Shown here one piece after another: positions 1 through 64,000 of a stretch of 64,000 nt of DNA; within the stretch, counting starts at the first letter, position 1; every line of letters begins with the position of its first letter. Origin of the DNA: a virus (lineage: Duplodnaviria > Caudoviricetes). The DNA is taken from IMG/VR virus record IMGVR_UViG_3300047551_002158, one strand, 5' to 3'. The position numbers and the translations under genes are program-made. A model generated the notes under the pieces. It did not search any database and was not told where the DNA came from. It was given only the letters and a program-made list of their open reading frames with translations.

Positions 1-645
1 CCCAATAAAGCAAATCAAATATCATTAAAGTATGATGCTCCACAATTTGCCCAATCCGTAGGACTTGAGTTTGAAAATTTTGGAAAAATATTTGATGCTC
101 TTGGATTGAACAATTATTTAAAATATAATCAGATGTTTTTATCTGAAGTTATGGATGTTTATCCTGATATTATGGGTAAGAAGTTTGATAGTAGAGATGC
201 TATAAAATCTTCTAATGAAGTTAAAGCATTAAAAAAGGTTGCAAAGGAAGTTTTTGCGACTATTGGAGATCAATTAGAAGATAAATTAACTGGGTCTGGA
301 AGAGAGCAGTTTAGAAGATCTTTGGCAGCATACTGTAAGGAAAGAGCTACAAAAAATGAAAGCGGAGTTGAATTGGTTAAATTTACTACAAGAGGTGGAT
401 CAGTAACCCAAACATTTGGTCAGTCATTTTTTGAAAATGTTGCAAATGCTGATTTAAAAGTTCATAAGGATCTGGGTGGGAGTGATCCAAAAATATTAAT
501 ATATTCCGGAACATCTGCGACAAAAACAAATACTTTAATACAGTTTAGATATAGAACTGATGCAACAGCAAAAGATAAAAATGGTAAATATAAAATTTTA
601 ATGAGGTCTTATGTTGAATCTGGCGATCTTTTGTACAAATTATAA
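1..645 (+). CDS. hypothetical phage protein, 5'-truncated by the window edge
   Basis: The frame is open from base 1 (PNKANQISLKYDAPQF...) into the 106..645 ORF; no family recognised. Confidence 0.75.
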   Translation, partial: PNKANQISLKYDAPQFAQSVGLEFENFGKIFDALGLNNYLKYNQMFLSEVMDVYPDIMGKKFDSRDAIKSSNEVKALKKVAKEVFATIGDQLEDKLTGSGREQFRRSLAAYCKERATKNESGVELVKFTTRGGSVTQTFGQSFFENVANADLKVHKDLGGSDPKILIYSGTSATKTNTLIQFRYRTDATAKDKNGKYKILMRSYVESGDLLYKL

Positions 646-682
646 ATAACTAAAAGACACTTAAGTGCGATAAGATACATTA

Positions 683-1975
683 ATGAAAAGTTTTCTAAAT
701 TTTCTTACTGAAGCAACGCAGTCGCAAGCAGCAATGCAAGCGAAGAAACTTGGTTTAACTGGAGACGGTCATGGCGGATGGATTGACCGTTCTGGTAAAG
801 TTATTGCAAGAACAGAAAAAGGAAAACTTAAGTATATTGATGGTCGTCAATCAAAAGGTGCAGAGCAACCAGCAGCACAAGCACCTCAAGCAGCACCCGC
901 TCCTGCTCCTCAACCAGTTGCAACAGCACAAGCACCTATTCCACAACCCCAAGCAGCACCAGGACAAGCACCAGAGGAGCAACCCGCAGAAGAACTACCA
1001 CCACTCACTGTTGTCTTTGGTCGCTTCAATCCACCAACAGTAGGACACGAAAAACTTCTTAAGTCTGCAAAGAGAATTTCTGCTGGTGGAGATATTAAGA
1101 TTTATCCTTCAAGATCCCAAGATCCAAAGAAAAATCCTTTAGATCCTGATATTAAAGTTTCGTATATGAAAAAGATGTTTCCTGAATTTGAGGAAACTAT
1201 TATTAATGATAAAGATATGAAGACTATCTTTGATGTTCTTGTAACTGCTAATGAAGATGGATATACAAGTGTCAATATTGTAGTTGGTTCGGATCGTCAA
1301 GCAGAATTTGAAAATTTAGCACAAAAGTATAATGGAGATCTTTATTCGTTTGATCAAATTCGTGTAATATCTGCTGGAGTAAGAGATGCTGATGCTGAAG
1401 GTGTGGAAGGAATGTCTGCATCCAAGATGAGAAAAGCAGTTCTTGATGATGACTTTGCATCATTCCGTAGAGGAACTCCAAAGACACTTGATGATGGAGA
1501 AACTCAAGCACTCTTTAATGCAGTTCGCCAAGGAATGGGTGCAAAGAAGTCAAAAGTTAAAAAGGAAAGTTATTCCCTATGGGAGATTGCCCCAAAGTAT
1601 GATATGAGAAATCTTCGTGAGAATTATGTAAGAGGAAAAATTTTTAGAATGGGTGATAAAGTTCAAAATCTCAATACTGGATTGATTGGAGAAGTAATGC
1701 GTAGAGGAACTAATCATCTCATTTGTGTAACTGAAGAAGGTTATATGTTTAAGTCTTGGATTAAGGATTTGATGGAATATACTGAAGTTAAGATGGATAG
1801 TATGTATAGATCTCCAGGAAAACCAAATACTCTTGCGGGAACAACAGGGTATTTGAAGTATGCAATGAAACAAACTCCAGGATCTACTTTAGGAAAAGAA
1901 AATCTTCAAGCAGGTGGATCTTCATTTTTAGACAAATTTATAAATAAGTATAAGAAACAAAAAGTACGTGTTTAA
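683..1975 (+). CDS. cytidylyltransferase-like (HxGH nucleotidyltransferase) protein of cyanophages
   Basis: VVFGRFNPPTVGHEKL HxGH-type motif, VVGSDR and SASKMR motifs, Pro/Ala/Gln linker; late-promoter-like ATAAATA at about 643. Confidence 0.85.
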   Translation: MKSFLNFLTEATQSQAAMQAKKLGLTGDGHGGWIDRSGKVIARTEKGKLKYIDGRQSKGAEQPAAQAPQAAPAPAPQPVATAQAPIPQPQAAPGQAPEEQPAEELPPLTVVFGRFNPPTVGHEKLLKSAKRISAGGDIKIYPSRSQDPKKNPLDPDIKVSYMKKMFPEFEETIINDKDMKTIFDVLVTANEDGYTSVNIVVGSDRQAEFENLAQKYNGDLYSFDQIRVISAGVRDADAEGVEGMSASKMRKAVLDDDFASFRRGTPKTLDDGETQALFNAVRQGMGAKKSKVKKESYSLWEIAPKYDMRNLRENYVRGKIFRMGDKVQNLNTGLIGEVMRRGTNHLICVTEEGYMFKSWIKDLMEYTEVKMDSMYRSPGKPNTLAGTTGYLKYAMKQTPGSTLGKENLQAGGSSFLDKFINKYKKQKVRV

Positions 1976-1980
1976 TTAAG

Positions 1981-3702
1981 ATGTCTATCAATCCTCTAAA
2001 TGATATTTCCAGAGTATATCTGGAGCAGGTTGTCGAATCTTCTCATCTTGAGACTGATATGAAAACGCGTCGTAAGAATAATGAAAAAGCAGTTAAAGAT
2101 ATGAAAAAAACAAAAGCATATCAAGATATGGTTGATGCTGCCAGAAAGAAGTTTGATGAGGCATTAGATCCAGTAGGGCAAGAAGATGCTGATGTTGATA
2201 ATGATGGTAAGAAAAATACAAAGTCCGATAAGTATCTCCTAAAGCGTAGAGCAGCAATATCAAAAGCAATTACTCATAAAGAGGCATTAGATCCTGTTGG
2301 TAAGGAAGATGATGATATTGATAATGATGGAATTCCAAATACTAAATCTGATAAGTATCTAAAGCATCGTAGAAAAGTTCGCGGAAAAGTTATTGCTAAA
2401 GAAGGTTTCTCAAACTGGAGAGAGGATCTGATTGAAGTTACCAGCAAACTTGAAGGAAAGGATGGTAAGGAACCAAAAATTGTAGAAAAATCTGTTGATA
2501 ACAAAATAAATATCAATCCAAATCTTGATCTTGGTGAAGCAGTAGAAAATCTTGGTGGAACTCTGCTTGAAATGGTTGAGATTGAAAACTTTGAAGGAGT
2601 TCTTGATGAATTTACTGAATCTGAAATCTTCTTACTTTCTGATCAATTAATTGAACAAGTAGTGGAAGAATTTTTCTATGAGTGTATTGAAGAAGGTTAT
2701 GATATTTTAGAAGTAGAAAATAGACTTATAGAGTCCCTTGAAATTTCTTGTTCTATTCTGACAGAAGAAGAAAGTATTAAAGAAAGTAGACTTGAAAAAA
2801 TTAAAGGTGCTGTAAAGAGAGTTGGTAAAGCACTTGCTCATGGAGTTGGATATGCTGCTGGTGCTGCTGTAAGAGGTATAAAAGCAGCAGGTAGAGAGGT
2901 GAAATCTGGATATGAGAGAGGTAGAAGTGGTTCTTCTCAGGGCAGAACTCAAACTTCATCTTCATCCACATCTGATGGTGGAGATTCTGGTGAAAAGAAA
3001 CCTGGACTTCTTTCTAGAATTGGATCTAAGTTAAAGAGAGGTCTTGCAAAGACTGCAAGAGCAGTTTCCAGAGGAGCAAGAAATGTTGCACGCAGAGTTG
3101 AAGGTGGCGAGAAAAAAGCAACTCCCAAAGTAGCACCTAAAAAAGCAGAAAAACCAGAAGATCCTTGGTCAGGTAGTGCAACAACTCCACCAAAAGCAAA
3201 AGCAAAAACCAAAAAGGCAGCAGCACCAAAAGCAAAATCACCTACCGCAGCAAAACCAAAAGCAAAAAGAAAGTCTAAGTTAGATGATTTACTTGCTAGT
3301 GTAAGAAGCGAAGAAGCACAACTTGATGAAATTGCTCCATTAGTTGCTGGTGGTCTTGCTATAGGTGGAGCAGCTCTTGCTGGAAAGGCTATTGCAGATA
3401 AAATGGAGCAGAGTAGACAGAAAGTAACTTCACCATCTACTGCTAAACCAACTCCATCTTCATCATTATCAGATAAAATGAGAGCAAGAAATCAGCAAAT
3501 GAGAGAATTGATGAATTCTTATGAATTGGAAGGAAATCAAATTGATGAAAAAACACTAAGTGATGCTGAAACGAAAAAGAAGGAAGAAATTGTAAAGTCA
3601 ATGAAAGATAAAGCATCAGACTTTGAAAAGAGATATCCTGGTCGTGGTAAAGAAGTAATGTATGCTACTGCCACTAAGATGGCTAAAAAAATTGCAAAAT
3701 AA
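1981..3702 (+). CDS. modular low-complexity phage protein, possibly an internal head protein
   Basis: Two LDPVGxEDxDxDNDG repeats, acidic middle region, Lys/Ala/Pro-rich basic segment; lies among late genes. Confidence 0.7.
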   Translation: MSINPLNDISRVYLEQVVESSHLETDMKTRRKNNEKAVKDMKKTKAYQDMVDAARKKFDEALDPVGQEDADVDNDGKKNTKSDKYLLKRRAAISKAITHKEALDPVGKEDDDIDNDGIPNTKSDKYLKHRRKVRGKVIAKEGFSNWREDLIEVTSKLEGKDGKEPKIVEKSVDNKININPNLDLGEAVENLGGTLLEMVEIENFEGVLDEFTESEIFLLSDQLIEQVVEEFFYECIEEGYDILEVENRLIESLEISCSILTEEESIKESRLEKIKGAVKRVGKALAHGVGYAAGAAVRGIKAAGREVKSGYERGRSGSSQGRTQTSSSSTSDGGDSGEKKPGLLSRIGSKLKRGLAKTARAVSRGARNVARRVEGGEKKATPKVAPKKAEKPEDPWSGSATTPPKAKAKTKKAAAPKAKSPTAAKPKAKRKSKLDDLLASVRSEEAQLDEIAPLVAGGLAIGGAALAGKAIADKMEQSRQKVTSPSTAKPTPSSSLSDKMRARNQQMRELMNSYELEGNQIDEKTLSDAETKKKEEIVKSMKDKASDFEKRYPGRGKEVMYATATKMAKKIAK

Positions 3703-3738
3703 AAAATCTAAATAGTTAAAATCATATAGGAGGTTATT

Positions 3739-3930
3739 ATGCTAACAGGTTCTCTATTATTTGCAGTTAAAAGCGGTGCTCTAAGTGCTGTTAATGTTCA
3801 ACTCATTCTTGGCATTCTTCTTGCTGTTTCTGAAGTTCTTGGTGCCGATCCAAGAGTTAAGGCAAATGGAATTATTTCATTTATCTTAGTCCAGGCACAA
3901 AATCTTCTGAAAGCAAAAAAAGAAGGTTGA
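3739..3930 (+). CDS. small membrane protein (holin-like, tentative)
   Basis: 63 aa, hydrophobic segments with basic C-terminus; GGAGG RBS; CTAAATA upstream. Confidence 0.65.
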   Translation: MLTGSLLFAVKSGALSAVNVQLILGILLAVSEVLGADPRVKANGIISFILVQAQNLLKAKKEG

Positions 3931-3950
3931 GATAAAATAAAATAAGTTTT

Positions 3951-3983
3951 ATAGAGACTGAGTTTTATCAGTCTCTATTTTTT
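3951..3983 (+). terminator. intrinsic terminator
   Basis: ATAGAGACTGA/TCAGTCTCTAT stem followed by a T run. Confidence 0.8.
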
Positions 3984-4024
3984 ATAAATAATTTTTAGCA
4001 AATAACTTTTACGGAAGAAAGAAC

Positions 4025-4777
4025 ATGGCACTCTGGGGAAATAATGATGCTAAAGGATCTGGCGGTACAGTATCTTTAAATTATGAGACTCTTGTTGTAA
4101 CTGGATCAGGAACTACCTTTGGTCAAGTTGGAGCAGCAGCAACTGGTGATGTAATTAGATTTGGCGCGGCATTCGGTGTGCATTATGGTGATGCCGTAAT
4201 TGTTGGAATTGCAAGTACTACAGTGCTCTCAATTGCATCGACTGCTGGACTAAGTGGAGATGCAATTTCTGGAGTTCAATTCCAGATTAGCGAATCTCCA
4301 AAATTTGCTGTTCTTGACAGCCATTGGAATCAGTCAACTGGTTCTGTAACAGAGACTTATAACTTCTTACAGACTACTGCAACTTACACTGCAGGTGTTG
4401 GAACAGATAAAATTTTGGTTGGAAGTGTTGTTGGAGTAAAAACTGGAGATACTCTAACCGGAGTTAATACGACTGGCGTTGTTGCTTCTATTGGAACAAC
4501 TTCTGTTTCTCTTGCATCCACTATTGGATCTGCTATTACTGCGGGAGATATTATTAAATTCTCAAGAGTAACTGGTGGACATGAATCCGTTGTGGTTGGA
4601 GTCAGTAGTATTTCTGTTGGAGCTGCTGCATCCACTAAGTTTGAATTAACTCACTCTGGGTGGGTTGGTATTATGACATACACAGATAGTGAAGGTAATC
4701 TGAGAGTTAAGAGTGAAGTTCTTGTTGCAATGTCTGGAATCACGACAGGAAATACTGATTATCCACCTGCACTATAA
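4025..4777 (+). CDS. virion structural protein (MALWG-type, Gly/Thr/Val-rich)
   Basis: Beta-rich composition typical of cyanophage structural proteins; TATAAATA late promoter at about 3983. Confidence 0.65.
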   Translation: MALWGNNDAKGSGGTVSLNYETLVVTGSGTTFGQVGAAATGDVIRFGAAFGVHYGDAVIVGIASTTVLSIASTAGLSGDAISGVQFQISESPKFAVLDSHWNQSTGSVTETYNFLQTTATYTAGVGTDKILVGSVVGVKTGDTLTGVNTTGVVASIGTTSVSLASTIGSAITAGDIIKFSRVTGGHESVVVGVSSISVGAAASTKFELTHSGWVGIMTYTDSEGNLRVKSEVLVAMSGITTGNTDYPPAL

Positions 4778-4780
4778 TGT

Positions 4781-5173
4781 ATGATCTTTAATGAATTGAA
4801 TGAGGATAATTTCCTCATGTTTGCTATTAAACATTATGAAAATCCTCAGGCAGTTACTAAAGAAGACTTTGAGAAGGATTTAAATCACTTTAAGTATATT
4901 AAAAGATTATTGAAAAGATATAAAAGAGAAGGTGAATTAAAAACTCATCTTCTCTTGAATCATTTTATTATTCTTTATAATATTTTTGGAGAAGCAACAA
5001 CTCCAATGTTATTTTTTAAAATTGAAAAAGATCTTTGGTCCTCTGTAAAATCATTTATAATATTTCTTGGTAGATTTCCAGAATATCCTAAAACATTAAT
5101 ACACGATATTCCTGTTGATATAAATTGCCTATCCGAACTCTATAAAATCTACAATGGAAAAGAAGAAGATTGA
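4781..5173 (+). CDS. conserved T4-like phage hypothetical protein
   Basis: MIFNELNEDNFLMFAIKHYENP...LKTHLLLNH pattern recalled from cyanomyoviruses. Confidence 0.75.
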   Translation: MIFNELNEDNFLMFAIKHYENPQAVTKEDFEKDLNHFKYIKRLLKRYKREGELKTHLLLNHFIILYNIFGEATTPMLFFKIEKDLWSSVKSFIIFLGRFPEYPKTLIHDIPVDINCLSELYKIYNGKEED

Positions 5174-5387
5174 TAAAGTCATTGAAGCATTTCGTAATTA
5201 TATTAATTTAAAAGAAGAGGGAATGGTCACGGGAAGTTCTTCTGGTTCTCCTGGGTTTAGTGGATCTTCTGATCCGAAAGGTCCAACCGCAGGATTTGAT
5301 CCTGTAATGGGATTGGGAAAAAGAAAAGGTCCGCAGATAAAACTTCCACCTGGTTCCCGTAGAAGGTGGATGAAACCAAAAAACTAA
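5154..5387 (+). CDS. small hypothetical protein
   Basis: Overlaps the upstream ORF; 77 aa, Gly/Ser-rich with basic tail. Confidence 0.65.
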   Translation: MEKKKIDKVIEAFRNYINLKEEGMVTGSSSGSPGFSGSSDPKGPTAGFDPVMGLGKRKGPQIKLPPGSRRRWMKPKN

Positions 5388-5452
5388 ATAATATTAAAAC
5401 TACTTGAGTTATTTGTTTCCAGTAGTGTAAGAAATAATAACTCACACGGAAA

Positions 5453-5857
5453 ATGTTTAATTCAAATACTTCTGCTGATACTAAAATTGCTGTATTAGAA
5501 GAGCGTCTATCTTCTTATGAACTTATGTTAAAAAAGATAGATGAAGCAATTCAAATTATGGGGAAGACGAGTCAAAATATTAGCAAGATGCTTGCCGTTC
5601 ACGAAGAAAGAATAGAGCAGTGTCACAAAGCTGATGATTATGTTAGCAGACTGATTGAAGAATTGAAAATTGAGAATAAAGATTCGCACGAAGCAGTGGC
5701 AGAAAGAATTGAAAAAGTTGAAAATAAATTGGAAGAATTTGTAAAATTTCGTTGGATAATAGTTGGAGTTTTTGCAGTTATATCTTTTGGACTATCGCAA
5801 TCACACGTAGTTGTTGATTTATTAACTCCAGATACTCAGCAACAAGTAATAAAATAA
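5453..5857 (+). CDS. coiled-coil protein with C-terminal transmembrane helix
   Basis: Heptad-rich region followed by WIIVGVFAVISFGL; CTAAATA upstream. Confidence 0.7.
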   Translation: MFNSNTSADTKIAVLEERLSSYELMLKKIDEAIQIMGKTSQNISKMLAVHEERIEQCHKADDYVSRLIEELKIENKDSHEAVAERIEKVENKLEEFVKFRWIIVGVFAVISFGLSQSHVVVDLLTPDTQQQVIK

Positions 5858-5884
5858 ATAATTGAGTGTTGGCACAGGATGCCA

Positions 5885-5992
5885 ATGAAAACTAAAAATC
5901 AAGCAACACTCTACTCTCTTCAGAGAATTACAAATTCGGTCGTAAAATGGACAGGGATTATGACCGCATTGTGTCTTGACAAAACGCGATAG
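5885..5992 (+). CDS. 35-aa hypothetical peptide (below the ORF-track cutoff)
   Basis: MKTKNQATLYSLQRITNSVVKWTGIMTALCLDKTR fills the intergenic gap. Confidence 0.4.
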   Translation: MKTKNQATLYSLQRITNSVVKWTGIMTALCLDKTR

Positions 5993-6027
5993 ACTGGTAG
6001 AATAAGTACACTCATTAAGGTTTGGTT

Positions 6028-7023
6028 ATGGATTTTGTTGATGTTAAATACATCAATTTGATTTCTGGAAGATTTCATAAGTTCAAAAAAATAAAACATA
6101 ATCTTTATAATTTTCGTTGCCCAATCTGTGGAGATTCGCAAAAGAATAAAAATAAGGCAAGGGGATATCTCTATCAAGTAAAAAACAATACAAACTTTAA
6201 GTGTCATAATTGTGGTATCAATATATCTTTTAATAACTTTTTAAAACAAATTGATATTACGATTCATAAGCAATATACCTTTGAAAAATTTAAAGAAGGT
6301 CATAGTGGTAAAAACTTTACTGCAGAAGAACCTCAGTTTAATTTTCAGAAACCAGACTTTTTCACAAAACGTGAAAATTCGGAAAATGTGAAAAAGTTGG
6401 GTTTACCGAAAGCGTTAACAAATCCTAACGCAAAAAAGTATCTGGAAAGTAGAAAATTAAATCCAGATAACTATTATTACACCGAAAAATTTAAAGAGTG
6501 GACTAATTCTCTTCGACCAACATTCGACAATACAAATCAAGATGAACCAAGGATTATTATTCCTTTGTTTTATCAAAATAAGTTAGTCGGATTTCAGGGA
6601 AGAGCACTTGGTCCCAGTAAGGTAAAGTACATTACTATAATGCTTGATGATGACGCACCAAAAATTTATGGTCTTGATGAAGTCAAAAAAAGTGAAACTG
6701 TCTACATCACAGAAGGTCCCTTTGACTCAACATTCATTCGCAACGCGATTGCTCTTTGTGGAGCTGATGGCGATCTTGATAAGTGGAATATTGGCAGGCG
6801 TGTTTGGATTTATGATAACGAACCACGTAATGCAGAAATCACCAACAGGATCGCAAAGCGTATTGATGAAGGAGAACAAGTTGTAATTTGGCCTTCTACA
6901 ATATCCGAAAAGGATATTAATGATATGGTTTTATCTGGACTGAATGTTCAAGATGTGATAGAATCAAATACTTACTCTGGTTTAGAAGCAAAACTTAAAT
7001 TTACTACCTGGAAGAAAATATGA
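6028..7023 (+). CDS. gp61: DNA primase (T4 gp61-like)
   Basis: Zn finger RCPICGDS...KCHNCG; TOPRIM motifs EGPFDS and YDNEPRN; TTGACA-N17-TAGAAT promoter at about 5975-6003. Confidence 0.95.
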   Translation: MDFVDVKYINLISGRFHKFKKIKHNLYNFRCPICGDSQKNKNKARGYLYQVKNNTNFKCHNCGINISFNNFLKQIDITIHKQYTFEKFKEGHSGKNFTAEEPQFNFQKPDFFTKRENSENVKKLGLPKALTNPNAKKYLESRKLNPDNYYYTEKFKEWTNSLRPTFDNTNQDEPRIIIPLFYQNKLVGFQGRALGPSKVKYITIMLDDDAPKIYGLDEVKKSETVYITEGPFDSTFIRNAIALCGADGDLDKWNIGRRVWIYDNEPRNAEITNRIAKRIDEGEQVVIWPSTISEKDINDMVLSGLNVQDVIESNTYSGLEAKLKFTTWKKI

Positions 7024-9317
7024 GCAACGGTACAAAAGTTAAAAAGCGTGATGGTCGAATTGAGTCTCTTGACCTGGAAAAGATGCACTTGATGGTTGAA
7101 GAGGCGTGTAAGGGTCTTGCAGGCGTCTCTGCGAGTCAAGTTGAGATGACATCTGGTATTCAGTTTTATGATGGTATCACCACTGCAGAGATTCAGGAGA
7201 TTCTGATTCGATCTGCTTCTGACCTGATCGATCTTGATCACCCTAATTATCAGTTTGTTGCTGCCCGTCTGCTTCTTTTTGCAGTTCGTAAGCAACTTTA
7301 TGGAAAGATGAAAGAACTTCCTCATCTTGAGCAGCACATTTATAACTGTGTTAATCAGGAAGTTTATGATAATGATATTTACAGCAAGTACTCAAAGGAA
7401 GAGATTGATAAGGCAAACTCTTTTATTGATCACGATAGAGATTATCTCTTTACTTACGCTGGACTTCGCCAGGTTGTTGATAAGTATTTGGTTCAGGATC
7501 GCAGTTCAGGTGGAGTATATGAAACTCCGCAGTTCATGTATATGATGATTGCTCTGACTATCTTTGCAGAGTATCCAAAAGAAACAAGAATGTCATATGT
7601 CAAGAGGTATTATGACGCAATCTCCAAACACAAAATCAACATCCCTACCCCCATTATGGCAGGCGTTAGGACACCACTTAGACAATTCGCTAGCTGTGTT
7701 CTTGTTGATGTTGATGACACCCTCGATAGCATCTTTAGTTCTGATATGGCTATTGGCAGATACGTTGCACAAAGGGCGGGAATCGGTATCAACGCAGGTC
7801 GCATCAGGGGTATCAACAGCAAAATCAGAGGTGGAGAAGTTCAACATACAGGTGTTGTCCCTTTCCTCAAAAAGTTTGAAGCAACTGTCCGATGCTGCAC
7901 TCAGAATGGCATCCGTGGTGGATCAGCAACTGTCCACTTCCCAATCTGGCACCAAGAAATAGAAGACATTCTTGTTCTTAAAAACAACAAGGGAACGGAA
8001 GATAATCGTGTCCGTAAACTTGATTATTCTATCCAAATTAGTAAGTTGTTTTATGAAAGATTTATTCAAGACGGTGAGATCACGCTTTTCTCTCCACATG
8101 ATGTACCTGGACTTTATGATTCTTTCGGACTCCCTGAGTTTGACGATCTCTATGTTTCGTATGAAAAAGATTCGTCCATTCCGAAAAAAACTATTAAAGC
8201 ACAAGAACTCATCCTTAACCTTCTTAAAGAACGTGCGGAAACAGGTCGTATCTACCTTATGAATATTGACCATTGCAATTCTCACTCTTCATTTAAGGAT
8301 AAAGTTAATATGAGCAATCTCTGTCAAGAGATTACTCTTCCTACTGATCCTATTCAGCATATTGATGATACTCATGGAGAAATTGCTCTGTGTATTCTTT
8401 CTGCCATTAACGTGGGCAAAGTTAAATCTGATGAAGAACTTGAGGATCTTTGTGATCTTTCTGTTCGTGGTTTGGATGAGTTGATCGACTATCAGAAATA
8501 CCCCGTAGAGGCGGCAGAAATCGCCACGAAGGCACGTCGTTCTCTTGGCATAGGATTTATTGGTCTTGCTCACTATTTGGCAAAACTTGGTTTTGATTAT
8601 GATTCTCAAGAGGCGTGGGATGCTGTTCATGGACTTTCAGAATCATTCCAATATTATCTTTTGAAAGCATCTAATCAACTTGCTAAAGAAAAGGGATATT
8701 GTGAATACTTTGGTCGTACCAAGTATGCTGATGGTATTCTTCCAATTGACACTTACAAAAAAGATGTAGACGAAATTTCATCTATCACACTTCAACATGA
8801 TTGGGAAAATCTTAGAGCATCCATCTTGGCTCACGGTCTCAGGCACTCAACATTGTCCGCACAGATGCCATCGGAGAGTAGTTCCGTTGTGTCAAATGCG
8901 ACAAATGGAATCGAACCTCCCCGTGGTTTCCTGTCCGTTAAGAAATCGAAGAAGGGCCCTCTCAAGCAGATTGTCCCTCAATATCAAACTCTTAAGAACA
9001 ACTATACGCTTCTTTGGGATATGGAGTCCAATCGTGGTTACATTAATATTGTTGCTTTGATGCAGAAGTTCTTTGATCAAGCGATTTCTGGAAACTGGTC
9101 TTATAATCCAGAAAATTATCAAGATAATGAAGTTCCTGTATCAGTAATGGCAAATGACTTTTTGACTACATACAAGTACGGGTGGAAAACTTCTTATTAC
9201 CAAAACACTTATGATATTAAGACTGATGAGGTAGTAGAAGAAAAACCCAATCTTCAAGATTTGTTAAGTGAGTTAAGTTCAGTAGAGGAGGGAGAGTGTG
9301 AATCCTGTGCAGTTTAA
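7020..9317 (+). CDS. nrdA: class Ia ribonucleotide reductase alpha subunit
   Basis: ATP cone (VKKRDG), ASCVL, SNLCQEIT, TSYYQN and C-terminal CESC all intact; no intein or intron. Confidence 0.98.
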   Translation: MSNGTKVKKRDGRIESLDLEKMHLMVEEACKGLAGVSASQVEMTSGIQFYDGITTAEIQEILIRSASDLIDLDHPNYQFVAARLLLFAVRKQLYGKMKELPHLEQHIYNCVNQEVYDNDIYSKYSKEEIDKANSFIDHDRDYLFTYAGLRQVVDKYLVQDRSSGGVYETPQFMYMMIALTIFAEYPKETRMSYVKRYYDAISKHKINIPTPIMAGVRTPLRQFASCVLVDVDDTLDSIFSSDMAIGRYVAQRAGIGINAGRIRGINSKIRGGEVQHTGVVPFLKKFEATVRCCTQNGIRGGSATVHFPIWHQEIEDILVLKNNKGTEDNRVRKLDYSIQISKLFYERFIQDGEITLFSPHDVPGLYDSFGLPEFDDLYVSYEKDSSIPKKTIKAQELILNLLKERAETGRIYLMNIDHCNSHSSFKDKVNMSNLCQEITLPTDPIQHIDDTHGEIALCILSAINVGKVKSDEELEDLCDLSVRGLDELIDYQKYPVEAAEIATKARRSLGIGFIGLAHYLAKLGFDYDSQEAWDAVHGLSESFQYYLLKASNQLAKEKGYCEYFGRTKYADGILPIDTYKKDVDEISSITLQHDWENLRASILAHGLRHSTLSAQMPSESSSVVSNATNGIEPPRGFLSVKKSKKGPLKQIVPQYQTLKNNYTLLWDMESNRGYINIVALMQKFFDQAISGNWSYNPENYQDNEVPVSVMANDFLTTYKYGWKTSYYQNTYDIKTDEVVEEKPNLQDLLSELSSVEEGECESCAV

Positions 9318-10488
9318 GATTTCTTCAACGGAAGAACCCCAAACAAATATTAAAGGAATGACCGTTTTTAACACTGAAAAAGTTGATACCAAAAAACAAC
9401 CAATGTTTTTTGGAAAACCTCTTGGAGTTCAAAGGTATGATTCATACAAATATCCAATCTTCGACAAACTGACTACTCAACAACTTGGATACTTCTGGAG
9501 ACCCGAAGAGGTGTCTCTCCAGAAGGATCGTGGCGATTATCAGACACTTCGCCCAGAGCAAAAGCATATCTATACTTCTAATCTGAAGTATCAGATTATG
9601 CTTGATTCTGTTCAGGGTCGTGGTCCTGGCATGGCATTTATTCCATACTGTTCACTTCCTGAACTGGAAGCGTGTATGGAAGTGTGGGGATTTATGGAAA
9701 TGATTCACTCACGCTCATACACATACATCATCAAAAACGTTTATTCAGATCCATCTGAGGTGTTTGATACTATCATTGGAGATGAGCGTATTCTGGAACG
9801 TGCTAAGAGTGTTACAGAGTCTTATGATGACTTTATTCAATCAGCACAACAATATGGTGTGTCCGATACTTGGATGCATAGACTTGAGGGAGTATCATAC
9901 GCAAAGGAATCACTCAACGATGTCAAACGAAAACTGTACAGAGCAGTCGCAAACGTTAATATTCTTGAAGGTATTCGCTTCTACGTTAGTTTTGCTTGTA
10001 GTTTCGCCTTTGGTGAACTTAAGCTTATGGAAGGATCCGCTAAAATCATTAGTCTCATCGCAAGAGACGAAAACCAACACTTAGCACTTACTCAGAACAT
10101 TCTGAATAAGTGGAAAGAAGGTGATGATCCTGAAATGAAGCAGATTGCAAAAGAAGAAGAAGAGTGGGTCTATAAAATGTTTGATCGTGCTGTAAACGAA
10201 GAGAAGAAATGGGCAGATTACCTGTTCAAAGATGGCAGCATGATTGGACTGAATGATAAACTTCTTCAGCAATATGTTGAATGGATTGCTAACCGTAGAC
10301 TGAAAGCAATAGGACTAAAACCACAGTATGATATTTCAGCAAACAATAATCCACTTCCTTGGACACAACACTGGATTTCTTCCAAAGGTCTTCAGGTTGC
10401 TCCGCAGCAAACTCAAGTGCAGTCTTATGTGGTTGGTGGAATAAAACAAGATGTCAAAAAAGACACATTTAGTGGTTTTAAACTTTAA
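9298..10488 (+). CDS. nrdB: class Ia ribonucleotide reductase beta subunit with an atypical Gln-rich tail
   Basis: FWRPEEV, EMIHSRSY, EGIRFY and DENQH motifs present; the tail reads VAPQQTQVQSY. Confidence 0.97.
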   Translation: MNPVQFKISSTEEPQTNIKGMTVFNTEKVDTKKQPMFFGKPLGVQRYDSYKYPIFDKLTTQQLGYFWRPEEVSLQKDRGDYQTLRPEQKHIYTSNLKYQIMLDSVQGRGPGMAFIPYCSLPELEACMEVWGFMEMIHSRSYTYIIKNVYSDPSEVFDTIIGDERILERAKSVTESYDDFIQSAQQYGVSDTWMHRLEGVSYAKESLNDVKRKLYRAVANVNILEGIRFYVSFACSFAFGELKLMEGSAKIISLIARDENQHLALTQNILNKWKEGDDPEMKQIAKEEEEWVYKMFDRAVNEEKKWADYLFKDGSMIGLNDKLLQQYVEWIANRRLKAIGLKPQYDISANNNPLPWTQHWISSKGLQVAPQQTQVQSYVVGGIKQDVKKDTFSGFKL

Positions 10489-10493
10489 TTGAC

Positions 10494-10548
10494 TTTAAGA
10501 CTGAAATAGTGTATTATATAAATAATAATAGGTAAGTTCAGTCTTAAA
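10494..10548 (+). promoter_or_regulatory. inverted repeat enclosing a T4-type late promoter, abutting the endonuclease start codon
   Basis: TTTAAGACTGAA (10494-10505) and TTCAGTCTTAAA (10537-10548) flank TATAAATA (10517-10524). Confidence 0.8.
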
Positions 10549-11163
10549 ATGAATAATTATATTCTTTACTATTACTTAAGGGAGGACTTTAGTTCTCCCT
10601 TTTATGTTGGTTATGGAAGACCAAGAAGAATTAATTCCAGACACTCCAGGAGAAATGGTGCTGAAATATTACCACCAAGAGAAAGAAGATGGATTGTAAA
10701 ATCTGGATTAACTAAAGAAGAAGCAATAGAACTTGAGATAAAACATATAGCACTCTGGAAAAGAGAATGTGATGGTGGGGTTTTGTTAAATCAAAATCTT
10801 GGTGGTGAAGGAAAACCTGGAGGACAGAGAACTAAAGGATTTAGTGGAAGGAAACATAGTGAAGAAGCAAAGAAAAGAATAAGTGAAAAAGCTGCTGGCA
10901 AGAATAATCCAAGATATGGTGTTAAATTATCACAAGAGACAAGAAATAAGATAAGTCAAAACAGAACACCAAAGTTTGGTAAAGATAATCCAAACTCTAA
11001 AACTTGGAAGATTGTTTCTCCAGAAAATAAAGAGTACATTATTACTGGAGCATTAAAAGAGTTTTGTAAGTCTCAAAATATTTCATATGCAACGATGCAC
11101 GCAGCAATTCTTTACGATAGAAAAGGGCCAAGAAGAAATGGATGGAGTATTGAGAAAGTTTAG
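10549..11163 (+). CDS. free-standing GIY-YIG (Seg-like) homing endonuclease with NUMOD3 repeats
   Basis: YILYYY...FYVGYG, LLNQNLGGEG, GRKHSEEAKKRISE, GKNNPRYG. Confidence 0.88.
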   Translation: MNNYILYYYLREDFSSPFYVGYGRPRRINSRHSRRNGAEILPPRERRWIVKSGLTKEEAIELEIKHIALWKRECDGGVLLNQNLGGEGKPGGQRTKGFSGRKHSEEAKKRISEKAAGKNNPRYGVKLSQETRNKISQNRTPKFGKDNPNSKTWKIVSPENKEYIITGALKEFCKSQNISYATMHAAILYDRKGPRRNGWSIEKV

Positions 11164-11551
11164 AATATCACTACCAGAAGATGAGTGTGTGATAAAACTT
11201 CAGGAGTATTGTAAGTTCTCTCATACTTTGTTAAAAGTTCCTGTAGTTTCTAAACCTTTATGTGCCGACGCAAACTGCCACAATAATGTTAATCATTATG
11301 TGAATACTTATGGTGGAGAAAAGATAAGTGGATATTATCTAATCACCGATGTTGATGATGAAACTTATGGATGTGCGATATATCATAGTATTTGGAAAAA
11401 TACTTACGGAGATTTGATAGATATAACTCCATTTGATGATGGTAGAGAATATAATATGTTCTCTGTGCTAGATGCTATAGATTATTACTCTGGAGTTGCT
11501 TATGATGGAAAAGTTTATAGAATATTAGAACCAGGACTTAATGTTGTTTAA
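11138..11551 (+). CDS. putative papain/transglutaminase-like Cys-His-Asp enzyme (candidate Gln deamidase)
   Basis: NCHNNV (C47), IYHSIW (H83), LIDITP (D95); the likely ATG overlaps the last codons of the endonuclease. The fold is inferred by eye. Confidence 0.5.
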   Translation: MDGVLRKFRISLPEDECVIKLQEYCKFSHTLLKVPVVSKPLCADANCHNNVNHYVNTYGGEKISGYYLITDVDDETYGCAIYHSIWKNTYGDLIDITPFDDGREYNMFSVLDAIDYYSGVAYDGKVYRILEPGLNVV

Positions 11552-11580
11552 ATTATAAATAACTAAAAAGTATTTGTAAA

Positions 11581-12123
11581 ATGAACGCACAAGATTTTCG
11601 TAGTCTTCAAGAAGCATATTTGGAAGTTTATAATGACTTGGATGAAGGTGCTTCGGAAGACGTTGCTGCTAGATCCGAAAAACTTGCAAAACAAAGAAAG
11701 GGGCAAACACCTCAAAGAAAAGCAATGTATCAGGGACTTGCACTTAAAGCAAGAATTCGTGCTTCTGGAGGAAATCCTGGAGATAAATCACAGGGACATC
11801 CTTTAAGGAGAGCATCTAATAGACCTATTCACCCCCACGATAGTAAGTATGGTAGATCTGGTTTAACTCAATCTAAAAGAGATGAAAGAAGAGATATAGA
11901 TGCCGCAACTCATGGTGAGTATAGTGATGGTCCTGGAACTGTAACAAAAAATCCAAAAAAACTTCGTAAGCAAAAAGCACTTGGAGAACTTGGAGAACAA
12001 GCAGACCTCTACGACATCATTCTCTCACACCTTCTTGATGAAGGATATGCCGAAACACCAGAAGCAGCAGAAGTCATTATGGTTAATATGAGTGAGGAGT
12101 GGAGAAACTCCATTCTTGGTTAA
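11581..12123 (+). CDS. cyanophage modular hypothetical protein (MNAQDFRSLQEAY family)
   Basis: Characteristic N-terminus and C-terminal DLYDIILSHLLDEGYA module; TATAAATA upstream. Confidence 0.7.
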   Translation: MNAQDFRSLQEAYLEVYNDLDEGASEDVAARSEKLAKQRKGQTPQRKAMYQGLALKARIRASGGNPGDKSQGHPLRRASNRPIHPHDSKYGRSGLTQSKRDERRDIDAATHGEYSDGPGTVTKNPKKLRKQKALGELGEQADLYDIILSHLLDEGYAETPEAAEVIMVNMSEEWRNSILG

Positions 12124-12142
12124 TTTACTTTTTTGATTTATT

Positions 12143-12292
12143 ATGTTACCAAAAATACTTTCTCAGGATTCAAACTATGATGAGTGGTGTGAACAAGAAA
12201 TTCTGAATGCTTATAAAGAAGCAGCAGAATGTGATGAATTTATGTTTGGAGATTATGACTTTTGTAGAGAATGGTTAGGTACAAATAACTAA
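12143..12292 (+). CDS. 49-aa acidic hypothetical protein
   Basis: MLPKILSQDSNYDEWCEQEIL..., read manually. Confidence 0.6.
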   Translation: MLPKILSQDSNYDEWCEQEILNAYKEAAECDEFMFGDYDFCREWLGTNN

Positions 12293-12330
12293 TTTCGTAT
12301 AGATAGAGGAGATCACACTCCTCTTTTTTA

Positions 12331-12492
12331 ATGTCTAAAAATCAGTTAACTAAAGATGAATTTAAAGTTCGTGTTTTAAAATTAAAAAATAATCTTTATA
12401 ACGAACACGTCAGACACGATATGGATATGAAAGGACTTGCCCATAAATATCTGAATGAAGTCCTTGATATTATTGATGAGTATAGATATTGA
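12331..12492 (+). CDS. 53-aa hypothetical protein
   Basis: MSKNQLTKDEFKVRVLKLK..., read manually; overlaps the next gene. Confidence 0.65.
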   Translation: MSKNQLTKDEFKVRVLKLKNNLYNEHVRHDMDMKGLAHKYLNEVLDIIDEYRY

Positions 12493-12919
12493 CTACGAAA
12501 ACCCTTGGATTTATAATGGAAGTCCCTTTATAAGTTCTGATATAGATGACCACTATGGATTTGTTTATTTGATAGAAAACAAACTAAATGGTCGAAAATA
12601 TATTGGAAGAAAATACTTTTGGCAGTTTAGAACACCTAAAGGTAAAAAAAGAAAGGTAAAATCAGAATCTAATTGGAAGGATTACTATGGGTCTTGTCCG
12701 GAACTTAAAGAAGACATTGATAAATTGGGCAGAGAGAATTTTAGTCGAACTATCCTATCATTACATAAAACAAAGGGCAAAACAAACTTTGAGGAGACCA
12801 GACGACTCTTTCTCAATGATGTCCTCACCGAATCTCTTGACAACGGAGGACCAGCCTGGTACAATAGTAACATCCTCAACAGGTACTTCCGAAAAGATTA
12901 TTATGGAAACAACGACTGA
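12476..12919 (+). CDS. conserved GIY-YIG-like nuclease family protein
   Basis: YGFVYLIEN...RKYIGRK and YYGS motifs; lacks NUMOD repeats. Confidence 0.75.
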   Translation: MSIDIDYENPWIYNGSPFISSDIDDHYGFVYLIENKLNGRKYIGRKYFWQFRTPKGKKRKVKSESNWKDYYGSCPELKEDIDKLGRENFSRTILSLHKTKGKTNFEETRRLFLNDVLTESLDNGGPAWYNSNILNRYFRKDYYGNND

Positions 12920-13076
12920 AGATATTGTCGCACATGTGAGGAGTTGGTCTCTTGATCGTGCTGCTGATATGAGTATCGATAAAGAGGATGCTCGTGCTAT
13001 TCTTGCAGAGTTTTATGAGTGGATTGAACCAGAAGATGACGAATTGGAGATCGTTTCTCTGGAACCACAAGATTGA
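12903..13076 (+). CDS. conserved hypothetical protein
   Basis: METTTEDIVAHVRSW...; the likely start is the ATG at 12903. Confidence 0.65.
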   Translation: METTTEDIVAHVRSWSLDRAADMSIDKEDARAILAEFYEWIEPEDDELEIVSLEPQD

Positions 13077-13101
13077 CAAAAACTAAATAAAAACTTATAA
13101 T
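13073..13101 (+). promoter_or_regulatory. consensus sigma70 promoter with embedded CTAAATA late element
   Basis: TTGACA (13073) - N17 - TATAAT (13096). Confidence 0.8.
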
Positions 13102-13153
13102 GTTAAAATCCCTGTTATGAGCAGGGTTTTTTATTATGAGACTTTGAGGATTG

Positions 13154-13228
13154 ATTTAGAGCCGTGGAGATTGCCCCTTGAGAGAGGGGAAGTGCGCTTT
13201 CTCTATACGGATGTAGAGTTCTATTAAA
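13154..13228 (+). ncRNA. candidate structured 5' leader (three-way junction), unassigned
   Basis: TAGAGC/GTTCTA closing stem, CCCCTT-GAGA-GAGGGG hairpin and CTCTAT/GTAGAG hairpin directly before the ATG at 13233. Confidence 0.45.
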
Positions 13229-13232
13229 TTTA

Positions 13233-13859
13233 ATGCGAAACTGCTTTACTGTAGCCCTCTTGCCTCTTCTGGCAACGGTTACAACCACAACGGCAACACT
13301 GCCATCATCTGCTACTGCTCCCCAATATTCTATTATTAAGGAGTTTGAAACAGAGAAGACAGCAATCCGCGAGGTTGCTCCCGAAAAGCCAAAAGAGAAA
13401 AGGCTAATTTGTAAAGGGTGTAATGAACATGAAAATGCTGCCCTGGCATACTTTCAGGGAATTGGTATTAAAGACAGAAACGCCCTTGCTACCATCATGG
13501 GTAATATTCGTCAGGAATCAACTTTTATTCCTAACATTTGTGAAGGTGGTAGTAGAACCTCATACTATAATTGTGGAAGAGGTTATGGTTTGATACAATT
13601 TACTTCTGCTTCTCGTTATTATGGACTGGGTGCTTTTGCTAAAAAAATAGGAGGCAATCCTTCTACTGCTGATACTCAACTTCGGTATATTACTACTGAA
13701 CCACAATGGAAGAGTATTGAAAACAGAATGAGAGTTTCTGGAAAATCTATTGATAGGTATATGAATTATGCCTACGAATGGATTGGATGGGGACACCATG
13801 GAGCAAGAACACAATATGCTTATGACTATGCTAAACGATTGGTTCTTGCTGATGTCTAA
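13233..13859 (+). CDS. phage tail-lysozyme-family cell wall hydrolase with N-terminal signal/TM segment
   Basis: ALATIMGNIRQES and GYGLIQFT motifs; hydrophobic N-terminus. Confidence 0.8.
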   Translation: MRNCFTVALLPLLATVTTTTATLPSSATAPQYSIIKEFETEKTAIREVAPEKPKEKRLICKGCNEHENAALAYFQGIGIKDRNALATIMGNIRQESTFIPNICEGGSRTSYYNCGRGYGLIQFTSASRYYGLGAFAKKIGGNPSTADTQLRYITTEPQWKSIENRMRVSGKSIDRYMNYAYEWIGWGHHGARTQYAYDYAKRLVLADV

Positions 13860-13870
13860 ATAACTTTACC

Positions 13871-13949
13871 TGACTTGCTGACACTTTTCAGGTGAGATTG
13901 GAGTGCTTCGGCACTCCTTTCTTGTATAAATAGTAATGTCAGCAAGTTA
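13871..13949 (+). promoter_or_regulatory. inverted repeat enclosing a terminator hairpin and late promoter upstream of a homing endonuclease
   Basis: TGACTTGCTGACA/TGTCAGCAAGTTA arms; GGAGTGC-TTCG-GCACTCC-TTTT at 13900-13921; TATAAATA at 13925. Confidence 0.75.
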
Positions 13950-13956
13950 GAGTAGT

Positions 13957-14607
13957 ATGAAACACTTTTATGTGTATTATTCCTATGAGGAATATGGAAG
14001 GGGATATATTGGAAAAAGAGAATGTAAATGTCTTCCAGAAGAAGATGTAAGTTATTTTGGAAGTTTCAAAGATAAAACTTTCAATCCAACTCAAAAAATA
14101 ATATTAGAAACTTTTGATAGTGTGGAGAAAGCCCTGGCAGCAGAATGTGCTCTCCACGACTTTTATGAGGTAGATAAAAATCCACACTTTGCTAATAGAG
14201 CAAAACAAACTTCTACTGGATTTTATTGTAATAAAGGTGCTGGTGAAGAAGCAAATAAGAAAAGAAGTGAGTTGATGAAAACAGAATACAATCCTATGAG
14301 TAATCTAAAACTCAAAGAGAAAGCAAGAAAAAACTTGATTAGAACTTTGAGTAATCCAGAAATGAGAAAACTAAAAAGTAGAGTTGGAAAGAAAGCACAC
14401 AATCGTCCAGAAGTAGTTGAGAACCATAGACAGGCAGCACTCAAATCTCATCAAAATCCAGAAACAAAAAGAAAACATATTGAGGCAAAACTTGGTGAGA
14501 AAAATCCTTGTTATGGTAAAAAGTGGATTACAAATGGAAATGAAAACAAATACATAAATTCTATTGATGAAGTTCCAAGTGGTTTTTGGTATGGTAGAGT
14601 TGTTTGA
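13957..14607 (+). CDS. GIY-YIG-like free-standing homing endonuclease
   Basis: FYVYYSY...GYIGKR, YFGSF, NPHFAN, C-terminal GEKNPCYGKKWITNG. Confidence 0.85.
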   Translation: MKHFYVYYSYEEYGRGYIGKRECKCLPEEDVSYFGSFKDKTFNPTQKIILETFDSVEKALAAECALHDFYEVDKNPHFANRAKQTSTGFYCNKGAGEEANKKRSELMKTEYNPMSNLKLKEKARKNLIRTLSNPEMRKLKSRVGKKAHNRPEVVENHRQAALKSHQNPETKRKHIEAKLGEKNPCYGKKWITNGNENKYINSIDEVPSGFWYGRVV

Positions 14608-14692
14608 GGACACTTGACGAACTGGCACAGGGACACTCCAAATGCCCCTGTGATGCCTTATAATACTCTCATACGCAACCAAACCGATGACT
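14603..14692 (+). repeat. early-promoter cassette repeat, copy 1
   Basis: About 90 bp nearly identical to 17134-17222; CACAGGG/CCCTGTG stem, TATAAT, GCAACCAAACCG-ATG. Confidence 0.85.
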
Positions 14693-14905
14693 ACTCCCAA
14701 AGAAACCTACGAATACTGCGAACAACTCATTCAAAAAGAGATTGATGAAGTATTTGTGACTATTAGTAAATGGGGCAAAGAATGTGCTGACCACAATGAA
14801 GAGTTTATTTCTTTTAAAGAGAGAAAGAGTAGTGAACTCAAAAAACTCTATAAACACTTGGAGAACATCCAAGTAATGAAAACCTCTTATCTTTCTGGAC
14901 GATGA
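14687..14905 (+). CDS. hypothetical protein
   Basis: First gene after the promoter cassette; overlapping stop/start junctions continue downstream. Confidence 0.7.
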   Translation: MTTPKETYEYCEQLIQKEIDEVFVTISKWGKECADHNEEFISFKERKSSELKKLYKHLENIQVMKTSYLSGR

Positions 14906-15141
14906 CTGACCTTTCCCCTCAAGCACAAGCAATCATAGATGCTGCTGATGAAGTATTTTCTCACGGAGGAACAATTAGAGAGGGCTTTGCTGCTGCTCTT
15001 CGTGTTCTTGCTGATAATGTTGCCCCTGAAAATTATGCCTGTTTTTCGGGGCATAGAGAGTGGGATGAAGCACTTGAAACAAGAAATGAAAGTATTCGTG
15101 AGGCAATTTTAGATATTGCTACTGAACTGGAGGCACTATGA
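14902..15141 (+). CDS. hypothetical protein (paralog of 15138..15347)
   Basis: AQAI..A N-terminus and ILDIATELEAL C-terminus. Confidence 0.7.
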   Translation: MTDLSPQAQAIIDAADEVFSHGGTIREGFAAALRVLADNVAPENYACFSGHREWDEALETRNESIREAILDIATELEAL

Positions 15142-15347
15142 CTGACCAAGCACAACAAATCTGGGATGCTTTTTATTTTACTTTCGCAGATAAAAGAGTA
15201 GATTTTACCATTCAAGAACTTAATAATAATGCTCTTGCTAATGTTCTCCGTGCTCTTGTGAGTAATAATGAGGAGTGGGTAGATGGAACTTATATGGTAA
15301 AATCAGAAGACATTCTCAACATCGCAACTGAACTTGAAGCATTATGA
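15138..15347 (+). CDS. hypothetical protein (paralog of 14902..15141)
   Basis: AQQIWDA N-terminus and ILNIATELEAL C-terminus. Confidence 0.7.
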   Translation: MTDQAQQIWDAFYFTFADKRVDFTIQELNNNALANVLRALVSNNEEWVDGTYMVKSEDILNIATELEAL

Positions 15348-15532
15348 CTAAACTCACGGCACTTGATTTGATGGTAATTTCAGATACTTTGTATAGAACT
15401 CTTTCTATCGCAGGATTTGGGGGAACTCTTGGTGGATATACAAAAGAAGCAAGAGAAAATGTTGCGAATAAAGTTCAAATAATTTTGAGTAATATGGAAG
15501 TAGAACTACCTGTGGGGAAAACTGATGCCTAA
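15344..15532 (+). CDS. hypothetical protein
   Basis: ATGA-coupled to the upstream gene. Confidence 0.65.
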   Translation: MTKLTALDLMVISDTLYRTLSIAGFGGTLGGYTKEARENVANKVQIILSNMEVELPVGKTDA

Positions 15533-15692
15533 GATGACTTATGAAGAATGGAGTGAAAAAAACCCAATTGATTGGGATGAGATTGAAAAAAATGATAATC
15601 CAGATATGTTAATTACTAAAACAGGTGTAGAAATGATGCATTACCAACTCTATTTGTGGGAATGTAAAAAAGAAGAGGAGAACCAAAAATGA
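15525..15692 (+). CDS. 55-aa hypothetical protein
   Basis: MPKMTYEEWSEKNPIDW..., read manually; fills the gap with coupled overlaps. Confidence 0.6.
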   Translation: MPKMTYEEWSEKNPIDWDEIEKNDNPDMLITKTGVEMMHYQLYLWECKKEEENQK

Positions 15693-16282
15693 CTGAAAGA
15701 TTAAATCATAAACTTAATGTAGATACAATCAAAACAGTTAAAGATGTGAAGAATGTCTTTTATACTATGGAGTTGGTTGCTTCTATTGATGTAGATAATC
15801 CAATATATGAAGTCGCAAAGGAATACTTTACCATTCCTTATGTTCATCCTGAACTAACATTCCCAACACCACGCAAGAGTATTGAAGAAATCACACAAGA
15901 ACTTGATGAGAAGATTGATGCTCTTATGAAGACAACAAAAGAAAAGTTTGAGTGTTCTAACTATTTTGCTGGAAAAAGATATAACGAAAAGTTTGATAGG
16001 ATTATTCAGGACTTTGAGTATGCGAAGAAACACGGAAGTTTTCCACTAACTCAAACACTTACTCTTGATTACTCCAATTTTGATTACTCCAATTTTGTTG
16101 TGACTGGTAGTTCTTTGGAAAGTTCTTTTGTAATCAAACAGGGGAAAACACACGAAGGTTATTATACGAATGGAAACCGTAAATATTTGAAGTATTATAT
16201 GCCCGATAAACCTAATCGTTTGGTGAGGTTCTTTATGAGAACTTGTCTTGGATTTTATTGGGTAGATGAGAAGGACGGATGA
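15689..16282 (+). CDS. hypothetical protein
   Basis: 197 aa; contains a tandem 15-bp duplication encoding DYSNF-DYSNF. Confidence 0.7.
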   Translation: MTERLNHKLNVDTIKTVKDVKNVFYTMELVASIDVDNPIYEVAKEYFTIPYVHPELTFPTPRKSIEEITQELDEKIDALMKTTKEKFECSNYFAGKRYNEKFDRIIQDFEYAKKHGSFPLTQTLTLDYSNFDYSNFVVTGSSLESSFVIKQGKTHEGYYTNGNRKYLKYYMPDKPNRLVRFFMRTCLGFYWVDEKDG

Positions 16283-16464
16283 GATACTACGAAACCAGAA
16301 CTTATGAGCACCAGTGTGACTTTGATGCTAAAAACAGAGCAGAAAAAGCATCACAAGATTACTACAAAAAGTGGATAAATCTTCGTAAAGAAGTAAGAGA
16401 ACTGGTAAAAACTCAAAACATTTCTATTACACCCGAATTTGCTAAACTGATTGGAATGAAATGA
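16279..16464 (+). CDS. hypothetical protein
   Basis: Coupled overlaps at both ends. Confidence 0.6.
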   Translation: MRYYETRTYEHQCDFDAKNRAEKASQDYYKKWINLRKEVRELVKTQNISITPEFAKLIGMK

Positions 16465-16742
16465 CTAATCCACTCCTACAAAAATACGAAGAACTCTACG
16501 GAAAGAAAGAAGAACCAAAACCACAAAAGACACACACAGAAAAACTGAAAGAACTTCGGGATACTTCTACTATTCCAATCACAAAATTCACAACTCACGA
16601 TATTGATAGTATTAACGATAGTTTCTTACAGATTGCCGAAAAGATAAAAAACAAAGAGGCACAAGTAACTTCTATGAATATGGATTATGAACATCATACT
16701 CACACACAAAGAATTACTTTTGAGGTTTTGACCAATTTTTGA
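16461..16742 (+). CDS. hypothetical protein
   Basis: Coupled overlap with the upstream gene. Confidence 0.65.
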   Translation: MTNPLLQKYEELYGKKEEPKPQKTHTEKLKELRDTSTIPITKFTTHDIDSINDSFLQIAEKIKNKEAQVTSMNMDYEHHTHTQRITFEVLTNF

Positions 16743-16811
16743 ACTGGCACAGGGAGACCCCACAAGGTCTCCTATTGGTCTATAATACTCTCATAAGCAA
16801 CCAAACCGATG
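16728..16811 (+). repeat. early-promoter cassette repeat, diverged copy 2
   Basis: GAACTGGCACAGGG...GGAGACC/GGTCTCC stem...TATAATACTCTCATAAGCAACCAAACCG-ATG. Confidence 0.8.
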
Positions 16812-17138
16812 ATTGACCTCTCGCAACTGACCGAAGACCAAATCAACGAACTTGAACTTCAAATCCAAAAACATAAGGAAGAACAAAAACACAAAGATAA
16901 TCTAAAAAATCTAAAAGGTTATAAAGTGACCTTTTATATTAGGTTTGACCCTGAAAAGCATAAGGATGATGATATGCTTACAGATGAGGGAGAACTTGAC
17001 CCTAACATTTTTGCTGATTATCTGTGTGATAATCTTGTTACAGACCTGATTAGGGGTTTTGAATTGTATGGTTATGAGGATGTGAGTTATCCTAATGTGG
17101 AAGTAGCAACACAACAAGATATTGAAGAGAAGTTTTGA
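16809..17138 (+). CDS. hypothetical protein
   Basis: MIDLSQLTEDQINELE..., follows cassette copy 2. Confidence 0.7.
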   Translation: MIDLSQLTEDQINELELQIQKHKEEQKHKDNLKNLKGYKVTFYIRFDPEKHKDDDMLTDEGELDPNIFADYLCDNLVTDLIRGFELYGYEDVSYPNVEVATQQDIEEKF

Positions 17139-17222
17139 GGACACTTGAAGAACTGGCACAGGGACACTCCAAATGCCCCTGTGATGCCTTATAATAACCT
17201 CATAAGCAACCAACCGATGACT
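17134..17222 (+). repeat. early-promoter cassette repeat, copy 3
   Basis: Near-identical to 14603-14692. Confidence 0.85.
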
Positions 17223-17417
17223 GAAGAACAAATCCTTGAAATTGCTGAAAATCACCTAACTCTTGAAAAGTGGGAGGACATTTGTTGGAGGGCAGATACT
17301 TTACAACTCTTGAAGTTTGCCCGAGAACTTTATGATGAGGGTTATACAAAAGGTTTCAAAGTAGGACACGATGCTGGTTGGGAACTAAACGATGAAGTAT
17401 CACGCAGAGGATTATGA
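17217..17417 (+). CDS. hypothetical protein
   Basis: MTEEQILEIAENHL...; the likely start follows the cassette. Confidence 0.65.
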   Translation: MTEEQILEIAENHLTLEKWEDICWRADTLQLLKFARELYDEGYTKGFKVGHDAGWELNDEVSRRGL

Positions 17418-17680
17418 CTTTACTTGAAACTCTTGAATACTTTCTCACAGAAACCGCAGCAGATATGGATGGTTTGTCTTGGGAAATCCGTGAGGAAACT
17501 AACTTTGAGGACAACAACATAGAACATTTGACTGAATGTTATGATTTCAATAAACAACTTTATGATAATCTCAAACAAATCAAATCTATTATTGAGAATA
17601 TTGAAGCACTAAAATGGGCAGATAAAATTTTAGATGGTGTTGATTTGAATGAGGAACTACCTGATGAAGAAACTACCTGA
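17414..17680 (+). CDS. hypothetical protein
   Basis: Coupled to the upstream gene. Confidence 0.65.
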   Translation: MTLLETLEYFLTETAADMDGLSWEIREETNFEDNNIEHLTECYDFNKQLYDNLKQIKSIIENIEALKWADKILDGVDLNEELPDEETT

Positions 17681-17819
17681 TAAACTACAACTTGATATTA
17701 TGTGGAGTGTTGCTACAAGTTCAGCAATAGAAACAAGACAGAAACCACATCTTATTTTTGCTAAACTTCTTTATGACGAACTAAACGACATCAAATTGCC
17801 AGTAGAACTTGGTAAATAA
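17664..17819 (+). CDS. 51-aa hypothetical protein
   Basis: MKKLPDKLQLDIMWSVATSSAIE..., read manually. Confidence 0.55.
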   Translation: MKKLPDKLQLDIMWSVATSSAIETRQKPHLIFAKLLYDELNDIKLPVELGK

Positions 17820-17821
17820 AA

Positions 17822-18088
17822 TTGGAATGGACATCTGCCGATCGTTATTATGGATTGGGTGATTTTGCTAGAAAGACTGGTGGTAATCCATCGTCTATTC
17901 ACACGCAACTTAATTATCTAACGACTGAGGTTCAATGGAAACGAATTGTAGATAGGATGAAAACTCCTGGTAAGTCTATCGATCGTTACATGAACTATGC
18001 GTATAGTTGGATTGGTTGGGGGCATCATGGTGCCCGCACTTCGTATGCCTATGATTATGCCAACCGACTGATCACGGTAGAAGTTTGA
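17822..18088 (+). pseudogene. orphan 3' fragment of the tail-lysozyme gene
   Basis: 62 of 87 aa identical by manual alignment to the C-terminus of 13233..13859; begins within the GYGLIQWT motif; no catalytic N-terminal half. Confidence 0.85.
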
Positions 18089-18137
18089 TACAATAGAATA
18101 ATAAATAGTGGGGAGTAACAACTACTCCCCCTTTTTT

Positions 18138-18437
18138 ATGTCTATAGAAAATCTTCCAGACGACGAAAAGGATATTATAAATCTTGCCTCAAAGGCGGGA
18201 TATTTAAAAGTTTCTACTGATATAGGGGAAATCAAACTCAACTCATATAATCAAGTAGAAATTCAACCAAAAGGAACACCATTTGGGGCAAAGATAAAGG
18301 TTGAAGAGAATGGTAATGTAACTCCAACATTAACTTTCGATACTAAAAAACTGAGAGAACCAAAAAAGAATATAGATACAAAACAACTATTGGACGATGC
18401 TCTAGAGGATTTTTGGAATGAGCAAGACCAAGTTTAA
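18138..18437 (+). CDS. hypothetical protein
   Basis: MSIENLPDDE... after a terminator-like hairpin at 18107-18136. Confidence 0.65.
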   Translation: MSIENLPDDEKDIINLASKAGYLKVSTDIGEIKLNSYNQVEIQPKGTPFGAKIKVEENGNVTPTLTFDTKKLREPKKNIDTKQLLDDALEDFWNEQDQV

Positions 18438-18708
18438 TATCTTTGAGTTTAAGTATGGAAGGGAAAAGAAATCTCTAAAAGAATTGATAAAAATAGGAGC
18501 CGTATTGCACGGTTCATTGGATATAATTTCTTTAATACCAGGAATAGAAAAAAAGAAAGTTTTTAATTTAATTGATATTATTCAATTAAAAATGGGAACG
18601 ATTAGTATTATTAACGATTATATTATTCGGGATGAAGAATTGCTCTCTTATCGTATAGATAGGGTGGTTACTAAAGCAATCTCAGAGTACGAAAAGGATA
18701 ATGTTTAA
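18418..18708 (+). CDS. hypothetical protein
   Basis: Overlaps both neighbours. Confidence 0.6.
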   Translation: MSKTKFNIFEFKYGREKKSLKELIKIGAVLHGSLDIISLIPGIEKKKVFNLIDIIQLKMGTISIINDYIIRDEELLSYRIDRVVTKAISEYEKDNV

Positions 18709-19126
18709 ACTTTTTGAGATTAGAAGCGGAAAATTTACTGCTCTTCCGGATATAAGTCCAAAGAACATTAAGAGATCAATTATTGCTGTTGTTATTGTGG
18801 CAGTAGTTGTTTTCTTATCTGGATGGTTGAAGATTGAAGAGAAGGAACTTTGGAAGTTTTATAACTCTATTATACAGCATTTTGGATTAAAAGAAAACCT
18901 ACCAGACATAAAGAATAATAAAAAACTTGAAGCAAATATAGAGTCTGAAGTTGATAGGGCAATAGAAGAATATAAACGCTTGACAGGGTATTCAAATGAA
19001 CCTATAATACCTTTGCCAAGGTTGATTGAAGTAGCTCCTGATAATTCTATATGTTACTCTGAAGAATGTAAGAAACTTGGTGGAGAAATGAGATTATGTG
19101 CTCCTTGGAGAGAAGATTGCGTTTAA
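18701..19126 (+). CDS. membrane-anchored hypothetical protein
   Basis: TM segment SIIAVVIVAVVVFLSGWL; Cys-rich C-terminus. Confidence 0.7.
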   Translation: MFKLFEIRSGKFTALPDISPKNIKRSIIAVVIVAVVVFLSGWLKIEEKELWKFYNSIIQHFGLKENLPDIKNNKKLEANIESEVDRAIEEYKRLTGYSNEPIIPLPRLIEVAPDNSICYSEECKKLGGEMRLCAPWREDCV

Positions 19127-19166
19127 AGCGTCTAAATAACATATCCTTATTATATTAGAGGTTATT

Positions 19167-19361
19167 ATGTCATCATCACAACAACTACTTGATGCTGTTG
19201 AAGCGTGGAAAGTAGAAGACGAAAAGTTTACTAATGGTAATGCATCTGCAGGTACTCGTGCTCGTAAAGCACTTCAGGAAATTGCTAAACTTGTAAAAGC
19301 ACGTAGATCAGAAATCACTGAAGAAAAGACCGCACGTAAGGAAGCAAAAGCATCTGGTTGA
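19167..19361 (+). CDS. histone H1-like (Hc1-family) small basic protein
   Basis: KFTNGNASAGTRARKALQEIAKL motif; CTAAATA upstream. Confidence 0.7.
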   Translation: MSSSQQLLDAVEAWKVEDEKFTNGNASAGTRARKALQEIAKLVKARRSEITEEKTARKEAKASG

Positions 19362-19472
19362 CATTTGAGCACCAGTCCCTTATAATACTCTCATAGGCAG
19401 CGGGGGTCCAAACTCCGCATAAATCCTTCACCCCCCAAGCCTCTTTATAATGCTCAAACAGGGGGGTCTCTT

Positions 19473-19546
19473 GTCTCAGTAGCTCAGTTGGATAGAGCAT
19501 CTGCCTTCTAAGCAGTTGGTCGGGGGTTCAAGTCCCTCCTGAGACG
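19473..19546 (+). tRNA. trnR: tRNA-Arg(TCT)
   Basis: Cloverleaf; anticodon loop CT-TCT-AA. Confidence 0.92.
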
Positions 19547-19642
19547 TTACCACTTGCGCTGGAAAGATAAACCAGAATGCCGTGGTAAGATAGAGGGTAA
19601 GCCTCTGTTATATCCTTGAGGTATATTACGTTTACTCCATCT

Positions 19643-19725
19643 GCTTCAGTGGTGGAACGGTAGACACAGCGGACTTAGAATCCGCCGCCTTAAAAAGCGT
19701 GGAAGTTCAAATCTTCTCTGGAGCA
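19643..19725 (+). tRNA. trnL: tRNA-Leu(TAG)
   Basis: GCGGA-CT-TAG-AA-TCCGC; long variable arm. Confidence 0.92.
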
Positions 19726-19765
19726 CTTGACAATCAAACTTAAATAGTTTATGATTGTCTTATAA

Positions 19766-19836
19766 GCGGGTATGGTGTAGCGGTAACACGCCATCCTTCC
19801 AAGTTGGAATCACCGGTTCGAACCCGGTTACCCGCT
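19766..19836 (+). tRNA. trnG: tRNA-Gly(TCC)
   Basis: GCGGGTA acceptor stem; CT-TCC-AA loop. Confidence 0.92.
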
Positions 19837-19838
19837 TT

Positions 19839-19911
19839 CCTCTGCGTAGTCTATTGGTAAGGACGGGTGGACAACACACATGGAAACTGGGTTCGATTCC
19901 CAGCCAGAGGT
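19839..19911 (+). ncRNA. atypical tRNA-like RNA (non-canonical anticodon loop)
   Basis: Canonical T arm CTGGG-TTCGATT-CCCAG and D arm GTC/GAC; acceptor stem bulged; loop GACAACA lacks U33. Confidence 0.6.
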
Positions 19912-19928
19912 ACACTTACTTTTTTCTT

Positions 19929-20108
19929 ATGGAAGTTGAAATTAATTCTATAAATATCGCAAGACTTCTAAGTGAATTAGAAGGTTGCTATATCTTCACC
20001 AAGTATATGGGTTTTGAAGATGATATGAATACAATTGATGAAATGAAGAAACGTTATTATAAACTTTACTTCAAACTTTATAAGGAAGAAAAAAGTAATC
20101 CACAATAG
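19929..20108 (+). CDS. hypothetical protein within the tRNA cluster
   Basis: MEVEINSINIARLLSELEG...; its stop codon lies inside tRNA-Asn. Confidence 0.65.
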   Translation: MEVEINSINIARLLSELEGCYIFTKYMGFEDDMNTIDEMKKRYYKLYFKLYKEEKSNPQ

Positions 20109-20170
20109 CTCAGCGGTAGAGTCGGTGACTGTTAATCACTTGGTCCCTGGTTCGAATCCAGGTTGTGGAG
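20099..20170 (+). tRNA. trnN: tRNA-Asn(GTT)
   Basis: TCCACAA/TTGTGGA acceptor stem; CT-GTT-AA loop. Confidence 0.92.
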
Positions 20171-20237
20171 TTGGGTGGTCGCGGTTGACGGTTAATTACC
20201 TTCTCAACATGCGAGTGGGAATACCTACCACCCTTAA

Positions 20238-20310
20238 GGGCGATTAACTCAGCGGTCAGAGTGTCTGCTTTACACGCAGAAAGTCCACGGTTCAAATCCG
20301 TGATTGCCCA
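20238..20310 (+). tRNA. trnV: tRNA-Val(TAC)
   Basis: TCTGC-TT-TAC-AC-GCAGA. Confidence 0.92.
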
Positions 20311-20337
20311 CTTGATAAATAAAAATAAAAGAGTATA

Positions 20338-20772
20338 ATGGAAAAACTGTATAAATTACTCAGTGATGCTCAGTCATCACTTTTTGTTTTATTCCATAAA
20401 ACTTGGGCATTTCATTGGAATGTTGTTGGTGAAGATTTCACTCAACTTCATCAACTCTTTGGTGGTCAGTATGAAACTATGTTTGAAGAGATTGACCGTC
20501 TCTCAGAACATATGAGATACTTAAATGTAAAACCTCTCAGTTCTCTCTCCAGAATGCTTGAGGTAACTCAAATTAAAGAGGCAGCAAGTTCGACAGGAGC
20601 AAAGGAAATGCTTCAAGAACTTCTTGAAAACAACGAAAAGTTTTGTGAGTTGATGGTAGAAATCTCAGAAGAAGCAGAAGAACAAAAGTCATATGCTACT
20701 GCTAATTTAGTTCAAGATTTAATGGAATCGCACGGTAAATTTATTTGGATGTTAAGATCACACCTACAATGA
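20338..20772 (+). CDS. dps: Dps ferritin-like DNA-protection protein
   Basis: FHWNVVG, FTQLHQLF, IDRLSEH and HGKFIWML motifs. Confidence 0.92.
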   Translation: MEKLYKLLSDAQSSLFVLFHKTWAFHWNVVGEDFTQLHQLFGGQYETMFEEIDRLSEHMRYLNVKPLSSLSRMLEVTQIKEAASSTGAKEMLQELLENNEKFCELMVEISEEAEEQKSYATANLVQDLMESHGKFIWMLRSHLQ

Positions 20773-20787
20773 ATAGGATGAAGAACA

Positions 20788-21039
20788 ATGTTATCAATAA
20801 GATGCAAAGACTGTAATAGAGAATTAACAGGACATCATTCAAAAACAGTAAGTTGTGGATGTCCAAATATGGCAACAATTCGCGGAGATAAGATTTCAGC
20901 ACTTGACTTATCCCGTATTGTTATGTTAAACTCTTTAAAAGAAAATTCAAAAACAAACATACTGACCTCTCAAGATATTGCTTGGCAGGAAGCACGTAGA
21001 CAACGTAAAGTTCGTCGTTTGGATTTTGAGGTTCGCTGA
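20788..21039 (+). CDS. conserved Cys-rich (zinc-ribbon-like) hypothetical protein
   Basis: CKDC...SCGCPN motifs. Confidence 0.7.
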   Translation: MLSIRCKDCNRELTGHHSKTVSCGCPNMATIRGDKISALDLSRIVMLNSLKENSKTNILTSQDIAWQEARRQRKVRRLDFEVR

Positions 21040-21049
21040 ACCTCTCATT

Positions 21050-21134
21050 GGAAAGGTGGCCGAGTGGTTTAAGGCAACTGTCTTGAAAACAGTCGATGTG
21101 AGAGCATCCGGAGGTTCGAATCCTCTCCTTTCCG
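21050..21134 (+). tRNA. trnS: tRNA-Ser(TGA)
   Basis: ACTGT-CT-TGA-AA-ACAGT; long variable arm; G73. Confidence 0.93.
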
Positions 21135-21249
21135 TTTTAAGTTAAGTTACAAATTTAACAATCTCTTCAGCAGTGTTAAGAATTCAACACCAAATGTTGA
21201 CGATGAAAGTTCTGTGGATAGTATATAGTAGTACTATCATTCAAAACTT

Positions 21250-21399
21250 ATGGACCAACATACCTATAATAATTGGGTCCGTATAAAGGAAACATTTGAA
21301 AAGTCTGGTAATACAGATAATATGTTCTATAAAAGAGCAATTGAAATTGTAAAAACAAGAGTTGATCCTCTTGCTAAATTTCTTGGAGATGAAAAGTGA
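21250..21399 (+). CDS. 49-aa conserved hypothetical protein
   Basis: MDQHTYNNWVRIKETFEKSGNTDNMFYKRA..., read manually. Confidence 0.65.
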   Translation: MDQHTYNNWVRIKETFEKSGNTDNMFYKRAIEIVKTRVDPLAKFLGDEK

Positions 21400-21599
21400 T
21401 GGAACCTCAAGACGAATTTATTACACGTTCTGAAGTTCAGGAGATGATCGATGCAGCAATACGACGACACAACCGTAATGCTTCTATCATTAGCATGTGC
21501 GTCGGTTGGGTGGTTCTTGCTTTATTTGCTGAAGGACTATTAAGACTGATTGGAGTTATTCCTCCACTACTTCCTTTTCTTAAAATTACTTTAAATTAA
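21399..21599 (+). CDS. small membrane protein
   Basis: EVQEMIDAAIRRHNRNA followed by a TM helix. Confidence 0.7.
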   Translation: MEPQDEFITRSEVQEMIDAAIRRHNRNASIISMCVGWVVLALFAEGLLRLIGVIPPLLPFLKITLN

Positions 21600-21604
21600 A
21601 GAAG

Positions 21605-21694
21605 ATGAGTAATACCATATATACTGCAATAACAATCTTTGGAGTTATTGGTTATTTAATTATTTGGGCCTTGACACACGCTTATCCATCATGA
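21605..21694 (+). CDS. 29-aa membrane peptide
   Basis: MSNTIYTAITIFGVIGYLIIWALTHAYPS; ATGA-coupled to the next ORF. Confidence 0.55.
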   Translation: MSNTIYTAITIFGVIGYLIIWALTHAYPS

Positions 21695-21810
21695 TAAAAT
21701 TTGTAGAGTTCCTTCTGACCAACCAAGTGTCTTTATTCGTCATTGGTTGCCTCTTGACAATCGCTCCAGCAATGGGTATAATGATTGTACATTCAACGAA
21801 GGAAAAGTAA
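21691..21810 (+). CDS. 39-aa membrane peptide
   Basis: MIKFVEFLLTNQVSLFVIGCLLTIAPAMGIMIVH...; ends immediately before tRNA-Pro. Confidence 0.55.
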   Translation: MIKFVEFLLTNQVSLFVIGCLLTIAPAMGIMIVHSTKEK

Positions 21811-21886
21811 CGGAGTATCGCCTAACTTGGTCATGGCACCTGCTTTGGGAGCAGGAATAATTTCGGTTCAAATCCGAATACTCCGA
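21811..21886 (+). tRNA. trnP: tRNA-Pro(TGG)
   Basis: CCTGC-TT-TGG-GA-GCAGG; C1 start typical of Pro. Confidence 0.9.
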
Positions 21887-21903
21887 CTCATAAATCTCAC
21901 TTT

Positions 21904-22134
21904 ATGAAAATGAATCAGGAAATTGACGATCTTACAACGTTTACAATTGAAGAATTTCAGGCAGATTTTGACAATCTTATGAATAGAGTTGAAAGTGGAG
22001 AATCATTTATCATAAAAAGTGAGCATGGAAATGCAGTAATAGTACCATATAACGAAGTGGTGCAAGTATTTCAAGAATCTGGTATGAGTGACGAACTCAT
22101 ACGAATACACACAGACCACGAAGAAGGTTCTTGA
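21904..22134 (+). CDS. Phd/YefM-like antitoxin-fold protein
   Basis: FTIEEFQADFDNLMNRVESGESFII...AVIVPY pattern. Confidence 0.65.
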   Translation: MKMNQEIDDLTTFTIEEFQADFDNLMNRVESGESFIIKSEHGNAVIVPYNEVVQVFQESGMSDELIRIHTDHEEGS

Positions 22135-22173
22135 CAAAGGGTTCCAGGTCCTCTACAATAGATCTGGTTTTAA

Positions 22174-22261
22174 GCGAGTGAGACTTGGTAGTCAGAGAGG
22201 TCTTATAAACCTTTTCCGCCAGATTAGCGGCTTTGAGATGGTTCGAATCCATCCACTCGTA
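22174..22261 (+). tRNA. atypical tRNA with TAT anticodon and long variable arm
   Basis: GCGAGTG/CACTCGT acceptor, GAGGT-CT-TAT-AA-ACCTT, CCGC/GCGG variable arm, canonical T arm, shortened D region, A73. Confidence 0.75.
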
Positions 22262-22265
22262 CCTT

Positions 22266-22338
22266 GCTCCTTTAGCAATCTGGTGAATGCAGCGAACTCA
22301 TAATTCGCCTGAGGCGTGTTCGATCCACGCAAGGAGCA
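22266..22338 (+). tRNA. tRNA with CAT anticodon (elongator Met or Ile2)
   Basis: GCGAA-CT-CAT-AA-TTCGC; paired G1-C72, so not an initiator tRNA. Confidence 0.88.
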
Positions 22339-22414
22339 CTGGACGCTTACTAAAGCGTCCTACTTGACTTTCAAACATCACTTCTCTATAATACTAAGGT
22401 CAACAATCAAAACA

Positions 22415-22630
22415 ATGACTCTCACTTCTAAATTCAAGAAAGACGTTCAAACCCTTCGTGGTGCAGCAAATGGCGAATTCTACCTTGATGTAAAGAATCC
22501 GAAACTCTACAAAAAGGTTCGTCGTTACTATGAAAACGAAGGTGTGGTATTTTCTGGTGATCCTCTGGATGATTATGAAATGCTTATGGAATATGTCGCT
22601 GCTGATCTTGAGTCTGTTGAGGTTGCATGA
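22415..22630 (+). CDS. conserved cyanophage hypothetical protein
   Basis: MTLTSKFKKDVQTLRGAANG...; TTGACT-N17-TATAAT promoter upstream. Confidence 0.75.
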   Translation: MTLTSKFKKDVQTLRGAANGEFYLDVKNPKLYKKVRRYYENEGVVFSGDPLDDYEMLMEYVAADLESVEVA

Positions 22631-22860
22631 AGACTAAAGTTCTTCTTGAACGAGAAGGATATCGCTTTATAGAAGCAGGTATTCTTGAGATAAATGGTAA
22701 ACCAGATTATCGTCTGCAAAAGCAGAATTACTATACAAAACGCTGGTACGACATTTATTTGTTTGATAATCAAATGCAGTGTTTAACTGCTATGGAAGAT
22801 CATCAATATTGTCGTTGGTTAGATCCAGATCGTGTTCCTTGTTATGTAAAAGATGATTAA
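22627..22860 (+). CDS. conserved cyanophage hypothetical protein
   Basis: GILEINGKPDYRLQKQ motif; coupled overlap. Confidence 0.75.
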   Translation: MKTKVLLEREGYRFIEAGILEINGKPDYRLQKQNYYTKRWYDIYLFDNQMQCLTAMEDHQYCRWLDPDRVPCYVKDD

Positions 22861-22907
22861 ATAGTCACGGAGAGACTTTAAAAGTACTGGTCGGGAGCAA
22901 ACCCCTT

Positions 22908-23135
22908 ATGTCCAAGACAAGTATCTTAAGATATCTTGGAAACCTTCTCCTCATAATTGGTTATCAAACTATGTTATGGGGAGATTTTAAATACGGTTTA
23001 ATGTTAAAAGTTGTTGGGGGATTACTCACAGTACCTTTTGCTATTAAACTTAAACTTTGGGATGTATTATTCCTGTGTGCTTTCTTTGGTATTTCCGAGA
23101 TATCAAAAGTAGTACAACTTTTCTCAGTTAGTTAA
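22908..23135 (+). CDS. small multi-pass membrane protein
   Basis: Three hydrophobic segments. Confidence 0.7.
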   Translation: MSKTSILRYLGNLLLIIGYQTMLWGDFKYGLMLKVVGGLLTVPFAIKLKLWDVLFLCAFFGISEISKVVQLFSVS

Positions 23136-23169
23136 AACTGAGTGGTGGAGTCAAAAATGACCCTATTAT

Positions 23170-23265
23170 GAGTTTCTTGCTTCTCTCAAGAGCAAGTGGT
23201 GCGGATGGGGAATTCTTTCTCCGCCTGGTTTCCAATTTCCAGTCAAAGAATTGGTGGCGAGCCTG
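23170..23265 (+). ncRNA. wcaG/manA-type cyanophage RNA motif
   Basis: Two tandem H-type pseudoknots (CTTGC/GCAAG; CCAATT/AATTGG), each followed by UGGYG; located upstream of a WcaG-family epimerase. Family assignment is from memory. Confidence 0.65.
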
Positions 23266-23272
23266 AGCACAT

Positions 23273-23301
23273 AGGGTGGGTTGCATAAACCCACCCTTTT
23301 T
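23273..23301 (+). terminator. intrinsic terminator overlapping a sigma70 promoter
   Basis: AGGGTGGGT/ACCCACCCT stem plus T run; TTGCAT-N17-TATAAT at 23281-23309. Confidence 0.75.
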
Positions 23302-23335
23302 AGTATAATATATACTAAGAGTAAATTATTCATCT

Positions 23336-24385
23336 ATGAGTGATTATAAGAAAACAGCACTTGTTCTTGGTGCTGGTGGTTTTATTGGAAACCATATGGT
23401 AAAAAGACTGAGAGCAGAAGGTTACTGGGTTCGTGGTGTAGATCTTAAGCGTCCAGAGTTCTCTGAAACTGAAGCAAATGAGTTCATTCAGGGAGACCTG
23501 AGAGACATGAACTTTGTTGAAAGGGTGATTCGGTTTAAGGGGTATCTTGGAAACTTCTACCATTTTGTAGCATCACAGTATCTCCAACCCTTTGATGAAA
23601 TCTATCAGTTCGCTGCAGATATGGGTGGTGCTGGTTTTGTTTTTACCGGCGAAAATGATGCCGATATTATGCATAATTCTGTTACTATCAATCTTAATGT
23701 CCTTGAAGCACAAAGACAACTTAACGATCTCAAAGGTGTAAATAAAACCAAAATTTTCTATTCTGGATCAGCGTGTATGTATCCAGAGCATAATCAATTA
23801 GATCCAGACAATCCAGATTGTCGTGAAGAGTCTGCTTATCCTGCTAATCCAGATTCTGAATATGGTTGGGAAAAACTCTTCTCAGAACGTCTCTATTTTG
23901 CCTATCATAGGAATTATGGTATTTCTGTTAGGGTTGCTCGCTATCACAATATCTTTGGACCAGAAGGAACTTGGGAAGGTGGAAGAGAGAAGGCACCTGC
24001 GGCAATTTGCCGTAAAGTTGCTTACCTTCCAGAGGAAGGTGGAACCATCGAGGTGTGGGGAGATGGTCTACAAACTCGTTCCTTCTTGTATATTGATGAA
24101 TGTATCGAAGCAACCCGCAGAATGATGGAATCCAACTTTATTGGACCCGTGAATATTGGTTCAGAAGAAATGGTTAGTATCAATCAACTTGTAGATACTG
24201 CCGCAAGAGTTGCTGGTAAAATAGTAGAGAAGCAACATATTCTTGATGCTCCTCTTGGCGTTCGTGGTCGTAATTCTAATAACGATTTAATTCGTGAAAA
24301 ACTTGGATGGGATTATTCACAAACTCTTGAAGAAGGAATTCGTAAGACTTACAATTGGATTTCTGAACAAATTAAAAAGAAATGA
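23336..24385 (+). CDS. NAD-dependent epimerase, GDP-mannose 3',5'-epimerase-like
   Basis: GAGGFIG, QFAADMGGAGF, YGWEKLFSE, REKAPAAICRKVA, WGDGLQTRSF. Confidence 0.85.
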   Translation: MSDYKKTALVLGAGGFIGNHMVKRLRAEGYWVRGVDLKRPEFSETEANEFIQGDLRDMNFVERVIRFKGYLGNFYHFVASQYLQPFDEIYQFAADMGGAGFVFTGENDADIMHNSVTINLNVLEAQRQLNDLKGVNKTKIFYSGSACMYPEHNQLDPDNPDCREESAYPANPDSEYGWEKLFSERLYFAYHRNYGISVRVARYHNIFGPEGTWEGGREKAPAAICRKVAYLPEEGGTIEVWGDGLQTRSFLYIDECIEATRRMMESNFIGPVNIGSEEMVSINQLVDTAARVAGKIVEKQHILDAPLGVRGRNSNNDLIREKLGWDYSQTLEEGIRKTYNWISEQIKKK

Positions 24386-25242
24386 AAATAACTATTCTTG
24401 GATCTGGTGGTCAGATTGGTGCTTATCTCACAGACTACCTAAAAACTAAAGGTCACGATGTAATTGAGTTTGATGTTGTAAATGGAGAAGAACAGGATCT
24501 CAGAAAGATTCCTAACTATAAACTTGAAGATGACATCAAGGCATCTGACTTCGTTTTCTTTCTTGCATTTGATGTAGGTGGTTCTCGTTATCTCAAGAAG
24601 TATCAACACACTTTTGATTTCATTGATAACAACACCAGAATTATGGCGAATGTGTTTGGATACTTGAAAGAATATCGCAAACCATTTATCTTTGCCTCAT
24701 CACAGATGAGTAATATGAGTTACTCTCCATATGGTGTTATGAAAAGAGTTGGTGAGATGTACACCCAAAATCTTGGTGGGTTGATTGTTAAGTTTTGGAA
24801 TGTTTATGGTATAGAAAAAGACCACGAAAAATCTCACGTAATTACAGACTTCATTCGTAAAGGATTTGAAGAAGGTGAGTTTGAAATGATGACAGATGGT
24901 ACTGAAGAGAGACAATTCTTATATGCTCAAGATTGTTGCGAAGGACTAGAAACTATAATGAATTATTATGGAGATTTTAAGTCAACAGACCCACTTCATA
25001 TCACTTCATTTAGATCCGAATCTATTAAGACGGTTGCTCAAATTATTCAAGGACAATTTAATTTGATAGGTAAGTATGATGTGAAAATTAAACCAGGTAT
25101 CGCAAAAGATAGCGTACAGATGGATAAAAGAAATGAAGCAGATAATTACATTCAAGGTTGGTGGCTACCAAAAACAAATTTAGAAACTGGTATTGGAAAA
25201 GTATTTGTGGAAATGAAAAAGGAGTATGGTTACAATGACTGA
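24382..25242 (+). CDS. NAD-dependent epimerase/dehydratase
   Basis: GSGGQIG and YGVMK motifs. Confidence 0.85.
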   Translation: MKITILGSGGQIGAYLTDYLKTKGHDVIEFDVVNGEEQDLRKIPNYKLEDDIKASDFVFFLAFDVGGSRYLKKYQHTFDFIDNNTRIMANVFGYLKEYRKPFIFASSQMSNMSYSPYGVMKRVGEMYTQNLGGLIVKFWNVYGIEKDHEKSHVITDFIRKGFEEGEFEMMTDGTEERQFLYAQDCCEGLETIMNYYGDFKSTDPLHITSFRSESIKTVAQIIQGQFNLIGKYDVKIKPGIAKDSVQMDKRNEADNYIQGWWLPKTNLETGIGKVFVEMKKEYGYND

Positions 25243-25993
25243 TATGAAAGCACTGAAAAATTTTATTGATGAACCCCACTGTGATTTGGGTTCTAATGCA
25301 TGGATTCTTGCTGAACTTGTTAAGAAGTATAAGAATGCAAGGTTTATTGATCTCGGGGTAAGACTTGGAGCTTCTTCGGCAATACTATCCATTGATGCGG
25401 AAAAGAATAACAATCAGGTTTGTGGTTGTGATTTGATGTTCACTGGGTTTCAAAATTATGGAGCAAAGTTTGTAAATGAAAATTATATCTGCTATATGGC
25501 AGATAGTGTGACTCTTGGAAAGAATTGGGACGAAGATCCTTTTGATATTATTTTTGTAGATACTATTCATACTAGAGAACAAGTTCTAGCAGAACTTTAT
25601 TTCTGGAGTAATCATATCAAGGAAGGTGGATATTTTATTTTCCACGATTCGCATTGGGAAGGTCCTGGTGATGTTATTGGCGGAAAGCAGTGGGAACGTA
25701 TTGATGTTGCCGTCACCGATTTCTTTGGTCTTCCCAAGAGTGTCCGTGAAATGGATCAGTATGAAGATGAAAACATTCGTCTTGAGCACTATACTCCAAG
25801 TTATGGAATGACTTTTGTTCAAATCAAATCTCTTGATGCTATTAAAAAATTCAAGAGCAACGTAGATTGGAAAAAGGTTTTTGAAATTCGTAATTGGTTG
25901 AATGACCTTCACTTCAATAGAAGCAATTTAAACTTTGTTGATTGGAATCAGGATATTGAAAACATTGAGAACGAATTAGTAATTGAACCATGA
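25226..25993 (+). CDS. class I SAM-dependent methyltransferase
   Basis: IDLGVRLGAS, IFVDTIH, GGYFIFHDS. Confidence 0.8.
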   Translation: MVTMTDMKALKNFIDEPHCDLGSNAWILAELVKKYKNARFIDLGVRLGASSAILSIDAEKNNNQVCGCDLMFTGFQNYGAKFVNENYICYMADSVTLGKNWDEDPFDIIFVDTIHTREQVLAELYFWSNHIKEGGYFIFHDSHWEGPGDVIGGKQWERIDVAVTDFFGLPKSVREMDQYEDENIRLEHYTPSYGMTFVQIKSLDAIKKFKSNVDWKKVFEIRNWLNDLHFNRSNLNFVDWNQDIENIENELVIEP

Positions 25994-26811
25994 CTTGTTC
26001 AGTATCGCATTGGAGTGGAAGACTTGGGAATAATATTCAGCAAGTCGCTAATTGTATAATGAGAGCAGAACTCACTGGTGATGCTTTCTATCAAAAATTA
26101 AGTCACGAAGTTATCAAAAAGTTTGTTCTTAATTTTGGTAGAGAAGAATCTTCAGAAGAGTATGAAGGTAGATTTTATTCTTGGGAACCACTTGTGCATT
26201 GTGAAAGGGGAATATATGAAGGTGGAAATGAAATTGGTGTAGATAAGAAATACGTCTACGAAAATATGAGACGTGTCTGTAGAAATTACATTATTCCTCA
26301 TTTAGATGTTGTTGAACGGGATGTGATTGGAGACGATACTATTGTTATGCATCTCAGGAGTGGTGATAACTATCATCGAGTATTTGATCCTCCCACCAAT
26401 TACATTCCCAATCCTCTAATTTATTATCTTAACTTGATTGATTCTTTTGATAAGTGTATTCTGGTGACAGAACCTGATAGGGAGAATCCAATAGTTCACG
26501 AGTTAATGAAGAATGATAAAGTCCAGATTCAATCTTTGGATGTAAAGTCCGACTTCTCAACGCTTCTATCTGCAAAGAATCTTGCTTTATCTGGTGTTGG
26601 AACTTTCGCTATGGCAGCAGCATTGTGCTCAAAAAATATTCAAAATCTTTTTACTACAGATTTGCTATTGACTGAGCACCTAAATTATAGTATGCTATTC
26701 AATACAGATGTCAATGTGCATGTGATGGAATTGGAAAACTATCTTTCCGTTTTTCCGTGCAGTTGGAAAAATACAGAAGAGCAAAGAAAGTTTATTTTAG
26801 AGTATAGATGA
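25990..26811 (+). CDS. GT11-like glycosyltransferase (diverged)
   Basis: GRLGNNIQQ and MHLRSGD motifs. Confidence 0.65.
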   Translation: MTCSVSHWSGRLGNNIQQVANCIMRAELTGDAFYQKLSHEVIKKFVLNFGREESSEEYEGRFYSWEPLVHCERGIYEGGNEIGVDKKYVYENMRRVCRNYIIPHLDVVERDVIGDDTIVMHLRSGDNYHRVFDPPTNYIPNPLIYYLNLIDSFDKCILVTEPDRENPIVHELMKNDKVQIQSLDVKSDFSTLLSAKNLALSGVGTFAMAAALCSKNIQNLFTTDLLLTEHLNYSMLFNTDVNVHVMELENYLSVFPCSWKNTEEQRKFILEYR

Positions 26812-27797
26812 AAATTTTTGTAACCGGATGTGCTGGCTTGTTGGGTGCAAACTACACTAGACACTTACTTTCTAATGGTCATCAAGTAATTGGAATTGAT
26901 GATTTATCTGGCGGATATAAAGCCTTTGTACCAAAAGCAGAAAACTTTATCTTTGTCAAATTTGATTTGGAAAGGAGAAAAAAAGTAGTAGAACTTTTTG
27001 AAGAACATAAACCCGATGTTCTTCTTCATTTTGCTGCTTATGCTGCAGAAGGACTCTCTCCTTTTATTCGTAACTTTAACTATAGAAATAATCTCATTTG
27101 TTCAGCAAATCTGATTAATGAATGTATCACTCACGATACTAAGTTTATTTTTACATCAAGTATGGCAGTCTATGGGGAGCAAGAACCTCCCTTCACTGAG
27201 GACAAGCGACCTCAACCAATTGATCCATATGGTATTGCTAAGTATGCTGTTGAGTGTGATCTAAAACTTGCTAATGATCAATTTGGTCTGAGATATAATA
27301 TTGTTAGACCTCACAATGTTCTTGGAATTTATCAAAATATTTGGGATAAGTATAGAAACGTTATCGGTATTTTCATTCGTAAGACTTTGAATGGTGAACC
27401 AATTTTAGTTTATGGTGATGGTGAGCAAACTCGTGCTTTCTCAGATATCAAATATTATATGAAACCGTTTGATAAACTCTTAACTGATTATGATGGAGAG
27501 ACATTTAATATTGGAGCTGACAAATATTTTACTTTGAATGAAGTTGCGGAAGCAGTTCAAAGAATTGGTAAAAAATATGGTTATGATGTTCCAATTCAAC
27601 ACAGTGAACCAAGGCACGAAGTTAAACACGCATATTGCGATCATACAAAAGCAAAAACTATGATAGACTTTAAAGATGAAACTAATCTTGAAGAGTTAAT
27701 TGACAGTATGTTTGTTTGGGCAATGAAGCAGCCAAACAGAAAAGTAAAGAAAATGGAATATGAAGTTACAAAAGACATCTACGATTATTGGAGGTAA
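26808..27797 (+). CDS. NAD-dependent epimerase (UDP-glucose 4-epimerase-like)
   Basis: GCAGLLG, TSSMAVYG, YGIAK, GDGEQTRAF. Confidence 0.88.
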   Translation: MKIFVTGCAGLLGANYTRHLLSNGHQVIGIDDLSGGYKAFVPKAENFIFVKFDLERRKKVVELFEEHKPDVLLHFAAYAAEGLSPFIRNFNYRNNLICSANLINECITHDTKFIFTSSMAVYGEQEPPFTEDKRPQPIDPYGIAKYAVECDLKLANDQFGLRYNIVRPHNVLGIYQNIWDKYRNVIGIFIRKTLNGEPILVYGDGEQTRAFSDIKYYMKPFDKLLTDYDGETFNIGADKYFTLNEVAEAVQRIGKKYGYDVPIQHSEPRHEVKHAYCDHTKAKTMIDFKDETNLEELIDSMFVWAMKQPNRKVKKMEYEVTKDIYDYWR

Positions 27798-27939
27798 TTT
27801 ATGAATTTATTAGAAAAAAGGGCAATTGTTGATGAAATGATCCGATGTCAGGAAAAACCTTGTCCTGATGGTATGTGCCAAGTGCTGTCTATTGGAAAAA
27901 AACCAAATAAAAAATTTTAAAATATATTGGACTTGACAT

Positions 27940-28566
27940 ATGCTATTAAGTTTTAATTCTTTAATCAAACAGTATCATATAAACATCACTGGAGTTATTC
28001 ATGTTGGTGGGCATATTGGAGATGAACTTCATGAGTATAAAATAAATGGGGTAGAAAATATTATTATTTTTGAACCTCAATCTCATTGTTTTGAAAAACT
28101 TTCTATAAAGGCAAGGGAAGTTGACTTACCTGCCAAACTTGTTAATAAAGCACTTGGTAACAAAAATGGTAGGATTGATATGACTTCAGATCCTACTGGT
28201 TTATGTGGTTCCATTCTTAAACCTAAACTTCATTTGGAGTTATCTCCAGATGTTCTTTTTTCCGAAACTTTAAATGTAGAAATATCTAAACTTGATGATG
28301 AAATTCCAGAGAATCATACTTATAATTTTCTGAATATGGATACTCAGGGATATGAATTGGAAGTTTTAAAAGGAGGAGTAAAAACTTTAGAAAAAATTGA
28401 TTACATTTATACCGAAGTTAATCAAGCAGAAGTTTATGAAAATAATGCTATGATTGGGGAACTTGATGAATTTTTAAATGATTATGATATGGAAAGAGTT
28501 GCTACTGGTTGGCATGGATCTCAAACTTGGGGAGATGCTCTTTATATTAAAAGAGGTTTAGTTTGA
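27940..28566 (+). CDS. FkbM-family methyltransferase
   Basis: IHVGGHIG, IFEPQ, NMDTQGYELEVLKG. Confidence 0.88.
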   Translation: MLLSFNSLIKQYHINITGVIHVGGHIGDELHEYKINGVENIIIFEPQSHCFEKLSIKAREVDLPAKLVNKALGNKNGRIDMTSDPTGLCGSILKPKLHLELSPDVLFSETLNVEISKLDDEIPENHTYNFLNMDTQGYELEVLKGGVKTLEKIDYIYTEVNQAEVYENNAMIGELDEFLNDYDMERVATGWHGSQTWGDALYIKRGLV

Positions 28567-29423
28567 TGAGAGTATTTGATTCTTTTATTTTTTTCAATGA
28601 ACTCGAACTGTTAGAGATGAGACTCAACATTCTTAATGATGTTGTGGATTATTTTGTTTTAACAGAATCTCCTTTTACAGTTAGTGGAAATGAAAAACCA
28701 TTATATTATCAAGAAAACAAAGATAGATTTTCTAAATGGAATGATAAAATAGTTCATTACGTGACTGAAGAAATTCCTAATGATTTTAGTCATATGTTGG
28801 ATAAAACCAAGTATCACGTTGCATATAGTGATGTTGATCCCTATGGGACTAAGTTCATAGATCTTCCAATACGTTTCCAGAGGGCTTTGTACAATAGGAA
28901 CAACAGTGCTTTTGGAATAGAAAAGGCAGGAGCAACTGATGAGGATTTAATTATCACAAGTGATGCCGATGAAATTATCAATCCATATGTTATAGAAGAT
29001 CTTTCTTGGTTTGATTTAAATAATCATTATCTTGCAGTTTGTAATGCCTATTATTATAAACTAAATTTTCTATATCAAGATGATTGGATGGGTTCAAGAC
29101 TTTGTACTTGGAAGCATTTAAAAAACACTACAATTGATCAACTTCGACAAGATCATTCCAATGCATATAGAATTGAGAATGCTGGGTGGCACTTTAGTTT
29201 CCTTGGCAATGCTGAGAATTTTAAACTAAAACTAGCGTCTTATGAGCACACTGAAAATAACACAGCAGAAGTTTTGTCTAATGTTGAGGAAAAAGTTGAG
29301 AATGGTCTTGACCCCCTTAATAGAGGAATGACTTACAGAGCAGTTCCTATTGATGATACCTATCCAGAATACATTCAAAATAATCAAGAAAAATACTCAG
29401 AGTTTATTAAAAAATGGAATTGA
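28566..29423 (+). CDS. GT17-like glycosyltransferase
   Basis: FFNELELLEMRL, SDADEI, GWHFSF. Confidence 0.82.
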   Translation: MRVFDSFIFFNELELLEMRLNILNDVVDYFVLTESPFTVSGNEKPLYYQENKDRFSKWNDKIVHYVTEEIPNDFSHMLDKTKYHVAYSDVDPYGTKFIDLPIRFQRALYNRNNSAFGIEKAGATDEDLIITSDADEIINPYVIEDLSWFDLNNHYLAVCNAYYYKLNFLYQDDWMGSRLCTWKHLKNTTIDQLRQDHSNAYRIENAGWHFSFLGNAENFKLKLASYEHTENNTAEVLSNVEEKVENGLDPLNRGMTYRAVPIDDTYPEYIQNNQEKYSEFIKKWN

Positions 29424-30343
29424 TTGAAGGAGTGGCATTATCTAAGTTGTGTGATTATTCTTTTGGTGATCAATCTGGGAAGTGGGGTAATATCTACACT
29501 TCCTTTATGAAAGAAGCGAATTTAACTAATACTGAGTTTGTGAGCAAGTTATTTGATATAAAGAAAAGTCGTAATTATATGACTTTGTTTATTGATAATA
29601 TTCGTTTATATAAAAGAACTATTGTTGAAGTAAGTGAAAATGATAAAGAGTATATAAACTCCCTTCACCGAAAAAATGATTTACTACACCTCTGTTCTTG
29701 TTTCCCAGATATGAAGTTTATTATCTTCACCAATCTTGAGGATACACCTATAGATGATTATATTTTTGATTTGATCCCTGATAATGTAGTTTGCATATCT
29801 GCTGTTAATGCTGTTTCTTTTGGTGGAAAGGTAACTCCTGCTCCTTATGGAGTGCAGAGAAGAATGTCTTCATCGGATAAAAGAATTGAAGATTTGAAAT
29901 CCTATATGAAAAATCTTCTACAAAATCCTTCGGGACTTTTGTATGTAAGTCATAACGAAAGTTCTCATTCTGAGAGAATGGGAATAAAAGATTTTTTCAA
30001 TGGAAAGGATTGGGTTGAGGTTCACGATAAGAGAGTTACTTACTCAGTATTTCTTTACAATCTAAGTCAATCTAAGTTTATGATTTGTCCTAGAGGAAAT
30101 GCTATAGATTGCCACCGAAACTGGGAAGTTCTTTATATGAGAAGAGTTCCCATTATGAAAAATCATCCATACCTACTTGAGTTGTACAAAGACTATCCTG
30201 TTCTATTTGTTGATGAATATTCTGAAGTTACCAAAGAACTTTTAATTGAGAGTGATTATCTGTTTCAACAAGCTCAGACTATGGATTTAAGTGGACTTGA
30301 TTTGAACACCTTTTTCGACAAAACATTGGAGAGTTGTTTATGA
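29414..30343 (+). CDS. exostosin/GT47-like glycosyltransferase
   Basis: FMICPRGNAIDCHRNWEVLY...PI motif. Confidence 0.72.
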   Translation: MELIEGVALSKLCDYSFGDQSGKWGNIYTSFMKEANLTNTEFVSKLFDIKKSRNYMTLFIDNIRLYKRTIVEVSENDKEYINSLHRKNDLLHLCSCFPDMKFIIFTNLEDTPIDDYIFDLIPDNVVCISAVNAVSFGGKVTPAPYGVQRRMSSSDKRIEDLKSYMKNLLQNPSGLLYVSHNESSHSERMGIKDFFNGKDWVEVHDKRVTYSVFLYNLSQSKFMICPRGNAIDCHRNWEVLYMRRVPIMKNHPYLLELYKDYPVLFVDEYSEVTKELLIESDYLFQQAQTMDLSGLDLNTFFDKTLESCL

Positions 30344-31074
30344 ATTTTTTATGCATTTCCAATTACAATAATGATTTAAGTTGGTTATCTGATTATCCAA
30401 ACCCACATTTAATATATGATAAGACTTGGGCAGGTGGAGTAACTGATAATGATAACTCTGGTCTTATTCCACCTTCCAATTTAAAAGAAAGATATCCAAA
30501 TTATAACATCACTAATGGTGATCCTAATGGATATAATATTAGTGATTATATGACTTTTATTATTGACCATTATGATAATCTTCCCGACGTAGTTTGTTTT
30601 GTCAAAGGAAACACTATTGGCAGACACGTAAGTAAAGAAGTCTTTGATAGATTAATCAACAATAAATGCTTTACTCCTATTGAGGATTGGAAGTCTCACG
30701 ATCCAAATCAGCAGGCATTATTGAATGGATATGCAATGATATCTTGTGATGGTGGTTGGATGGAAACAAATGATAGTTGGTATTTGAATCATCCCAAACA
30801 TCCAACAAAGTATTTTCAAAACTATAACGACTTTCTTAGATTTTGTTTTAAAGATCCTGTACTTCCAAAGTATGTAAGATTTCCACCTGGTGGAAATTTT
30901 GTTGTGCCAAAAGAATATATCTTAAAGTATGATAAAATTTTTTATCAAAATCTAAGAACATTTACTAGACACACAAGAGTTTCTGGTGAGGGTCAGATGA
31001 TAGAAAGAGCATTGTTTACGATTTGGATTGCCAATTTTGAAGTGGCAGATACTATGAGGGAATTGGTATGCTAG
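30340..31074 (+). CDS. DUF3431-like putative glycosyltransferase
   Basis: YMTFIIDHYDNLPD, GGNFVVPKE and ERALFTIW motifs. Confidence 0.7.
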   Translation: MNFLCISNYNNDLSWLSDYPNPHLIYDKTWAGGVTDNDNSGLIPPSNLKERYPNYNITNGDPNGYNISDYMTFIIDHYDNLPDVVCFVKGNTIGRHVSKEVFDRLINNKCFTPIEDWKSHDPNQQALLNGYAMISCDGGWMETNDSWYLNHPKHPTKYFQNYNDFLRFCFKDPVLPKYVRFPPGGNFVVPKEYILKYDKIFYQNLRTFTRHTRVSGEGQMIERALFTIWIANFEVADTMRELVC

Positions 31075-31958
31075 CAACTGAATTTATTCACGGTCAAGGA
31101 TTGGGAAACCAATTATTTTGTTATGTAACAATTAGAATGTTGGCACATAAACTTGGATATGATTTTGGTATTGGTGGACTTAGAAATGCTGGAGATTCTA
31201 GAGTAAACAAAAAAGGTTTTTACTTTATGAATCTGGATTATGGTAAAGAAGTTCCTGATGGGTTAACAAGGTACGATGAATATCGTCACGGTGCTTTTAC
31301 TGATTCTTGGATTAGAACTGATATAAGACTCACTGATAGAAATCTTTTTTCTATATCAGATAATACTATTATCTATGGAAACCTTCAATCTGAAGAATAT
31401 TTTTGCAACAGACTTGATCTTGTTAAGGACTGGTTGAAAGTTGGGCAAGAGTATGAGCATATGGATACCAACGGAAAAAATATCTGTATTATGAATTTCC
31501 GTGGCGGTGATATGGTTGGAAATGCTGGTGGATTTGTTCCACGATCATATTGGTTAAAGGCAATTGATAATATGCTTCAGTACAATCCAAATATGGAGTT
31601 TTGTATTGTAACTGATGATGTTAAAACAGCAAATGTAATGCTTCCCGAATATCCAGCCTATCACGAAGATGTTGCTTGGGATTATGTTGCGATTAAAAAT
31701 GCTAGAAATGTAATTTGCTCAACTTCAACCTTTGCTTGTTTTCCTCTTTGGACTAGTGAAACATTGGAGTATTGTATTGCTCCTAAGTATTGGTTTCATC
31801 ATAACTTATCTCCGGGATGGTGGAGTCTTGGATGTAGCATATATAGTTTTCCCACTCACTATATGGATAGAGATGGGAAACTATTTACACCTGAAGAATG
31901 TGTGATAGAATGGGAAGAGTATAAAAAAACTTCAAACATATATGAAGGCGATTTATGA
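31068..31958 (+). CDS. GT11-like glycosyltransferase
   Basis: GQGLGNQLF, GNLQSEEYF, NFRGGD, STFA. Confidence 0.78.
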   Translation: MLATEFIHGQGLGNQLFCYVTIRMLAHKLGYDFGIGGLRNAGDSRVNKKGFYFMNLDYGKEVPDGLTRYDEYRHGAFTDSWIRTDIRLTDRNLFSISDNTIIYGNLQSEEYFCNRLDLVKDWLKVGQEYEHMDTNGKNICIMNFRGGDMVGNAGGFVPRSYWLKAIDNMLQYNPNMEFCIVTDDVKTANVMLPEYPAYHEDVAWDYVAIKNARNVICSTSTFACFPLWTSETLEYCIAPKYWFHHNLSPGWWSLGCSIYSFPTHYMDRDGKLFTPEECVIEWEEYKKTSNIYEGDL

Positions 31959-32659
31959 TAGAATTACCTGATGTAACATTAGTTTCTATTGATACTACTT
32001 CAAAGTTGGATGGCACTCTTCGTGCTTTATATACTAGTATGAGTGGTATTAAATATGGATCTGTTAAATTAATAACAACCGAAGAGCAGATTGAAAGATA
32101 TCAATCTCAATTAGAAGATGAAGGAATAGTTATAGAAGTTCCTGTATCAGAAATTAAAGACTACAACGATTACAATCATTATGTAATCTACAATCTTGGA
32201 AATCATATAGAAACATCCCACTGTCTACTAGTGCAGCCAGATGGATTTGTTCTCTTTCCAGAAAAGTGGGATAATACTTGGTTGGAATATGATTATATTG
32301 GAGCACCTTGGGCATATGTAGAGGATGCTTATGTTGATCCTTTTGGTAATCATCATCGGGTTGGTAATGGTGGTTTTTCTCTAAGGAGTAAAAAGTTTCT
32401 TGATGTTCCAACAAAGGTAGAAGTTCCTTGGGAGACTAATAATAGTGACTTCTATTGGATGCCAGAAGGTGTTGTGAATTATCACGAAGATGGAAATGTG
32501 TGCGTTCATAATAGACATATTTTTATTGAACAAGGATGTAAATATGCTCCAGTAGAAGTTGCTGTTAGATTTTCACAAGAGACAAGAGTTCCTGAATGTG
32601 AGGGAATAACCCCATTTGGATTTCATTATCGTTTACCCCCAGGACTTGAATTAGAATGA
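31955..32659 (+). CDS. DUF5672-like putative glycosyltransferase
   Basis: LLVQPDG, YDYIGAPW, GNGGFSLRS, FGFH. Confidence 0.75.
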   Translation: MIELPDVTLVSIDTTSKLDGTLRALYTSMSGIKYGSVKLITTEEQIERYQSQLEDEGIVIEVPVSEIKDYNDYNHYVIYNLGNHIETSHCLLVQPDGFVLFPEKWDNTWLEYDYIGAPWAYVEDAYVDPFGNHHRVGNGGFSLRSKKFLDVPTKVEVPWETNNSDFYWMPEGVVNYHEDGNVCVHNRHIFIEQGCKYAPVEVAVRFSQETRVPECEGITPFGFHYRLPPGLELE

Positions 32660-33459
32660 TTGGACATAATCACATAGGAAAAAATGGAAGGTTTGGTAAT
32701 CAAATGTTCCAATATGCGGCAACTAGAGGTATTGCTGCTGCTCGCGGATATGACTTTACTATTCCCGATGGTCCTAGAATTGATGAAGAGTTTTATGATG
32801 AAGAGAAGCAACATAAACTCTTTATGGCATTTAAGATGACTGGTCTTAAAAATATTGGTATGTTAGATGCGGGATATAAACAAGAAAGTTCTTTTAGGTA
32901 TGATGATGAACTGGTGAATACTTGTCCCAACAATGTAAATCTATATGGATATTTTCAGTCGGAAAAGTATTTCGCCCATATAGAAGATGAAATTCGTCAA
33001 GACTTTACTTGGCGTGATGGTGTTAGGAATATGTGCAACGAAATTTTTGATAATATTATCCCAGAAGGCAATGCTATTTCACTACACGTTCGTAGAACAG
33101 ACCATCTTGTAAAGTCTTCTTTCCACCCAGTTCTTCCTTTGAGTTATTATGGGGAAGCATTATCTAAATTTGATAAGTCTCTTCCTGTTCTTGTTTTTTC
33201 TGATGATCCAAAATGGTGTAATGAGCAAGAGTTCTTTGGTGATGATAGATTTCTAATTTCTGAGGGTGGCGATAATATTACTGATATGTGTATGATGAGT
33301 ATGTGCCAGTATCAGATTATTGCAAATTCTACTTTCTCTTGGTGGGGTGCTTGGTTATCTAAGTCTGAAAATGTCATTGCCCCAAAACTATGGTTTGGTC
33401 CTGATGGAGAAGATCCAACTGATATCTATGTTGATCGTTGGGAGTATCTAGATGTCTGA
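32656..33459 (+). CDS. GT11 alpha-1,2-fucosyltransferase-like
   Basis: GRFGNQMFQYA, GYFQSEKYF, LHVRRTD, IANSTFSWWGAWL. Confidence 0.88.
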   Translation: MIGHNHIGKNGRFGNQMFQYAATRGIAAARGYDFTIPDGPRIDEEFYDEEKQHKLFMAFKMTGLKNIGMLDAGYKQESSFRYDDELVNTCPNNVNLYGYFQSEKYFAHIEDEIRQDFTWRDGVRNMCNEIFDNIIPEGNAISLHVRRTDHLVKSSFHPVLPLSYYGEALSKFDKSLPVLVFSDDPKWCNEQEFFGDDRFLISEGGDNITDMCMMSMCQYQIIANSTFSWWGAWLSKSENVIAPKLWFGPDGEDPTDIYVDRWEYLDV

Positions 33460-34216
33460 AATTTCTTTATGTATACCCACCTATGAATACAAAGGTGAAG
33501 GTGTAAAATATCTTGACGAATTATTTAAGTCTCTATCAACACAAACCTTTCAGGATTTTGATATTGTGATATCGGATCATAGTCAAGATCAGTCAATTAT
33601 GAATTACTGTAGAGACACTGAGTATGACTTTGAGATTACTTATATTCAAAACCCAAGTGGTAGAGGATATCAATCAACAAATACCAATTGTGCTTTAGAA
33701 AATGCTGAAAGTAAAATTTTAAAAATCATCTATCAAGATGATGTATTTGTAGATGACCAAGCTTTAGAAAAAATAAAGAATACCTTTGATGAAACAAATT
33801 GTAAGTGGATGTTTCACGGATTTACGCATACAACTGATGGAATAGAAACTCATAGAGATTGTGTTCCCAGATGGACTGATATGATGCTTGAAGGTAGAAA
33901 TTTATTGGGAAGTCCATCTTGTGTTGCGATGCTAAATGAATGTAAACTGTATATGGATGAAAATATAAAACTCCTAATTGATACCGAGTTGTATCATAGA
34001 ATGCGGATGGAGCACGGAGCACCTGAAATAATTTCTGATATCTTAATCGCAAATAGAGAGCATTCTGGAAGAACAAGTTCCAGCGGTATTAACTATGACG
34101 CTCAAATAGATCATCCTGAAGGTGGGTGGTTAGTTAATAGATCTGAACTGGAATATATTGAAGCAAAACATAAAACCTTTTGTAAGGGTGGGAGAAAATA
34201 TCCAGATGAAAATTGA
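33452..34216 (+). CDS. GT2-family glycosyltransferase
   Basis: CIPTY, VISDHS, YQDDVF. Confidence 0.82.
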   Translation: MSEISLCIPTYEYKGEGVKYLDELFKSLSTQTFQDFDIVISDHSQDQSIMNYCRDTEYDFEITYIQNPSGRGYQSTNTNCALENAESKILKIIYQDDVFVDDQALEKIKNTFDETNCKWMFHGFTHTTDGIETHRDCVPRWTDMMLEGRNLLGSPSCVAMLNECKLYMDENIKLLIDTELYHRMRMEHGAPEIISDILIANREHSGRTSSSGINYDAQIDHPEGGWLVNRSELEYIEAKHKTFCKGGRKYPDEN

Positions 34217-35018
34217 TTTATCAGAAGCAACTTTTATTATTCCAATTCGTATTGAATCGCAAGATAGACTGCGTAATGTAATTACTACAACAGCATTTCT
34301 TTTAGAAAATTTTGATACCAATATTATTATTAAAGAGGTAGATTATGAGTCTATCTTTATTAGAGATGTTGTTCCTGTTCTAAAAGATTTCTTTGATGTT
34401 GATACTCATATCTATCATATCTTTGAAAAAAGTGATGAGACTCTCTTTCATCGACAAAGAGTTTTAAATGAAATGCTTGCGGAAACAAAAACTGAAGTTG
34501 TAGTCAATTATGATTGTGATGTTCTTCTTCCTTTAGACTCTTATCACGAAGCATATCAATCAGTTTTACTTCATACTCAAGATGTGATTTATCCTTATGG
34601 TCAAGGGATGTATCAGCAACAAGTACAAGCAACTGATGAAATAGTCTCTCATTTTCTACAAACAGGAGACTTTGATTATCTTGAGAAGCATTCAAAACTT
34701 CATACTTCAGATTTTGGATGGGTTCAATTCTTCAATAAAAAAGTTTATATTGAAGGTGGTATGGAGAATGAAAATTTCAAAGCTTATGCTCCCGAAGATA
34801 AAGAAAGGTTTTACAGATTCACTACATTGGGTTATAATGTAGGACGTATCAATGATTATGTTTATCATCTAGAACATTCAAGAGGACAGAATTCTTGGTT
34901 CAGTAATCCATATATGAAAAGTAATATGGAGGAATGGGAAAAGATTCGGAAGATGAATAAAGAAAAATTATTAGAATATTATTCAAATCAAAATTATCTT
35001 AAAAAGTATTTACTATGA
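34206..35018 (+). CDS. GT2/GT7-like (galactosyltransferase C-terminal) glycosyltransferase
   Basis: NYDCDV, GGMENENF..YAPED, YHLEH. Confidence 0.78.
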   Translation: MKIDLSEATFIIPIRIESQDRLRNVITTTAFLLENFDTNIIIKEVDYESIFIRDVVPVLKDFFDVDTHIYHIFEKSDETLFHRQRVLNEMLAETKTEVVVNYDCDVLLPLDSYHEAYQSVLLHTQDVIYPYGQGMYQQQVQATDEIVSHFLQTGDFDYLEKHSKLHTSDFGWVQFFNKKVYIEGGMENENFKAYAPEDKERFYRFTTLGYNVGRINDYVYHLEHSRGQNSWFSNPYMKSNMEEWEKIRKMNKEKLLEYYSNQNYLKKYLL

Positions 35019-35608
35019 CTAAGAAAAAAATTATCATCGATAAGAATTTTCTACTATCATCTGCCTATGAAGAGTATGAATATCTTCTTGAATTTATGAA
35101 TTGTAAAGGAAATTACAATAAACCGGGAATTAGTGATTATCCTTTTTATGCATATTTTTCGACATTAGTTGATAATACTACTATTTTAGAAATAGGAACC
35201 TCCGAAGGTGGATCTGCAATTATGATGTCCCATAACCAAAAAAATAAAATTATTAGTTATGATGTTGTTAAGCAAGATACAGTTCCTGATGGTAATTTGA
35301 GAGGAATCGATTTTCGTATTGGTAATTTCATGTCTGATAAAATTGATTATAGTCAAATTGACTTAATTACTATCGATGCTGCTCATAATGGAGTGGAAGA
35401 AATAGAGATGGTAAAACATCTCCAAAAAAATTGGAGAGGTGGTCTTTTATTTTTGGATGACATTAATTTGAGTCAAATGCGTGTATTTTGGGAAAGCATT
35501 GATAAAGATCGGCATGAAGTTTTTGATATTTCAGATATTGCTCACGGGCATCATGGAAGTGGATTAGTTAATTTTAATAGGTACTTTGATTTGACCATTA
35601 AAGAGTAA
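35015..35608 (+). CDS. class I SAM-dependent methyltransferase
   Basis: LEIGTSEGGS, IDAAH, GGLLFLDDI. Confidence 0.8.
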   Translation: MTKKKIIIDKNFLLSSAYEEYEYLLEFMNCKGNYNKPGISDYPFYAYFSTLVDNTTILEIGTSEGGSAIMMSHNQKNKIISYDVVKQDTVPDGNLRGIDFRIGNFMSDKIDYSQIDLITIDAAHNGVEEIEMVKHLQKNWRGGLLFLDDINLSQMRVFWESIDKDRHEVFDISDIAHGHHGSGLVNFNRYFDLTIKE

Positions 35609-35612
35609 ATTT

Positions 35613-36470
35613 ATGTTGGCATTTAATCAAATTGGAAATCTTGGTAGACTCGGAAATCAAATGTTCGAGTATGCTGCTTTGCGAGGAATTGCTTTCTATC
35701 ACGGATACGATTGGTGTATTCCTCCTTATAGTAAAAAGGGTATTGAAAATTACAGTCTTCATTACTGTTTTAAGTTAGAATCTGTGCAGGAAGATAATCT
35801 AAATTATCTTGATCATTATCAGTATGTACAAGAAAGGTTTTTTCATTTTGATGAAGAACTTTTTGAAAACTGTCCAGACAATGTAAGTCTTCATGGATTC
35901 TTTCAATCGGAAAAATACTTCAAACATATTTCTGATGAAATTCGTAAAGACTTTACCTTTCACGATGAGCATTTGGGACCGTGTAAAGAGATGATGGATA
36001 CCATAGAAGGACAAGAACCAATTATGCTTCACGTTCGTCGTGGTGATCCAAATCTAGTTGACCCTCGTGGATTTAAATGGAGTTATACTCAATGCGGAGA
36101 TCAACATCCAGTTCAACCTCTTGAATATTATGAAAAGGCTTTATCTGAGTTTGATGATAGTCAACCAGTAGTTGTATTTTCAGATTCTCCTGAGTGGGTT
36201 AAAGAACAAGAATTCTTTTCTAGCGATAGGTTCTTAATTTCAGAACCACAAGAAAAATATGATGATGGATCATATACTCCATATTCAGATTTGTGCTTGA
36301 TGTCTTTATGCTCTCATGCTATTATTGCTAATAGTAGTTTAAGTTGGTGGGGTGCTTGGTTGATTTCAAATCCAAACAAAAAAGTCATTGCTCCCAAAAT
36401 GTGGTTTGGTCCTGCATATGCTGATAAAGATACAAAAGACCTTTATTGTTCAGATTGGAAAGTGTTATGA
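35613..36470 (+). CDS. GT11 alpha-1,2-fucosyltransferase-like
   Basis: GRLGNQMFEYA, GFFQSEKYF, HVRRGD, IANSSLSWWGAWL. Confidence 0.88.
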   Translation: MLAFNQIGNLGRLGNQMFEYAALRGIAFYHGYDWCIPPYSKKGIENYSLHYCFKLESVQEDNLNYLDHYQYVQERFFHFDEELFENCPDNVSLHGFFQSEKYFKHISDEIRKDFTFHDEHLGPCKEMMDTIEGQEPIMLHVRRGDPNLVDPRGFKWSYTQCGDQHPVQPLEYYEKALSEFDDSQPVVVFSDSPEWVKEQEFFSSDRFLISEPQEKYDDGSYTPYSDLCLMSLCSHAIIANSSLSWWGAWLISNPNKKVIAPKMWFGPAYADKDTKDLYCSDWKVL

Positions 36471-37294
36471 ATAGAATTACAAATTACGAAGAGTTAAAAA
36501 ATAAAATTACTGGTTGGATTGGGGATTACATTTTACAGAATCCAAGTATTAAATCTCTAGTTGTTGGTGTTTCTGGTGGTATTGATTCTGCAGTAGTTTC
36601 TACTCTTTGTGCAGAGACTGGACTACCTACTTATGTTTTATCTATGCCTCTTCATTCTATTTCTAAGAATGATGCTCTGTCCGATGATTATACGGATTAC
36701 CTTGAGAAAAAGTATGATAATGTAACAAAGATTAGAATTGATCTGACCTCAGTTTATGATCAACTAATCAGTTCTTTTGATTACTGGACTGGTAGTGGAA
36801 AATTAACTTTAAACAATCTAGCAAATGCCAATACAAAGTCACGTATTCGTATGGTAACTTTGTATCAGGTTGCTGGTAATGTTAGTGGTATCGTTGTAGG
36901 TACTGGTAATAAAGTTGAAGATTACGGTGTAGGATTTTATACTAAATATGGTGATGGTGGAGTTGATATTGCTCCTATCGCAGATCTCTATAAAACTGAA
37001 GTATGGGAACTTGGAAAACATCTTGGGGTAGATCAACGTATTATTGACGCACCTCCCACAGATGGACTATGGGAAGATAGCCGAACTGATGAAGATCAGA
37101 TTGGTGCTTCTTATGAACTTCTTGAATGGGTTATGGAATCGAGAATTATTGATTCTTCTTATGATTCTGAAGCATTGACTATGTGGATGGACAAAGAATT
37201 AACAGAAGAACAGAAGTCTGCGATTAAGCAATACAAAAAATTCAACACACAAAACAAACATAAAATGATATCTATTCCTACATTTAAACTATGA
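36467..37294 (+). CDS. nadE: NH3-dependent NAD+ synthetase
   Basis: GVSGGIDSAV, GTGNKVE..GFYTKYGDGGVD, IADLYKTEV, PTDGLW...DEDQIG. Confidence 0.92.
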   Translation: MNRITNYEELKNKITGWIGDYILQNPSIKSLVVGVSGGIDSAVVSTLCAETGLPTYVLSMPLHSISKNDALSDDYTDYLEKKYDNVTKIRIDLTSVYDQLISSFDYWTGSGKLTLNNLANANTKSRIRMVTLYQVAGNVSGIVVGTGNKVEDYGVGFYTKYGDGGVDIAPIADLYKTEVWELGKHLGVDQRIIDAPPTDGLWEDSRTDEDQIGASYELLEWVMESRIIDSSYDSEALTMWMDKELTEEQKSAIKQYKKFNTQNKHKMISIPTFKL

Positions 37295-38433
37295 AAATTG
37301 GAGTAATCGGAGCTGGGAGACTTGGAATTTGTTTTGCTCTCCTTTGCGAACAAGCGGGTTATGATGTAGTTGTATCTGATATTAGAGAAGACTATATTCA
37401 AGATCTCAAAAATAAAAAGATTTCTACTAATGAACCTGAGGTTCAAGAACTTCTTTCTAAGAGTACAAAACTAAAAGCAACTATAAGTAATCTAGATGTA
37501 ATTGATGAGTGTGATCTAATTTATACTTTAGTTGCCACTCCATCTCTACCATCTGGAGATTATGATGTAAGTGCTGTTTGGAAAGTTGTAAATGATGTAC
37601 AATCAGCACCAAATGTTAAAGGTAAAACCTTTGTTGTTGGATGTACTACCAATCCTGGAGACTGTGAGTTATTCCAAAAACAATTAGAACCTTATGGAGT
37701 TGATGTGTTTTATAATCCAGAGTTTATCGCACAGGGATCCATCATCCGAGATTTGAGACGTGCTGATATGGTCTTGATAGGTGGAAAGAGAAATGAAGTT
37801 TATTATCAACTTTGTGAACTTTATAATAAAATTCAAGAAACTCCACCGAGTATTAATATTATGTCTACCACTGCTGCTGAACTTGTGAAGTTGGCAGTGA
37901 ACTGTTTCCTCACAACTAAAATTAGTTATGCTAATATGGTCGGTGAAGTTATGACTTTGGCAGGTCTAGAGGATGAAATCTCCACTGTTCTTGGAGCAAT
38001 TGGTGATGATAGTAGAGTTGGTAGAAAATATCTTAATTATGGATATGGGTTTGGTGGTCCGTGCTTACCAAGAGACAATCGTTCTTTTGCTGCTTATGCA
38101 AAAAAACTTGGATTAGAATATAATCTTGGAAAAACAACAGATGATTTTAATAATGAACACGCTAAGTTTTTGAAAGATTATTTCATTAAAAAGAATGATA
38201 GAAAACTTCCTTTTGCTTTTCATTACATTTCTTATAAGGAAGGGACAGACATTCTCGCAGAAAGTCAACAATATCGCCTTTGTTTAGATTTTCTTAATGA
38301 AGGGTATAAAGTTTATATCTTAGATAATCTTGCTATTCTTGAGCAAGTAAGAGACTACTTAGAAAAAAAATATGAAGATTTAGTAATTGTTAATGGAATT
38401 CCTAATGAAGAAGTTTATTGGATTGAATTATGA
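37291..38433 (+). CDS. UDP-glucose/GDP-mannose dehydrogenase family protein
   Basis: GAGRLG, YNPEFIAQG, AELVK, GYGFGGPCLPRD. Confidence 0.9.
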   Translation: MKIGVIGAGRLGICFALLCEQAGYDVVVSDIREDYIQDLKNKKISTNEPEVQELLSKSTKLKATISNLDVIDECDLIYTLVATPSLPSGDYDVSAVWKVVNDVQSAPNVKGKTFVVGCTTNPGDCELFQKQLEPYGVDVFYNPEFIAQGSIIRDLRRADMVLIGGKRNEVYYQLCELYNKIQETPPSINIMSTTAAELVKLAVNCFLTTKISYANMVGEVMTLAGLEDEISTVLGAIGDDSRVGRKYLNYGYGFGGPCLPRDNRSFAAYAKKLGLEYNLGKTTDDFNNEHAKFLKDYFIKKNDRKLPFAFHYISYKEGTDILAESQQYRLCLDFLNEGYKVYILDNLAILEQVRDYLEKKYEDLVIVNGIPNEEVYWIEL

Positions 38434-39236
38434 ACGAATTAATAGACAAAAATAAATCTACATATAAACTTAAAAATATTGGTCCAATATATTATTTGAA
38501 TCTTGATGGTCAACCAGAGAGACGAAAATATATGGAAGACCAATTTAAATATTGGGAAATTGAAAATTATACTCGCATATCTGCATATGATGGTCGTGAA
38601 GATGACTTGAGTGATATTATTGTTGGTCGTTATCCCGAAATGATGACTTCCGGAGAAGTTGGTTGTATTACTTCTCACTTAAAGGCAATTAAACATTGGT
38701 ATGAAACTTCTAATAGTCCATATGTGATTATTATGGAAGATGATTGCAATCTTGATCTTGTAAAGTATTGGAACTTTACCTGGTCAGATTTTTATGCACA
38801 TATTCCATATGATTGGGACGTAGTTCAAATTGCAATTATTTGTACTGGAGATATTCACGTTAAATTGCATAAGAGATTTGTTAATGATTTTTCAACTGCT
38901 TGTTATTTAATTAATAGACATCACGCAGAAAAACTTTTAAAATTTCACGTTCGTGGTGATAAGTATAAACTTGATAATGGTGTCAAACCTCGTCCAGTTG
39001 CAGATGATTTAATTTATAATTCTGGCAATACTTATTCAATCCCTCTTCTTTTGTATAGGATTGAACTTGGATCGTCTATCCATCCAGAACACGTTGACAT
39101 TTATCATAAGGCAAATTTCAATGCGTTGAGTGAGTTTTGGCAGCAAAATGGTGCTCAGATTGATATTAAAGAGTATATGGACTATGATCCTTACCTTGGT
39201 AGAATAACTGAACCATCAAATCAACAAACCTCTTGA
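38430..39236 (+). CDS. GT25-family glycosyltransferase
   Basis: YYLNLD..PERR, EVGCITSH, IMEDD. Confidence 0.82.
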   Translation: MNELIDKNKSTYKLKNIGPIYYLNLDGQPERRKYMEDQFKYWEIENYTRISAYDGREDDLSDIIVGRYPEMMTSGEVGCITSHLKAIKHWYETSNSPYVIIMEDDCNLDLVKYWNFTWSDFYAHIPYDWDVVQIAIICTGDIHVKLHKRFVNDFSTACYLINRHHAEKLLKFHVRGDKYKLDNGVKPRPVADDLIYNSGNTYSIPLLLYRIELGSSIHPEHVDIYHKANFNALSEFWQQNGAQIDIKEYMDYDPYLGRITEPSNQQTS

Positions 39237-39329
39237 CAACCTTTCAAGTCTCCTCTATACTAAATAAGTACTTAAGAATTCAGTTGTAATTCTTAACATT
39301 TGTCCTATAGTACAAAATAAAACAAACTT

Positions 39330-40802
39330 ATGAAACTCAAACAACTGATGCTTGCACCTGTTGCTCTGGGAATGGTTGCTCCTGTTGCTGCGAATGCGGC
39401 AGATCTTAATATTGCAGCAGTCAACCAGTATTCTTCTGAACAGGTCACAAGTGTCTCTCAGTTCTCTGATGTAAAGCCCACTGACTGGGCATATCAAGCA
39501 CTCAGCAATCTCGTAGAGCGTTATGGTTGCGTTGCTGGTTATCCTAATGGAACCTATGGTGGTGGCAAGGCAATGACCCGCTATGAAGCAGCAGCACTAC
39601 TGAATGCCTGTCTTGATCGTGTAACAGAAGTTACCGATGAACTGAAGCGTCTCCAAGCAGAATTTGCTCAGGAACTTGCTGTTCTTCGTGGTCGTGTTGA
39701 TGCTGCTGAGGCACGCATCGGTCAACTGGAAGCAACTCAATTCTCCACCACTACCAAACTGCGTGGTGAAACGACTTTCGTTCTGGGTGGTGTTCCTGGT
39801 TATGATACCAAGGATGATGTAAGCACTCGTACTGCTTTCAACTACGATGTTCGTCTGAACTTCGATACTTCGTTTACTGGTTCGGATCTGCTTCGTACCC
39901 GTCTTCGTTCCTCTAACTTCAGTGCTGATCCTTTCGGTTCTTCTTCTTCCCTGTTCAAACTGGACAAGGCAGACAACTTCTCCAGTGCTAATGGTGATAA
40001 TGTAGTCCTTGACCGTCTGTACTATCAGTTCCCTGCATTCAATAACCGTGCAACCCTGACTGCTGGTGCTAAGGTTCGTAACACCGAAATGGCATGGATT
40101 CCTTCTGCATACAAGTCTGAGGTTCTGGACTTCTTTGCTGTTGCTGGTGCTCCTGGTGTTTATAACAAGGCAACTGGTGCTGGTTTCGGTGCTCTCTGGA
40201 GTCAAGGTAAGACTGGTCTCGTTGCTGGTGTAAACTATGTGGCACAGTCTGGTTCCGATTCCTCCAAAGGTGAGTTTGATGAGACTGGTGCTCTGAACAC
40301 TCTGGCACAAATCGGTTATCGTGGTACTAACTACGGTATTGCATTCGGTTATCGTTATGGTACTGAAGGCACCCGTGTTCGCACCTACAACGGTCTGAAC
40401 GGTGCTTCTGGTACTCTGGTTCCTGGTCAAACCTCCAACGGTTATGCTATCAACGCATACTGGCAACCCAAGCAATCTGGTTGGGTTCCTTCGGTCTCTG
40501 CTGCCTATGGTTGGAACACCGTAAGTGGTACTGAGAGTGCTGCTACCGATAGTCAATCCTGGTTCGCTGGTCTCCAGTGGGCAGATGTGTTTGCTAAAGG
40601 TAATTCTGCTGGTATTGCTGTGGGTCAGGCACCTACGGGTCAAGATCTGGAGTCTGCAACGATGCTTGAAATCTTCTACAAGTATCAAGTTTCGGACAAT
40701 ATCAGCATCACTCCTGCAATCTTCTATGCAAGTGATAATCAGCGCCTGATCGGTGATGCCTCCAAGTGGGGTGGTGTTATCCAGACTAAGTTTACTTTCT
40801 GA
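39330..40802 (+). CDS. cyanobacterial outer-membrane porin (Som type, SLH domain plus beta-barrel)
   Basis: Signal peptide, FSDVKPTDWAYQALSNLVERYGC, TRYEAAA, QFSTTTKL, terminal TKFTF; host-like codon usage. Confidence 0.92.
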   Translation: MKLKQLMLAPVALGMVAPVAANAADLNIAAVNQYSSEQVTSVSQFSDVKPTDWAYQALSNLVERYGCVAGYPNGTYGGGKAMTRYEAAALLNACLDRVTEVTDELKRLQAEFAQELAVLRGRVDAAEARIGQLEATQFSTTTKLRGETTFVLGGVPGYDTKDDVSTRTAFNYDVRLNFDTSFTGSDLLRTRLRSSNFSADPFGSSSSLFKLDKADNFSSANGDNVVLDRLYYQFPAFNNRATLTAGAKVRNTEMAWIPSAYKSEVLDFFAVAGAPGVYNKATGAGFGALWSQGKTGLVAGVNYVAQSGSDSSKGEFDETGALNTLAQIGYRGTNYGIAFGYRYGTEGTRVRTYNGLNGASGTLVPGQTSNGYAINAYWQPKQSGWVPSVSAAYGWNTVSGTESAATDSQSWFAGLQWADVFAKGNSAGIAVGQAPTGQDLESATMLEIFYKYQVSDNISITPAIFYASDNQRLIGDASKWGGVIQTKFTF

Positions 40803-40825
40803 TAATCTGAAAGTGTGGTAAACTT

Positions 40826-40850
40826 GGAGGGGATAAAACCCCTCCTTTTT
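40826..40850 (+). terminator. intrinsic terminator
   Basis: GGAGGGG/CCCCTCC stem plus T run. Confidence 0.8.
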
Positions 40851-40866
40851 AATGTGGAGAAATTAA

Positions 40867-41142
40867 ATGTATGATTATTGGGTTGTAACAGAAAGGTCTA
40901 CTGGGAGAGTAATTGCTCATTGTGGTGAAGAAAGAGATGCAATTATGATGTATGAATTTGATACTAATAATAGAAGTTATAGAAAACAGAAGTTCATTAT
41001 GGATCAAGTAATTGATATTACTTCTACTTACGATAAACAACTTCCAGGACAAATTGGGCTTCCTGAAGGTGAAGTAAATCAACTTCAAGAGTTCAAGGTC
41101 AAACTTCCTGAAGGTGAAGGACAACCTGTTAATATCAGGTAA
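40867..41142 (+). CDS. conserved cyanophage hypothetical protein
   Basis: TGRVIAHCGEERDA motif. Confidence 0.7.
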   Translation: MYDYWVVTERSTGRVIAHCGEERDAIMMYEFDTNNRSYRKQKFIMDQVIDITSTYDKQLPGQIGLPEGEVNQLQEFKVKLPEGEGQPVNIR

Positions 41143-41149
41143 TTAAAAC

Positions 41150-41179
41150 CTTAACCTTCTCTTAGTTGATTTTTACTTT
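41150..41179 (+). promoter_or_regulatory. pho box (SphR/PhoB-type) upstream of pstS
   Basis: CTTAACCT-tct-CTTAGTTG-att-TTTACTTT; 11-bp periodicity; first repeat is the cyanobacterial consensus. Confidence 0.7.
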
Positions 41180-41217
41180 TATCTCTTTTAGAATTTCTTT
41201 GTAGTTATTCACTTTTT

Positions 41218-42183
41218 ATGAAACTCAAATACATTTTTGCTATTGGTCTGCTTGCTGCTCCTGTTGCTGCTATTGCTGGACCTGCTCTAAATGGTACAGG
41301 TGCCACCTTCCCTGCACCTCTTTATCAACGTTGGTTCCAAGATTATGCACGAACTTCTGGGAGTAGGGTTAATTATCAGTCCGTTGGTTCTGGTGCTGGT
41401 GTTCGTCAATTCCTTGCGGGCACGGTTGACTTCGGAGCAACCGACGAAGCAATCAAACCATCAGAAGCAGCAAAGGTGAAACGTGGTGTCGTTCAAATTC
41501 CTATGATTGGTGGAACGATTGCTGTTGCTTATAACAAACCTGGATGCTCCCTGAAACTCACTCAGAAGCAAACTGTAGACATCTTTGCTGGTCGTATTAA
41601 AGATTGGAGCAAACTACCGAACTGTGGTAATGGTCCTATTCGGGTTGTTCATCGGTCTGATGGTTCTGGAACTACCTTTGCATTCACTAACTCTCTGGAA
41701 GCATTTGGTGGTTGGACTTATGGTGTGAATAAGGCAGTTAAGTGGCCTGTTGGTGTTGGTGGTAAGGGCAATGAAGGTGTTTCTGGAACCATCCGTAACA
41801 CTCCTGGTTCTATCGGTTATGTGAATACTGGATTTATCAAAGCAAACAAACTCCAGGCAGCAGCAATCCAAAATAAGGCAGGCAAGTTCGTTCTTCCTTC
41901 TGCTACCTCTGGTGCTGCTGCTCTGAATAGTATTGCACTTGATAGTAACCTTGCTGGCGAAAATCCCAATCCTTCTGGTGCTGGTGCATATCCTATTTCC
42001 ACTCTGACTTGGGTTCTTGCTTATAAGACTGGTAATGGTGCTAAGGCAGATGATATTCGCAAGGCACTTAACTATGCTCTGAGTTCCAAGGCACAAATGA
42101 TTGCTGATGATTTGGGTTATGTTCCTCTTGCAGGAAGCATTCTCAACAAGGCACGTATCGCTGTGAACCGTATTGGTCAGTAA
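41218..42183 (+). CDS. pstS: phosphate ABC transporter substrate-binding protein
   Basis: GTGATFPAPLY, YQSVGSGAG, DFGATD, HRSDGSGTT, YPISTLTW. Confidence 0.95.
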   Translation: MKLKYIFAIGLLAAPVAAIAGPALNGTGATFPAPLYQRWFQDYARTSGSRVNYQSVGSGAGVRQFLAGTVDFGATDEAIKPSEAAKVKRGVVQIPMIGGTIAVAYNKPGCSLKLTQKQTVDIFAGRIKDWSKLPNCGNGPIRVVHRSDGSGTTFAFTNSLEAFGGWTYGVNKAVKWPVGVGGKGNEGVSGTIRNTPGSIGYVNTGFIKANKLQAAAIQNKAGKFVLPSATSGAAALNSIALDSNLAGENPNPSGAGAYPISTLTWVLAYKTGNGAKADDIRKALNYALSSKAQMIADDLGYVPLAGSILNKARIAVNRIGQ

Positions 42184-42288
42184 ACTGTAAGCATTTATAC
42201 TTAGAAAGTTAAGGAATTCTGACAAAAGGGGCTTGACGCCCCTTTCTTTTTGCTATATAATTGTGTAACAAATCTTAATGAATTTCAA

Positions 42289-42498
42289 ATGACTGTAACG
42301 AAAAACGAATTCGGACAAATGAATATGTGGGCAAAAGAACCCTCTATGTATATGACCAAAGAAGACCTTGAGCGTTACGGCATTGAACCTTATGCAGTAA
42401 AAGCAGAGAAAGCAAATGGGCGCTGGGCAATGGTCGGTTTTATTGTTGGTGTTATTTCTTATTCTATCACTGGCAACTTCTTCTTCGGGATCTTCTGA
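42289..42498 (+). CDS. hli: high-light-inducible protein
   Basis: AEKANGRWAMVG chlorophyll-binding helix. Confidence 0.9.
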   Translation: MTVTKNEFGQMNMWAKEPSMYMTKEDLERYGIEPYAVKAEKANGRWAMVGFIVGVISYSITGNFFFGIF

Positions 42499-42584
42499 TG
42501 ACTGAAGTAATCTTTACCCTCACAGGGGTTGCATTTTTGGTACTTCTCAGTTATTCTGTGGAGAAACTCTGCGAGACTTACTGA
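42498..42584 (+). CDS. 28-aa membrane peptide
   Basis: MTEVIFTLTGVAFLVLLSYSVEKLCETY; coupled at both ends. Confidence 0.55.
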   Translation: MTEVIFTLTGVAFLVLLSYSVEKLCETY

Positions 42585-42856
42585 TGAGTGCTGATATGCT
42601 TGGGCAATTTGCAATTGCTCTTGAAAAACTTGAATGGTCTAATGATGATGAAATCGTAGTTGAAATTGGTGGTGTAGCGGTCACAGGAACTGCAACTCAT
42701 CCAGATGCAAATCCAAAATGGGCAAAACCCTGCGGAACTGTAACTTATCAAAATGATGCTTTCATCATTATTAAAAATAAATCAAGGAACCCTGTAGTTC
42801 CTTCTCAACCTAATCCTGAACTTAAACAACAACATTCTTATAAAGGAGAAAACTAA
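42584..42856 (+). CDS. conserved cyanophage hypothetical protein
   Basis: Coupled overlaps at both ends. Confidence 0.65.
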   Translation: MSADMLGQFAIALEKLEWSNDDEIVVEIGGVAVTGTATHPDANPKWAKPCGTVTYQNDAFIIIKNKSRNPVVPSQPNPELKQQHSYKGEN

Positions 42857-42975
42857 TGGAAAAACTCTTTACTGAAAAAGCTGAGCGTATTAACGGTTGG
42901 GCTGCGATGATTGGTTTCGTTGCTGCTACTGGTTCTTACCTGATTACTGGTCAAATCATTCCTGGTGTGTTCTGA
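42856..42975 (+). CDS. hli: high-light-inducible protein (short, 39 aa)
   Basis: MEKLFTEKAERINGWAAMIGFVAATGSYLITGQIIPGVF; AAGGAG RBS; missing from the ORF track. Confidence 0.9.
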   Translation: MEKLFTEKAERINGWAAMIGFVAATGSYLITGQIIPGVF

Positions 42976-42986
42976 TGGAGGTTACT

Positions 42987-43514
42987 ATGCGTAAAGAAGG
43001 ATACGAAATTCCCAACGTTGAGTTTGTGTTCCGTGAGGGTGGTGAGTTTGTAACTCGTACTTCCTCTGAAATGTTTAAGGGTAAGCGAGTTGTAATTTTC
43101 TCTCTTCCTGGTGCATTCACTCCTACTTGTAGTGCCTATCAACTGCCTGGTTTTGAAGAAAAGTATGATGACTTCAAGAACCTTGGAATTGATGAAATCT
43201 ATTGCATCTCTGTGAATGATGGTTTTGTAATGAATGCTTGGGCACAAGACCAAAATATTCAAAACGTAAAACTGATCCCTGATGGAAATGCTTACTTCAC
43301 ACGTTCAATGGGTATGCTCGTCAATAAGTCGAACCTTGGGTTCGGTGAGCGCAGTTGGCGTTACGCTGTTGTGGTAAAGGACGGCATTATTGAAAAACTG
43401 TTTGTTGAAGCAGGACAACGCGATAATGCTGATACGGATCCTTATGAGGCAACAACTCCAGATAATGTTCTGAGTTATGTGCGATCTAACGTTCTTGAAC
43501 TAGAACTTGTTTGA
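42987..43514 (+). CDS. peroxiredoxin (type II/Prx5-like)
   Basis: SLPGAFTPTCS, CISVNDGFVM, RSWRYA; GGAGG RBS. Confidence 0.92.
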   Translation: MRKEGYEIPNVEFVFREGGEFVTRTSSEMFKGKRVVIFSLPGAFTPTCSAYQLPGFEEKYDDFKNLGIDEIYCISVNDGFVMNAWAQDQNIQNVKLIPDGNAYFTRSMGMLVNKSNLGFGERSWRYAVVVKDGIIEKLFVEAGQRDNADTDPYEATTPDNVLSYVRSNVLELELV

Positions 43515-43517
43515 TTT

Positions 43518-43543
43518 GGGGAGGGGTAAAACCCTCCTTTTTT
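43518..43543 (+). terminator. intrinsic terminator
   Basis: GGAGGG/CCCTCC stem plus T run. Confidence 0.7.
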
Positions 43544-43574
43544 AATAAATAAATTTACTGTATGGTTGGAAACG

Positions 43575-44273
43575 ATGCGAGTAGATTTACATAACTTTTT
43601 TAAACATTATGATGAGAACAATCCGAAACACGTTGCTGCTGTAGAGCAACTTGAGGTTGATCTTGCAATTAAGAACCCAGATTTAATTGATGATACTGCC
43701 AACTGGGTTAAGATTTATAGAACAAAACCATCAGTTCCTGGAGTTCTTCCTGTTCCTTTTTATCCTCAAACTGATAATTATAGAGACGCACAAAGAACTT
43801 GTAACTCATCTGCCTGTGCGATGTGTATAGAGTATTTTAAACCAGGCACACTACAAGGAGCAAAAGGCGATGATGCCTACGTTCAAAAAGTATTTGCAAT
43901 CGGGGATTCGGTTGATCACACCGTTCAGACAAAAGTTCTGGATGGTTATGGTGTTAAGTCACACTTTAGTTACAATCTTGGGTTTGCTGATCTTGATCGT
44001 GAGCTTGCCGCTGGGAGACCTGTTGTTATCGGGATCTATCATAGGGGCACTCTATCTGCACCTACTGGTGGGCACATGGTTGTAGTTATTGGTAAGAAAG
44101 GAGAAGACTATGTTGTTAATGATCCTTATGGTTCTCTTAACGATGGTTATACTGGACCTGTAACAAATGGTAGGGGTGCTCTTTACAAAAAATCCGATCT
44201 TACTTATCGTTGGTTAGAGAAAGGAAAAGATAAGACTGGATGGGGTAGAACATTTGATGTAAAAAAGTCTTGA
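43575..44273 (+). CDS. C39-like cysteine peptidase
   Basis: YPQTDN...TCNSSACAM, GGHMVVVIG, VNDPYG. Confidence 0.78.
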   Translation: MRVDLHNFFKHYDENNPKHVAAVEQLEVDLAIKNPDLIDDTANWVKIYRTKPSVPGVLPVPFYPQTDNYRDAQRTCNSSACAMCIEYFKPGTLQGAKGDDAYVQKVFAIGDSVDHTVQTKVLDGYGVKSHFSYNLGFADLDRELAAGRPVVIGIYHRGTLSAPTGGHMVVVIGKKGEDYVVNDPYGSLNDGYTGPVTNGRGALYKKSDLTYRWLEKGKDKTGWGRTFDVKKS

Positions 44274-44749
44274 ATTCTATTCCTTTATCTGCAGGAATAG
44301 AATTGATTAAAGAATTTGAAGATTGTATATTAACTGCATATAAAGATCCTCATACTGGAAATCTTCCGATTACAATAGGATGGGGAAGCACTAAAGATTT
44401 TGATGGGAAACCATTCAAAATGGGAAGAAAGATTACTCAACAATATGCCGATGATCTATTCATACATCAAATTGAAAATCAATTTCTTCCAACTCTCAAA
44501 AAAATCCCCTACTGGAGTGAGATGAATGAAAATCAACAAGGCGCAATTCTTAGCTTTGCTTATAATCTTGGTGCTAATTTTTATGGAAGCCCTGACTTTA
44601 GCACGATAACTAAAGTTCTTAAGAATAAGGAATGGGATAAAGTTCCTTATACTCTTTATCTTTATCGCAATCCAGGAACTAAGGTAGAAGCAGGTTTAGT
44701 AAGAAGAAGAAAAGCAGAAGGAGACCTTTGGAAAAAACAATGGAAATAG
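44270..44749 (+). CDS. GH24 lysozyme (endolysin)
   Basis: LIKEFE, AYKDP, TIGWG, SFAYNLG, GLVRRRKAE. Confidence 0.9.
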   Translation: MNSIPLSAGIELIKEFEDCILTAYKDPHTGNLPITIGWGSTKDFDGKPFKMGRKITQQYADDLFIHQIENQFLPTLKKIPYWSEMNENQQGAILSFAYNLGANFYGSPDFSTITKVLKNKEWDKVPYTLYLYRNPGTKVEAGLVRRRKAEGDLWKKQWK

Positions 44750-45060
44750 ACAGAAGTTTAAGAACAGTAGTGGATCAATATCATTTCACTAAAGTTACTT
44801 TTTCGGTTGATGGCGAACCAAAAGTAATTGGAAGACTTTTAGATATTAGTGATTATGGATTTTGTATTACAATAAAGCAAATGATATCTAAATTTGAAGT
44901 TGAGGATAGGGGTCTTTTGAGTTTAGAAAAGGATGGAAAAGTAATCAAAATACCTGTAACCTTAAAGTGGATAGATCCAACAGATGCCACTCTAAGGTGT
45001 ATAGGTTTTCAGAGTAAATATAATCTAACCTTTTCGGAATTAGGTTCTTATATTAAATAA
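44740..45060 (+). CDS. PilZ-domain-like protein
   Basis: N-terminal DRSLR, LLDISDYG (D-x-S-x-x-G), V.W...IGFQ beta-barrel pattern. Confidence 0.6.
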   Translation: MEIDRSLRTVVDQYHFTKVTFSVDGEPKVIGRLLDISDYGFCITIKQMISKFEVEDRGLLSLEKDGKVIKIPVTLKWIDPTDATLRCIGFQSKYNLTFSELGSYIK

Positions 45061-45389
45061 GGTTCAGCAATACCCTCATTCAACATTCTTTCGTTGACTG
45101 TGACTGGATCGCCAACAAGATAAAGAACTCCAAGTATTCTTCCATACTTGTCTTCTTTAAATGTTTCAATAATCCACTCTCCTTCACGGGAGAGTTCTTT
45201 TTCTAACCATAATCTTGCTTCAATTCCTTTTTTCTTTTCCTCTATATTTAAAGTTCTTGTTTCTGCAGCATTAATATCTTTCAGACGAACTCTGTGAGAA
45301 ACAGTCATCCAAAAACCTAAATCAATATCAAGATCAACAGTGTCGCCATCAATTACTCTATTGATCTTTTTTATTTTGTACTGGTACAT
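45048..45389 (-). CDS. thermonuclease (SNase-like)
   Basis: RVIDGDT, RVRLKDINAAE, DKYGRIL, NERMLNEG. Confidence 0.88.
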   Translation of the reverse strand: MYQYKIKKINRVIDGDTVDLDIDLGFWMTVSHRVRLKDINAAETRTLNIEEKKKGIEARLWLEKELSREGEWIIETFKEDKYGRILGVLYLVGDPVTVNERMLNEGIAEPYLI

Positions 45390-45586
45390 TGAGTTTCCTT
45401 TAGTGTTCTTTTCTTTGTAACTGTTTTATATATTTCTATTCGGTCTCCAACTTGCCAATCAGAAAATCCATTACACCGAACACCACATTCAAATCCTGCT
45501 GATACTTCTTTTACATCTTTATCGCCACGACGAAGGGAATCTAAATTTCCTTCAAAAACAATTTCTTCCTTTTTATTTTTCTTCAT
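45371..45586 (-). CDS. stand-alone fragment of the translation initiation factor IF2 C-terminal (C2) domain
   Basis: VFEGNLDSLRRGDKDVKEVSAGFECGVRCNGFSDWQVGDRIEIYKTVTKKRTL matches the recalled cyanobacterial InfB C-terminus. Confidence 0.8.
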   Translation of the reverse strand: MKKNKKEEIVFEGNLDSLRRGDKDVKEVSAGFECGVRCNGFSDWQVGDRIEIYKTVTKKRTLKETQCTSTK

Positions 45587-45692
45587 TTTGCACCTCATCG
45601 AAGGATAACTTAAGTATGTAGTAAATGACCCAAGCAACTCCAACAAGTCCAATACCTAATAATATATTTACACTCCAAACTACATTATTCAT
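45573..45692 (-). CDS. 39-aa membrane peptide
   Basis: MNNVVWSVNILLGIGLVGVAWVIYYILKLSFDEVQNEEK; ATGA-coupled; read manually. Confidence 0.6.
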   Translation of the reverse strand: MNNVVWSVNILLGIGLVGVAWVIYYILKLSFDEVQNEEK

Positions 45693-45889
45693 TTTTTCTC
45701 TACAGCGTCAAGAATTCTATCCAGTTTTCTTTCTTGTTCTTCTTTAACTTCTTGTAAAGTTTTTTCTATCTGGATAATTTTTTGTTCTTGAATGGTAGTC
45801 TTCTGCTGTAATCCCCAGAAGCTAGTGAAACCACCAATGATGGCAGCACCAAGTAATGAAGTTGCTATAGTTCCCATATTAAGTTCCAT
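45689..45889 (-). CDS. small membrane-anchored coiled-coil protein
   Basis: N-terminal TM segment followed by heptads. Confidence 0.65.
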   Translation of the reverse strand: MELNMGTIATSLLGAAIIGGFTSFWGLQQKTTIQEQKIIQIEKTLQEVKEEQERKLDRILDAVEKK

Positions 45890-45896
45890 TTTAATT

Positions 45897-46091
45897 TTAG
45901 TATCTACCCTCTTGTTTATGTATCCAAGTTTTGAGTTCGTGGAGATAGTTTCTCAACATATCTGCTTTTTGTAGATGCCAAACATCACCACTCTTGAAGT
46001 ATTCTTGAGTGTGGTTATCTATTGCTTTGAGAATGTTATGTATCGGTGCGTTCCAAGGTTCACGCTTGGGTGTGTTCCATTCTCTTGGCAT
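45897..46091 (-). CDS. conserved cyanophage hypothetical protein
   Basis: MPREWNTPKREPWNAPIH...LKTWI. Confidence 0.75.
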   Translation of the reverse strand: MPREWNTPKREPWNAPIHNILKAIDNHTQEYFKSGDVWHLQKADMLRNYLHELKTWIHKQEGRY

Positions 46092-46094
46092 ATA

Positions 46095-46196
46095 TCACTT
46101 TTTCTTACCTCCGTTCTTTGCCTTTTTCGCAGTCGCATTACCTTGATTTTGTTTTGAAGGTCCTTTCTTACCCTTCTTGTTTGGCGACTTAGACAT
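46095..46196 (-). CDS. 33-aa highly basic peptide
   Basis: MSKSPNKKGKKGPSKQNQGNATAKKAKNGGKKK; AAGGA RBS; read manually. Confidence 0.65.
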   Translation of the reverse strand: MSKSPNKKGKKGPSKQNQGNATAKKAKNGGKKK

Positions 46197-46267
46197 TGGT
46201 AGTCCTTATTTGTTATCAATATATTTAGTTTGGTAGTTAAATAAATACTTTAAAATGTAAATAAAAA

Positions 46268-46600
46268 ATGGCAGTTCCTGCAGTTAATATAACAATTCAA
46301 AAAGGTACTGACTTTCAAAACGTCTACACGATTAGTAATCCGGATGGAAGTCCATTAGATTTAACTGGATATAGTGGCGTTGCTAAGATTAAAAAGTTTC
46401 CGGAATCAACAACTTCATCTTCATTTACTGTAGGAATTGTTTCTACTGCTGGCCAAGTAGTATTATCAATGGCAAGTACTGTAACAAGTCAATTGGGATC
46501 AGGAAGACATTATTATGATATTTTATTAACATCACCTTCAAGTAAAAAGGATAGAACTTTTGAGGGAATGGCTTTAGTAACTTCAACAGTATCGGTATAA
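46268..46600 (+). CDS. virion structural protein
   Basis: IQKGTDF, DLTGYS..AKIKK, GRHYYDI; ATAAATA upstream. Confidence 0.72.
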   Translation: MAVPAVNITIQKGTDFQNVYTISNPDGSPLDLTGYSGVAKIKKFPESTTSSSFTVGIVSTAGQVVLSMASTVTSQLGSGRHYYDILLTSPSSKKDRTFEGMALVTSTVSV

Positions 46601-46607
46601 GAATACA

Positions 46608-49600
46608 ATGCCTAATGTATCAATAGGAAGTACAAATTATAACGTAACTGTTGGTTATAGTCCTTCAGTAAAGGTTGTAAGAGAAGCAACAGGACTTACT
46701 GGATCTCAGGGACTTCAAGGACTTCAGGGTTCTGGTGGATCGCAAGGAACTGCTGGATATATTGGATTGGATGGTGCTCAAGGAGCAATTGGATCTCAAG
46801 GAACTCAAGGAATAATAGGATCTCAGGGAATACAAGGTCTTCAAGGAGTTCAGGGTCTTGATGGTGCTTTTGTTGCTCAAGGTATCCAAGGTTCTATTGG
46901 TTCTCAAGGTACTCAAGGAATTACAGGTTCTCAAGGACTTCAGGGAACTCAGGGTATTTCTGTTCAAGGTTCTACTGGTCCCCAAGGACTTCAAGGAACT
47001 CAAGGTATTATAGGGTCTCAGGGTGTTACTGGAATTCAAGGACTTCAGGGAATTCAAGGTATTTCCGTTCAAGGATCCATAGGTTCTCAAGGAATTCAGG
47101 GATCTATTGGATCTCAGGGTATTCAAGGTTTTGTAGGTTCTCAGGGTACTCAAGGAACTACAGGTTCTCAAGGTACTCAAGGAATTTCTGTTCAAGGCAC
47201 TCAAGGAACTACAGGGTCTCAAGGAACTCAAGGTATTTCAATTCAGGGAACTCAAGGCACTATAGGTTCTCAAGGCATTCAAGGTTTTGTGGGTTCTCAA
47301 GGACTTCAAGGAACTCAAGGTATATCTGTCCAAGGTTCTATTGGTCCTCAAGGTATCCAGGGAATTACAGGGTCTCAAGGCACTCAAGGTATTTCTGTTC
47401 AAGGTACTCAAGGAACCCAAGGTATTTCTGTTCAGGGAACTACGGGTTCTCAAGGCATTCAAGGAACTACTGGCACTCAAGGAACTCAGGGTATTTCTAT
47501 TCAAGGAACTACGGGTTCTCAGGGCATTCAAGGAACTACGGGTTCTCAAGGAACCCAAGGTATTTCTGTTCAGGGAACTACTGGTTCTCAAGGTATCCAG
47601 GGAACTACTGGTACTCAAGGAACCCAAGGTATTTCTGTTCAGGGAACTACAGGATCTCAAGGTACTCAAGGAATTATAGGGTCTCAAGGTACTCAGGGAA
47701 CTACAGGTACTCAAGGAACTCAAGGTATTTCTGTTCAAGGTACTCAAGGAACTCAAGGTATTTCTGTTCAAGGAACTACGGGTACTCAAGGAACTCAAGG
47801 CATTTCTGTTCAAGGAACTACAGGGTCTCAAGGTACTCAAGGAATTACAGGTTCTCAAGGTATTCAAGGCATTTCCGTTCAAGGTACTCAAGGAACTCAA
47901 GGAATTTCTGTTCAAGGAACTACTGGCACTCAAGGTGCTCAAGGAACTACAGGTACTCAAGGAACTGGTGGTGTTCAAGGTTCTACTGGTTCAGGTTCTC
48001 AGGGTATTCAAGGTATTACTGGAACACAAGGAACTGATGGTATTCAGGGTACTACAGGTGCTGGTTCTCAAGGGCTTCAAGGAATTCAAGGAAATACTGG
48101 TATTGCCGGAGTTTCTGCATCTGGTCGTATTTGGTATTTCTCTCAAATCAATAGTGATATTTCTGGATATGAAAGTTTAATTCCTGATATTCTTGATGGA
48201 TCTCCTCAGGATGATATGGTTGGTATTTGTAGTGCTGCTTCTGGGGAAGTATTAATTGAAGAATTTGCTACAGAGGTGGGTGATCCTGGAATTACAGAAT
48301 TGCCTCCTGGAGAATATGAAATTCGTTTCTGGGGATATGTAAGCGAATCAGTCGGAGTTACCTCACTTAGATTTAAGAACTATGCTTATAATAATGGAAA
48401 CGAAACTTTATTATTCCAATTAACAACAGGAGATATTAATGCTCTTGTTCCAACTTATTATACTCAACTTGGAATTTTAACTGGACCTGTTGCAATTGCT
48501 GCAAGTGACCGTATTGTTACCAAAGTTTATTGTTTAACTGATAATGTAGGAGTTATAACTGCACACTTTGTACATTCTGGAGCAACTCCGTCAAATTGGA
48601 GAACTGCAATTACACAGGGTTATGTTGGTCCTCAAGGATTAACAGGTGCTCAGGGTATCCAAGGAATTACTGGAACCCAAGGTGCTATAGGAATTCAAGG
48701 TTTTGATGGTGTTCAAGGTATTCAGGGGATCACTGGAGCAGGTACTCAAGGTATAACAGGATCTCAAGGTACTCAAGGAATTTCTATTCAGGGTACACAA
48801 GGTATTACAGGTTCTCAAGGTACTCAAGGAATTTCTGTTCAGGGTACTCAAGGTATAACAGGATCACAAGGTACTCAGGGAACTACAGGTTCTCAAGGTA
48901 TTCAAGGAATTTCTGTTCAGGGTACTCAAGGTATAACAGGATCACAAGGTACTCAGGGAACTACAGGTTCTCAAGGTATTCAAGGAATTTCTGTTCAGGG
49001 TACTCAAGGTATAACAGGATCACAAGGTACTCAGGGAACTACAGGTTCTCAAGGTACTCAAGGAATTTCTGTTCAGGGTACTCAAGGTATAACAGGATCT
49101 CAAGGTACTCAAGGAATTTCTATTCAGGGTACTCAAGGTATAACAGGATCACAAGGTACTCAGGGAACTACAGGTTCTCAAGGTACTCAAGGAATTTCTG
49201 TTCAGGGTACTCAAGGTATCACTGGATCTCAAGGTACACAAGGAATTTCTGTTCAAGGTACTCAGGGAACTACAGGTACTCAAGGTACTCAAGGTATTTC
49301 TGTTCAGGGTACTCAAGGTATCACTGGATCTCAAGGTACACAAGGAATTTCTATTCAGGGTACACAAGGTATTACAGGTTCTCAAGGTACACAAGGTATT
49401 TCTGTTCAGGGAACTCAAGGTATCACTGGATCTCAAGGTACACAAGGTATCACAGGTTCAGGATCTCAAGGTACTCAAGGTATCACAGGTTCAGGATCTC
49501 AAGGTACTCAAGGAACTGAAGGTTCTCAAGGCACTCAAGGAATTTCAGTTCAGGGTACACAAGGTATCACTGGATCTCAAGGAGCATCTGGTGGCGGCGG

Positions 49601-50492
49601 AGGTCCTGGTGGCTCACTATCAGTCAATGATGATACTGCATCAACCACACCAATTTATGTTGCATTATCAACTGCAACTTCAGGACCAGTAGGATTTTTA
49701 ACAGTATCCTCAACCAAATTTACATTCATTCCATCATCTGGAAATCTTGGTATAGGAACAACTAATCCACTTTATAAACTTACTGTTACAAACAGCACAA
49801 CTCCAACACCTTCATTACCAAATGCAATAGCAGACTTTACAAGTAATGTTGCTGGATATTCTCAAATTAATATTAGAAATACTTCTAATAATGCTAATGC
49901 TTCAAGTGATGTTGTAGTTACTGCAGATACTGGAACAGATACAATTAACTATATTGACCTTGGAATTAATAACAGTAATTATTCTTCTGGAACTTGGACA
50001 ATTAATGGTCCATTAGATGGATACTTATATTCTATTGATACTAATCTTTCTATTGGTGTTGCTGGACCAACAAAATATCTTTCACTGTTTGCTGGCGGAA
50101 CGTTATCAAATAATGAGATTGTAAGAGTAAATTCTACTGGAGTTGGTATAGGAACTACAAATGTATTATCAACATTAACTGTAAAACCAATATCAACAAC
50201 TTCTATTGTTGGTTTATTTACTGGAACAACTTCAACTGACCTTGTTAGAATTACTCAAGATGGAGTTGGAAATGCACTAAGAGTTGATGACCAGGCAGGA
50301 GGAACCACTCCATTTATTGTTGATAATGTAGGAAGAGTTGGTATCAATACTATTACTGCAACATCAAATCTTACTGTTCACGGAAGTGCGACTGTAACCG
50401 GAATCACAACATCTCAATATTTGGATGGAATTGCAATTCAAACTTTAAGAGGTTCTATTCTTGCTATTTCTTATAATATGTCTATGCCTTAA
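46608..50492 (+). CDS. collagen-like fibre protein
   Basis: Two long Gly-X-Y blocks (GTQ/GSQ/GIT) separated by a globular insert; C-terminal GIGTT tail-fibre repeats. Confidence 0.85.
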   Translation: MPNVSIGSTNYNVTVGYSPSVKVVREATGLTGSQGLQGLQGSGGSQGTAGYIGLDGAQGAIGSQGTQGIIGSQGIQGLQGVQGLDGAFVAQGIQGSIGSQGTQGITGSQGLQGTQGISVQGSTGPQGLQGTQGIIGSQGVTGIQGLQGIQGISVQGSIGSQGIQGSIGSQGIQGFVGSQGTQGTTGSQGTQGISVQGTQGTTGSQGTQGISIQGTQGTIGSQGIQGFVGSQGLQGTQGISVQGSIGPQGIQGITGSQGTQGISVQGTQGTQGISVQGTTGSQGIQGTTGTQGTQGISIQGTTGSQGIQGTTGSQGTQGISVQGTTGSQGIQGTTGTQGTQGISVQGTTGSQGTQGIIGSQGTQGTTGTQGTQGISVQGTQGTQGISVQGTTGTQGTQGISVQGTTGSQGTQGITGSQGIQGISVQGTQGTQGISVQGTTGTQGAQGTTGTQGTGGVQGSTGSGSQGIQGITGTQGTDGIQGTTGAGSQGLQGIQGNTGIAGVSASGRIWYFSQINSDISGYESLIPDILDGSPQDDMVGICSAASGEVLIEEFATEVGDPGITELPPGEYEIRFWGYVSESVGVTSLRFKNYAYNNGNETLLFQLTTGDINALVPTYYTQLGILTGPVAIAASDRIVTKVYCLTDNVGVITAHFVHSGATPSNWRTAITQGYVGPQGLTGAQGIQGITGTQGAIGIQGFDGVQGIQGITGAGTQGITGSQGTQGISIQGTQGITGSQGTQGISVQGTQGITGSQGTQGTTGSQGIQGISVQGTQGITGSQGTQGTTGSQGIQGISVQGTQGITGSQGTQGTTGSQGTQGISVQGTQGITGSQGTQGISIQGTQGITGSQGTQGTTGSQGTQGISVQGTQGITGSQGTQGISVQGTQGTTGTQGTQGISVQGTQGITGSQGTQGISIQGTQGITGSQGTQGISVQGTQGITGSQGTQGITGSGSQGTQGITGSGSQGTQGTEGSQGTQGISVQGTQGITGSQGASGGGGGPGGSLSVNDDTASTTPIYVALSTATSGPVGFLTVSSTKFTFIPSSGNLGIGTTNPLYKLTVTNSTTPTPSLPNAIADFTSNVAGYSQINIRNTSNNANASSDVVVTADTGTDTINYIDLGINNSNYSSGTWTINGPLDGYLYSIDTNLSIGVAGPTKYLSLFAGGTLSNNEIVRVNSTGVGIGTTNVLSTLTVKPISTTSIVGLFTGTTSTDLVRITQDGVGNALRVDDQAGGTTPFIVDNVGRVGINTITATSNLTVHGSATVTGITTSQYLDGIAIQTLRGSILAISYNMSMP

Positions 50493-50531
50493 TACATAAC
50501 ATATATAAAATAAAAAAGAAGGATTTAATAA

Positions 50532-50996
50532 ATGGCGATCACTACTTTAAATACTGCACCAATTTTTACAGGAACACCTGATGTTAATTTTACAAGAATA
50601 ACTGCAGCACAGAACAACTCACAAGGTAATGGAACAGTTGGAACTGATATTTTCCTTGCATTCAGTGCAGGAGCAAGTGGAAGTTATTTGCAAAAAGTTA
50701 GATTTACTTTAACTGGTGCGACGGCAAACACTGCATCTACTGCTGCAGTATTGAGAATTTATTTGTCTACTGTAAACACAGGTTCTACTACGTCTTCTAA
50801 TACGTTTTTAATTCAAGAAGTGACTGCAGCTGCACAAACACCTAACGTAGTTACTACATTAACTGGCGCAACATATCCAATTGATGTCCCACTTAACTTT
50901 GCAATCCCTAGTGGATATTATCTTTTAGTTGGTATAAGTGCTGTTGCTGGTGCTAACTCTGTTTGGGTTGCATCTGTATATGGAGGAGATTACTGA
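50532..50996 (+). CDS. putative virion structural protein
   Basis: Thr/Ala-rich beta-type composition in the fibre locus. Confidence 0.65.
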   Translation: MAITTLNTAPIFTGTPDVNFTRITAAQNNSQGNGTVGTDIFLAFSAGASGSYLQKVRFTLTGATANTASTAAVLRIYLSTVNTGSTTSSNTFLIQEVTAAAQTPNVVTTLTGATYPIDVPLNFAIPSGYYLLVGISAVAGANSVWVASVYGGDY

Positions 50997-51148
50997 TGGA
51001 AACTATTGTAAAAATTAACTTTAATGAAGGTCCGATTGCAACTGGATTTATTCATCTAAATGAAAATCACGAAATTACACTATTCACTGATGAGAATGGA
51101 AATGAACTTACAGAGTATGCATCTTGGTATGTTCCAGAGGAAGTATAA
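50996..51148 (+). CDS. small acidic hypothetical protein
   Basis: METIVKINFNEG...; GGAGG RBS; coupled at both ends. Confidence 0.6.
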   Translation: METIVKINFNEGPIATGFIHLNENHEITLFTDENGNELTEYASWYVPEEV

Positions 51149-52074
51149 TGCTTGATCTACTACATTTACCAAAACCACAAAATGGTTATATTGATTATTA
51201 CATAGGAAAATCTGGATCTTTAGGTGGTACTTGGGAAATCTGGGAAAAACCTAGAGGTATTAATATGATCCGAATTACCACTATTGGTGGTGGATCTGGT
51301 GGGGGGAGGGGTTTTGGTGGTTCGAATACTACTGCAAGAGGCGGTGGAGCTGGCGGAAGTTGTGGAGGTTATACTTCAGTTCTTCTTGCAGCATTTCATC
51401 TACCAGATCGTCTTTATGTTTCTGCTGGTAGGGGTGGTGCTGGAGGTAATGTCAGTGTCAGTAGTGGTACTCCGGGTATTGGTTCTTATGTTGCGATTGC
51501 ACCTTATACTACATTAACAGGTATCTATACAGTCTGTTATGCACTTTCTGGTGGAGCTGGATCTGGTGGCGGCAACGCTGCAACTGCTACTGGAGGTTCG
51601 GCACCTCTCGCTGCCACTATTGCCAACACCCTTGTTGCAGGATTGGGAGTATTCACTGCTATTGCTGGACAAGCAGGGGTTAATGGTGGTGTAATTGGTG
51701 GCGGTGCTGGACAATCTGTAACTTATCCAACATCAGGACTTCTACTTTCTGGTGGTGCTGGAGGTGGTGGTGGTGCTGGATTTGCTGGAGGAAACGTAAC
51801 TGCTCCAACTCAAGCAACACTTTCATTATTTACTACAAGAAATGGTGGTGCAGGAACTGGTGTTCCTGGAGATGCTGGAGTTCAATTATATCAACCTTTA
51901 CTTTCTACTGGTGGTGCTGGAGGTGGTACTTCTGCTGATGGAACCGCCTTAGGTGGTGAAGGTGGGGGAGGTGGATTTGGTTCTGGCGGCGGCGGTGGTG
52001 GTGCTGGAGGTACTACTGGTGGGGGTGATGGTGGTGCTGGTGGTGCTGGATTAGTAATCATTCATTCCTGGTAA
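51148..52074 (+). CDS. glycine-rich fibre/adhesin-like protein, paralog 1
   Basis: WEIWEKPRGI...GGGSGG; ends GLVIIHSW. Confidence 0.75.
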   Translation: MLDLLHLPKPQNGYIDYYIGKSGSLGGTWEIWEKPRGINMIRITTIGGGSGGGRGFGGSNTTARGGGAGGSCGGYTSVLLAAFHLPDRLYVSAGRGGAGGNVSVSSGTPGIGSYVAIAPYTTLTGIYTVCYALSGGAGSGGGNAATATGGSAPLAATIANTLVAGLGVFTAIAGQAGVNGGVIGGGAGQSVTYPTSGLLLSGGAGGGGGAGFAGGNVTAPTQATLSLFTTRNGGAGTGVPGDAGVQLYQPLLSTGGAGGGTSADGTALGGEGGGGGFGSGGGGGGAGGTTGGGDGGAGGAGLVIIHSW

Positions 52075-52146
52075 TTATGTTAGACTTAAATCAATACTTC
52101 TATATAATAATAAAATTAAATTTCTGGTTAATAATGGAGAAATATA

Positions 52147-53082
52147 GTGCTTGATTTACTACATTTACCAAAACCACAAAATGGTTATATTGATTATTAC
52201 ATAGGAAAATCTGGATCTTTAGGTGGTACTTGGGAAATCTGGGAGAAACCCAGAGGTATCAATATGATCCGAATTATCACTATCGGTGGAGGTGGTGGAG
52301 GAGCAAGTGGATTTCCTTCAGCAACCACCAACGCAAGAGGTGGTGGCGGCGGAGGTGGTTCTGGAGGATATACCTCAGTCATTATTCCTGCAATTTATCT
52401 TCCCGACCGTCTTTATGTTTCTGCTGGTAGGGGTGGAACAGGTGGTGCAACATCAACCACAGTAGGTAATGCTGGTGGTTTGGGATTTGGTTCTTATGTT
52501 GCTATTGCACCTTATACTACATTAACAGGTATATATACTGTTTGTTATGCAAACGCAAGTACAACTGCACCCACTGCACCAACTGCTGCTGTCGTTGGTG
52601 GTGCTGGTGCTGGTGCTGCTGTTGCTACTATTGCTAACACCCTTGTTGCTGGATTAGGGTTATTTACTGCTTATGGTGGTGTTAATGGAGCCGGCGGTGG
52701 TGCTGTTGCTAACGGTACTGGTGGTTCTATTAACTACCCAACATCAGGACTTCTACTTTCTGGTGGTGCTGGTGGTGGAGGAGGTATTGGTGCTGGAGGA
52801 AACGTTACTGCACCAGCTCAAGCATCTTATGTTTATTTCACTACAAGAAATGGTGGTGCAGCAACCAGTGTTCCTGGAGATGCTGGAGTTGAATTGCAAC
52901 AACCTTTACTTTCTACTGGTGGTGCTGGTGGTGGTTCATCTTCAGGAAATACTTTAGGTGGCGAAGGTGGTGAAGGTGGATTTGGTTCTGGTGGTGGAGG
53001 AGGTGGTGCTGGTGGTACTACTGGCGGTGGTGGTGCTGGTGGTGATGGTGGTCCCGGATTAGTAATCATTCACTGCTGGTAA
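52147..53082 (+). CDS. glycine-rich fibre/adhesin-like protein, paralog 2
   Basis: N-terminus nearly identical to paralog 1; GTG start; ends GLVIIHCW. Confidence 0.75.
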   Translation: MLDLLHLPKPQNGYIDYYIGKSGSLGGTWEIWEKPRGINMIRIITIGGGGGGASGFPSATTNARGGGGGGGSGGYTSVIIPAIYLPDRLYVSAGRGGTGGATSTTVGNAGGLGFGSYVAIAPYTTLTGIYTVCYANASTTAPTAPTAAVVGGAGAGAAVATIANTLVAGLGLFTAYGGVNGAGGGAVANGTGGSINYPTSGLLLSGGAGGGGGIGAGGNVTAPAQASYVYFTTRNGGAATSVPGDAGVELQQPLLSTGGAGGGSSSGNTLGGEGGEGGFGSGGGGGGAGGTTGGGGAGGDGGPGLVIIHCW

Positions 53083-53084
53083 TT

Positions 53085-54017
53085 ATGTTAGACCTAAATC
53101 ATCTTACTTTACCAACAACTGGAAGAACTGATTACTTTTATGGTAAGTCATCAACTCTAGGTGGAACTTGGGAAATCTGGGAGAAACCCAGAGGTATCAA
53201 TATGGTTCACATCACTTGTATTGGTGATGGTGGTGGAGGTGGAGGTGGAGCATCAAACAACTCAACTACTGCTAGAGGTGGTGGTGCTGGTGGAAGTTCT
53301 GGAGGATTTACTTCTCTTTCAATTCCTGCAATATTTCTTCCTGATGTTCTTTATGTCTCAGTTGGTTCTGGTGGAAGAGGTGGTGCTCCAGGAAACCCAG
53401 CATCACTTGGAACTGCTGGCGTTGGTTCTTATGTTACGATTGCACCTTATACCGCATTAACTGGTATCTATACTGTTTGTTATGCAAATGGTGGAACTGT
53501 TTCTGCAGTTCAAGCAAGTAGCACTGCAACTTCTACTGCTCCTGGTGCCGTTGCTGCTGCGACAATTGCGAATATGTTAATTGCTGGACTTGGAAACTTT
53601 TCTGCTCTTGCTGGACAAGTTGGTGGTGCTGGTGGTGCGTTTAATAATGGTGTTGGTGGCGTAGTCAATTATCCAACGACAGGACTTTTACTTTGTGGTG
53701 GTGGAGGTGGTGGAGGAGGTTCTTCTGCTGGGAGTGGTAATACTGTACCTACTCAAGCAACTTATGTTTATTTTACGGCAATAGCAGGAGGAGCGGCAGG
53801 AAACCCAGCACTTGATGGTAGAAGTGGATATCAAATTCAACAACCATTATTATCTTTAGGTGGTACTGGCGGTGGTGCTGGATCTAACAATAATGCTGTT
53901 GCTGGAAATGGAAGACCTGGAGCAATTGGATGTGGTGGTGGAGGAGGTGGTGGTGGTGCTACTGGAGGAACTGGTGGTGATGGTGGACCTGGATTGGTAA
54001 TTATTCAGTCTTGGTGA
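53085..54017 (+). CDS. glycine-rich fibre/adhesin-like protein, paralog 3
   Basis: Same architecture as paralogs 1 and 2; ends GLVIIQSW. Confidence 0.75.
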   Translation: MLDLNHLTLPTTGRTDYFYGKSSTLGGTWEIWEKPRGINMVHITCIGDGGGGGGGASNNSTTARGGGAGGSSGGFTSLSIPAIFLPDVLYVSVGSGGRGGAPGNPASLGTAGVGSYVTIAPYTALTGIYTVCYANGGTVSAVQASSTATSTAPGAVAAATIANMLIAGLGNFSALAGQVGGAGGAFNNGVGGVVNYPTTGLLLCGGGGGGGGSSAGSGNTVPTQATYVYFTAIAGGAAGNPALDGRSGYQIQQPLLSLGGTGGGAGSNNNAVAGNGRPGAIGCGGGGGGGGATGGTGGDGGPGLVIIQSW

Positions 54018-54071
54018 TTTTGACTTTATTGTAATCATCAAGTAAAATAAATATTAGAAAAATCCATAAGA

Positions 54072-55730
54072 ATGAATAGATATTCAAAGATTTTACATCA
54101 TATTGGTTCTAACAAAACTAAAACTCCCAAAAGTTCTTCAGGTAAGAAAAGAACTTTTGAGGAGTATGAAGCAGAGCAGAAAAAAACTGATGTTGATAGA
54201 TTAAAAGAACAAACACAAGAACTCACTGAGAACATCGAGTTCCTACAAAATCTTGTCGTCAATCAGCACGATGAGGTTTATGAACTTCGTCAGCAACTGA
54301 AGAATACTCCAATTCCTCAACCAAAAAAGCAACTAACTGAAGGTTTATTGAATGAACCTCCAAGTATGAAGAACAGTGACCCACTCACGCCACTGGATCA
54401 AAAGTATGTAACTTTTCAACAGTTAAGTGATCACTATCGTCTCTTTACTAATCGTGTGCTGGAGCAAATGGCAACGGTTGGTGGTGGTGGTGAAACGCAA
54501 TTTAAGTTTCTTGATGATGTTAGAAACTTTATTTTTGTTGGAACAAAGAATGATTTACCTCCAGCAGTGAATGGAGTAATCACTCTTAAAGATAACTATA
54601 CTTATTTCTTTACTACTACTGTTGATCTGGAGGGAGACTGTTTAGTTGCTGGGGATAATACTACAATTCTTGGTGGTTCATCCGAGAACTGTAGAATTAA
54701 ATCCACAGGTATCAGTACAACTACCGCACTCTTAAGTAGTGCTTATTCTCTTCCACTTCGCAATATTACTCTTGAAGCACCATTTGCGATTAATCTTGTA
54801 GCATCAAATCCTGCTGTACACGCACTGGATTGGTTCGGTGTAAACTTTACTAATTGTGCAAGGGTTGGAATTATTTCAAGTTACAATAACTTTATTATGC
54901 TTGATGGTGCTTTCATCGGTGCTCAAGATTTAACCTTTGATGGAACAACGGGTACTGTTGGATTTAACCAGTGTTTATTCACAGGACAATTTCCTCCAGG
55001 CAATCCTTCTGGTAAATCTATTTTGAAGTTCCCAAGTACTTTTAATTGTACCAGAAGAATTCGTGTTACTGTTTGTTCGTTTATTGTTCCTCCAGGTTAT
55101 ACAGGAATTACTGTCCAGGATGGAGCTGTATTTTCACAATCAGAAAGTTTTATTCTACAAACCTGTAACTTCTCTGGACCAGGAACTAAAGTTGGCGTAA
55201 GCACTCATACGGATATTAATGGTAGAGATACCTTTTTTGAAGGAAATCGTGGTATTGATAATACATATCCTTCTGGACAATATTATATGTCTAATAATTC
55301 CACAGTAACATCTGTGGGAGGAACTGATGTTTGGACAAAAGTTGCTGGAATAACAACTACTGATGGTTCTATTAATTCCAAATTCACAGCAACTGATAAC
55401 AGACTGACTTATGATGTTGCAATTGATAGAAGATTTTTATCTCAAGCAACTGTTACCTTCACTCAAGATGCTCCTGCTTCAGGTCCATTTGTTGACTTTG
55501 ATGTAGAAGTGGGAATTCTTGATTATGATGTAGCAGCAGGAATAGGTACAGTTCTTAAGTCATCGAGAACTTTAGTTAAGAATACTACCTATGGACAATA
55601 TTATACTCTTCATTTAACTGATATTCATAACCACAAACAAAATGATTATGTTGAGATTTATATTCGTAATAAGAACACTGATACTGGTATCTTAGTTACT
55701 GATATGAGTATGCTTGTAACTTCTATCTAA
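54072..55730 (+). CDS. putative virion structural protein
   Basis: N-terminal coiled coil, GGGGET linker, long beta-rich C-terminal region. Confidence 0.65.
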   Translation: MNRYSKILHHIGSNKTKTPKSSSGKKRTFEEYEAEQKKTDVDRLKEQTQELTENIEFLQNLVVNQHDEVYELRQQLKNTPIPQPKKQLTEGLLNEPPSMKNSDPLTPLDQKYVTFQQLSDHYRLFTNRVLEQMATVGGGGETQFKFLDDVRNFIFVGTKNDLPPAVNGVITLKDNYTYFFTTTVDLEGDCLVAGDNTTILGGSSENCRIKSTGISTTTALLSSAYSLPLRNITLEAPFAINLVASNPAVHALDWFGVNFTNCARVGIISSYNNFIMLDGAFIGAQDLTFDGTTGTVGFNQCLFTGQFPPGNPSGKSILKFPSTFNCTRRIRVTVCSFIVPPGYTGITVQDGAVFSQSESFILQTCNFSGPGTKVGVSTHTDINGRDTFFEGNRGIDNTYPSGQYYMSNNSTVTSVGGTDVWTKVAGITTTDGSINSKFTATDNRLTYDVAIDRRFLSQATVTFTQDAPASGPFVDFDVEVGILDYDVAAGIGTVLKSSRTLVKNTTYGQYYTLHLTDIHNHKQNDYVEIYIRNKNTDTGILVTDMSMLVTSI

Positions 55731-55771
55731 TTGATATAGAATAAATACCATTAAGAAAACATAATGTCTTT

Positions 55772-56746
55772 ATGAACTTCGTTAAACTTGCTTTGGAGAA
55801 TGGTGGTAGCATTAAACCATTACTTATACATCCTGAAGATTTGTCTGGACCATCCCTTACAAATCCATCAGTTCTTGTAATTAATGATAAGATTTTAGTT
55901 AATATTAGAAACGTCAATTATACTCTTTATCATTCAGAGCTCAACAAATTTGAGCATATGTGGGGTCCTCTTTCATACATTCATCCAGAGAATGATATGC
56001 ACTTGAGGACTGTAAATTATATTGCAGAGTTGGACGATAATTTAGATGTTGTTCATTATGCAAAGATTGATACTTCTCAATTTGATACATATCCTCCTCA
56101 ATGGGAATTTGTTGGACTTGAGGATGTCCGTCTCATTCAATGGGAAGGTAAGATTTATGGAATTGGTGTAAGAAGAGATTTGGATACAATTGGAACTGGA
56201 AGAATGGAACTTTCAGAATTTGACTTCACTGATACTGAAGTTAAAGAAGTTTCAAGATATCGTATTCCAGGACCTCCTCCTGATAATGAGTACTGTATGA
56301 AAAACTGTACTCCAATTGAAGGCAAATCATTTCATCTATTGAAGTGGACAAATCCTACTGCACTGATGAAGTTTGATCCAAATGGAGGGGAAACAGAAGT
56401 TTTTGAGACCACGGAATATAATTCAAAACTTAAAGATATGAGAGGTGGTTCTCAAGTTATTAAATATGATGGTGGATATTTAACACTCATTCACGAAACA
56501 GAATTGTATAACAGTGAGCAAGGAAGAAAGAATGCAACATATCGTCATCGGTTTATTGTTTGGGATAAAGATTTTAAAAATCAAAAAGTTTCTCCTTTGT
56601 TCTCATTTATGAATATGAAAATTGAGTTTTCTTGTGGTCTTGCACAATACAAAGATGATTTACTGATTACCTTTGGAGCACAAGATAACGCTGCTTATAT
56701 TCTCAAAATTTCTAAATCTTTTGTGGAGGATTTTATCAATGAATAA
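55772..56746 (+). CDS. beta-propeller glycosidase/glycoside-phosphorylase-like protein
   Basis: TNPSV, GLEDVRL, MKNCTP, RGGSQ, FGAQD motifs. Confidence 0.65.
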   Translation: MNFVKLALENGGSIKPLLIHPEDLSGPSLTNPSVLVINDKILVNIRNVNYTLYHSELNKFEHMWGPLSYIHPENDMHLRTVNYIAELDDNLDVVHYAKIDTSQFDTYPPQWEFVGLEDVRLIQWEGKIYGIGVRRDLDTIGTGRMELSEFDFTDTEVKEVSRYRIPGPPPDNEYCMKNCTPIEGKSFHLLKWTNPTALMKFDPNGGETEVFETTEYNSKLKDMRGGSQVIKYDGGYLTLIHETELYNSEQGRKNATYRHRFIVWDKDFKNQKVSPLFSFMNMKIEFSCGLAQYKDDLLITFGAQDNAAYILKISKSFVEDFINE

Positions 56747-58787
56747 GTTAGAAGGTCTTCCAAGAATTCATTATATTAGTTTAGAGGAAAGTATAGAAAG
56801 AAGAACTAATTTAGAAAATTGGTTTAAAAAATACAACATTATGGATTATGTTCCTCATCTATTCAAAAGATTTGAAGAATATGATTATAAACTTGTTGGA
56901 CCTTATGTTAATTCTTTAGCACCACATTCTAAAGGACCAATTACTTCCCATTTTACTTTACTGAAACATTGGTATGAAACCACAGATGAATCTTATACTC
57001 TTATTGTTGAGGATGATTTATCTTTAGCACCTGTCGATTATTGGAATTTTACTTGGAAAGATTTTTTTGAAAGTCTTCCAGAAGATTGGAATTGTGTACA
57101 ATTAGTTCTTGTGAGGGAACACTTATGTGAAAATTATTCTTTTGAAAAAAGAAGAGAAAGAGATTGGTGTGCAGCAGCCTTTTTAATTAAGAGGGAATAT
57201 GTCAAACTTCTTTTAGACTCTTATTATTTTGATGATTATTTTAACTTAGATATCAAAGGTCTTGAATACCCACCAGTTATTGAACATCTTTTGTTTACAA
57301 ATAAACCAGGTGTTTACTGTTTTCCTCTTTTTGCGGAGGATTGTTATAATACTCAGTCGAGTTTACTGCCAGAAAATGCTCACGCAGAATTAATAAATGG
57401 TCAGGGACCAATGCATCATTTTTCATATGACTGTGTGATGAATTGGTGGAAAACTAAAGGAAAGTCTTTGAATATTAATCAAATATTTGAAGAAGATTTG
57501 CCTTTTAATTATAAAAATTTAAAGAAAAAATATAATTTAAACATCAACGGAATCATACACGTTGGTGCTCATTATGGAGAAGAAGTCTCCGATTACATTG
57601 AAAGTGGGGTACAGGATATAATTTTATTTGAACCATTGCAAGATAATTTCAATGTTCTTTCGAATAGAATGAAAAATTTAAATGCAAATATTTTATTGCA
57701 TAATGTTGCATTGGGATCTATTCTTCAAAAATCTATAATGTATGTAAGTGATAATGAAGCACAAAGTAGTTCTATTTTAGTACCAAATGTTCATTTAACT
57801 CATCATCCAAATGTAAACTTTCCGGATATTGAAGAAGTTTCTGTAGATGTTTTAGATAATTTTGATTGTGGCAATTCCAATTATCTTCATATGGATGTTC
57901 AAGGATATGAACTGGAAGTGTTAAAAGGTGCAACAGAAACTCTAAAGCACATTGATTATGTTTTATGCGAAGTAAATCGGGATGAACTTTATGAAGGAAA
58001 TGCGTATGTTGAAGAAATAGATGAATTTCTAAAACAATATGGTATGGAGAGAGTTGAAACCTATTGGATGGGGGATATTTGGGGAGATGCTTTGTATATA
58101 AAAAAGAATGCATATGATGTCTCCAAAACTTGTCAAATTCAAAATTTAAGTTCAATCTATCAAAAATATTTTGGATATCCATATAACGGATTTTTTATTG
58201 AGGTTGGTGCTTATGATGGAGAAAGTTTTTCAAATACTTCGTGCCTTGCCGATTGTGGGTGGAAAGGAATTTATGTAGAGCCAATATCTAAATTTTATTC
58301 TCAATGTTTAGAGAGGCACAAAAATAATGATGTTTTAGTTGTTCAATGTTCGATTGGTAGCGAAGAAAAAGAATCTGATATTTATGTGTGTGAAGGACTT
58401 ACTACATCAAATGAAAAATTGGTGGAAATGTATTCTGAAATAGACTGGTCTAAAGATTATGTTTTTTATAAAGACAAATGTAATCAGATAAGATTAGAAA
58501 CTCTTCTTCAAAATCAACAAGTAAATCCAGAATTTGATTTACTTGTTGTTGATGTTGAAGGCAATGAAGAAAGTGTTTTCAATTCTTTTGATTTGGAATA
58601 CTGGTCTCCAAAAATGTTGATAGTTGAATTGATTGATGAGCATCATTCCTTTCAAAAATATTCTGATCACATTGAAAGTAATAAAAATTTGAGAAGTAAA
58701 ATATTGAGTTATAATTATATTGAAGTTTACAAAGATGAGATTAATACTATCTTTGTAAAAAAAGATCTATATAATAAAAATAATTAG
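56739..58787 (+). CDS. GT25-like glycosyltransferase fused to two FkbM methyltransferase domains
   Basis: YISLEE..ERR and IVEDD; IHVGAHYG...DVQGYE; IEVGAYDG...DVEGNE. Confidence 0.8.
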   Translation: MNKLEGLPRIHYISLEESIERRTNLENWFKKYNIMDYVPHLFKRFEEYDYKLVGPYVNSLAPHSKGPITSHFTLLKHWYETTDESYTLIVEDDLSLAPVDYWNFTWKDFFESLPEDWNCVQLVLVREHLCENYSFEKRRERDWCAAAFLIKREYVKLLLDSYYFDDYFNLDIKGLEYPPVIEHLLFTNKPGVYCFPLFAEDCYNTQSSLLPENAHAELINGQGPMHHFSYDCVMNWWKTKGKSLNINQIFEEDLPFNYKNLKKKYNLNINGIIHVGAHYGEEVSDYIESGVQDIILFEPLQDNFNVLSNRMKNLNANILLHNVALGSILQKSIMYVSDNEAQSSSILVPNVHLTHHPNVNFPDIEEVSVDVLDNFDCGNSNYLHMDVQGYELEVLKGATETLKHIDYVLCEVNRDELYEGNAYVEEIDEFLKQYGMERVETYWMGDIWGDALYIKKNAYDVSKTCQIQNLSSIYQKYFGYPYNGFFIEVGAYDGESFSNTSCLADCGWKGIYVEPISKFYSQCLERHKNNDVLVVQCSIGSEEKESDIYVCEGLTTSNEKLVEMYSEIDWSKDYVFYKDKCNQIRLETLLQNQQVNPEFDLLVVDVEGNEESVFNSFDLEYWSPKMLIVELIDEHHSFQKYSDHIESNKNLRSKILSYNYIEVYKDEINTIFVKKDLYNKNN

Positions 58788-58792
58788 ATGCG

Positions 58793-59587
58793 ATGATATC
58801 AATGAATTGTATGGGTTCCATCGGCAGATTGGGGAACCAGATGTTTCAATATGCTGCATTAAGGAGCATATCAAAGAAGTTTAATTATGAGTATTGTCTT
58901 CCTGTGGTTAATTTCAAATGTTTTGATGCTCTTGGAAATCCAGAGGATTTAAATTTATTTGAATGTTTCGAACTAAATGATGAAGAAAGAAAAAATACGG
59001 ATTTATATCCTATTAAATTAGAAACCTTTGGATTTGATGATAATGTTTTTTATAAATGTCCAGATAATGTTGATCTGCACGGATATTTTCAAGACGTAAA
59101 ATACTTTGAAAATAATGCAGAAGATATTAGAAAATCTTTTGTCTTTAAAAAGAATCATTCAGATGTTGCTCATCAACAGTTTTATTCATCATTTCCAAAC
59201 CAAGAGGTAATTTCTCTTCATATTAGAAGAGGTGATTATTCTCATCAGTCTCATCATCCAGTTCAATCACTTGAATATTATGCGAAGGCATTAAAATTTT
59301 TTAATAAAGATTTAAAGGTATTAATATTCAGTGATGATGTTGATTGGGCAGAAAGGCAAGAAATTTTTCAATCGGAAAGATTTTTGTTTTCAAGAAATAA
59401 TAACTCTGCAGTTGATCTTTGTATGCAAACTTTTTGCAAGTATCATATTATTGCAAATAGCACTTTTAGTTGGTGGGGTGCTTGGTTGGCCAATAGTAAA
59501 AAAGTAGTAAAACCAAAATTATGGTTTGGTCCACCATTAGATAACTATAAAAATTTTTTAGATGTAAAGGGTTGGATAGCATTATAA
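58793..59587 (+). CDS. GT11 alpha-1,2-fucosyltransferase-like
   Basis: GRLGNQMFQYA, HIRRGDY, IANSTFSWWGAWL. Confidence 0.88.
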   Translation: MISMNCMGSIGRLGNQMFQYAALRSISKKFNYEYCLPVVNFKCFDALGNPEDLNLFECFELNDEERKNTDLYPIKLETFGFDDNVFYKCPDNVDLHGYFQDVKYFENNAEDIRKSFVFKKNHSDVAHQQFYSSFPNQEVISLHIRRGDYSHQSHHPVQSLEYYAKALKFFNKDLKVLIFSDDVDWAERQEIFQSERFLFSRNNNSAVDLCMQTFCKYHIIANSTFSWWGAWLANSKKVVKPKLWFGPPLDNYKNFLDVKGWIAL

Positions 59588-59623
59588 TAATTTAAATACA
59601 TACTACAAAGGATGAAATGACTT

Positions 59624-60868
59624 ATGAATGAACTGAATGAATTTAGTTTAGATACTGAAAACGGAGAAAAGAATTATAATCTCGCAGTTTGGTATGAAAA
59701 TCAAGGACATACTGCACCAGCACATACTTATTACTTAAGAGCAGCAGAGAGAACAGAAGATAATCTCCTTTCTTATCGAGCATTAATTCGTGCTTCTTTT
59801 TGTTATAAGTCCCAAGGTTCAAGAGATGGGACTGAAAAGGTTCTTCTTGAAAATGCATTGATGCTTATTCCAGAAAGACCAGAAGCTTATTATTTTCTTT
59901 CTCTCCTCTACGAAAAGAAAAGTGAGTGGCAAAATTCTTACATTTATGCAACGATAGGACTTCATTGTTACAAACAAAATGTTGAAGTCATTGATCTACC
60001 GGAGTATCAAGGAAAGCATTTACTGATCTTTCAAAAAGCAATTTCTGCTTGGTGGTGGGGTAAAAGTCAAGAAAGTAGAGGTTTATTTCAATTACTTGCA
60101 ACTGATTATTGGAATGTTTTGGATAAAAAGCATCAGCAATCTGTTGAAGATAACATTAGCCGTTTAGGATTAACATCACAATCGCAGGGAGAAATTGTCT
60201 ATACGAAAGAAAGTCACAACTCCTTGAGATTTAAGTTTGATGGGTCTGAGAAGATTGAAAGAAGTTACTCTCAAATTCTTCAAGATATTTTTATTCTTTC
60301 TGTTCTGAATGGAAAGAAAGAAGGTAAGTTCTTAGAAGTTGGTGGAGCAAGACCTTTTGAGAGAAACAATACTGCTTTGTTAGAACAATCTTTTGGTTGG
60401 ACTGGAGTTTCAATCGAACTCAATCCAGATTTTGCAAATGAATATATCAATGCAAGAAAGAATACAAAAGTTTTTTGCACCGATGCATTAAATGTTGATT
60501 ATAATAAGATATTGAATGAAGAATTTGATACTCAGGTTATTGATTATCTTCAGTTAGATATTGAACCAGCAAAGAATACTTTTGAAGTTCTATTATCCAT
60601 ACCTTTTGAGAAGTATAAGTTTGCAGTCATAACTTATGAACACGATTATTATGTTGACATAAGTAAGTCATATCGTGACAAGTCAAGACGATATTTGCAA
60701 GTAATGGGTTATGAACTTCTGGTAAGTGACTTATCTCCAGATGGTGTAAGTAATTTTGAGGATTGGTGGGTTCATCCGGATCTTATTGACGAACAAATTA
60801 AAAATACTATGAGAGACGCATCCTCTAAGATTAAAAATGTAAAAGATTATATGTTTACTAACAAATGA
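59624..60868 (+). CDS. TPR-repeat protein fused to an FkbM-like methyltransferase domain
   Basis: Helical N-terminus with PERPEAYY; SQILQD, FLEVGG, DYLQLDIE, FEDWWV. Confidence 0.75.
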   Translation: MNELNEFSLDTENGEKNYNLAVWYENQGHTAPAHTYYLRAAERTEDNLLSYRALIRASFCYKSQGSRDGTEKVLLENALMLIPERPEAYYFLSLLYEKKSEWQNSYIYATIGLHCYKQNVEVIDLPEYQGKHLLIFQKAISAWWWGKSQESRGLFQLLATDYWNVLDKKHQQSVEDNISRLGLTSQSQGEIVYTKESHNSLRFKFDGSEKIERSYSQILQDIFILSVLNGKKEGKFLEVGGARPFERNNTALLEQSFGWTGVSIELNPDFANEYINARKNTKVFCTDALNVDYNKILNEEFDTQVIDYLQLDIEPAKNTFEVLLSIPFEKYKFAVITYEHDYYVDISKSYRDKSRRYLQVMGYELLVSDLSPDGVSNFEDWWVHPDLIDEQIKNTMRDASSKIKNVKDYMFTNK

Positions 60869-61557
60869 GTACTTTTAGTTTTTCTACTATGAATGATAGT
60901 GGATACACCAAACAAACTGACTTGGGATATAACCAAGTGTATGTAAAGAATAAATCTGAAAATACTTTTAATGTCAATAGAAACTCTAAATCAACATCTT
61001 GGATTGTAGATAGTTTTTATGAAGATCCAGATGCTGTAAGAGAGTTTGCATTGCAGCAAGACTATCTTGAAGGTGGAATTGGTAGAGGATTTATTGGAAG
61101 AAGAACTCATCAACAATTTTTATTCCCAGGTCTCAAAGAAAGATTTGAAGAGATTATGGGAAGAAAGATTACGAAATGGGAAGAACACGGAATGAATGGA
61201 CGTTTCCAAATCTCTTGGTCTGGAGAACCATTGGTGTATCATTGTGATAGTCAAAAGTGGGGTGGAATGTTATATCTTACTCCTAATGCACCTTATCAGT
61301 GCGGAACTACTTTATATGCAAATAAAAAGACCAGAGCAAGAACTTATTATGATAAAGGTTGGGACGCTGCTTGGGTAGATGTTCCTGGTGATTGTCACTT
61401 GGATGGAACACCATTTGAACCAGTGGATGTTCTTGGAAATGTCTATAATCGTCTGGTAATTTTTGATGCAAGTGCTATTCATTCTGCATCAGAATATTTT
61501 GGGACAGTCAAAGAGAATGCGAGAATGTGGCAGATGTTTTTCTTTGATACCGACTGA
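60865..61557 (+). CDS. 2OG-Fe(II) oxygenase-like protein
   Basis: VYHCD (HxD), GGMLYLTP, YNRLVIF, IHSA, R..QMFFF. Confidence 0.75.
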   Translation: MSTFSFSTMNDSGYTKQTDLGYNQVYVKNKSENTFNVNRNSKSTSWIVDSFYEDPDAVREFALQQDYLEGGIGRGFIGRRTHQQFLFPGLKERFEEIMGRKITKWEEHGMNGRFQISWSGEPLVYHCDSQKWGGMLYLTPNAPYQCGTTLYANKKTRARTYYDKGWDAAWVDVPGDCHLDGTPFEPVDVLGNVYNRLVIFDASAIHSASEYFGTVKENARMWQMFFFDTD

Positions 61558-61635
61558 GGGGCTTGACAAGCAGGTAAAGAACTGTTATGATAAATACATC
61601 AACGGGTTAAGAAATGTAACGGTTCTTAATCTTTG

Positions 61636-61715
61636 TCCTCTTCCTAACCGAGACCTATGGGGAGGTTAAACACAGTCTCTCATACCCACAGTGGAGGGTG
61701 CTGTGGGGGTATACT
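61636..61715 (+). ncRNA. PhotoRC-II-like RNA motif in the psbA leader
   Basis: GAGAC/GTCTC stem, CATACCC and CACAG/CTGTG stems around GAGGGTG; position upstream of psbA. Family assignment is from memory. Confidence 0.65.
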
Positions 61716-61759
61716 CGTAACGGTTCGTCCCCCCGAACTTTTATCTAACTCTCTTAAAA

Positions 61760-62839
61760 ATGACTGCTACAATTTCACAACAACGACAACTTAATACTTG
61801 GGATCAATTCTGCGACTGGATTACTTCAACCAACAATCGTCTTTATGTTGGTTGGTTTGGAACTCTGATGATTCCTACCCTGCTTGCGGCAACTATTTGC
61901 TTCATCGTTGCCTTCATCGCTGCTCCTCCTGTGGACATCGATGGTATTCGTGAACCAGTTGCTGGTTCTCTGATGTACGGAAACAACATCATCTCTGGTG
62001 CTGTTATTCCTTCTTCTAATGCAATCGGTCTTCACTTCTATCCTATTTGGGAAGCTGCTTCTCTTGATGAGTGGCTATATAATGGTGGTCCTTACCAACT
62101 GGTAGTCTTCCACTTCCTGATTGGTGTCTTCTCTTATATGGGTCGTGAATGGGAACTTAGTTACCGACTGGGTATGCGTCCTTGGATTTGTGTTGCTTAC
62201 TCAGCCCCTGTTGCCGCTGCTACTGCTGTTTTCCTGGTCTACCCCTTCGGACAGGGTTCATTCTCTGATGGTATGCCGCTTGGGATTTCTGGCACTTTTA
62301 ACTACATGCTTGTATTCCAGGCAGAACACAACATTCTTATGCATCCTTTCCACATGCTGGGAGTTGCTGGGGTCTTCGGTGGTTCTCTTTTCTCTGCTAT
62401 GCACGGATCTCTTGTCACCTCTTCTCTTGTCCGTGAGACTACAGAGAATGAGTCACAGAACTATGGATACAAGTTCGGACAAGAAGAAGAAACATACAAC
62501 ATCGTAGCTGCACACGGTTACTTTGGTCGCCTTATTTTCCAATACGCTTCCTTCAATAACTCACGTTCACTGCACTTCTTCCTTGCTGCTTGGCCTGTTG
62601 TAGGCATCTGGTTCACTGCTCTTGGTGTTTCTACGATGGCCTTCAATTTGAATGGATTCAACTTTAATCAATCTATCGTTGACTCTCAGGGTCGTGTGCT
62701 CAATACTTGGGCAGACGTTCTGAACCGTGCTGGACTGGGAATGGAAGTTATGCATGAACGTAATGCTCACAATTTTCCGTTAGACCTGGCTGCTGCCGAG
62801 TCAACCCCTGTTGCTCTGACTGCACCTGCTATCGGTTGA
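61760..62839 (+). CDS. psbA: photosystem II D1 protein
   Basis: Full-length, 359 aa, no intron; Q130; [14 protein letters not shown]-terminus. Confidence 0.99.
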
Positions 62840-62858
62840 TAAAAACTCAATAGTTTTT

Positions 62859-62888
62859 AAGACCTCCTTCGGGAGGTCTTTTTTTTTA
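62859..62888 (+). terminator. intrinsic terminator
   Basis: AAGACCTCC-TTCG-GGAGGTCTT plus T run. Confidence 0.9.
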
Positions 62889-62927
62889 TGCTATAATGCA
62901 TAAATAATAATGCACGAAGAATGAACA

Positions 62928-63365
62928 ATGCCCAGACCTATACAAACAACAGGGACAAAAATCTGCACCACTTGCGGAATAGAAAAGGATATTAATGATT
63001 TTTATTTTAGGGGTGGGAAGTATTCTCCTAATAGTCGCAAATCAAAATGTAAAGAATGTGACAAAAAAAGACTTGCAGAAAATCACGACCCTATTAAATA
63101 TCGTGAACAACATCTTAAAAGAATGTATGGCATCACTCAACAAGATTATGATATAATGCTCACAGAACAAAATAACCAGTGTGCTATTTGTGAGACAATT
63201 GAGCCTGGTGGTAGGCATACGAGTAATTATTTTGTTGTAGACCACTGCCATACAACTGGTAAAGTAAGAAAACTTTTATGCCATCACTGCAACACTGCAC
63301 TTGGGCTTGTAGGAGACAATATCAGCACTCTTCAAAAAATGATAGAATACTTGCAGACCAGTTGA
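62928..63365 (+). CDS. endonuclease VII-family homing endonuclease (F-CphI-like position)
   Basis: CTTC...CKEC, YGITQQDY, CAIC, VVDHCH, LLCHHCN. Confidence 0.88.
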   Translation: MPRPIQTTGTKICTTCGIEKDINDFYFRGGKYSPNSRKSKCKECDKKRLAENHDPIKYREQHLKRMYGITQQDYDIMLTEQNNQCAICETIEPGGRHTSNYFVVDHCHTTGKVRKLLCHHCNTALGLVGDNISTLQKMIEYLQTS

Positions 63366-63412
63366 GAAACTGTCTACCTTATGAACCACTCCACACAAAT
63401 CTGCTCTATAAT
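63355..63412 (+). promoter_or_regulatory. palindrome-plus-TATAAT promoter, same geometry as the 14.6-17.2 kb cassettes
   Basis: GACCAGTT-GAGA-AACTGTCT; TATAAT starts 39 bp after the start of the right half-site. Confidence 0.65.
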
Positions 63413-63434
63413 GTTCTTGTAATCAATCAACGTT

Positions 63435-64000
63435 ATGACTAAACCAATTCTTACTCCAACTGAATATGATGCTCTCTGTAATATTTTAGAATGGGCGTGG
63501 GAAGTAGTTCGTTGTGAACCAGAACTTTGTTTGAAAGACGTTAATTATTCGTCTGCTTCCAAAGTTGTTTCTGAAACCAGAAGTGAAACTGGACTTTCGG
63601 TTGAATATGAACCGACTGGTGTAGATCCAATTAAAACTGGAGAATGTGGTCTTGGTCTTGCAGAAGCATTTGAATACACACTTGATGAACCAAATGCGGA
63701 AAATATTCATACTATGATTACTAATTTGATGTATAAGTTGAATTGTAATCCAATTCTTGCAAATGGTCTTGGTAATAGTTGGGAAACCCTTTCACCTCTT
63801 GTAGATAATAAAGAGCGTGATCGTTTGGAAGATAGTAATGACGACCAAGATGCTACAACTCAAACACTTGAAGGATATGTTATTGAGCATATTAGTTTGA
63901 AAAACAAAGTTGCCAGACTTCAAGAACATTATGATAATGTTAATGAAATTGGATATATTCAAGTGGATGATAATCTTTGGATTGATGGTGGAAATTCTGA
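63435..64000 (+). CDS. hypothetical protein, 3'-truncated by the window edge
   Basis: MTKPILTPTEYDALC...; the frame stays open to base 64000. Confidence 0.7.
   Translation, partial: MTKPILTPTEYDALCNILEWAWEVVRCEPELCLKDVNYSSASKVVSETRSETGLSVEYEPTGVDPIKTGECGLGLAEAFEYTLDEPNAENIHTMITNLMYKLNCNPILANGLGNSWETLSPLVDNKERDRLEDSNDDQDATTQTLEGYVIEHISLKNKVARLQEHYDNVNEIGYIQVDDNLWIDGGNS

What the first reader, a model, noticed from the sequence alone, without database searches (positions are those of the whole stretch)
45371..45586. Phage mini-protein consisting only of the IF2 fMet-tRNA-binding end
Seen: 71 aa matching the last ~55-60 residues of cyanobacterial IF2, keeping SLRR and ECG. It is translationally coupled on both sides in the window's only minus-strand operon (basic peptide, membrane peptides, SNase), so it looks like a maintained gene rather than stray host DNA. 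Known: the C2 domain recognises the fMet-ACCA end and these motifs contribute. Inference: a dominant-negative or decoy for initiator tRNA, a mimic that titrates a defence factor targeting IF2, or a tRNA-end-binding partner for the adjacent nuclease.
Basis: partly seen in the sequence, partly recalled or inferred. Interest (0 to 1): 0.68.

Follow-up and report, generated by a model that had tools for sequence, protein, structure and literature searches.

The report
Cyanophage gene for half of IF2's tRNA-binding barrel
A group of uncultured, mostly freshwater cyanobacterial viruses carries a tiny, strongly conserved gene copied from the last 55 residues of the host's translation initiation factor IF2; that is only half of the domain that holds the initiator tRNA, so what it does is open and worth testing.

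Summary
Window 45371-45586 (minus strand) encodes a 71-aa protein. Residues 7-62 match the extreme C-terminus of IF2 (TIGR00487 positions 529-586 of 587, E 2.7e-16; PDB IF2 chains, E 5.6e-11).

It is a maintained gene, not stray host DNA:
- About 28 clusters of 62-70-aa homologues are 77-97% identical, on phage contigs up to 80 kb.
- dN/dS is about 0.1 at dS about 0.8.
- The phage copies form one clade (support 100/98) inside cyanobacterial IF2.
- No sampled cyanobacterial IF2 is more than 62% identical to it.

It covers only the second half of the six-stranded C2 barrel (strands 4-6). It keeps the strand 4-5 loop, the ECG motif and the GD box, but lacks four of the five published fMet-pocket residues. 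It also carries a family-specific Lys/Asp swap in the loop (K702 to D/N).

Linkage to the nuclease is frequent but not obligatory.

My best reading, at moderate confidence, is a small basic protein that must pair up to complete its fold. It would then bind an RNA 3' end or the IF2-C2 site and tune host initiation. No binding was shown. I found no description in the literature I could search. The same stretch was noted once before in this scan, from an overlapping window of the same genome.

The parts
45371..45586 (-). mini-IF2 gene: 71 aa plus stop
   Evidence: Homologues of 62-70 aa. dN/dS about 0.1.
45401..45568 (-). IF2-homologous core, residues 7-62. It corresponds to strands 4-6 of the IF2 C2 barrel.
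   Evidence: The strand boundaries were mapped on an AF2 model of a cyanobacterial C2 domain (pLDDT 85.7), which matches solved IF2 structures.
45518..45538 (-). Loop motif S-L-R-R-G-D-K (residues 17-23), the equivalent of IF2 697-703. R19, R20, G21 and K23 are invariant in the phage family. IF2's Lys-Asp is swapped to Asp/Asn-Lys.
45482..45496 (-). G-F-E-C-G (residues 31-35). ECG corresponds to IF2 E713/C714/G715. It is invariant in the phage family and in IF2.
   Evidence: PMC4611024 gives E713 as part of the fMet pocket.
45428..45451 (-). V-G-D-R-I-E-I-Y (residues 46-53): the GD box and the last barrel strand.
   Evidence: The GD box as a hallmark of RIFT/DPBB barrels is from PMC11258233.
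45374..45397 (-). Lineage-specific C-terminal tail (last 8 codons), created by loss of the ancestral stop. It is not conserved in relatives.
45573..45692 (-). Upstream 39-aa single-pass membrane peptide gene. It overlaps the mini-IF2 start by 14 nt. Homologues (41-91% identity) lie upstream of the mini-gene in 26 of the 29 related loci.
45689..45889 (-). 66-aa gene: N-terminal membrane segment plus a charged helical tail. It is a variable member of the operon.
45897..46091 (-). 64-aa protein of unknown function, conserved in many cyanophages (S-SRM01 76%, S-CBS4 74%, S-B64, S-H35 and others).
46095..46196 (-). 33-aa very basic peptide, the first gene of the operon.
45048..45389 (-). 113-aa SNase-type endonuclease, the last gene of the operon.
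   Evidence: Pfam SNase E 2.4e-10. phrog_452 endonuclease E 6.6e-34. Widespread in cyanomyoviruses.

Best explanation
**Shown.**
- This is an accessory gene of a clade of uncultured T4-like cyanophages.
- It was captured once from a cyanobacterial infB gene and reduced to the last three strands (4-6) of IF2's C2 barrel.
- It has since been kept under strong purifying selection as a protein of about 7-8 kDa. The window's copy is basic (pI 9.1).

**Inferred.**
- A half barrel cannot bury its invariant hydrophobic face on its own. The protein therefore most likely works as an obligate pair, with itself or with a partner.
- It would use the parts it retains from IF2 to bind an RNA 3' end. Those parts are the invariant Arg/Lys loop, the ECG motif and the Lys-rich tails.
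- The most plausible target is the acceptor end of initiator tRNA, or the site that IF2-C2 occupies in the initiation complex. Binding there would tune host translation initiation during infection.
- The fixed Lys/Asp swap in the loop suggests altered binding, not a straight copy of IF2's.
For: **Homology and extent:**

**A family of consistent length in phage contexts.** These contexts include IMG/VR contigs, psbA next to the operon in L013, and lysozyme and tail-fibre-assembly neighbours.

**Purifying selection.** Mean dN is 0.073 and mean dS is 0.771 over 20 distinct sequences. This is comparable to omega 0.08 reported for the IF2 core (bioRxiv 10.64898/2026.02.08.704698).

**Stronger conservation than its neighbours.** The mini-protein is 77-97% identical across loci where SNase is 40-46%, the 64-aa protein about 60% and the membrane peptide 41-58% identical.

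**Retention of IF2's conserved residues.** It keeps every residue that is near-invariant in the C-half of IF2 except K702. The strand 4-5 loop and ECG are invariant in the family.

**One origin inside cyanobacterial IF2.** The clade has support 100/98 on a stem of 0.29 substitutions per site.

**Precedents from papers.**
- Isolated C2 binds fMet, fMet-AMP and fMet-ACCAAC (PMC4611024).
- A free-standing translation-factor-type barrel, Pbp11, binds tRNA and needs its basic N-terminal tail to do so (PMC9540759).
- Engineered half-RIFT peptides fold only as homodimers and bind nucleic acids (PMC11258233).
Against: - No binding of any kind was shown.
- Four of the five published fMet-pocket residues and the strand 1-2 loop are absent, so a monomer cannot reproduce IF2's fMet site (PMC4611024).
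- The IF2-conserved K702 is replaced by an acidic or neutral residue.
- General sequestration of initiator tRNA would also hurt phage protein synthesis.
- No complementary N-half of the barrel is encoded in the window or in 29 related loci.
- The phage tRNA-Met(CAT) in the window has no initiator features.
Confidence: 0.4

Rival explanations
1. Co-opted scaffold. The half barrel has been recruited as a small binding module for a job unrelated to translation, for example in the lysis or membrane cassette it sits in, or as a general nucleic-acid binder. The IF2-like residues would be kept only because they hold the local fold together.
For: - Most retained IF2-invariant residues are Gly or hydrophobic fold determinants.
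- The gene lies in a variable island of small membrane-peptide genes beside the endolysin genes.
- It moves between contexts, as in L011.
- Engineered RIFT halves bind DNA and RNA without specificity (PMC11258233).
Against: - The charged surface loop (R19, R20, K23, D24, K26) and E33 are invariant, not only the core residues.
- The loop and ECG lie where IF2 meets the tRNA end (PMC4611024).
Confidence: 0.25
2. Fragment complementation of host IF2 (dominant negative). The free strands 4-6 pair with strands 1-3 of host IF2's C2 domain, for instance while the host's own last 55 residues are still in the ribosomal tunnel. This would give IF2 an altered tRNA-binding loop (K702D/N).
For: - The fragment begins exactly at the strand 3/4 boundary of C2.
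- It keeps the residues that pack against the N-half.
- Its sequence is held much more tightly than its neighbours, as expected if it must fit a conserved host protein.
- C2 is the extreme C-terminus of IF2.
Against: - There is no direct evidence.
- Several positions that are conserved in host IF2 are changed in the phage family: E46 to V/I, A52 to I, L55 to T and G37 to Q/K/R. These changes could equally disfavour pairing with the host half.
- Displacing a covalently attached half is energetically hard.
Confidence: 0.12
3. Decoy for a host factor that recognises the C-terminus of IF2, such as a defence sensor, protease or kinase. The phage protein would titrate it.
For: It is a host-derived surface mimic under strong constraint. 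Host surveillance of translation factors has precedent: the Lit protease with EF-Tu and the T4 Gol peptide. That example is my own knowledge and was not tested here.
Against: No such IF2-directed factor is known to me or was found in the papers searched. The PADLOC library was not searched. No defence-related gene was seen among the neighbours.
Confidence: 0.1
4. Targeting subunit for the neighbouring SNase-type nuclease. It would bring the nuclease to tRNA 3' ends or to ribosome-bound RNA.
For: The mini-gene and SNase are in one operon in 20 of the 29 related loci and in the window. In the window's subclade they abut or overlap.
Against: - In most relatives a 70-aa membrane-protein gene lies between them.
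- L022 and L011 carry the mini-gene with no SNase in the 0.7-3 kb of downstream sequence available.
- The SNase is only 40-46% identical between subclades, whereas the mini-protein is about 80%.
- The same nuclease family is widespread in cyanomyoviruses that lack the mini-gene.
Confidence: 0.08
5. Decaying scrap of host DNA with no function.
For: It is a fragment of a host gene, and it falls below the curated thresholds of Pfam and NCBIfam.
Against: - dN/dS is about 0.1 at dS about 0.8.
- Start and length are conserved in at least 28 clusters.
- The clade is monophyletic and no host copy is more than 62% identical.
Confidence: 0.02

Closest known systems
C2 domain (domain IV) of bacterial IF2, e.g. 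G. stearothermophilus IF2-C2 (PDB 1D1N)
   Same: It is clearly homologous to residues about 688-741. It has the same SL(K/R)R loop, ECG motif and GD box. The ancestor was a cyanobacterial infB gene.
   Different: It is only the second half of the six-stranded barrel. It has no G, C1 or N-terminal domains. It lacks R654, Q655, F657 and G667 of the fMet pocket. K702 is D/N, with the neighbouring Asp turned into Lys. It stands alone and is phage-encoded.
Pbp11 (Q9UZY3) of Thermococcales, PDB 7ANU
   Same: It is a free-standing protein of about 10 kDa with the translation-factor domain-II type barrel. It binds tRNA in gel shifts, and a basic N-terminal tail is needed for that (PMC9540759). It was recovered as a structural neighbour of the host C2 model (ranks 16-17).
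   Different: Pbp11 is a complete, monomeric six-stranded barrel of an archaeal cell and is linked to the proteasome. The phage protein is a half barrel with direct sequence descent from IF2.
Engineered homodimeric RIFT/DPBB half-barrel peptides, and the symmetric RIFT protein Phs018
   Same: The phage protein is a unit of about 40-60 residues with a GD box that corresponds to one pseudo-symmetric half of a translation-factor barrel. Such halves fold only as homodimers and bind nucleic acids (PMC11258233).
   Different: Those are laboratory designs, and the paper states that all modern RIFT barrels are single-chain. Self-association of the phage protein has not been shown.
Host-derived translation genes of phages: cyanophage peptide deformylase, virus-encoded ribosomal proteins, phage tRNA sets
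   Same: These are also genes taken from the host's protein-synthesis apparatus and kept by phages (PMC6375957). This phage also carries 10 tRNA genes.
   Different: Those are whole, functional copies. This is half a domain that cannot do IF2's job.

Membership tests
IF2 / InfB (NCBIfam TIGR00487, equivalog) | Score at or above the curated cut-off over the whole model | tested here: not met
   59.5 bits against a cut-off of 424.4. Only profile positions 529-586 of 587 are matched.
IF2 / InfB | GTPase (G) domain and C1 domain | tested here: not met
   The protein has 71 aa. The only Pfam hit is a weak GTP_EFTU_D2 match.
IF2 / InfB | Complete six-stranded C2 barrel with the fMet pocket R654, Q655, F657, G667, E713 | tested here: not met
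   It aligns only to 1d1n residues 46-92. It starts at the strand 3/4 boundary of a modelled host C2. Only E713 is retained. Pocket residues are from PMC4611024.
IF2 / InfB | Conserved C-half motifs SL(K/R)R, ECG and GD | tested here: met
   They are invariant in the phage family and in IF2.
Pfam GTP_EFTU_D2 (PF03144) | Gathering threshold | tested here: not met
   17.6 bits against 30.3. Profile positions 28-71 of 73 are matched.
Host-derived accessory gene of cyanophages | Located in phage genomes | tested here: met
   - Six IMG/VR contigs carry it.
- Neighbours are phage lysozyme, a tail-fibre assembly-like gene and RNR.
- psbA lies beside the operon in L013.
- The nearest isolate is Synechococcus phage S-SRM01.
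Host-derived accessory gene of cyanophages | Descent from a host gene, one origin | tested here: met
   The phage clade has support 100/98 and lies inside cyanobacterial IF2. The sister lineage is unresolved. Hosts carry the homologous segment only as the end of an infB frame of about 1000 aa.
Host-derived accessory gene of cyanophages | Purifying selection | tested here: met
   dN/dS is about 0.1 over 190 pairs of 20 distinct sequences.
Homodimeric RIFT half-barrel | One pseudo-symmetric half unit with a GD box | tested here: met
   Strands 4-6 with VGDRIEIY. The definition is from PMC11258233.
Homodimeric RIFT half-barrel | Self-association into a closed barrel | not testable with these tools
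   This needs SEC-MALS, AUC, NMR or a crystal structure. See Tried and rejected for the prediction attempt.
Free-standing tRNA-binding translation-factor barrel (Pbp11-like) | Complete monomeric barrel | tested here: not met
   It is only half the barrel.
Free-standing tRNA-binding translation-factor barrel (Pbp11-like) | tRNA binding | not testable with these tools
   This needs a gel shift or filter binding.

The most novel reading that the evidence does not exclude
The protein is a natural obligate homodimer. Two copies of the half barrel interlace into a symmetric RIFT-type barrel, a form so far known only from laboratory reconstructions. The dimer would present two copies of IF2's tRNA-end loop, and the phage would use it to capture or shield the acceptor end of initiator tRNA, or to block the IF2-C2 site, reprogramming host initiation.
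Probability: 0.2. Interest if true: 0.85.

Novelty: new variant of a known kind. Interest (0 to 1): 0.62.

Why it matters
Phages are known to carry whole translation genes: tRNAs, peptide deformylase, ribosomal proteins. A half-domain of an essential initiation factor, held under selection about as strong as that on IF2 itself, is a different thing. It must act by binding something, so it points to an undescribed way for a virus to touch translation initiation.

It is also a natural test of an idea from protein evolution, that translation-factor barrels arose from self-pairing half-size peptides. At 66-71 residues it is easy to synthesise and assay. The gene is widespread in freshwater metagenomes (13 studies hold part of the stretch), so any function would bear on cyanobacterial mortality in lakes.

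Tried and rejected
- **Self-pairing prediction** (two copies, family alignment). The tool's verdict was 'no answer': median score 0.39 against a mark of 0.42. This is evidence neither for nor against.
- **AF2 monomer with the 29-sequence family alignment**. Mean pLDDT was 50, so the model is not interpretable and I did not use it for a fold search.
- **A complementary N-half of the barrel.** An HMM of IF2 strands 1-3, run against six-frame translations of the window and 29 loci, found nothing below E 8.
- **Sequence symmetry between the two halves of C2** (hhalign). None was detectable (probability 0.4%).
- **tblastn against 50,697 phage records**. All hits are 33-51% identical, and where the records are annotated they lie in infB genes. 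They look like host infB in mislabelled or contaminated 'phage' records and huge-phage bins. I did not inspect each one. None is a family member, so no cultured phage in that set carries the gene.
- **109-aa 'IF-2' proteins in the protein database** (cluster of P0031, 178 members). I first suspected these were stand-alone C2 genes. They are artefacts of broken picocyanobacterial infB assemblies, with N gaps or frameshifts upstream of an internal Met.
- **Other short IF2-like proteins among the representatives**. They look like contig-end or chimeric fragments and form no coherent second family.
- **+1 frameshift fusion of the membrane peptide to the mini-protein at the A-rich overlap.** I rejected this because relatives have ATGA overlaps, or whole genes inserted between the two.
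- **Phage tRNA-Met(CAT) at 22266-22339 as a private initiator.** I rejected this because it has a G1-C72 pair and no GGG/CCC anticodon stem.
- **Promoter and terminator scan**. Nothing exceeded the shuffled expectation.
- **Whole-genome search.** No genome is held for this window.
- **ESM Atlas**. It returned only unnamed clusters of 62-70 aa, probably the family itself.
- **RNA-library contigs**. One 151-nt contig of an rRNA-depleted metatranscriptome covers 45398-45542 with one mismatch. Another study covers 45919-46185. Stretches without cover mean nothing, and DNA carry-over cannot be excluded.

Full report
**The sequence.**
- On the minus strand, an ORF runs from ATG 45586 to a TAA at 45371-45373 and encodes 71 residues. 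A GAGG lies 6-9 nt upstream of the ATG.
- The ATG sits 14 nt inside the end of a 39-aa membrane-peptide gene. The stop lies 19 nt inside a 113-aa SNase-type nuclease gene.
- The gene is the fifth of six small minus-strand genes between about 45048 and 46196, in a window otherwise read on the plus strand. In order they are a basic 33-aa peptide, a 64-aa protein, a 66-aa membrane protein, the 39-aa membrane peptide, this gene, and the SNase.
- The operon converges on a peptidase C39-like gene, a phage lysozyme and a PilZ-like gene.

**Homology to IF2 is solid.**
- Residues 7-62 align without gaps to the last 55 residues of solved bacterial IF2s (E 5.6e-11 to 1.5e-8) and to residues 46-92 of the 99-residue C2 domain 1D1N.
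- NCBIfam's IF-2 equivalog matches at E 2.7e-16, but only over its last 58 positions and far below its cut-off.
- Pfam gives a sub-threshold match to the second half of GTP_EFTU_D2.
- An HMM that I built from the C-halves of 25 full-length IF2s scores it at 100 bits.

**It is a family, and it is viral.**
- A search restricted to proteins of similar length found about 28 clusters (at 90% identity) of 62-70 residues that are 77-97% identical to it. Some lie on contigs of 41-80 kb.
- An exhaustive HMMER pass over 1.8 billion representatives shows that they collapse into a single 50% cluster. Everything else it found is IF2 or a fragment of IF2.
- I fetched 29 loci. Six are IMG/VR viral contigs.
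- L013 has psbA directly beside the operon.
- The nearest cultured relative of the region is the freshwater Synechococcus myovirus S-SRM01. At the same place beside its endolysins it has the 64-aa gene but neither the mini-gene nor the SNase.
- PHROGs has no family for the protein. No record among 50,697 GenBank phage records carries it.
- Runs from 13 studies, mostly freshwater plus aquaculture, groundwater and sediment, hold part of the 1.5-kb stretch.

**It is under selection.**
- Over a gap-free core of 56 codons, 20 distinct DNA sequences give mean dN 0.073 and mean dS 0.771. The ratio is about 0.1.
- That is similar to the 0.08 reported for the IF2 core (bioRxiv 10.64898/2026.02.08.704698).
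- In most loci the open frame begins 0-4 codons before the conserved Met, which pins the start.
- Across the clade the protein stays about 80% identical or more. Its neighbours drift to 40-46% (SNase), about 60% (the 64-aa protein) and 41-58% (the membrane peptide).
- The window's last 5-7 residues are an accident of this lineage. A 3-nt deletion plus substitutions removed the ancestral stop that sits just before the SNase ATG in its closest relatives.

**Origin.**
- In 246 of 251 sampled cyanobacterial genomes the protein matches. In the roughly 150 matches listed it lies at the end of a long infB open frame, about 900-1200 aa wherever the contig holds the whole gene. Identity is at most 62%.
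- The best matches are in genomes of 1.6-2.9 Mb, the size of picocyanobacteria.
- The phage family shares the Cys at position 38, the F-S-x-W stretch and the V-T-K-K-R-T-L tail with Prochlorococcus-type IF2.
- A maximum-likelihood tree of the 59 alignable columns puts all phage copies in one clade (100/98), on a stem of 0.29 substitutions per site, inside cyanobacterial IF2. The sister lineage is not resolved.
- So there was one old capture, then divergence, then stasis.

**What part of IF2 it is.**
- The review by Gualerzi and Pon (PMC4611024, section 15) describes C2 as six antiparallel strands.
- According to it, fMet-tRNA binds near the strand 1-2 and strand 4-5 loops, and the fMet pocket is formed by R654, Q655, F657, G667 and E713.
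- With 1D1N residue 46 equal to IF2 residue 688, the phage E33 is E713. The other four pocket residues lie upstream of the fragment.
- An AF2 model of a cyanobacterial C2 domain (pLDDT 85.7) has strands at 11-28, 31-44, 48-53, 56-68, 75-77, 81-86 and 97-106. It superposes on solved IF2s at TM 0.85-0.90.
- The phage protein starts exactly at model residue 55-56, just after the turn that ends the third strand. It is therefore the clean C-terminal half of the barrel.
- Within that half it keeps every residue that is near-invariant in IF2, with one exception. IF2's Lys-Asp (K702-D703) is Asp/Asn-Lys in all family members.
- Further fixed differences from cyanobacterial IF2 are G37 to Q/K/R, E46 to V/I, A52 to I and L55 to T.
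- The charged loop (R19, R20, G21, K23, D24, K26), GFECG, C38 and W44 are invariant in the family.
- No gene for the missing N-half is detectable in the window or in any of the 29 loci.

**Context is suggestive but loose.**
- The usual order is 64-aa gene, membrane peptide, mini-gene, then SNase. In most relatives a 70-aa membrane-protein gene lies between the mini-gene and the SNase.
- In one subclade a lipase-like gene (GHSLGG) separates the membrane peptide from the mini-gene.
- In L022 the SNase is replaced by other genes.
- In L011 the mini-gene sits among unrelated small genes.
- The gene therefore behaves as a self-contained module in a variable island, not as a fixed subunit of the nuclease.

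**How it probably works.**
- Fourteen or so invariant hydrophobic residues that line the barrel in IF2 cannot be buried by three strands alone. Some pairing is therefore required.
- Translation-factor barrels of this type have two-fold pseudo-symmetry, and engineered half-size peptides fold only as interlaced homodimers and bind nucleic acids (PMC11258233). Self-pairing is therefore the simplest guess, but I could not test it (see Tried and rejected).
- The conserved basic loop, the ECG motif and the Lys-rich ends (pI 9.1) point to an RNA ligand.
- The descent from IF2-C2 makes the acceptor end of initiator tRNA, or the C2 site of the initiation complex, the first candidates.
- Pbp11 of Thermococcales shows that a free-standing barrel of this class can bind tRNA through the barrel plus a basic tail (PMC9540759).
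- Against a simple 'fMet-tRNA decoy': most of the fMet pocket is missing and K702 is changed.
- I put about 0.4 on a tRNA or initiation-related binding role. The remainder is split as follows: 0.25 on a co-opted scaffold, 0.12 on complementation of host IF2, 0.1 on a decoy for a host factor, 0.08 on a nuclease adaptor and 0.02 on junk.

**Expression.** One contig from an rRNA-depleted metatranscriptome covers 45398-45542 with a single mismatch. A second RNA study covers the first two genes of the operon. This is a weak hint only.

**Novelty.** In the papers I could search I found no report of infB-derived genes in cyanophages, or of half-domain IF2 genes in any phage. The kind is known: host translation genes in phages. 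The form is not: half a domain, stand-alone and highly constrained.

Noticed in passing
window 45048-45389 (-): In this subclade the SNase reads N-A-A-E where the relatives' 137-aa form (e.g. L001:6407-6820) has the canonical D-T-P-E calcium/catalytic motif. The nuclease may be weakened or altered. The two forms are only 40-46% identical.
   Followed up: partly
window 45371-45397 (-): Loss of the ancestral stop codon (a 3-nt deletion plus substitutions relative to L013-L017) lengthens the mini-protein by 5-7 residues and creates the 19-nt overlap with the SNase gene.
   Followed up: yes
window 19431-19467 (+): Rfam abiF RNA motif, 54 bits against a gathering score of 37. It lies immediately upstream of the phage's cluster of 10 tRNA genes.
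   Followed up: no
window 22266-22339 (+): ARAGORN calls a tRNA-Met(CAT) that did not reach Rfam's tRNA gathering score. It has a G1-C72 pair and no GGG/CCC anticodon stem, so it is not an initiator. It may be an elongator tRNA-Met or a lysidine-type tRNA-Ile.
   Followed up: partly
P0031/P0192 cluster; L045, L047, L049: 178 database proteins of exactly 109 aa named 'IF-2' are not stand-alone C2 domains. They arise where picocyanobacterial infB assemblies are broken by N gaps or frameshifts just upstream of an internal Met.
   Followed up: yes
L020:2411-3007 and L022:492-1088: In one subclade a 198-aa lipase class 3-like gene (GHSLGG) is inserted between the membrane peptide and the mini-gene. 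Further accessory genes lie upstream on the same strand, so the region is a variable island.
   Followed up: no
window 45897-46091 (-): The 64-aa protein of unknown function is conserved in many cyanophages of different morphotypes (S-SRM01, the siphovirus S-CBS4, S-B64, S-H35, S-RIM4, S-SZBM1). It has no PHROG or Pfam family.
   Followed up: partly
window 46095-46196 (-): The 33-aa peptide is about 40% Lys and rich in Gly, and is conserved at 86-91% in L013 and L015. S-SRM01 has a gene annotated 'histone H1' nearby.
   Followed up: no
L011:2279-2506: A family member sits in a wholly different neighbourhood of small same-strand genes, with no membrane peptide and no SNase. This shows that the gene moves as a unit.
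   Followed up: partly
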